Assembly: GCA_004431415.1 (NCBI GenBank) | Contig: QPMI01000149.1 | Coordinates: 1-48,601, forward strand | Direction: 5' to 3' | Source: Cyanophora paradoxa CCMP329 | Taxonomy: Eukaryota > Plantae > Glaucophyta | Length of the DNA stretch: 48,601 nt | Part shown: positions 1 to 48,601 of the stretch, piece by piece | Numbering within the stretch: position 1 is the first letter of the stretch | How the letters are laid out: every line of letters starts with the position of its first letter | The notes under the pieces: generated by a model | The model's database searches: none | What the model was told of the DNA's origin: nothing | Seen by the model: only the letters and a program-made list of their open reading frames with translations | Made by a program: the position numbers and the translations under genes

Positions 1-2084
1 GTTGCCACCGTCGCTGAAAGACGAGCACCGTTGCCGCCCTACCAATGCTGCTGCGTAGTGAGCGTCTCCGCTATTTCCTGCCACCTGGCCGGACCCAGGA
101 TACACCGTAGCATCCGTCAAGTTCCTATGTAGCTCGAGCCACCGCCACCTCCAACATTCTTGCTATTGGGTTCTCTGACACTCCGCTCCTGCTGGACCAG
201 AGCCTCCACCGAAGTAACCCCACCACCCACCACCGAACCTGTAGCCGCTTGAATCAGGCCCAGTCTCTCCACCTTGGCGCAAAGTTCCCGGGTTGCTGGG
301 CCTGGCCCTGAGGCCACAACACCGGCTCCGCCAGCGGTTTGGGTGCCTCCTTGAGCCGGTATCTCTCCGGTTACTCCAACCAACCCAGCCGCACCACCGG
401 TCAACCCCCCGCCTACTCCCCCGCCGCCATTCGAATCACATGTACCCCACCTCGGCCCTGCAACAACCAAGTCGGTCCTGCAACGCGCTGAATTGCAGAA
501 CGACCACCACCGCGCCGTTTTTGTACTCCGGATCGACGCTATGGCTCCAGCCCCTTCCACCACCTCCGTAGACGGTAGCAGTGGCAGTCCCCGATACACC
601 CTTTGGGCCGCCGCATCCAACAACAAGGTGAGCGTCTCCCCCGAGGACACAGCCAATGTACCAACTACGCAAGCACCCGCGCCTCACGGACCCCCGTACC
701 TGCGCGTTCTCCGCCTCCACCCCCGGCCGCCCATACGATGACACGCACAGCCACAGTCCCCGTTGTACTACGAAAGTCTGGTCGGCCCCGGTGTAGGAGA
801 ATGTACCCAAAACAGGAGCGTTTGCAGTTGTTGCACTGGCAGACGAGGACTGAGGGCCTTCCTCGCCGATCTGGTTGACGCCCTTGATGGTGTAAGTGTA
901 AGTGTTCCGTAAACGGTCGTTGTGTCCGAAAGGGGCTGCTCGTGTCGCTGGCAAGGAACACGCCACCCTGTAGATGTTGTAGGAGACGGTGACGCCGTCA
1001 CCGGCACCGACCACTCGAGCACAACAGGCTGTGCTGCCCCCGCCGCGGGGGTTGCAGTGAGCCCAGTGGGCGCCCCCGGGTCCGTGTGACGTACGCCGCA
1101 ATACTCTTCGGCCCTCCCCTCCGTGTTCGTCGCGGAGATCTGGTACTCGTACCCTGTACCCCAGACGGTGGTCGTGTCGCTGTAGGAGTTTGGTCGCGGA
1201 GTCTGTGAGGTAGGCCCCGTCTCTGTAAATCTTGTATCCCGTCGCTCCGTGGACGCAGTCCAGCTGAGGCTGACAGGCTGCTGCTGGTCGTTGGGTGCTG
1301 ATGCCGTCACGTTCGTGGGGGCGTTGGCATAGTCCAGACCAGGAGCGGATCGGACTTGTCGTATTCGACACCGCCCACGATGCCGGCCACCTGGTAAGAG
1401 TATTCCGTGCCCCACGTAGAGCAGTGCTATCGTCAATGTACGAGGTAGACAGGGCACTGCTCGCAAATCCGATTGGCGTACCGTTCCTGTAAATTCGAAT
1501 CGAGTCCGCGCCCTCCATGGCCACCAGTTGATTGTGACGACTATGGCGGGTTTCGGGAAGCCCGAAGACGCGGGGCCGCCCCCGGCAATAAAATCGCCGT
1601 AGGTCTGGGCCGTGGCGGTCGTGAGCGTGGTGTAGGCTTCGATCTGCGGGCTGAAGCCGCCTATGCCTTGGAAGAGAATGTAATTGCTCATGGCACCCTC
1701 GTGGGTGTAGAGAAGCGACTGTGCGTAGGTTGTGGGCGGGGCTTTGCCATCAGAGCCGTGCTGCTGCTGCCCTGTTCGCGAACCGCCGCCACGCGGTAGA
1801 GTCGCTGGGCCCCAAACTAAAGGGAGAGTCCGTGTAGGTGACGGTTGGCGCATTCACCGTGGCCACGAGATCCCAGGGGCCGTTGATGCTGGTCGCCCTG
1901 TACACCTTGTACTTGACGGCGTTGGTGACCGCGACCCAGTTCAGCTGAAAGCCGTACGTACTGTTCCCGTTGTTGAGCACGGAGCCCGATCGCACCTGGG
2001 GCCTGCCACAGTCAGCGAGATCGGCTCCACGCCATACTGCGGAGCCTGCACCACCTGCTTTTTCACGAATACGAAGCGGGGCAT
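1..2084 (-). pseudogene. Frameshifted FN3-repeat + glycine-rich protein (putative virion fibre/attachment protein); may be two genes split at the ATG at 1691
   Basis: Stitched frames give FN3 motifs (LNWVAVTNAVKYKVYR; APTNVTAS..VSLSW..ATGYKIYRDG; PGAPTGLTAT..YTYTIKGVNQIGEEGPQS), then FSYTGADQTFVV..VWAAGGGGG and GGGGGSSYI. ATG in GAAAATG at 2084. Confidence 0.65.
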
Positions 2085-2122
2085 TTTCCTCTACGATCCG
2101 AAAAAATATCTGCCCCGGGTAA

Positions 2123-2800
2123 ATGACTTCCAACTGGTACCAGACCCTCAGCGGCTCACTTGACGTTGGCAACAACACCAAGGATTTCGCACGCATACCC
2201 TCCGGCAGTTACGTCGACGTCTTTCTGCAGAATCCCGTCGTGATTCAGGTCGTTCAGAACGCCTACGCCACGCCCAAGATTTATTCCTACCAGCTCTTCT
2301 TCGACCCTCTGAGCCTCAGCGCAGAGGTTATCGAGCTGCTGCACGAATCAGGACTCGTGAAAAGGTGGCACCTGCCACGGCCACTGCCAACGTCTTGCGC
2401 TGTCTCGAGGTCAAGTTCAGGGAGACGGGGTACGGCCCCACCGTGAACCGGTACCCCAGTTCTTCGAATCTTCCGGGTACGGGAACTTACCAGATGAGGG
2501 GTACGCTCAAGGGCGACGTGCTCTTCACGAAATTCAATCCAAGTCCCGCGACCCTGGGGCCCTCTACACGGGCGGCAACCCACGCGGCTCGACTCTACCC
2601 CGCTTCCCCTTCACCTTTTTCAGGTTCCAGGTCTTCCCCTCTCCTACGCCGCCGACCAGCCCCACTTCAGCACGGGCGCCAGCCTCTGCGCGGAGCTGCG
2701 TGAGTGCTCGATTTCCTACGCGTACGGCACCGACGCTGACTCTGTGCCTGGGGCCCGCGTCATGAACATCGGTGGCGACATCACCCTCTTTCACGGATAA
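2123..2800 (+). pseudogene. Putative virion structural protein A (about 225 aa, about 3 frameshifts), paralog of protein B
   Basis: MTSNWYQ..QNPVVIQVVQN..SGLVKR/..LRCLEVKF../GGNPRGSTLPRFPFTFFRFQVF/AELRECSISY..TLFHG* with TAA at 2798-2800. Collinear similarity to 2824-3635. Confidence 0.55.
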
Positions 2801-2823
2801 TCTTTCTCATTTGAGGTCGCAAA

Positions 2824-3635
2824 ATGCCGACCACCTCGGCCACCATCGTGAAGACCGTGTCTGCCGGCTCGATCGTCCCCGATTTCTACGGCAACGCTGG
2901 GAACGTGGCCAACGCAGGGACGGACAAGGTGGAGTGGGACGGAAACTACGCCACCCCGCTCACCGTGAGGGTCCAGAATCCCGTCATGTTGCGCGTCACC
3001 TCCAACGATTTCGAGAATCCGCCTCCTGCTCCGTGTACGTGTACTTTGACATCGACTCGGGCGTGAGCGCGGATGAGGCGGAGGCGCTCTGGCTCTCGGG
3101 CCTCCTGAAAAAGATAGAGCCCTCTGTGCCTGATCGGCCCGCCATTCGCGTGCTCGAACTCAAGTTCACCGCTAACACCGCCCTCACTCGCAAATTCGGG
3201 AATGGTGCGAATCCGAACATCAAAACGCATTTAGATGGCGCCCTCATCGATGCCACACACAAGACCACGCAGGCCGTTCCCTTTGAGATGTACAACCTCT
3301 GGAAGATGACCGCAAAGGAGATGATGACGAATGCCACACCGGGCGGCGCCTCGGGTACCGATTATTCATACGGCGCCTCGAATCCCCGTACCCAGGTCTG
3401 GCCCCGGCTCCTCTTCACGAAATTCACTTTCAAATTGTACAACAACATCGCCGGAATGCCTACCTCTGGAATGGTCGTGGGCTCTACCCTCATGGCCGAA
3501 CTAATTGAGGCAGAGGCGGACTACACGACTGCGACTACCAACTCGACAGCGCCAGGCGCCGGAGCCGAAGTTTACGTGGCCTGGGAAACGGTCGGTCGCG
3601 AGTACGACACCAAGATTCACACCACTAGCGTCTAG
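2824..3635 (+). CDS. Putative virion structural (capsid-like) protein B, about 270 aa, one frameshift near 3020
   Basis: AAAATG start. ORFs 2824..3066 and 2772..3635 join into a globular, T/N/G/V-rich, beta-like protein with no introns. Confidence 0.55.
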
Positions 3636-3640
3636 ACTGG

Positions 3641-3987
3641 CTAAGCTGCATTAGCACCTGTGTCGCCTCCATCATCTCCCGAATCTCCTCGCTCTTCTCC
3701 TGTAAATTGGCGTACCCCCTCTCTTCTTGCGAATCTCCGACATTGATGCCAGCGCAGGTTCTCCCTCCTGTAGTCCAGCGGGTTGCCGTTGATGTGTTCC
3801 ACGTAGCGTCCACGTGGCGACTTCCCGAGGATCAGCTGGGAGAGGTAGTGCTTGCGCCCTCCAAACGTCTTGCTCACCCTGTCCCTGTCCACTCTCCAGG
3901 GAAACTCCAAGGCACTCGGGGTACGTCCGAGTTGACCAGGACGTTGTAGGCGACGTCTTGCGAGTCGGTGCACCGGAGCAGGGCCAT
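3641..3987 (-). CDS. HNH endonuclease (HNH_3 / phage-type), frameshifted
   Basis: Motif YLSQLILGKSPRGRYVEHINGNPLDYRRENLR. CAAAATG start at 3987 is in another frame. Confidence 0.75.
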
Positions 3988-4008
3988 TTTGCCCTAGGTT
4001 CAGAAAAA

Positions 4009-4131
4009 CCTGGGACTTGGGACTTGGACTGGGACTTGGGACTTGGGACTTGGGACTTGGGACTTGGGACTTGGGACTTGGGACTTGGGACTTGGGACTT
4101 GGGACTTGGGACTTGGGACTTGGGAAGAGTT
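4009..4131 (+). repeat. (GGGACTT)n heptamer array, about 16 units
   Basis: Direct reading. Bounded by CCTGGG and AAGAGTT. Confidence 0.95.
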
Positions 4132-4231
4132 GAAACCCAGGTCCCGGCCAGACTTTCTCCAGGATCAGAAATTTGTCAGACAAGTCAGGTGAGTTTTTCT
4201 ACCGACTTTTTTACTCCTACCACTCCTCATA

Positions 4232-4278
4232 CTCTTTTTTACTCGTAGTCTTTTTTACTCGTAGTCTTTTTACTCGTA
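4232..4278 (+). repeat. Three near-identical 15-16 bp direct repeats ((G)TCTTTTTTACTCGTA)
   Basis: Direct reading, with further degenerate copies at about 4190-4230. Confidence 0.8.
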
Positions 4279-4558
4279 TCCCATCTCGTACCCTCCTTCT
4301 CTCGACATCTCACACGAAAACTCCTACCCCTCTTCACATCCGTTTTCGGTTGCATACTCTCGTGAGCTTTCATGTCCAGTATCATGCTACAAGTCGTACA
4401 CCAGTTCAGACTCTACCTCGCTTGAAATCTCACCTGGAATGTCACCAGAAACGTCATATGCAGATTTCCGTACCCCTCTACATGTCTGCCCGGTGGTTAG
4501 GGACTTGGCGCGGCAAACTCTCAGATCCAGAGAGATTCTGGGCCCAGACCCTGAGTCT

Positions 4559-4620
4559 AACTCTTCCCAAGTCCCAAGTCCCAAGTCCCAAGTCCCAAGT
4601 CCCAAGTCCCAAGTCCCAGG
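4559..4620 (+). repeat. AACTCTT(CCCAAGT)7CCCAGG array, inverted relative to 4009-4131
   Basis: Direct reading. Confidence 0.95.
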
Positions 4621-4691
4621 ATCGCGCCAAGTCGTAACTGAATAGTCGGCCAATTTTTACAAGTATGTACAATGGAATGACGCAATACTAT

Positions 4692-5758
4692 TTACAGCAT
4701 CTCAAAGTCAGAGTCATCGTCATCGGAAACCAACTCAATGAGGCCCTCGGGCGCCGACTTAAGGGGAATGCGGGGAAGGGACTGCGCTGCCTGCACCAAG
4801 TCCTGCCGCTCGCGCTCGCGCTGCGCCGCCAAGGCCGCTGCCGCCTCTGCCTCGCGCTGCTGCTGAGCCTCGATGCGCGCCTTGAGCTCGGCCGCCTCCT
4901 TCTGCTTGCGCTCGGCGATCCGCGCCTTGTTGATCTGGTACTGGACAAGGCGCTCGTGGCGCCGCTTGCGCTCCAACTCCTTGCGGAGCTCGTTGCAGAG
5001 GACGCGCTTCTCAATGGTCTTGACGTGCTGAGTCAGGCGCTCGCTGTAGTGTGACGTCACGCGAGAACGGGCAATGCCGGCGCCGAGCTTCAAGTCCTTC
5101 TCGTGTGCCTTGGCGGGGTCCTTGACGCGCTCGGAGTTGTCGGTGAATGACGTAGTCTCCATGAACTTCTTCTTGACGATTGACTTGGTCTTGATAATGC
5201 GGCGCTTGCGAGTCGGGTTTTCGTTGTCGCCTTCAGAGTCAGAAGACGACTCAGAGTCGTATGGAATCGGCACGTCAAAGTCGATGAAGTCGTTGATGTC
5301 AGACTCGACGTCAGAGGCCTCGGACTTGGCGTCATCGGCGGGCTCGGGGGCGGGCTCGGCGACGGGCTGAGGGGCAGATGACGACGATGACGGAGGGGGG
5401 TAATTCGTGAAGACTTGAGGGGGATAGGCCCAGGCGAGCGTCTCGGCAGCAGACTCGGCGAAAAGCTTGGGGTCGCCCCAGCCGTTGGCGTCTTGACCCA
5501 GCCGGGGACGGGGGCACGTCGACGGGGGCTCGGGCTTGGGTTGCTTGGACTTGGATTTCTTGGCCTTGGACGTGAAGGCGGACTTGGGAGAAGTTGCACT
5601 TCGGGGCCAGTGGCGCGTAAGATGGCATAATTGTAGATGTACCCCAGAGCGTCGGCGCGCTGCTCCATCTCAGGGGTAGCCCCTTGAGTGCCACCGGAGT
5701 TAGCCCACGTTGCTTGGACAAAGGCGAAGTCCTCGGCAAGCTCAGCGGGAATCGACAT
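4692..5758 (-). CDS. Orphan protein with acidic tract, basic NLS-like motif and coiled coil (frameshifted in the middle)
   Basis: MSIPAELAEDF.. joined to ..DSESSSDSEGDNENPTRKRRIIK..ELRKELERKRRHE..EAAELKARIEAQQQRE..DFEML*. Confidence 0.6.
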
Positions 5759-6173
5759 CTGCGCAAAGGGAAAAGAAATCAGCAAAGGCAAAACGTGAGG
5801 TGACTGTGAGGGCGGACTTGTGAAAATTCGGAGAGGCAGGTTTCCTTGGGCTGAGAGAAGGCGGCGAACCCGTTTCAAGAGTGAGGCAAAATGGCGGCGG
5901 ACCGCGGTTTTGTGGGCGAATTTTTTCCTGGGCTAGTTCGCAACGGAAAACGTTGCCAACTGGCCTGAAAAAGCCAAATTTAGCGTTGGACCGAAGACAG
6001 AAAAAGAGCCGGCCTGACGGAAATTGCCCGAGTGCGTCCGCCGAAGGTCGAGTCTCGGATGGGGGGTACACCCTCAGGGGCCCCCCTGGCCCCTCACCCT
6101 GGTAGTACCCTCTCAAAGGGATTTTCGAAGCCGTACAATTCTTGGTAAGTCTCGTAATCCGGGCTGTACCCCC

Positions 6174-6563
6174 TCACAATCTGCGGGAGCCCATTGAAAG
6201 CCTCCGTCTATCCTCTCTCAATTCCCTGCGGAAAAGTCTACGGTCTTCTCGAGCTTCGCGCGTCACGCCAGCTGGGCGTGGTCTATGATTGTTAGGGTTG
6301 TCGTAGCCTGGTCCCACCAGCCTCACGAAATTTTCGCGTATGGCCTCGGGGAGACTCTGGAAACGGTTCGTTGCGTGGAACTCGATCCATTCATTGAATC
6401 GACGCGGATATTGACGGATGACTTCAAGCACGCCCTGTGTGTTGGGCTCTGGTGTTATGTCGGGAATGTCATGTCCTGTGAGGTGCCAACGCCAGAACTC
6501 GCGCAGCCTCTCGAATGCCATATGCAACTCAAAGGGGAAATCGTAATAGAGATTGCCTGACAT
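6174..6563 (-). CDS. Orphan 129-aa protein with Arg-rich C-terminus
   Basis: AAAAATG start. Intact ORF MSGNLYYDFPFELH..REDRRLFRRELREDRRR. Confidence 0.55.
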   Translation of the reverse strand: MSGNLYYDFPFELHMAFERLREFWRWHLTGHDIPDITPEPNTQGVLEVIRQYPRRFNEWIEFHATNRFQSLPEAIRENFVRLVGPGYDNPNNHRPRPAGVTREAREDRRLFRRELREDRRRLSMGSRRL

Positions 6564-6613
6564 TTTTCTCCCCCTCCGAAAATTTCCCCGTTTTGAGTCC
6601 AGACTCTGATTCC

Positions 6614-6668
6614 AACTCTTCCCAAGTCCCAAGTCCCAAGTCCCAAGTCCCAAGTCCCAAGTCCCAGG
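6614..6668 (+). repeat. AACTCTT(CCCAAGT)6CCCAGG array (third copy)
   Basis: Direct reading. Confidence 0.95.
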
Positions 6669-6798
6669 TCCCATTTTTCTCCCATTTCAGTCCGAGATTT
6701 TGCCCAAGTCCAAATCCGGGCCCGGGATTCGAACCCTCGTTTTCGGTCGATTTCACGCGTGAAAAACGCACTTTTCGGCCTTTTCCGATTTTTCCTTT

Positions 6799-6931
6799 CT
6801 CGCGATCGCAGAAATGCCCCCGATCTCGAAATCGCGATCGAAAAGGGTCGCGATCGGGAGAAAGTCGCGATCACCAGGGTCGCGATCGGGTCGCGATCGC
6901 CGCGATCGCCAGCCTCGGAGGGGGTACCCCC
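6799..6931. repeat. Cluster of about 7 (T)CGCGATC motifs ending in the palindrome GGGGGTACCCCC
   Basis: Direct reading. Confidence 0.7.
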
Positions 6932-7344
6932 ACAGCTGTTGCGGCGGTTATAAGAACCTCCGCAATCCAAGCGTCACTTCCGAGTCTCGAGCTCTCGGAG
7001 TTGCCTTTTCGCGTTTGGCCCATTGATGGCCCTCCTATATATATTATTTCTATGCAATAGAGCTGACCCGATCGAGCGCAGACGTCTTGAGGGAGCGTCG
7101 GCGACGGTCAGAGGCCAAGTTCGCACCTGCAAGCAAGGTTCGCGAGTCTCTCTCCTGCCCGACGCCCTCGAGAGCTAGACAGCGGGGCCCCAGCCCTGGC
7201 GGCGTCTCTCAGGTGCCGCTGCCAGTGCAAGGCTGCGCTGCCTAGATAGATCTATAGATTCCTTGCGCGCGCGCGCGCCCCTGAGATTGTTTTTGCTGAG
7301 GCTCACTCCACCATCAGGCACAATCAGGCGCCGGCCTGCTCCCC

Positions 7345-7625
7345 GGGGCGGGCCGCCCCGCCCCGCGGCCGCCCCGCCCCGCGGCTGCCCCGCCCCGCGG
7401 CTGCCCCGCCCCGCCCGCCCGCGGCCGCCCGCCCCGCCCCGCCCGCGGCCGCCCCGCCCCGCCCCGCCCCGCCCCGCCCCGCCCCGCGGTTGCCCCGCCC
7501 CGCCCCGCCCCGCCCCGCCCCGCCCCGCCCAGCTGCTAGCACAGCAGCTGCTAGTGCTAGCTAGCCAGCTAGCAGTAGCTAGCTAGCCAGTCAACAGTAG
7601 CTAGCCAGCTAGCAGTAGCTAGCTG
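7345..7625. repeat. (GCCCC)n tract followed by (GCTA)-rich simple repeat
   Basis: Direct reading. Confidence 0.85.
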
Positions 7626-8739
7626 ACGCTGTAAATATTCACGTACATATATATGCAGCTGAGCGCAGGGCCCGGCCGCGGCGGCGGGCGGGGCGGCGGG
7701 GGGGGCGGGGCAGGGCCGAACAAGTGTCAGAACCGTTCGGATTCCGCCGCGGTTCTGACGTGGTAGAACACATTTTTGCAGCGTTTCTGCGGCGGAATTT
7801 TGGTTCCGACACGAATTCTGGCGAATGATGACAAAATTATGGCAGATGTGCTCATGTGTCAGAAAGCGGAATCGGCCGTTCCGACAGCCGGAACAGAGGC
7901 AGAAAACTTTTTCTGCTCTCCGTTCCGTCCGCCAGAACGGACCCCCCCTTCCACCTGTGAGGGATCCCGGAGCTCGACAAGACGACGAAGGACCGTAAAA
8001 GATAAGGGGAGCGGGCTCGAGAAGACGAAGACGACTGTTTGTTACGTGAGTGCAACGTAACGTAACGCACTTCGGACAGCGTGAAAGATGAATATTGCAA
8101 TTGATACGAACACCTGGTACCAGCTGCAGGGGTACCTAGCTGTCCTGCAGCTGGTAACGTCAACGACTGCCCGACCCCAGGCTCCCCTCCACCCCTCTCT
8201 CGCTCGCCTAGTAGCCCCAGCTCCGCGCCCCGCCCCCCCAACCCTCTGCCCATGGTGCCTCCGTCCCCTTGCGTCCCACCCCCCAATGCGCCACCCCCTC
8301 TCTCTCCTTCCGTATGCCGAACCCGGCTGCCCACCCGACGATTTCGAAACCCTGGCCTCGCCTGATCTCATCGTAGATTATCACCTGTGGGGGGCGTCCC
8401 CCGTCGGCTACTCACTGCGCAGGTGCTGAGGGGACACCAGCGCACTCAGCGCCCTTCCCACCTCGCTGTCTGCTGGGTCTGAAGCCCTGGAGAGTCGGGG
8501 CCAGTGACAGCAGGAGCCCTGGGCAAGCCTTTGAAGCTAGTATAGTCGGCCACCTCAGGAGTAGGAGTCTGTACTGCGGTGTTCCTGAATATACGAGGGA
8601 TCACGGGAAAAAAAATCCTGCAGCTGGTACCTTGATTTAATCCTCCTAGTAGGCGCATCCGCGCATCGAGAATCGAGATGCGCTGCTGCGCTGTTGCTGC
8701 TAAGAAGTTTGCTGTAGCAGCTTACGCTCTGTGCTCCCG

Positions 8740-9392
8740 ATGGCTCTCTCCCGGCGCCCCCAGCGGCGCTCCCTCCTCAGCCTGGCAGGCTTTTCCATGT
8801 GGTCGTGCTCCTTGTCCTCCTCGCTTCCCCCGCTGCGCATGCCAGCGGGGCTCGGGCTTCGAAACGCGCTAAGACCGCCTCTCCTAGCCCCTCGCCTTCC
8901 CCTCCGCCTGCGCCCACCGAGTCGCTGGCGGCGGCTCCCACTGAGTCCCCCGCCATAACGCCCACGCCGACAACTAGTCCGGCACTATGTTCCGGCACTT
9001 CGGGCCCGCAGCCCGCGGCGGGGCCCCAAACGTTCGACCAGGCTGCTGCCATGGAGCTCATATGCATCTACCAACTTCAGCAGCGCAATGCCTTTCTTGA
9101 AAATGTGCATCTGCAGCGCCCGGGCCCGTCCGCCGTGCCGCCGGCCCCCTCTGCCACTTCGTCCCCCATCCCGCATTATAATCTCACGGAGGGCTCCACC
9201 AACGCCGGCTCGTCTTCATCTGGCAACACCGCGCGCGAGCGCAATGCCCGTGAGCCCCTTTCCGAGCGTGAACGCCAGCGCCTCCACTATGAGGGGCGCT
9301 GCTGCGCCTCGCGCGCGCCGCGTGAGGTGAGCGCAGGCAGCGGGGCGGGGCGGGTGGGGTGGGGGTACCGGATCGACCCGGGGTACCCCTGA
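8740..9392 (+). CDS. Possible hypothetical protein with hydrophobic N-terminal segment and Pro/Ser/Thr-rich region
   Basis: ORF 8799..9392 (VVLLVLLASPAAHA..SPSPSPSPPP..MELICIYQLQQRNAFLE). Needs a frameshift to reach the ATG at 8740. Confidence 0.3.
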
Positions 9393-10820
9393 CGAAGGCC
9401 CTGGAGCGGGGGCCGGGCTGCTGTCGGGCTCGCGGCCCTGCTGCGCCTCGCGCGCGCCGCGTGAGGTGAGCGCGGGCAGCGGGGCGGGGCGGGCGGGGTG
9501 GGGGTACCGGATCGACCCGGGGTACCCCTGACGAAGGCCCTGGAGCGGGGGTCGGGCGGCTGTCGGGCTCGGGGCGCTGCTGCGCCTCGCGCGCGGCGCG
9601 TGAGGTGAGCGCGGGCAGCGGGCGGGGCGGGCGGGTGGGGGTACCGGATCGACCCGGGGTACCCCTGACGCGTACGAAGGCCCTGGAGCGGGGGCGGGCG
9701 GCCATCGGGCTTGCGGCCGGGCTCGCGGCCCTGCTGCGCCTCGCACGCGGCGCGTGAGCGCTGGCAGCGGGGCGGGGCGGGCGGGTGGCCCGGGGTACCC
9801 CTGACGAAGGCCCTGGAGCGGGGGCCGGGCTGCTGTCGGGCTCGGGGCGCTGCTGCGCCTCGCGCACGCCGCGTGAGATGAGCGCGGGCAGCGGGGGGGG
9901 GCGGGTGGGGTGGGGGTACCGGATCGACCCGGGGTACCCCTGACGAAGGCCCTGGAGCGGGGGCCGGGCGGCTGTCGGGCTCGCGGCCCTGCTGCGCCTC
10001 GCGCGCGCCGCGAGAGGTGAGCGCGGGCAGCGGGGCGGGGCGTGCGGGGCGGGGGTACCGGATCGACCCGGGGTACCCCTGACGAAGGCCCTGGAGCGGG
10101 GGTCGGGCGGCTGTCGGGCTCGCGGCCCTGCTGCGCCTCGCGCGCGGCGCGTGAGGTGAGCGCGGGCAGCGTGGCGGGGCGGGTGGGGTGGGGGTACCGG
10201 ATCGACCCGGGGTACCCCTGACGAAGGCCCTGGAGCGGGGGCCGGGCTGCTGTCGGGCTCGCGGCGCTGCTGCGCCTCGCGCGCGCCGCGAGAGGTGAGC
10301 GCGGGCAGCGGGGCGGGGCGGGCGGGCGGGGGTACCGGATCGACCCGGGGTACCCCTGACGAAGGCCCTGGAGCGGGGGCCGGGCGGCTGTCGGGCTCGG
10401 GGCGCTGCTGTGCCTCGCGCGCGCCGCGTGAGGTGAGCGCGGGCAGCGGGGCGGGACGGGACGGGGCGAAGGGCGGCGAAGGGCAGGGAGGCGAGCTGCC
10501 GGGCGCACCCGCAGCGTCGCGTCGGCCTCCTCCTGCGGCGGCAGCCCGTCCTCATCGCCGCCGCCCGCGCCGCCCTCGCCGCCAGCGGACGCCCGACTCT
10601 GCGGGGAGGACGCGGCCAGCGAGAGGGAGGCGGGAGGCGTCGGTTGAGGCCGGGCGGGACGGGGCGGGGCGGCCGCGGGGCGGGGCAGCGCGAGCTGCCG
10701 GGCGCACAGGAAACGTCGCGTCAGCTGCAGGCTCCTCGTGCGGCGGCGGCCCGTCGACGTCCTCAGCCGCTGAGCCTCCTCGTGCAGCGGCGGCGCGGCC
10801 TCTGCGATCTGCAGATCAGT
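9287..10820 (-). CDS. Putative multi-exon low-complexity repeat protein encoded by tandem exon-intron units (5' end unresolved)
   Basis: Phase-0 60-nt exons AQQ(G/R)(R/P)EPDS(S/R)P(A/T)PAPGPSSG are flanked by AG and GTACCC. Terminal exon reads AQQRPS* with the stop at 9287. Confidence 0.5.
9293..10460. repeat. Tandem repeat, about 139-bp unit, about 8.5 copies
   Basis: GTACCGGATCGACCCGGGGTACCCCTGACG recurs at about 9365, 9504, 9641, (9790, partial), 9916, 10055, 10194 and 10333. Confidence 0.95.
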
Positions 10821-11308
10821 AGCTGTCCACCCGCAGCCGGCGTGCCCGTCCGTGCGCATTTAGCTAGCCCAGGCTGCAGGAGCATGGCGTCACTGTTGGC
10901 GTTGCAACTAACAAGGTGGGTACATGCTGCGGCATTTGTGTACCAGCCAGCTTCGAACCTGCGTCTCGCGCACTGTCAGGTGACATACATCACGGCGCCG
11001 GCGGCGGGCGCTCAAACACGGCGGAGAGCACCGGGAGACCTGTACGTGTACCGTGCTGTAACCGATTGAACGGAAGCAGTAGGGAAACAGTGGCAGTGCG
11101 GGACCCGTCCGGTGCGTGCGTCTGCATATGCATGGGGCAGGCCTGGAAGCGAACTCAATCAGCCAGCGCGTCGCGATGAGATCATGATCAGCCCAAGACT
11201 CAAGCGCGCGTTAGCGCGCGTTGTAATTAACGCGCCTGACTCAACATGTACAGGTGTGGGGCTCTACGTGACAGTTCTGCGGGCACAGCGGCGATCTTAT
11301 ACGTAGCA

Positions 11309-13769
11309 ATGCAGCGCTATGGCGCGTGTCGCCATCCTGGCTGCTCCTGCGCGGGTCTGCAGCAGCAGCAACAGACGTCGACGGGCAGCCGGCCGAGACC
11401 GTGCGCACGCGACGGCTGCAAGCACATGCCGGCTTTCCACGAGGAGCTCGTTCGCTCTCTCGAGTTCTTTTTCGCTGGGACCTCCACAGCGCCCGACCGA
11501 GCATCCGCAGGGCGCGCAGGTGGCCTCGAGCTCGCGTGCGAGCGCGGTGCAGCGGATCCGGGGCCCCAGCGGAGAGTACGAGCTCGGCTGGCCCCTCGGT
11601 GCGTCCCGAGGGCCCTGCTGTCTTTCCGTCCGCGTCCCCGAATCTGAGTCGCAGCGCGAAGGTCTGGGTGGTTTTTCGGAGTGCGCTCAGCGGCTGCTCT
11701 CTCGAAGATGCATGCATGTGCTGCGCGGCCGCCCCTAGCCTCACGCCCTTGTCCTAAGGGTCTTCGACGGCGTGGAGACGCGCACGGGGGCGCGGGTGGC
11801 GGTCAAGCGCGTGAACCTGGCGCACCTGGACGCGCGGGACGAGTTGAACCTGCGCCGGGAGGTCGACAACATGAGGCGGCTCAGGCACGACTGCGTCGTC
11901 CGCCTCCTCGACGACTTCCGCGAGGCCGACGATTACTACATCGTCATGGAGCACGTCGACGGTGACCCGCACCCCTCCCCATCGAGATCGCATCCCCCGG
12001 CTGCTGATTTTGTACCCCCAGGAATGGAGCTGTACGAAAAGGTACGGTGCCCCGGAGGAACGGCCTGCGGGGCGGGGCGGGGAGGTGGGAGGGGGGGGAG
12101 GCGTGCTTGGAGGGAGGACCGCCGGCCGCGGTCGGCGCTGACGCAGCGGGGCCGCAGTGCTGCAGCCCGCGGCTCTGTCTCACCCTCGCGCTGGGCGGCG
12201 CGGAGGGCGGCTACAAGTCGGATTTCGCCGGCTGTCTCCGGCACGCCGTCGCCGCCGCCCTGCGCGTGCGCCGACCCCCGTCCCGCCCCGGCCCCACGGT
12301 CCTCCTGAGCCCGGCGGCGGCCGCCGGGCAGGTCAGCCCGCAGCGCGTCGACGTGCCCATCGCCCTGGGGGCCGCCCGCGACCGCGTCCAGGTTCAGGTG
12401 TACCCCCCGAATGACCTCACCGCGGACCCCGGAGCCGGCGTGCGTCCCCGGCTCCCGTCCCCCCCGCCGCCCGGCGCCGGCGCCCACGCCCGGGCCCCGC
12501 AGGGCGCCTGCAACGTCGACGACCGCGTCAAATACCTGGAGGCGGTGCGCAGCACCGGGCCCCGCCGGCCCCGCCCCGCGGGCCCCGTCGCCCCACCGCG
12601 CGCCAACACGCGACGCGCGCGCAGCTGCGGGCCGCCGCGCGGGCAGAGCTCGCCTCGAACCCCGCCCTCGAGGGGGCGCGCCTGGTCGCCGACGAGATCG
12701 GTGCGCCCGCCCGCCCGCCCGTGGGGCCCGGCGGGGGCCGACGGGCGGCGCACAGACCAGACGTACCGTCTGGAGGAGGAGGCGGCGCGGCAGAGCTTCG
12801 CCCAGGTCGTCCAGGGTGCGCTTCAGATTCCCAAGGCGCAGCTCGGGGCGGGGCGGGGCGGGGCGGGGCGGGGCGGGGCGGGGCCTCACCCCCGCCCCCG
12901 CAGCGGTGCGGTACATGCACGAGCAGGGCGTCGTGCACAGGCGAGCGGAGGGGGCGGGGCGGGGGGCGGGGGCGGGGGCGGGGCGCGACGCGGGGCGGGG
13001 GGGGCAGGGACCTGAAGCTGGACAACGTGATGACGGACCCCGAGGCCAGGGGCTCTGTCAAGCTCATCGGTACCCCCGCCCCCGCACCCGCCCGCCCTCC
13101 AGGGACCGACGCCGCGGCCGCGGCCGCCAGACTTCGGCTTCAGCCGCTCCGTGGAGAGCGCCCTCGCCAGCCACGTCGGCACCCGCCCGTGCGCCCCGCC
13201 CCGCCTCGCCGTCCGCCGCCGGCCCCGGGTCCCCTGACGCCCGTACCCCCAGCTACATGGCCCCCGAGGTCATGAGTGTCCCCCTGACCGGGTACGATGG
13301 CCGGGTCCGTGCCCCACCCCCCTCCCCCCTCCTCGCCCCCATCCCCCCGCCCCCCCTCGTCCTCCCCATGGCTGTACCCCCGCCGAGGGGACCGGGGCCC
13401 CGCAGGCGATCGACGTGTGGTCGCTGGGCGTCATCCTCTTCCTCATGCTCGCCGGCGGCTACCCCTTCGACTCGGCCGGCCACTCCATCGTGTACCCGTG
13501 CGCCTCCTGCGCCCCCCGCCCTCCCCCGGGCAGCCTCGGTGTGCGAGCGGGGGCGGGGCGGCAGGGAGGACATGCGGGAGATCTTCGCGGGGGCGGGGGC
13601 GGCGGTCCCCGCGGGGGCCCGGGACCTGCTGCTGGCGATCTTCCAGCGCGACCCCGCCCTCCGCATCACCGTCCCCGGCATCCTCGCCCACCCCTGGCTC
13701 CAGCCCGCCCTCCGCCACGGCTCCCCCGCCGGCCCTTCCGCCGGCCCCTCTGCGGAGCCCAGCTCCTAG
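11309..13769 (+). CDS. CAMK-group Ser/Thr protein kinase, multi-exon, with about 100-aa insert and Cys/His-rich N-terminus
   Basis: VAVKRV, REVDNMRRLRHDCVVRL, YIVMEHVDG, HR|DLKLDN, DFG, YMAPE, DVWSLGVILFLMLAGGYPF, DPALRIT..HPWL. Start codon uncertain. Confidence 0.9.
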
Positions 13770-14100
13770 GGGGTCGGAGACGCCCCCTCGGGGGCGCCGG
13801 CGGGGCCTTCGACGCACGCAGCTCTCTCAGATGTCAGCTCTCCGCGTAGGCTCATTGACGTTCGGCACTGGAATCGATATGTGCTTGATTTACGATTGCT
13901 TGAATTTTGATTGTTTTGTTTATATATGCTTGATTTCAATTAATGTCCGCTGTGTGCTTGGGGCCTGTGCGGGAAGGGAGGAGGCGGGGCTACGGCTGTG
14001 CCGACGGCACGTCGCCTCCTGGTGCCACGCTGCTGCTGATTGGACTGCGCTGTTGACTCGATTCGGATTCGAATTCGCATCTGCGGGGCCGTCCCCGCCC

Positions 14101-16986
14101 CTATATCGAGATGTACTCGCCGTTGCTCGCACGGGGCTGCGGAAAGATGGAGCGCTGCAGCACGTCGGACTTGGACTGGATGAAGTCCTGCGGGGCGGAA
14201 GGTGGGCCGGGGGGCCGTGGCGGAGCGGCGCGGGGGGCGAGCGGACCCGGACAGCGTCGGAGGTCGAGAGCGTCGCGGGGACGCGCGTGTTGAGCAGCTG
14301 CCCGTCGTGCTGCGCGCCCCGCTCGGCCCCCCAGCAGCGGGGCCCGGCAGCGCTGCGCGGCGCGTACCCGCTTGTAGGTGATGGTGACGGCCCCGGCGGC
14401 CTCGTCGGGCCACGCCTGCGAGGAGAGGCGCAGTACGAAGGCCCCGGGCTCCTGCCCCGCCATTCGCCCCTGCGCCGCCTGCGCGCCCCGCCACTCGGCC
14501 CGCCGCGCGCGGCCACGGCCGTGGGCGGCGGGGCGCGGGGCGGACGGCGAAGGTGAGGAAGGCATCGCCGAGGCGCCCCCGCCCGCTGCCCTCCCGGAAG
14601 AGCTCCTCCAGCTGCCGGCCCCGCTCGGCCTTGGCGGGCGGAGCGGGGTGCAGCCCGGGCGCACGTTGCTGTAGGTGCGGGCGGCGGGCAGCAGCCAGAA
14701 GCAAAAGTCGCGGACTTGGTCCGCCGTGTAGGTGCCCTGCTGCGGCTGCTTTGCTGCGGGCGGCCAGTCGATCCTGGCGCAGGGGAAGCGGCGGGCGGGG
14801 GGTACCGATCTCGAGGATCTCGCGGAACTGGTCGTCGCCGAGCGAGACGAAGTTGAAGAGGCGGCGGGCGAGGTCGAGGAGGGCGGGGCGGGTCCAGCAG
14901 GGGCGCCCGTCCGGGCCGGGGGCGGCGGGGGCGGCGAGGCAGGCGGCCCAGAGCTCGCAGACGTGCGGCAGCATCGCCACGACGCGCATCTCCCGCCACA
15001 GCCGCTCCGCGTCCGCCTCGTCCGGCACCCTGCGCACGTGCCCGCTCGCACGGGGCGGCTCGCGCGGGCGCGGGGCGGGGCGGGGCGGGGCGCGCCGGCT
15101 CTGCACTTCGGCGGCGAAGGCGGAGAGGAGCTCCGCGGCGCGCGCCGACCGCTCGTACCCCCTCACCAGCTGTGCCCCCCGCTCGCCAAAGGGCGGGCGG
15201 GGCGGGGCGGGGCGGGAGGCGGCGGACAGCGCAGAGGCGGGCGGCGAGACGGGCGTCGCGGTTCTGCGCGCTGCCGCCGGCGCGCTCGTGCAGGTACGCG
15301 TCGACGTGCGTCATGATGAGCGCGGCTGCAGGCGGCGGTGAGGGGCGAGTGCCGGGCGAGGGCGCGGAGGTCCGGCCCCGGGCGCACAGGCGGCCTGCGT
15401 GGCCTCGGCCTCGAGGCGGCGCAGGACCTCGAGGGCCTCCTCCGCCGTCGCCCGCTCGAAGCGGCTGCGGCTCCAGCAGCGCCCCAGCAGCTGCCGGCCC
15501 CGTCGGGCGGACCGGGGGGGACCCGGGCGGGCGGAGGGGCGGGCGGGCCTTGCGGAGGGCGTCGGGGCAGTCGGGGGGAGCGGGTGGGGGAGGGAGCCCT
15601 GCTGGCCGGCCTCCCCGAGGACGCGCCCCATGATCTGCCCCGCGCACGCGCTCAGAGCCCCGTGCCCGAAAAGGGGGGGGGGGGGAGGAGGGGGGGGAGG
15701 GGGGGGGGGGGCGCTGGACCTCGACGGAGCGGAGGTCGGCGTAGGGCCGCTGGCGCGTGAGGATCTCCCAGCAGACGGTCGCGAAGGAGTACACGTCGCT
15801 GCTCCGCGTCGCCTGCTGCCCGCCCATCACCTCCGGCGCTGCCCGCCGCCCGCCCCGCCGCGTTAGGTCCAGCCGGGGCGGGGCGGGGCGGGCGGGCCGG
15901 GGCGGGGCGCACCCATCCAGGGGAAGGAGCCGGCGCCGCCCTGCGCGGAGGGGCCGGCGGCCTCGTCCTGCGGCGCGAGCCCGGCCGTGCGCGTCGCCTG
16001 CGTGATCGCCGCGAGACCGAAGTCCGCCAGCTTGCACGTGAAGCGCTCCGGCCCGCCCGTCCTCTTCACCAGCACGTTCAGGCTCTGCGCGATGCGCCCC
16101 GCCCCGGTGAGCCCCCGGCGCGGGGGGGGGGGGGGGGGGGGGGGGGGGCGGGCGGGCCTTGAGGTCGCTGTGCACGACGGGGTTGTTGCTGATGCCGTGC
16201 AGGGCGCAGAGGCCCTCGCAGATCTGCGCCGGGCGCGGGGCGGCGTGAGGGCCGCGCCGGGTGATGCGGGGCGCGGGCGGGGGCGGGCCTCGCGCATGAG
16301 ACGGAGGCGGTCGGCCAGGCTCAGCTCGACATCGGGCCGTCTCAGCACCGCCGAGCAAAGGTCGCCATCCATCAGCTCCTGCGCCCCCGCGCTCGGCGCC
16401 CGGGCCGGGGCATGCGAGCGGGGCGGCGCTGCGGACCATGATGATGCGGAGGGGCGCCTGCTTCGTCTGTGCGCCCTTGACCTGCACCACGCGCGCATGC
16501 CGGATCGAGAACTGGATGAAGAACTGCGCGTCCGATCAGGGCGGGGGCGCGCGGCGCGGCGCGGGGCCGAGGCACGGCGCGCCTCGGAGCCGAATTCGGA
16601 GCTGTATTCGTTGAACTCCTTGATGGCCACGTCCTCGTGCATGTACGAGCCCTTGTAGACCACCCCGTACGCCCTGCGCCCCCGCGGCCCTTGGGCGGGA
16701 TGCGGCGGCGTGCGGCGTGTGGCTGGGCTCTCCGACGCACCCGCGCCCGAGCCGCTGACCGATCACGAGGCGAGAGGGGTCTGTGTCGACTCGCGTCGGC
16801 TGGGCGCTCCCGTGCGGGCCCGGGGGCGCGCATGCGCACCGATCTCGCAAAGGCCGGCGCCGCTCGTCGGATTCGGCGGCTGCACGGCGGCCGTGACAGT
16901 CAGACCTGTGCACGGAGTCAGCGCTGGAGACATCTCCTTGCAGGACGTGTACGTGTACCAGAATCGATGGGCATAGGGTCCGCCAT
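14101..16986 (-). CDS. TKL-group kinase with C-terminal STAT-type SH2 domain (Shk-like architecture), multi-exon
   Basis: LGRG, VYKG..VAIKEF, HSDLK|SLNVLV, LADFGLA, GSFPWM|APE, SDVYSF..WEILTRQRPY. SH2 signature QEPGAFVLRLSS..GAVTITYK. Confidence 0.85.
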
Positions 16987-17539
16987 GACGTGTTCGGACG
17001 ACCGCGAATGTGAGGACTCCTGGTGCGGTGCGGTCGCTAGAGCGCGTCCGGATCCTGTGTTCAAACGAGTTCGATGGCCTTGCCGATCTTCGGGCTCTGC
17101 TGCTGAAGCGCGCAGCTGTAGGTGTGGTCAGAGCGAGTTCGGTCACCGCTGGAGCGCACGCTGGCCGCTTCCGCTGCTAGAAGGAGGTTAGCTACAGTCT
17201 GCTCTTCGAATCCTGCCCCAGACGCGCGCACCGGAAGAGTCCCGCACTGCTAAGGCAGTTCGGTCACCGCCGGACTGCGCGCTGGCCGCTTCCGTGCAGC
17301 GCGATGCGATACGTCGGTACAGGTCTTCTGGTGCTTCCCGCTGCGTTTGAGCGCGATATCGATCCGAACGCGCTTTAGATTTCACCAGCGAGAGTCTTGA
17401 GACGCGGGTTCGGTGCCGGTCGGGGAGAGTTCAAGCTAAAGCTTCCCGACGTCCCGCTGTGGCGCAGCAGGGCAAGAGCCTACGGTAATCGATTCATAAA
17501 CAGCTATGGGCCTATCTGGAAGAGGAAGCGGGGCTAGGG

Positions 17540-19412
17540 CTATGCGGAGGGCGCGTCGGCTGCTGGTGCGGGCTGCGCGCGACGTGAGCGCCCGGACGGA
17601 ACGGCGGACGCGGTTCGGGCGGGCGGGCGGGCGGGCGGACCTCGGAGGCGATCTCGGAGACGAGGTCGGCGGTGATGCCGGCGGGGAGGCCCATCTCCTC
17701 CCGCAGCTTCTCCAGCTCCGACGCCTTCTCCGGGTTCACCGCGCTCTGCCGCCGCCTTGGTCGGCGAGGCGCACTCGAGAAGGAGGGAGGAGGCGGGCGC
17801 GGGGCGGGGCGGGGCGCACGCGGGACTCGTCGAGGCAGTCGAGGACGACCTCCTTGAGGACGGCGCGCCGCGTCGGCTCGTCGAAGTTGGACCAGCTCAT
17901 GATGTCCTCCATGTTCACACCCAGCGTGTCCGCCACCTGCGCCCAGCCCGGGGTCGGCGGCGTGGGAGGGGTGCGGCGCCCCGCCGGGGCCGCGGGCGGC
18001 GCACGTTCTTGAAGCTCTTGATCTCCTCGCTGGGGATGTCGTAAATCTGGGGGGGGGGGGGGGGGGGGGCGCCCGGTCAGTGCGGGGCGAAGCGTGGCGC
18101 GGCCCCCGCGCGGCCCCGGCGCGCCTGGGGGTACTTCATGAAGACCCAGGTGCGGGCGAGGTCGCGGTTCATCTCCTCCCGCTCGCCCTCGTCGAGGTTC
18201 CCGTCGAACGCGGACTGCGGCGGCGCCTCAGAAAGGAAGGAAAAGAAGGGAGGGAGGGAGGAGGGGGACCTGGAGGCGCTTCATGGCGTCGGCGACGCCG
18301 GCCATGTCCTCGTCCTGCAGCCCGAAGATCTCCTTCAGCTTGTCCTCCGACAGGTCCGCCGGGTTGCCCCCGCTCTGCAGCATCTTCAGCAGCTCCATAA
18401 TCTGCCCCGCGCGGGTCAGCGCTCGCGGCACGCGCGCGCGCAGTGGGCGGGCGGGAGGCAGGGACGGGACGCGGACCTTGCCGAAGTTCATGCCGTCGTC
18501 GCCGCCGCCGCTGCCGCCCTTCGCGGACTTGAAGCCCTCGAGGATGTTGTTCACCATGTTGCCCGGGTTCGCCGCGTTCCAGAACGGCTTCTTCTCCTCC
18601 TTCGGCGCCGCCGCCGGGGCCGCCGCCGCGGGTGCTGCCGGCGCCGGGGCTGCGGGCGCGGGTGCCGCGGGTACGGTCGATGCGGGGGTGGTGGGGGTGT
18701 CGAGGCCGAAGGAGCGGCGGGAGGCCATCTGCGACTGAAGGAACTGCTGCGTCTGGTTGAGGCGCTTCTGCTCGACCCGCTTCTTGACGGTCACGATCAG
18801 CCCGCCGACGACGAGCGAGGTGCCGAGCACGGCGACAATGGTGGGCGCGTTCTTCTTGAGCTGCTCGAGCTTCTTCTGGCGCCAGATCTCGCCCTTGGTC
18901 ACCTTCTTCGGGCCCTCCTCCTCGGCGGGCGCCTGCTGCTGCTGCTGCTGCTGTGCCTGATTCTGCGTCTCCTTGACCTCCTTCTCGTCCTTCTTGTCCT
19001 TCACGGGCGCGGCCTGGAAAGCCATCGCCGCGTCGCGGGCGTCCGCACTGGAGGCCACCGCGGCCTCGCTCGCTCCGCGCCGGCCGGCGGCGTGCGCGGG
19101 TGTGATGGAGCTAACGACGCCCGCAAGGACGGGGAGGATGGCGAGGCCCACGCGTGCCTGCCAGCTCGAGCGGTGGGGGCGCTCCTCGTCGTCGGACAAG
19201 CGCGCGCGGGTGATCTCGGCCGGGGCCGCGACGCTGAAAGAAGCAGCTAGCTGAGAGAATTCGAACTTCGCGCTGCAGCCGAAGAGCGCCTGCTTCCGGG
19301 CGACCGCGATCTGCGCTTCCCGATTCTTGTGCGAGCCCAGCGCGGGGCGGGACAGGATGCTCTGTGCCGCATCCGAACGAACGGGAGTGATCGCCGCTGC
19401 TGTGAACGCCAT
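17540..19412 (-). CDS. Plastid-targeted single-pass membrane protein of unknown function, multi-exon
   Basis: MAF-start Ser/Ala/Arg-rich transit peptide, hydrophobic signal ending PAHA, TM TIVAVLGTSLVVGGLIVTV followed by KKR, helical acidic C-terminal exons. Confidence 0.75.
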
Positions 19413-19503
19413 GTTTCGTCGCGAAGAGATTATTTCCCTCAGCGGCGCGAACGCAGTGTGAGCTGTACCCAATTTCGCGGCTAACTGCTAGTTCTTGGTA
19501 GCA

Positions 19504-19746
19504 ATGAGCCTAGCGGTGCAGATCGCCTGGGTGTTCGCCACAATTACGGTTCGCCCTTTTCGCGTCGCTGGGCTGCCCCGGCCATCGTCCGCGCACCCGT
19601 GCATAAGAGTGAGCGCGCACCCGCAGTTCATTGGCTCTGTCTTGTATTTCATCTTTGCGATGCGGCCGGAGTACCACGACAAGCACTTTAAGAGGAACCG
19701 CACGCTCCTACCCATGAAGTACCGGCCGAAGGTGAACAAGGACTGA
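19504..19746 (+). CDS. 54-aa single-TM microprotein (intron 19549-19626)
   Basis: MSLAVQIAWVFATIT|FIGSVLYFIFAMRPEYHDKHFKRNRTLLPMKYRPKVNKD*. Removing the GT..CAG intron gives one continuous TM helix. Confidence 0.6.
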   Translation: MSLAVQIAWVFATITVRPFRVAGLPRPSSAHPCIRVSAHPQFIGSVLYFIFAMRPEYHDKHFKRNRTLLPMKYRPKVNKD

Positions 19747-20093
19747 AGGCCTGGTCGCTGCGCGAGCGCTCCTCGACCTCGTCCCGCGGTGGCTTCATCG
19801 TCGCAGCACGCCGTCACTCCTCGCGGCTCCAGCGCGCCGCTCGCCGCTCGGCATTCGGAGTCTGGACGGACCCCACCACCCGAGACCGGCAGCCGCAACG
19901 GCCCGCGCCGCATACCGTGTACTTGTGATCTAATCGATTTCTCTCTCCATCTGAGCCCCGCGATACGCCGCCGCCCGGCCTTTGTGAAGCCCGCAGGGCC
20001 GCTTAAGCGAACCCGCCAGCTGAGCCCTAGAGCAGCGAGCGCCGCACGCCGCTCCCGTCCAATTCCAGTACGCATTTACAGGGCCGCTCGCTG

Positions 20094-44972: not shown

Positions 44973-47900
44973 TCAGGCGGGGACGGGGCTGGCGACGGGG
45001 GACAGGGATGCGCCGGAGGTCTCGGAGGGGGCCCGCCGCGGCTCCTCCTTGAACGATATGGTGGAGCCTGCGCCGCCCGGTGAGAGGAGGGGCGAGGGGG
45101 GGCGCCGGGGCGCGCACCCCGCTTGCTGCTGTGGCGGCGGCTGCCGCGGCCGCTGACGGCGCCGCCGCCCGCGACGGCCGCGGCGAGCAGCTCGGCCTCC
45201 TTCGGCCCGAACGCCCCGCCGCGCCGGCGGCGCCGAGCCCCGCGGCGGGGCCCCGGGCCCGGCGGGGGCGCGCTCCGGGCGGGCGGGGGCGCGTCGGGCG
45301 GGCAGGCGCCCATGCGCCCGAAGAGGCCGTCGGCGACGCGGAGGGCCTTGGAGCGCTCGGCGGGGTCCCCGAGAGGTGCCCGAGGCGCCACAGCGCGAGG
45401 GCCTCCACGTGGCGGGCCCCCAGCGCCGCCGCGGCGTCGGCGGCGCGGCGGAAGAGGGCGGCGGCGGCGGGGGCGGGGCGGCCGAGGGCGGCGGCCATGC
45501 GGCCGTGGGCGTAGAGGGCGTAGGGCCGGAGCAGCGAGTCGCGGCCGCCGCGGCGGGCGAAGGCGGCGAGGAGGGCGACGCACTCGCGGAGCGCGGCGGG
45601 GGCGTCGAGGCGGGGCGGGGCCCGGGGCCGGCCTCGAGGTCGGGGGAGGAGGCGCGGGAGCGGGAGGACTGGCGGGAGCGGGCGGAGCGGAGGGAGCGGC
45701 GCGACTCCGAGCGGAAGGAGCGCACCGAGCGGAGGGCGCGGCGGACGTCCGCCGTGGGGTCCCCCGCCGTCGCCCCCTCCGACGCCCCCTGCGCGCGGGG
45801 CCCGCGGGTCAGGCCCGCCTCGCCCGGGCGGGGGGCGGGGCCTCGTCGGACCTTGTCGCGGTCGCCGTCGGCGGCGAGCATGGAGACGAGCTCCACGTGC
45901 AGCGTCCCGAAGCTCGCCGAGAGCCGCTTCGAGCTCCGCGGCTGCGAGGGCAGCCGCGCCCCGGGCCCCGGCCCGCTCCCCTCCGCCTCCGACGCCCCCG
46001 CCCCCGCCCCCGCCCCGCCGGCCCCGCCGCCGGCGTTGAGGGCGGGGGGGTGGCCCGCCGTCGGCGACGCGGGGTTCTTCTGGGGCCGCAGCGGCGGGCT
46101 CTGACGTCGCCGAGTGAGACCAGCCCGCCCCACCTCAAAGGCGGCCGGGGGCGGGGGCCCGACCTCGGGGGTGACGGCGGAGAAGCGGCGGGCGATGACG
46201 GAGAGGATGCTCGAGCGCTTGCGCGAGGACGAGGCGAGCAGGATCGCCGGGAGCTCCCCTGCCGCCCGGCACGCTCGGAGGCCGAAGCGAAGCGAAGGGA
46301 AGGGAAGGGAAGGGAAGGGAAGGGGCACCGTTGGCGACGATGGAGGAGGCGACGATGTCGGCGAGGAGGTCGGCGAGGAGGAAGACGGGCTGCAGCACCG
46401 CCCCCAGCGCGATCACCTGCGCGCCGGCCCTGAGCGCGAGCTCGCGGGGCGCGGGGGCGGGGGCGGGGGCGGGGCGCACGCGGCCGAAGCCGCGGGCGGA
46501 ACGGTGACGGTGCAGGTCCGCCATCGCCCGGATCGCCTCCCGCACCGCCTCCTGCCCGCCCCGCCCCCGTCAGAGCACGCGGGGCGGCGGGGGCGGGGGC
46601 GGGGGCGGGGCGCGCCGGCTTCTCGCCGCGGGTCCAGCGCGCGCAGGCGCGGACGGCGTGCAGGTAGAGCTCGGCCGTCTGCGGCGCGGCGCGGTGAGGG
46701 GCGGGCGGGCGGGGGCGAAGGAGGGGGAAGAGCAAGGCGGACGGGGAGCTGGGCGGTGCCGTCGGGGAGGGCGCGCTTCGCCTCGGAGACGCACGCGTCG
46801 ACCGCCTCCGAGCAGTCCCCCCGCTGCACCAGCGTCGCCGCCCGCCCCAGCAGCCTGCCCGCCCCGCGTCAGCCGCGCCGGCCGGGGCGGTGTGGGGCGA
46901 GCGGCGCACCCCCAGACGAGGTGGAGGCGGTTGGAGGTCTGCGGGGCACCCCGTCAGGCGCGCCTCTCGCGAAGAAGAGAGGGCGGGGCCGGGGGCGGGG
47001 GCGGGGCTGCCTTGCGGGCGGTGTCGACGACGGCGAGGTAGGCGGCGTCGGCCTCGTCGAAGGCGCCCCGCGCGTGCGCCGCCAGCGGCAGCAGCGACTC
47101 CAGCTCCGACGCGTGCCTGCCGGGGGCCACCCCGCCTCAGCGCGGGGCGGGGGAGCCGGGGCGGGCGGGGCGGGCGCGCCGGAACTGCTGCTTGGAGCGG
47201 AGCTCCTCGGCGGCGACGCGGCAGAGGACCTCCGCCTCAGGCAGCTCCCCTGCGCGCCCCCGGCCCGCCGGGCTGAGGCGGGCACGCTTGGAGGGCGGTT
47301 CGAGGCTCGAGGCGCACCGGCCTCGATGAGCTGGCGGGCCTGGGCGACAAGGAGGAAGCCCAGCGCGCCCCGCCCCGCCTCCGTGTCCGCGATCTGCCGG
47401 CGAGGAGTGAGGCGGGGCGGGGCGGGGGCGCTGCGGGGCGTGGCGGACCTCGGCGGCGCGGGCGAGCCAGGGCCCGCCGCGGCGGCGGAGGGGCCCGAGG
47501 GGCAGGGTCTCGAGGGCGTGGGCGACGAGGGTGCAGCCCTCGGCGAACTCGCACGAGCTCGGGTCCCCCGCCGTCACGTGCGCCGTCAGCGCCGCGCAGT
47601 GCAGCGCGCGCAGCCAGTCCCCCGTCTGGTGCGCCAGGCCGCTGTACAGCATCAGCGCCTGCGCCGTCAGCGCGCACAGCTCCCTGCCGCGGGCGTCAGA
47701 GGCGGAGGGGAAGGAGAAAGGGCGGGGGCGGGGGCGCGCCGGTGGAGCTCGGGGCCGGCGGGGGCGGCGCGGGGCGAGGCGGCGTCGCGGAGGGGCCGGA
47801 TGGAGCGGGTGGGGCGCTGGGCGGGGCCCTCGGAGCGGACCGGGGGGCCGCGGAGGGCGAGGCGGAGGAGGCGGGCGGCGAGGGAGAGGGACGGGACGTC

Positions 47901-48601
47901 GCCCTCGGGCGCCGGCGTCCCCAGCAGCGCCAGGCACGCGTGCAGCGTCTGCGCAGAGCCGAGCCGGTCAGACGCTTCCTTCATCCCTCTCGCCCTCTCG
48001 GGCGCACGGTGCGGAGGTCAGAGAGGTGGCCGAGGGCGCCCTGCGCGTGGGCCATCGTCACGAGGCGCCGCGCCCGCTCGACCACCGCCACCCGCCGCTC
48101 CTCCTCCGGCTCCTCCCACTCCTCCTCCGCCCCCGCGCCCGCCCCCCTGCCCCTGCCCCGAGGCCCGTCTCAGGCGCCCCCTCGCGCTTCGGCACGATGC
48201 ATGCGCGCCGCACCGCCGGCAGCGGAAGGCGCGGGCGAGGGCCGAGGGGCGCGCCGCCGGCTTTGTGGGGCCGCGCAGGGGCTCGGGGGGCGGGATGAGC
48301 GCGAGGCTCTGCGCCGCGCCGCCCCCTCAGCGAGGGGATGGCAGGAGTGGAGGAAAGGGAAGGGGCGAGCCTGGCGGGAGATGTCGACGGTCTCGGCGTA
48401 GGCGCCGGCCTCGAGGGCCTCGGCCGCCGCGATGTCGAAGTACGCCACCGCCCGCAGCCGCTCCCCGCACTGCAGCGGCAGGCCCTGTCAGCGGCGCCGG
48501 GGCGGGGGGGCGGGGCGGGGCGGGGGCGGGGCCTGGAGGAGGTGGTAGGAGAGGAGGTTGGCGAGGGCGCCCCGCCGCGAGGGCGTCGCCCGCGCCTCCA
48601 G
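44973..48601 (-). CDS. 3' part of a large helical-repeat (TPR-like) protein resembling the C-terminal region of STAND ATPase / ADCY10-like proteins
   Basis: LLSYHL..RAVAYFDIAAAEALEAGAYAETV..Q pattern, then many Ala/Leu-rich helical exons. 5' part lies beyond the window. Confidence 0.55.

What the first reader, a model, noticed from the sequence alone, without database searches (positions are those of the whole stretch)
1..7060. Unclassified endogenous virus-like element in an algal chromosome
Seen: composition shift, no host-style introns, 38 bp between divergent ATGs (2084/2123), 23 bp between genes A and B, and shared AAATG start contexts at 2084, 2123, 2824, 3987 and 6563. Gene set: FN3/Gly-rich protein, two paralogous beta-rich proteins, HNH, orphans. 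Known: protist genomes harbour integrated Polinton-like viruses and virophages with such accessory genes. Inference: this is the right part of an integrated DNA virus. I could not match its structural pair to the roughly 400-600 aa double-jelly-roll major capsid proteins of those groups, so it may be a new lineage. Best candidate for an undescribed system here.
Basis: partly seen in the sequence, partly recalled or inferred. Interest (0 to 1): 0.88.

Follow-up and report, generated by a model that had tools for sequence, protein, structure and literature searches.

The report
Algal provirus with twin DNA-binding genes
This is one end of an element found in dozens of copies in the alga Cyanophora paradoxa, likely an integrated DNA virus, whose two sister genes are predicted to fold like viral single-stranded-DNA-binding proteins (not like capsid) and sit head to head with a likely attachment spike whose tip differs between copies.

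Summary
The observation largely holds. Bases 1 to about 6.9-7.25 kb are the right arm of a multicopy element. Its genes match 70 EukProt gene models on 42 contigs, those looked up all labelled Cyanophora paradoxa. Short-read contigs carry an extra base at each frameshift of genes A and B, so these are probably assembly errors. A (226 aa) and B (270 aa) are paralogues, consecutive or fused on 28 of 28 contigs that hold both. Both models match OB-fold proteins, best T7 gp2.5 (Z 4.9 and 5.1, modest), a virus-restricted SSB family. The divergent gene is an FN3 stalk with a swappable tip, likely a spike. An HNH gene, two orphans, a shared upstream motif, three G-rich 7-mer arrays and one candidate spliceosomal intron complete the arm. 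No capsid, polymerase, ATPase or integrase lies in the window, so the virus class is open. C. paradoxa is already known to hold 366 viral capsid-gene hits. Verdict: a new variant of a known kind; the SSB-like pair with the spike appears undescribed.

The parts
1..2084 (-). Gene F: multi-FN3 stalk (about 420 aa shared between copies) with a glycine-rich C-terminal tip; runs off the window's left end; many frameshifts in this copy. Likely attachment spike.
   Evidence: tblastn of intact copies P0068-P0070; Pfam; PHROGs tail/virion families E 1e-20 to 1e-3 for 2 of 3 copies; three different tips among 4 full-length copies
2085..2122 (.). 38-bp bidirectional intergenic stretch (likely shared promoter of F and A); holds the upstream motif on the minus strand
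2123..2800 (+). Gene A, 226 aa in intact copies; predicted OB fold of T7 gp2.5 type; three frameshifts in this copy
   Evidence: intact copies P0017, P0038; frame switches at aa 80/81, 146, 173 match extra bases in short-read contigs at 2359, 2555, 2635; model pLDDT 69.5, pTM 0.73; fold searches
2824..3635 (+). Gene B, 270 aa in intact copies; paralogue of A; predicted OB fold of T7 gp2.5 type; one frameshift in this copy
   Evidence: 97-100% identity to P0057/P0060 in two frames; extra base at 3018 in short-read contigs; model pLDDT 56.4, pTM 0.66; fold searches
3625..3987 (-). Gene C: small HNH_3 endonuclease (about 120 aa, two inferred frameshifts), convergent with B
   Evidence: Pfam HNH_3 E 1e-5 above cut-off; six PHROG HNH families, best E 7e-7; frames read
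4011..4125 (+). Array 1: 16.7 copies of a 7-nt unit with a G3 run (fits the G-quadruplex pattern)
4072..4618 (.). Inverted arms 4072-4149 and 4541-4618 (78 nt, 90%) made of arrays 1 and 2 plus unique flank, around a 391-nt lower-GC spacer without a recognised gene, with a 16-nt repeat (4233-4278); candidate origin or packaging site
   Evidence: role inferred
4565..4618 (-). Array 2: 7.7 copies of the same unit, opposite orientation; also present behind gene B in another copy
   Evidence: gene model P0062 matches 4553-4642 at 100% over 30 aa
4692..5758 (-). ORF D, about 355 aa (one inferred frameshift near 5600): proline-rich and acidic middle, basic patch, charged helical end; no family match; likely nuclear regulator
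   Evidence: no Pfam or PHROG family; function inferred
5759..5817 (-). Candidate 59-nt spliceosomal intron ending directly before the ATG of ORF D (alternative donor at 5902)
   Evidence: not tested with RNA
6174..6563 (-). ORF E, 129 aa orphan with the shared upstream motif
   Evidence: no Pfam or PHROG family
6620..6673 (-). Array 3: 7.7 copies of the same unit, upstream of ORF E
6680..7250 (.). Terminal region without a recognised gene, with a 32-nt repeat (6828-6890); the element's end lies somewhere here; TIR/TSD untestable without the left end

Best explanation
This is the right arm of a multicopy element of Cyanophora paradoxa, likely an integrated polinton-like DNA virus, whose paired genes A and B are predicted to be T7-gp2.5-type OB-fold proteins that would coat the single-stranded viral DNA made during replication, while the head-to-head gene F likely encodes the particle's attachment spike with an exchangeable tip. 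Shown: copy number, fixed F-A-B order, paralogy, three different tips on one stalk, read-supported open frames of A and B in the bulk of copies, a shared upstream motif. Predicted: the OB fold. Inferred: the copies stay silent in the chromosome until induced; F and A/B are then switched on together from the 38-bp bidirectional promoter; the G-rich arrays and their inverted arms act as origin or packaging signal; recombination between copies swaps spike tips; the HNH gene is a homing passenger or processes the DNA; ORF D acts in the nucleus. Capsid, polymerase, ATPase and integrase are assumed to lie left of the window.
For: Multicopy with purifying-looking conservation: 70 named models on 42 contigs (one may be this locus itself); A and B consecutive or fused on 28 of 28 contigs holding both; F next to A in 5 of 5; 14 intact A/B pairs spanning 66-99% (A) and 65-100% (B) identity with similar trees. 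Short-read contigs of two runs restore the frames of A (3 of 3 breaks) and B (1 of 1). Compact genes with a shared start context and motif. T7 gp2.5 is rank 1 for both models among 48,161 chains (B: Z 5.1, rmsd 3.9, 121 aligned; A: Z 4.9, rmsd 3.7, 115 aligned). In the viral library both models have the same top hit (E 4.5e-4 and 5.7e-4), followed by phage ssDNA-binding, DUF2815 and giant-virus proteins. T7-like SSBs are described as specific to viruses (PMC4889955, passages). F copies hit phage tail/virion families; fibre proteins with variable domains are reported for PLVs, C. paradoxa's among them (PMC12220804, passages). The host holds 366 MCP hits in two clusters of 272 and 94 (PMC10120064 supplement), and its virus-derived genes are methylated (PMC12344493, passages).
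Against: No hallmark virus gene is in the window and none was linked to A/B; none of the six C. paradoxa MCP contigs shown is among my 42 (a small sample of 366). The fold match is modest: Z about 5, which the tool warns may be only a common arrangement; PDB Foldseek best E 0.051; models at pLDDT 56 and 70 from shallow alignments. A and B lack an acidic C-terminal tail, and their pI is 4.8-7.7, unlike a typical SSB. Viruses with protein-primed polymerases are said to use non-OB SSBs (PMC4889955), and gp2.5-type SSBs are reported from Nucleocytoviricota and mriyaviruses, which weakens the polinton-like label. The join to host DNA at about 7 kb was not checked with reads.
Confidence: 0.55

Rival explanations
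1. Same integrated virus, but A and B are SSB-derived structural proteins of the particle: a genome-coating core, or the base that holds the FN3 spike.
For: F, A and B travel as one block (5 of 5); F and A share a 38-bp divergent stretch and start context; no acidic tail and neutral to acidic pI; F begins with a conserved 26-residue peptide before its first FN3-like segment.
Against: The best and longest structural matches are replication SSBs. Two searches turned up no paper describing gp2.5-type virion proteins (listings only).
Confidence: 0.2
2. The element is a small nucleocytovirus relative (mriyavirus-like) or a repeated piece of a giant-virus insertion rather than a polinton-like virus.
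For: gp2.5-type SSBs are known from mriyaviruses (PEV_26) and several NCLDV families (PMC11253617; bioRxiv 2026.08.29.747986). Giant-virus proteins are among the viral-library hits. The C. paradoxa MCPs in PMC10120064 Table S2 have NCLDV MCPs as best HHpred hits. Giant-virus insertions are reported in this host.
Against: At least 42 dispersed, young, frame-intact copies and an element end within about 4.3 kb of gene B's start fit an actively integrating small element better than a one-off giant insertion.
Confidence: 0.17
3. A capsid-less transposon or satellite that carries virus-derived cargo and is mobilised by a helper.
For: No capsid gene seen; arrays and inverted arms could be cis signals; the candidate intron shows host-type expression.
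Against: A capsid-less element has little use for a spike-like protein with diversified tips.
Confidence: 0.06
4. A and B are a split (two single jelly-roll) major capsid of a new virus lineage, as the first reader's 'structural pair' implies.
For: Two tandem paralogues of 226 and 270 aa sum to about 500 aa, near MCP size; fixed pairing.
Against: Both models align over 115-121 residues to gp2.5 and, by their titles, mostly to other OB-fold proteins. They hold about 8-10 strands interleaved with 3-5 helices. The host's known MCPs are single chains of about 410-465 aa when complete.
Confidence: 0.03

Closest known systems
Endogenous polinton-like viruses and related EVEs of protists, including the two C. 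paradoxa MCP clusters (Bellas et al. 2023, PMC10120064)
   Same: Same host; dozens of dispersed copies; GC offset; compact genes; frameshifts that vanish in short-read data; fibre-like and HNH accessory genes (PMC12220804).
   Different: No MCP, ATPase, polymerase or integrase linked here; a tandem gp2.5-type OB pair, an FN3-stalk spike and internal G-rich arrays were not found in the PLV papers I searched.
T7 gp2.5 / Enc34 / DUF2815 family of viral SSBs, with NCLDV members (ASFV CP312R, ranavirus P31K, mriyavirus PEV_26)
   Same: Predicted OB fold, best match over 115-121 residues for both paralogues; same group of viral-library hits.
   Different: 8-9% identity; no sequence-level match; no acidic tail; two paralogues in tandem, next to a spike gene rather than replication genes.
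Mriyaviricetes ('Gamadviridae'), small NCLDV relatives (PMC11253617)
   Same: Small protist DNA viruses with a T7-type SSB.
   Different: Their core genes (MCP, ATPase, VLTF2/3, HUH) were not testable here; one SSB is listed there, not a pair.
Telomere end-binding OB heterodimers (TEBP alpha/beta, POT1-TPP1; names and mechanism recalled; Cdc13, POT1, CST appear)
   Same: Two OB proteins and G-rich tandem repeats in one element.
   Different: Lower structural scores than gp2.5 (Z 2.9-3.9); the 7-nt unit is not the human-type repeat shown for the glaucophyte Glaucocystis (PMC3622300); the arrays are internal.

Membership tests
Polinton-like viruses (PLV) | Double jelly-roll MCP gene in the element | not testable with these tools
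   Not in the window; no genome held; Table S5 of PMC10120064 was cut before any C. paradoxa row
Polinton-like viruses (PLV) | A32/FtsK packaging ATPase and minor capsid protein | not testable with these tools
   Not among the 22 frames of 1-7 kb scanned; left part unavailable
Polinton-like viruses (PLV) | pPolB or primase-helicase, plus rve integrase or tyrosine recombinase | not testable with these tools
   As above
Polinton-like viruses (PLV) | Terminal inverted repeats and 14-40 kb length | not testable with these tools
   Only one end present; no long repeat of the end elsewhere in the window
Polinton-like viruses (PLV) | Dispersed multicopy insertion in a protist genome with GC offset | tested here: met
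   42 contigs; GC 58% against 72%
T7 gp2.5-type SSB | OB fold with best match to gp2.5/Enc34/DUF2815 | tested here: met
   Rank 1 for both models, but Z only 4.9-5.1; viral library E about 5e-4
T7 gp2.5-type SSB | Acidic C-terminal tail | tested here: not met
   Last 20 residues of 8 of 8 intact A/B copies examined are not acidic tails; so filed as 'folds like', not as a member
T7 gp2.5-type SSB | Detectable sequence homology to family profiles | tested here: inconclusive
   No Pfam, PHROG, PDB-sequence or phage tblastn match; remote OB homologues often escape such searches (PMC4889955)
T7 gp2.5-type SSB | Binds ssDNA | not testable with these tools
   Needs a binding assay
Jelly-roll major capsid protein (A or B) | Length of a double jelly-roll chain (about 400-600 aa) | tested here: not met
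   Intact copies are 226 and 252-270 aa
Jelly-roll major capsid protein (A or B) | Jelly-roll fold by structure search | tested here: inconclusive
   Models of moderate confidence; positive matches are to OB folds
Mriyaviricetes / small Nucleocytoviricota | NCLDV-type MCP, ATPase, VLTF2, VLTF3, HUH core genes | not testable with these tools
   Left part unavailable
HNH_3 endonuclease (PF13392) | Pfam score above curated cut-off | tested here: met
   25.5 bits against 24.8

The most novel reading that the evidence does not exclude
An undescribed lineage of nuclear, glaucophyte-specific integrating DNA viruses in which a duplicated phage-type SSB has become an obligate A/B heteromer that recognises the virus's own telomere-like G-rich arrays, a viral parallel of telomere end-binding proteins, to replicate or package the genome, with a cassette-swapped FN3 spike setting the host range.
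Probability: 0.12. Interest if true: 0.85.

Novelty: new variant of a known kind. Interest (0 to 1): 0.5.

Why it matters
My searches listed no paper that describes a glaucophyte virus gene by gene, although C. paradoxa is known to hold hundreds of capsid-gene hits. This family has dozens of young copies with read-supported open frames in a cultured alga, so it can be delimited in silico and induced in the lab. If the OB pair is confirmed in a polinton-like element, it adds a gp2.5-type SSB, so far tied to phages, giant viruses and mriyaviruses, to that group and bears on how small eukaryotic DNA viruses relate to Nucleocytoviricota. The constant-stalk, variable-tip protein is a direct handle on host recognition.

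Tried and rejected
No whole genome is held, so the left part, TIR/TSD and copy boundaries were not examined. IMG/VR scans with B, A, F, D and E queries found no relative (7 of 7); JGI metagenome scans neither (2 of 2). The 1.84-billion-protein search gave 6 hits, all EukProt tig models. A+B complex prediction gave no verdict (score 0.00, alignments not used, partner fold uncertain); it is no evidence either way. No row titled as a capsid or jelly-roll protein is among the listed fold-search rows; the tools state that such an absence excludes nothing. No RNA holder is on record. Two runs guessed to be RNA cover parts of F, B and C but not A; they may hold DNA, so expression is untested. Contig depth of about 500-9,500 in covered bins of the two high-depth runs was not used as a copy number. 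Reads were laid only on 1-4000, so the junction with host DNA, ORFs D and E and the intron are unchecked. The protein atlas did not answer. Earlier findings of the scan: nothing in 5 of 5 look-ups. The repeat unit as host telomere: rejected, since the glaucophyte tested has the human-type repeat (shown for Glaucocystis, not Cyanophora). Ordinary host genes or contaminant: rejected. True pseudogenes: disfavoured, though this one copy could carry real lesions. Kazlauskas and Venclovas 2012 is not held and is known only through citing papers. The supplement of PMC6704402 could not be read, Table S5 of PMC10120064 is cut, and bioRxiv supplements are closed; these could hold the MCP link or an earlier description.
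Full report
Observation. The first 7 kb differ from the rest of the window: GC 58.3% against 72.1%, with A/T runs five times more frequent. A third-order Markov contrast trained on 1-5500 against 10.5-48.6 kb stays positive in the held-out stretch 5501-6880, fades to about 7250 and then turns strongly host-like; 7751-8500 is again weakly positive in two of three bins. The element's end therefore lies between about 6.9 and 7.25 kb. The spacings (38 bp, 23 bp) and the five AAATG starts are as reported. I found a longer shared signal, an 8-nt T-rich box 9-10 nt before AAATG, in front of genes F, C and E (3 matches, 0 of 100 shuffles; pattern built after seeing the sites). One correction: ORF D starts directly behind a clean 3' splice signal with donor candidates 59 or 144 nt upstream, so 'no introns' is not safe.

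Host and copy number. A search with the open frame of B gave 14 proteins: 12 EukProt gene models, one ENA and one Logan protein. Exact look-ups label the EukProt clusters Cyanophora paradoxa; P0009, P0013 and P0014 were not looked up but share the naming. In all, 70 named models fall on 42 contigs, one of which may be this locus; A and B are consecutive or fused on 28 of 28 contigs holding both, and F is next to A in 5 of 5. Among 14 intact pairs A spans 66-99% and B 65-100% identity, with a divergent two-copy subfamily that groups with the two environmental B proteins. Of 24 runs listed, 20 hold the stretch, all under one organism label, in 15 studies. Contamination and an ordinary host gene family are thus unlikely.

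Frameshifts. The window's copy is broken: three frame switches in A, one in B, many in F. Short-read contigs of two runs carry one extra base at 2359, 2555, 2635 and 3018, the very places of the A and B switches, and show indels at 994, 1085, 1111, 1189 and 1523 in F (12 rows shown, 30 not shown). The bulk of copies is therefore in frame. The breaks here are most likely assembly errors, an artefact described for such elements (PMC10120064, section 4 part 1); real lesions in this one copy cannot be excluded.

Genes A and B. They are paralogues (hhalign probability 98.7, E 3e-16, 175 columns) with no sequence match in Pfam, PHROGs, PDB sequences or phage genomes. Models of intact copies reached pLDDT 69.5/pTM 0.73 (A) and 56.4/0.66 (B). 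Against 48,161 solved chains, T7 gp2.5 ranks first for both (A: Z 4.9, rmsd 3.7, 115 aligned; B: Z 5.1, rmsd 3.9, 121 aligned). DUF2815, Enc34 SSB, ASFV CP312R and other OB-fold proteins follow, many tied within 1 Z. In the viral library each model has 2 matches at E up to 0.001, with the same unnamed top hit, and the named rows include phage ssDNA-binding, DUF2815 and giant-virus proteins such as ranavirus P31K. Against this, Z near 5 is modest, PDB Foldseek gives no E under 0.001 (best 0.051, Enc34 SSB), and the two models share alignment rows, so they are not independent. The proteins lack an acidic tail and are neutral to acidic. I put the OB fold at about 75% and an ssDNA-coating role at about 50%. 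T7-like SSBs are described as virus-specific (PMC4889955, passages) and occur in NCLDVs, mriyaviruses and ariadnaviruses (passages), so the fold is itself the best marker of viral origin inside the window.

Gene F. Intact copies are 653-695 aa. They share about 420 aa of FN3 repeats and end in unrelated tips: a glycine-rich domain (P0070, and this window), a second type (P0068, P0071) and a third (P0069). Two of three hit phage tail or virion families. A constant stalk with exchanged tips is what a receptor-binding spike looks like; the role is inferred. PLV fibre proteins with variable domains are reported, including in C. paradoxa, but 'fibronectin' and 'FN3' do not occur in that paper's main text (PMC12220804, passages and supplement rows).

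Other genes. C is an HNH_3 endonuclease, a common PLV passenger. D and E have no family match and no IMG/VR relative. D's basic patch, acidic stretches and candidate intron suggest a host-transcribed nuclear protein (motif reading from recall).

How it likely works. Copies sit in the chromosome, probably silenced; virus-derived genes of this host are methylated (PMC12344493, passages). On induction, replication would expose single strands that A and B coat, with the arrays and inverted arms as cis signals. F would be made from the same bidirectional promoter and put on the particle. Recombination between the many copies would exchange tips. Only the gene set, order, copy number and tip diversity are shown; the fold is predicted; the rest is inference. 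The main rivals are a structural role of A/B (0.2) and a small NCLDV-type identity (0.17).

What is known. PMC10120064 lists 366 MCP hits for C. paradoxa in two clusters (272, 94); six representatives of 308-465 aa have NCLDV MCPs as best HHpred hits (supplement rows). I could not link them to A/B: no genome, Table S5 cut, PMC6704402 supplement unreadable. From PMC6704402 I saw passages only (long-read assembly, 9.2 introns per gene, mean 86 bp); from PMC8502044 one passage on adintovirus-like proteins in this host; from PMC3622300 passages on glaucophyte telomeres; PMC5405695 passages added nothing. Term look-ups in PMC11161782, bioRxiv 2026.06.19.733378 and 2026.10.13.758929 found no 'OB-fold' or 'SSB'. 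Nine library searches (listings) showed no description of this module; subscription journals and closed supplements were not seen.

Verdict. A real, young, multicopy endogenous virus-like element in a host already known to be full of them. What is new is the module: a tandem pair predicted to be gp2.5-type OB proteins, a swappable-tip FN3 spike and internal G-rich arrays. Class membership is untested. New variant of a known kind; interest 0.5; most novel reading 0.12 likely, 0.85 if true.

Noticed in passing
window 9293-10468: Tandem array of a 139-bp unit, 8.5 copies, each with a palindromic core, 2 kb right of the element's end; satellite or transposon end, unexplained.
   Followed up: no
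window about 33700-35600 (+): Intron-containing host gene with RING-, B-box- and MATH-like segments (TRIM-like; labels from recall) at 48-59% GC, far below its surroundings; possibly a recent or foreign gene.
   Followed up: partly
window 7340-8500: Host-like CCCCG and AGCT repeats, then a lower-GC stretch (7720-8500) that scores weakly element-like in two of three bins; may be another mobile-element end next to the insertion.
   Followed up: no
window 5759-5902 (-): Candidate spliceosomal intron just before ORF D; a CCGCCATTTT box (YY1-like, recalled) lies just upstream.
   Followed up: partly
EukProt models P0008/P0020 and P0032/P0067; P0007, P0010: A divergent two-copy subfamily (about 65% identity to the main family) groups with the only two environmental relatives, suggesting a second, independent invasion.
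   Followed up: partly
EukProt gene numbers g18397-g18401: Consecutive gene numbers place one copy at the end of one contig and another at the start of the next, hinting that the assembly breaks inside these elements.
   Followed up: no
window 903-968: Low-depth contigs in two runs skip 64 nt of gene F, and loose ends at 966-1295 show variant stalk sequences among copies.
   Followed up: no

Follow-up and report, generated by a model that had tools for sequence, protein, structure and literature searches.

Heptamer-repeat modules between the genes of a likely endogenous polinton-like virus of Cyanophora paradoxa: possible protein-binding arrays

In the herpesvirus HHV-6A, telomeric integration requires arrays whose repeat copies that of the host's telomeres. 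Origins of the phage satellite P4 and of SaPIs show inverted sets of iterons round an AT-rich core, and there is a remote extra set. The hr repeats of baculoviruses have been proposed as origins and enhancers (PMC6669502). The polinton-like virus (PLV) Gezel-14T carries a repeat of >300 bp that is present both within its terminal repeat and at an internal position, and inverted repeats in the end modules found in PLVs and in virophages are proposed to act as an origin (PMC11296320). G-rich heptamers of bacteria are described with the G-strand antisense upstream of an open reading frame (ORF) and sense after a stop codon, within 50 nt (PMC4692102).

Three arrays of the form AACTCTT(CCCAAGT)nCCCAGG, here termed A1, A2 and A3, are present in a 48.6-kb stretch of DNA from Cyanophora paradoxa (the window). 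All are found in a block with a GC content per kb of 54–62% (positions 1 to ~7040) vs 72% in the host part. The right boundary of the block can be placed roughly, at 6.9–7.2 kb, and its left part runs past the window edge. The block and the features within it are:

1..7040, no strand: gene-dense block of lower GC content, the putative end of a multi-copy endogenous virus
2123..3635, plus strand: paralogous genes J1 and J2, ~260 aa each
3641..3987, minus strand: HNH_3 endonuclease gene, frame-split here, with 17 homologous gene models
4009..4131, minus strand: array A1, AACTCTT, 14 perfect CCCAAGT units, two units one base short, and CCCAGG
4132..4186, minus strand: inner arm of A1, with 68% inverted likeness to the inner arm of A2
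4187..4502, no strand: cassette core, non-coding, with a pyrimidine-rich plus strand and three 16-bp repeats at 4233–4278
4503..4558, plus strand: inner arm of A2, with 68% inverted likeness to the inner arm of A1
4559..4620, plus strand: array A2, AACTCTT, seven CCCAAGT units and CCCAGG
4692..5758, minus strand: orphan gene O, ~355 aa, acidic and then coiled-coil-like, frameshifted here
6174..6563, minus strand: ORF of 129 aa, a putative gene without homologues
6561..6683, plus strand: A3 module, a perfect 12-bp direct repeat (6561–6572 and 6672–6683) round a 99-bp segment with A3
6614..6668, plus strand: array A3, AACTCTT, six CCCAAGT units and CCCAGG

A1, A2 and A3 are the only perfect arrays with at least five 7-mer units in the window, and a 13-mer of the heptamer repeat has 27 matches there vs a mean of 0.13 and a maximum of two in shuffled sequence. 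The unit is non-palindromic. The C-strand is the minus strand in A1 and the plus strand in A2 and A3, and the number of units differs (six in A3, seven in A2 and 16 in A1). As genes nearby are frame-split too, sequencing indels may account for the two short units of A1. The three copies of this 100–130-bp module lie in gaps between the genes of the element. A1 terminates 21 nt upstream of the start codon of HNH, A2 is 71 nt beyond the stop codon of gene O, and A3 is 50 nt ahead of the 129-aa ORF and ~400 bp from the putative end of the element. The sequence AAAATG is the start context near both A1 and A3.

The same heptamer expands easily elsewhere, as seen by a scan of prokaryotic genomes for five CCCAAGT units, which gave 113 loci, 102 of them with both flanks readable. 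The entry word AACTCTT occurs in 0/102 of these control arrays and the exit word CCCAGG in 5/102, whereas both words are present in 3/3 window arrays. Judged by these boundary words, the three window arrays descend from one ancestor. The array together with its entry word has no match in viral contigs and one in metagenomes, which is bacterial, intergenic and unrelated; five plain units have one match, an unrelated prophage. Apart from simple repeats, neither of these loci is similar to the window. Heptamer-derived peptides were also found in unrelated contigs. In the prophage contig (1–17971), 7-mer repeats of many kinds occupy intergenic DNA; one of them, with nine units of the window's heptamer, sits between adjacent genes that read by eye as terminase- and portal-like. 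A search of the open-licence literature for the doubled heptamer gave unrelated matches only, and the passages retrieved on elements of this species or group contained, for the terms searched, none on such arrays.

A1 and A2 are inverted relative to each other, and their likeness extends inward through the inner arms (4132–4186 vs 4503–4558), where 40 of 59 columns are identical (68%), a score reached by 0/200 shuffles. The pair also contains a 55-bp perfect inverted match. On the entry side, A2 and A3 have another 17 of 23 bases in common (0/200 shuffles), and the entry flanks of A1 and A3 show no significant likeness (40/200 shuffles reach the score). The core between the inner arms is ~315 bp, and has no Rfam match, no tRNA and no match in phages. 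The lowest-GC 100-bp window of positions 1–7040 (36%) is at 4171–4270; it should be pointed out that the 71 bp after gene O have a GC content of 39%, i.e. low GC is common to the element's intergenic DNA. These findings agree with an earlier note on this DNA, which described three arrays with common entry and exit words, an inverted A1/A2 pair alike for approximately 55 bp inward, and a non-coding core of ~310 bp. Its proposal that the arrays are copied modules and not random microsatellites is supported by the likeness of the arms, that of the A2/A3 entry sides, and the bacterial control. The explanation it offered as a refutation, a common dispersed microsatellite of the host, does not hold within the window, as the 41 kb of host DNA have no array.

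Some other readings of the cassette were tried and set aside. Folding gives a z of −8 for 4009–4620 and −0.5 for the core alone, which has no stable fold; the strong fold is that of the arrays pairing with each other. A hidden gene in the core was dropped because its long open frames come from the pyrimidine-rich strand, and because 16 copies have no gene model separating HNH from O. CCCAGG as a splice site was also considered and dropped, and a bacterial promoter scan is uninformative for this host.

Short repeats bracket two of the three arrays. The first 11 bases of the A2 inner arm form a perfect inverted repeat with 4623–4633, and the A3 module has the 12-bp direct repeat listed above, which resembles a target-site duplication; each was equalled in 1/1000 shuffles and 0/2000 background windows, and a repeat flanking A1 is not significant (119/1000 shuffles), these tests having been made after the repeats had been noticed. 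No direct repeat of 2–12 bp, and thus no target-site duplication, flanks A1–A2 or A1–A3. The 12-bp duplication is a second copy of the start-codon context of ORF 6174–6563, in frame and 111 nt upstream. From its ATG at 6674 the frame reads through A3 into the ORF and gives 166 aa. ORF 6174–6563 has no homologue among proteins of 70–226 aa, and neither the 129- nor the 166-aa form is on record. A second cluster of subterminal repeats is present at 6800–6909, between A3 and the putative element end, where a 10-bp TCGCGATC-type word occurs seven times.

The genes around the cassette belong to a family with many copies. J has six clusters among 1.84 billion representatives, with 20 proteins on 19 contigs, all labelled Cyanophora paradoxa. 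O, searched at lengths of 163–522 aa, has 28 clusters with 55 sequences, all from EukProt, and the ten clusters opened are Cyanophora paradoxa. Searches of viral contigs yielded no locus with a relative of J, O or HNH. Gene order is conserved: O is within two gene numbers of J on 18 of the 19 J contigs (17 by contig and number, one by adjacent accession). Of the 17 HNH models, 16 have the gene number next to that of O, so no gene is called in the cassette interval there. J and O are consecutively numbered on 11/18 contigs, where HNH may thus be dispensable or uncalled. Compared with intact homologues, the window's J2, O and HNH genes are each frame-split, presumably from assembly indels or decay. 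A jelly-roll fold of J is a lead only (Atlas 0.89 and 0.86, predicted fold with a pLDDT of 31, PDB sequence searches empty or weak). The gene at 1–2083 was read by eye as a fibronectin/glycine-rich fibre, a reading for which searches of Pfam, PHROGs and PDB gave no confirmation. Ahead of gene O, at 5759–5830, is a 3′ splice-site-like sequence (a pyrimidine tract, then CAG abutting the ATG), which suggests that the 5′ UTR has an intron and that transcription is nuclear and of host type.

As expected of a PLV, the block is a multi-copy, gene-dense insertion with a GC shift from the host. The supplement of PMC10120064 lists 366 capsid hits for Cyanophora paradoxa. Column counts that we made from Table S6 of PMC12220804, which covers 156 glaucophyte elements, give 40 with HNH_3, 85 with rve integrase and none with tyrosine recombinase, as well as 49 with the PF03175 polymerase, 40 with D5_N/PF08706 and 38 with COG3378; P4/D5-type primase-helicases are thus frequent in this set (PMC12220804). 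Given the copy number, the conserved gene order and these published surveys of capsids and elements, the block is likely to be one end of a polinton-like endogenous virus. No gene for a capsid (double jelly-roll major capsid protein), packaging ATPase or integrase was found in the 7 kb present, and the element exceeds the left edge; a recombinase was not found in the window.

The 41-kb host part has eukaryotic genes (kinases, a mitochondrial carrier). Several other features were observed to the right of the block. A second stretch of moderate GC content (53–68%) at 7700–9250, just right of the putative junction, has no Pfam match and is possibly another repeat or element. At 9293–10468, 2 kb from the element end, a GC-rich unit of 139 bp, which has a palindromic stretch inside it, is repeated in tandem ~8.5 times; this array is likely a host minisatellite or satellite. 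An intron-containing gene at 33700–35850, in a 53%-GC island, has a RING finger match below cutoff, and B-box, coiled-coil and MATH-like parts by eye (TRIM-like).

Alleles of the family genes were typed from gene models, with untyped or third-type rows dropped from each table. Markers within a gene are linked (13/13 in J, 22/22 for two markers in O, and 23–24/26 for other O markers), whereas there is free assortment (6, 6, 1, 3; p = 0.58) between the alleles of HNH and of the O C-terminus, which flank the cassette. This fits movement of HNH as a module bordered on one side by the cassette. Against exchange specific to the cassette, J and O alleles are still partly linked across the cassette and HNH (4, 0, 2, 9; p = 0.011), and HNH may move by itself. 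Majority-rule polishing of a repetitive assembly (PMC6704402) can also create false mosaics. In the O family the N-terminal 100 residues occur in several very different versions, the C-terminal part is nearly constant, and the alleles form a patchwork.

The window modules can be compared with each of the systems described above. With P4 and the SaPIs they have in common inverted sets of a short word round an AT-rich core and a remote set; in contrast, the iterons of those origins are spaced and are not perfect tandem 7-mers, and the window has no cognate primase-helicase. The likeness to HHV-6A is in G-rich tandem arrays near a viral end, but the window motif and the glaucophyte repeat differ, and the insertion lies outside telomeric DNA. 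Baculovirus hrs likewise occur as several clusters of repeats within a viral genome, homologous to each other, variable in length and intergenic, but an hr unit is an imperfect palindrome of ~30 bp and not a perfect tandem 7-mer (PMC6669502). The hrs also belong to a different virus group, and since the window modules lack a palindromic unit, we say only that they may work like hrs. In Gezel-14T, a subterminal repeat and an internal direct copy bracket a gene block beside a homing-type nuclease, as in the window; however, that block has a recombinase and a primase-helicase where the window has orphan genes, and the window module is ~100 bp, based on a microsatellite, and has a third copy that is inverted (PMC11296320). 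The GGGNATC repeats of Xanthomonas and Nostoc, like the window arrays, have a G3N4 unit, variable unit number, non-coding positions near ORF ends (21, 50 and 71 nt in the window) and G4 potential, but they are dispersed genome-wide and prefer four units (PMC4692102). The window has three co-descended modules in a eukaryotic element, and within it the arrays are not dispersed into host DNA.

The reading that we prefer, tentatively and at less than even confidence, is that the modules are the element's own multi-site protein-binding arrays for replication and/or expression, similar in action to the baculovirus hr repeats, with A1/A2 as a candidate origin. A replication origin was also among the roles offered by the earlier note, and it is plausible. 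The module would have been copied locally by duplication or template switching, the short flanking repeats being possible footprints, and slippage may maintain perfect arrays while their flanks diverge. A1 and A2 could be loading sites for an initiator or helicase, from the element or a helper virus, that would open the AT-rich core to serve as an origin; A1 and A3, close to start codons, may double as enhancers, A3 being a subterminal copy. The repeats might also give element copies places for module exchange. Consistent with this are the boundary words, the confinement of arrays to the element, the lowest-GC 100 bp and the triple 16-bp repeat inside the inverted pair, the fixed gene junction (J–O, HNH–O), the free assortment of HNH and O alleles beside tight linkage within genes, the frequency of primase-helicases in glaucophyte elements, and the precedents of hrs and Gezel-14T. 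Against it are the ease with which arrays of at least five units arise (the 113 prokaryotic places and one prophage), the unequal unit numbers, inner arms only 68% alike, low GC that is widespread in the element's intergenic DNA, units that are non-palindromic, unlike hr cores, and family replication genes that lie outside the window.

The main competitor is a neutral or mildly selfish G-rich heptamer with one origin and two local template-switch copies at a stall-prone G-tract, kept by slippage and having no role. The many unrelated genomes and repeat-derived peptides noted above are as this would predict, and the short perfect repeats flanking A2 and A3 are typical of local duplication. A1 and A2 also obey the bacterial placement rule, A2 at 71 nt exceeding its 50 nt. 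But A3 violates the rule, all three arrays are in intergenic gaps of a compact element, two of them facing its most AT-rich stretch, and the boundary words are exact in all copies while adjacent flanks drifted to ~70%; we consider a neutral repeat rather unlikely, if by no means negligible. Arrays acting on expression only, as promoters or enhancers of HNH and ORF 6174–6563 with A3 possibly a repeat-count frame switch, would account for the 21- and 50-nt distances of A1 and A3 from an AAAATG start and for the duplicated in-frame start context. That A1 and A3 are oppositely oriented to their genes, that A2 lies behind a stop codon, and that the ORF has no homologue and no form on record make this improbable. 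About equally improbable is an internal origin of the satellite-phage type, with facing arrays, an AT-rich core and a remote third array, combined with an A3 frame switch on the terminal gene; if true, an endogenous virus of an alga would have a device for phase variation. A nested non-autonomous transposon, with A1–A2 as a 612-bp MITE-like unit, or arrays as the 3′ tails of truncated retroposons, could explain why the homology has a sharp boundary at CCCAGG and extends inward from it (for 55 and 23 bases) and why the A3 duplication is target-site-like. This is very unlikely: a MITE would be expected to have flanking direct repeats, which neither A1–A2 nor A1–A3 has, the inner arms have diverged, and no copy is present in the 41 kb of host DNA.

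The earlier note had further considered a telomere mimic, an invertible segment and a resolution or packaging site. A mimic directing integration to the telomeres of the host, as in HHV-6, would suit a G3-tract heptamer with a G4 pattern and an array ~400 bp from the putative element end. The G-quadruplex potential seen by the note is indeed present as a pattern in 3/3 arrays, but as patterns of this kind also match 118 places in the host part it is not distinctive. The telomere-like polarity stands for A1 and A2, whose G-strands both point into the core, and fails for A3, whose G-strand points toward the neighbouring ORF. Moreover, two of the three arrays are internal, every G-strand 3′ end enters unique sequence, copies of the element are on dozens of contigs, and the 41-kb flank has ordinary kinase and carrier genes and, like the rest of the window, no tandem TTAGGG. 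The array motif ACTTGGG differs from the TTAGGG made by the telomerase of Glaucocystis, a glaucophyte other than the host, in a source whose passage does not name Cyanophora paradoxa (PMC3622300). A telomere mimic is thus highly implausible. A programmed invertible segment, or a resolution or packaging site cut by the adjacent HNH nuclease, would be in keeping with the 55-bp inverted match, the fixed place of HNH beside the cassette interval (16/17 models) and the packaging role suggested for a PLV HNH (PMC12220804). It is nonetheless improbable: no recombinase was found in the window, 0/156 glaucophyte elements of the published table have a tyrosine recombinase (PMC12220804), the core showed no gene that could be switched, and HNH may be dispensable or uncalled on 11/18 contigs.

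If the arrays are neutral, they represent ordinary repeat expansion within a known kind of element. The replication strategies of most polinton-like viruses are described as unknown (10.64898/2026.07.28.741278), and PLV origins have so far only been proposed, for terminal repeats. With protein-binding arrays as the preferred reading, a 612-bp candidate origin with at least 50 family copies, in an alga that can be cultured, would make the question of how these elements replicate a testable one.
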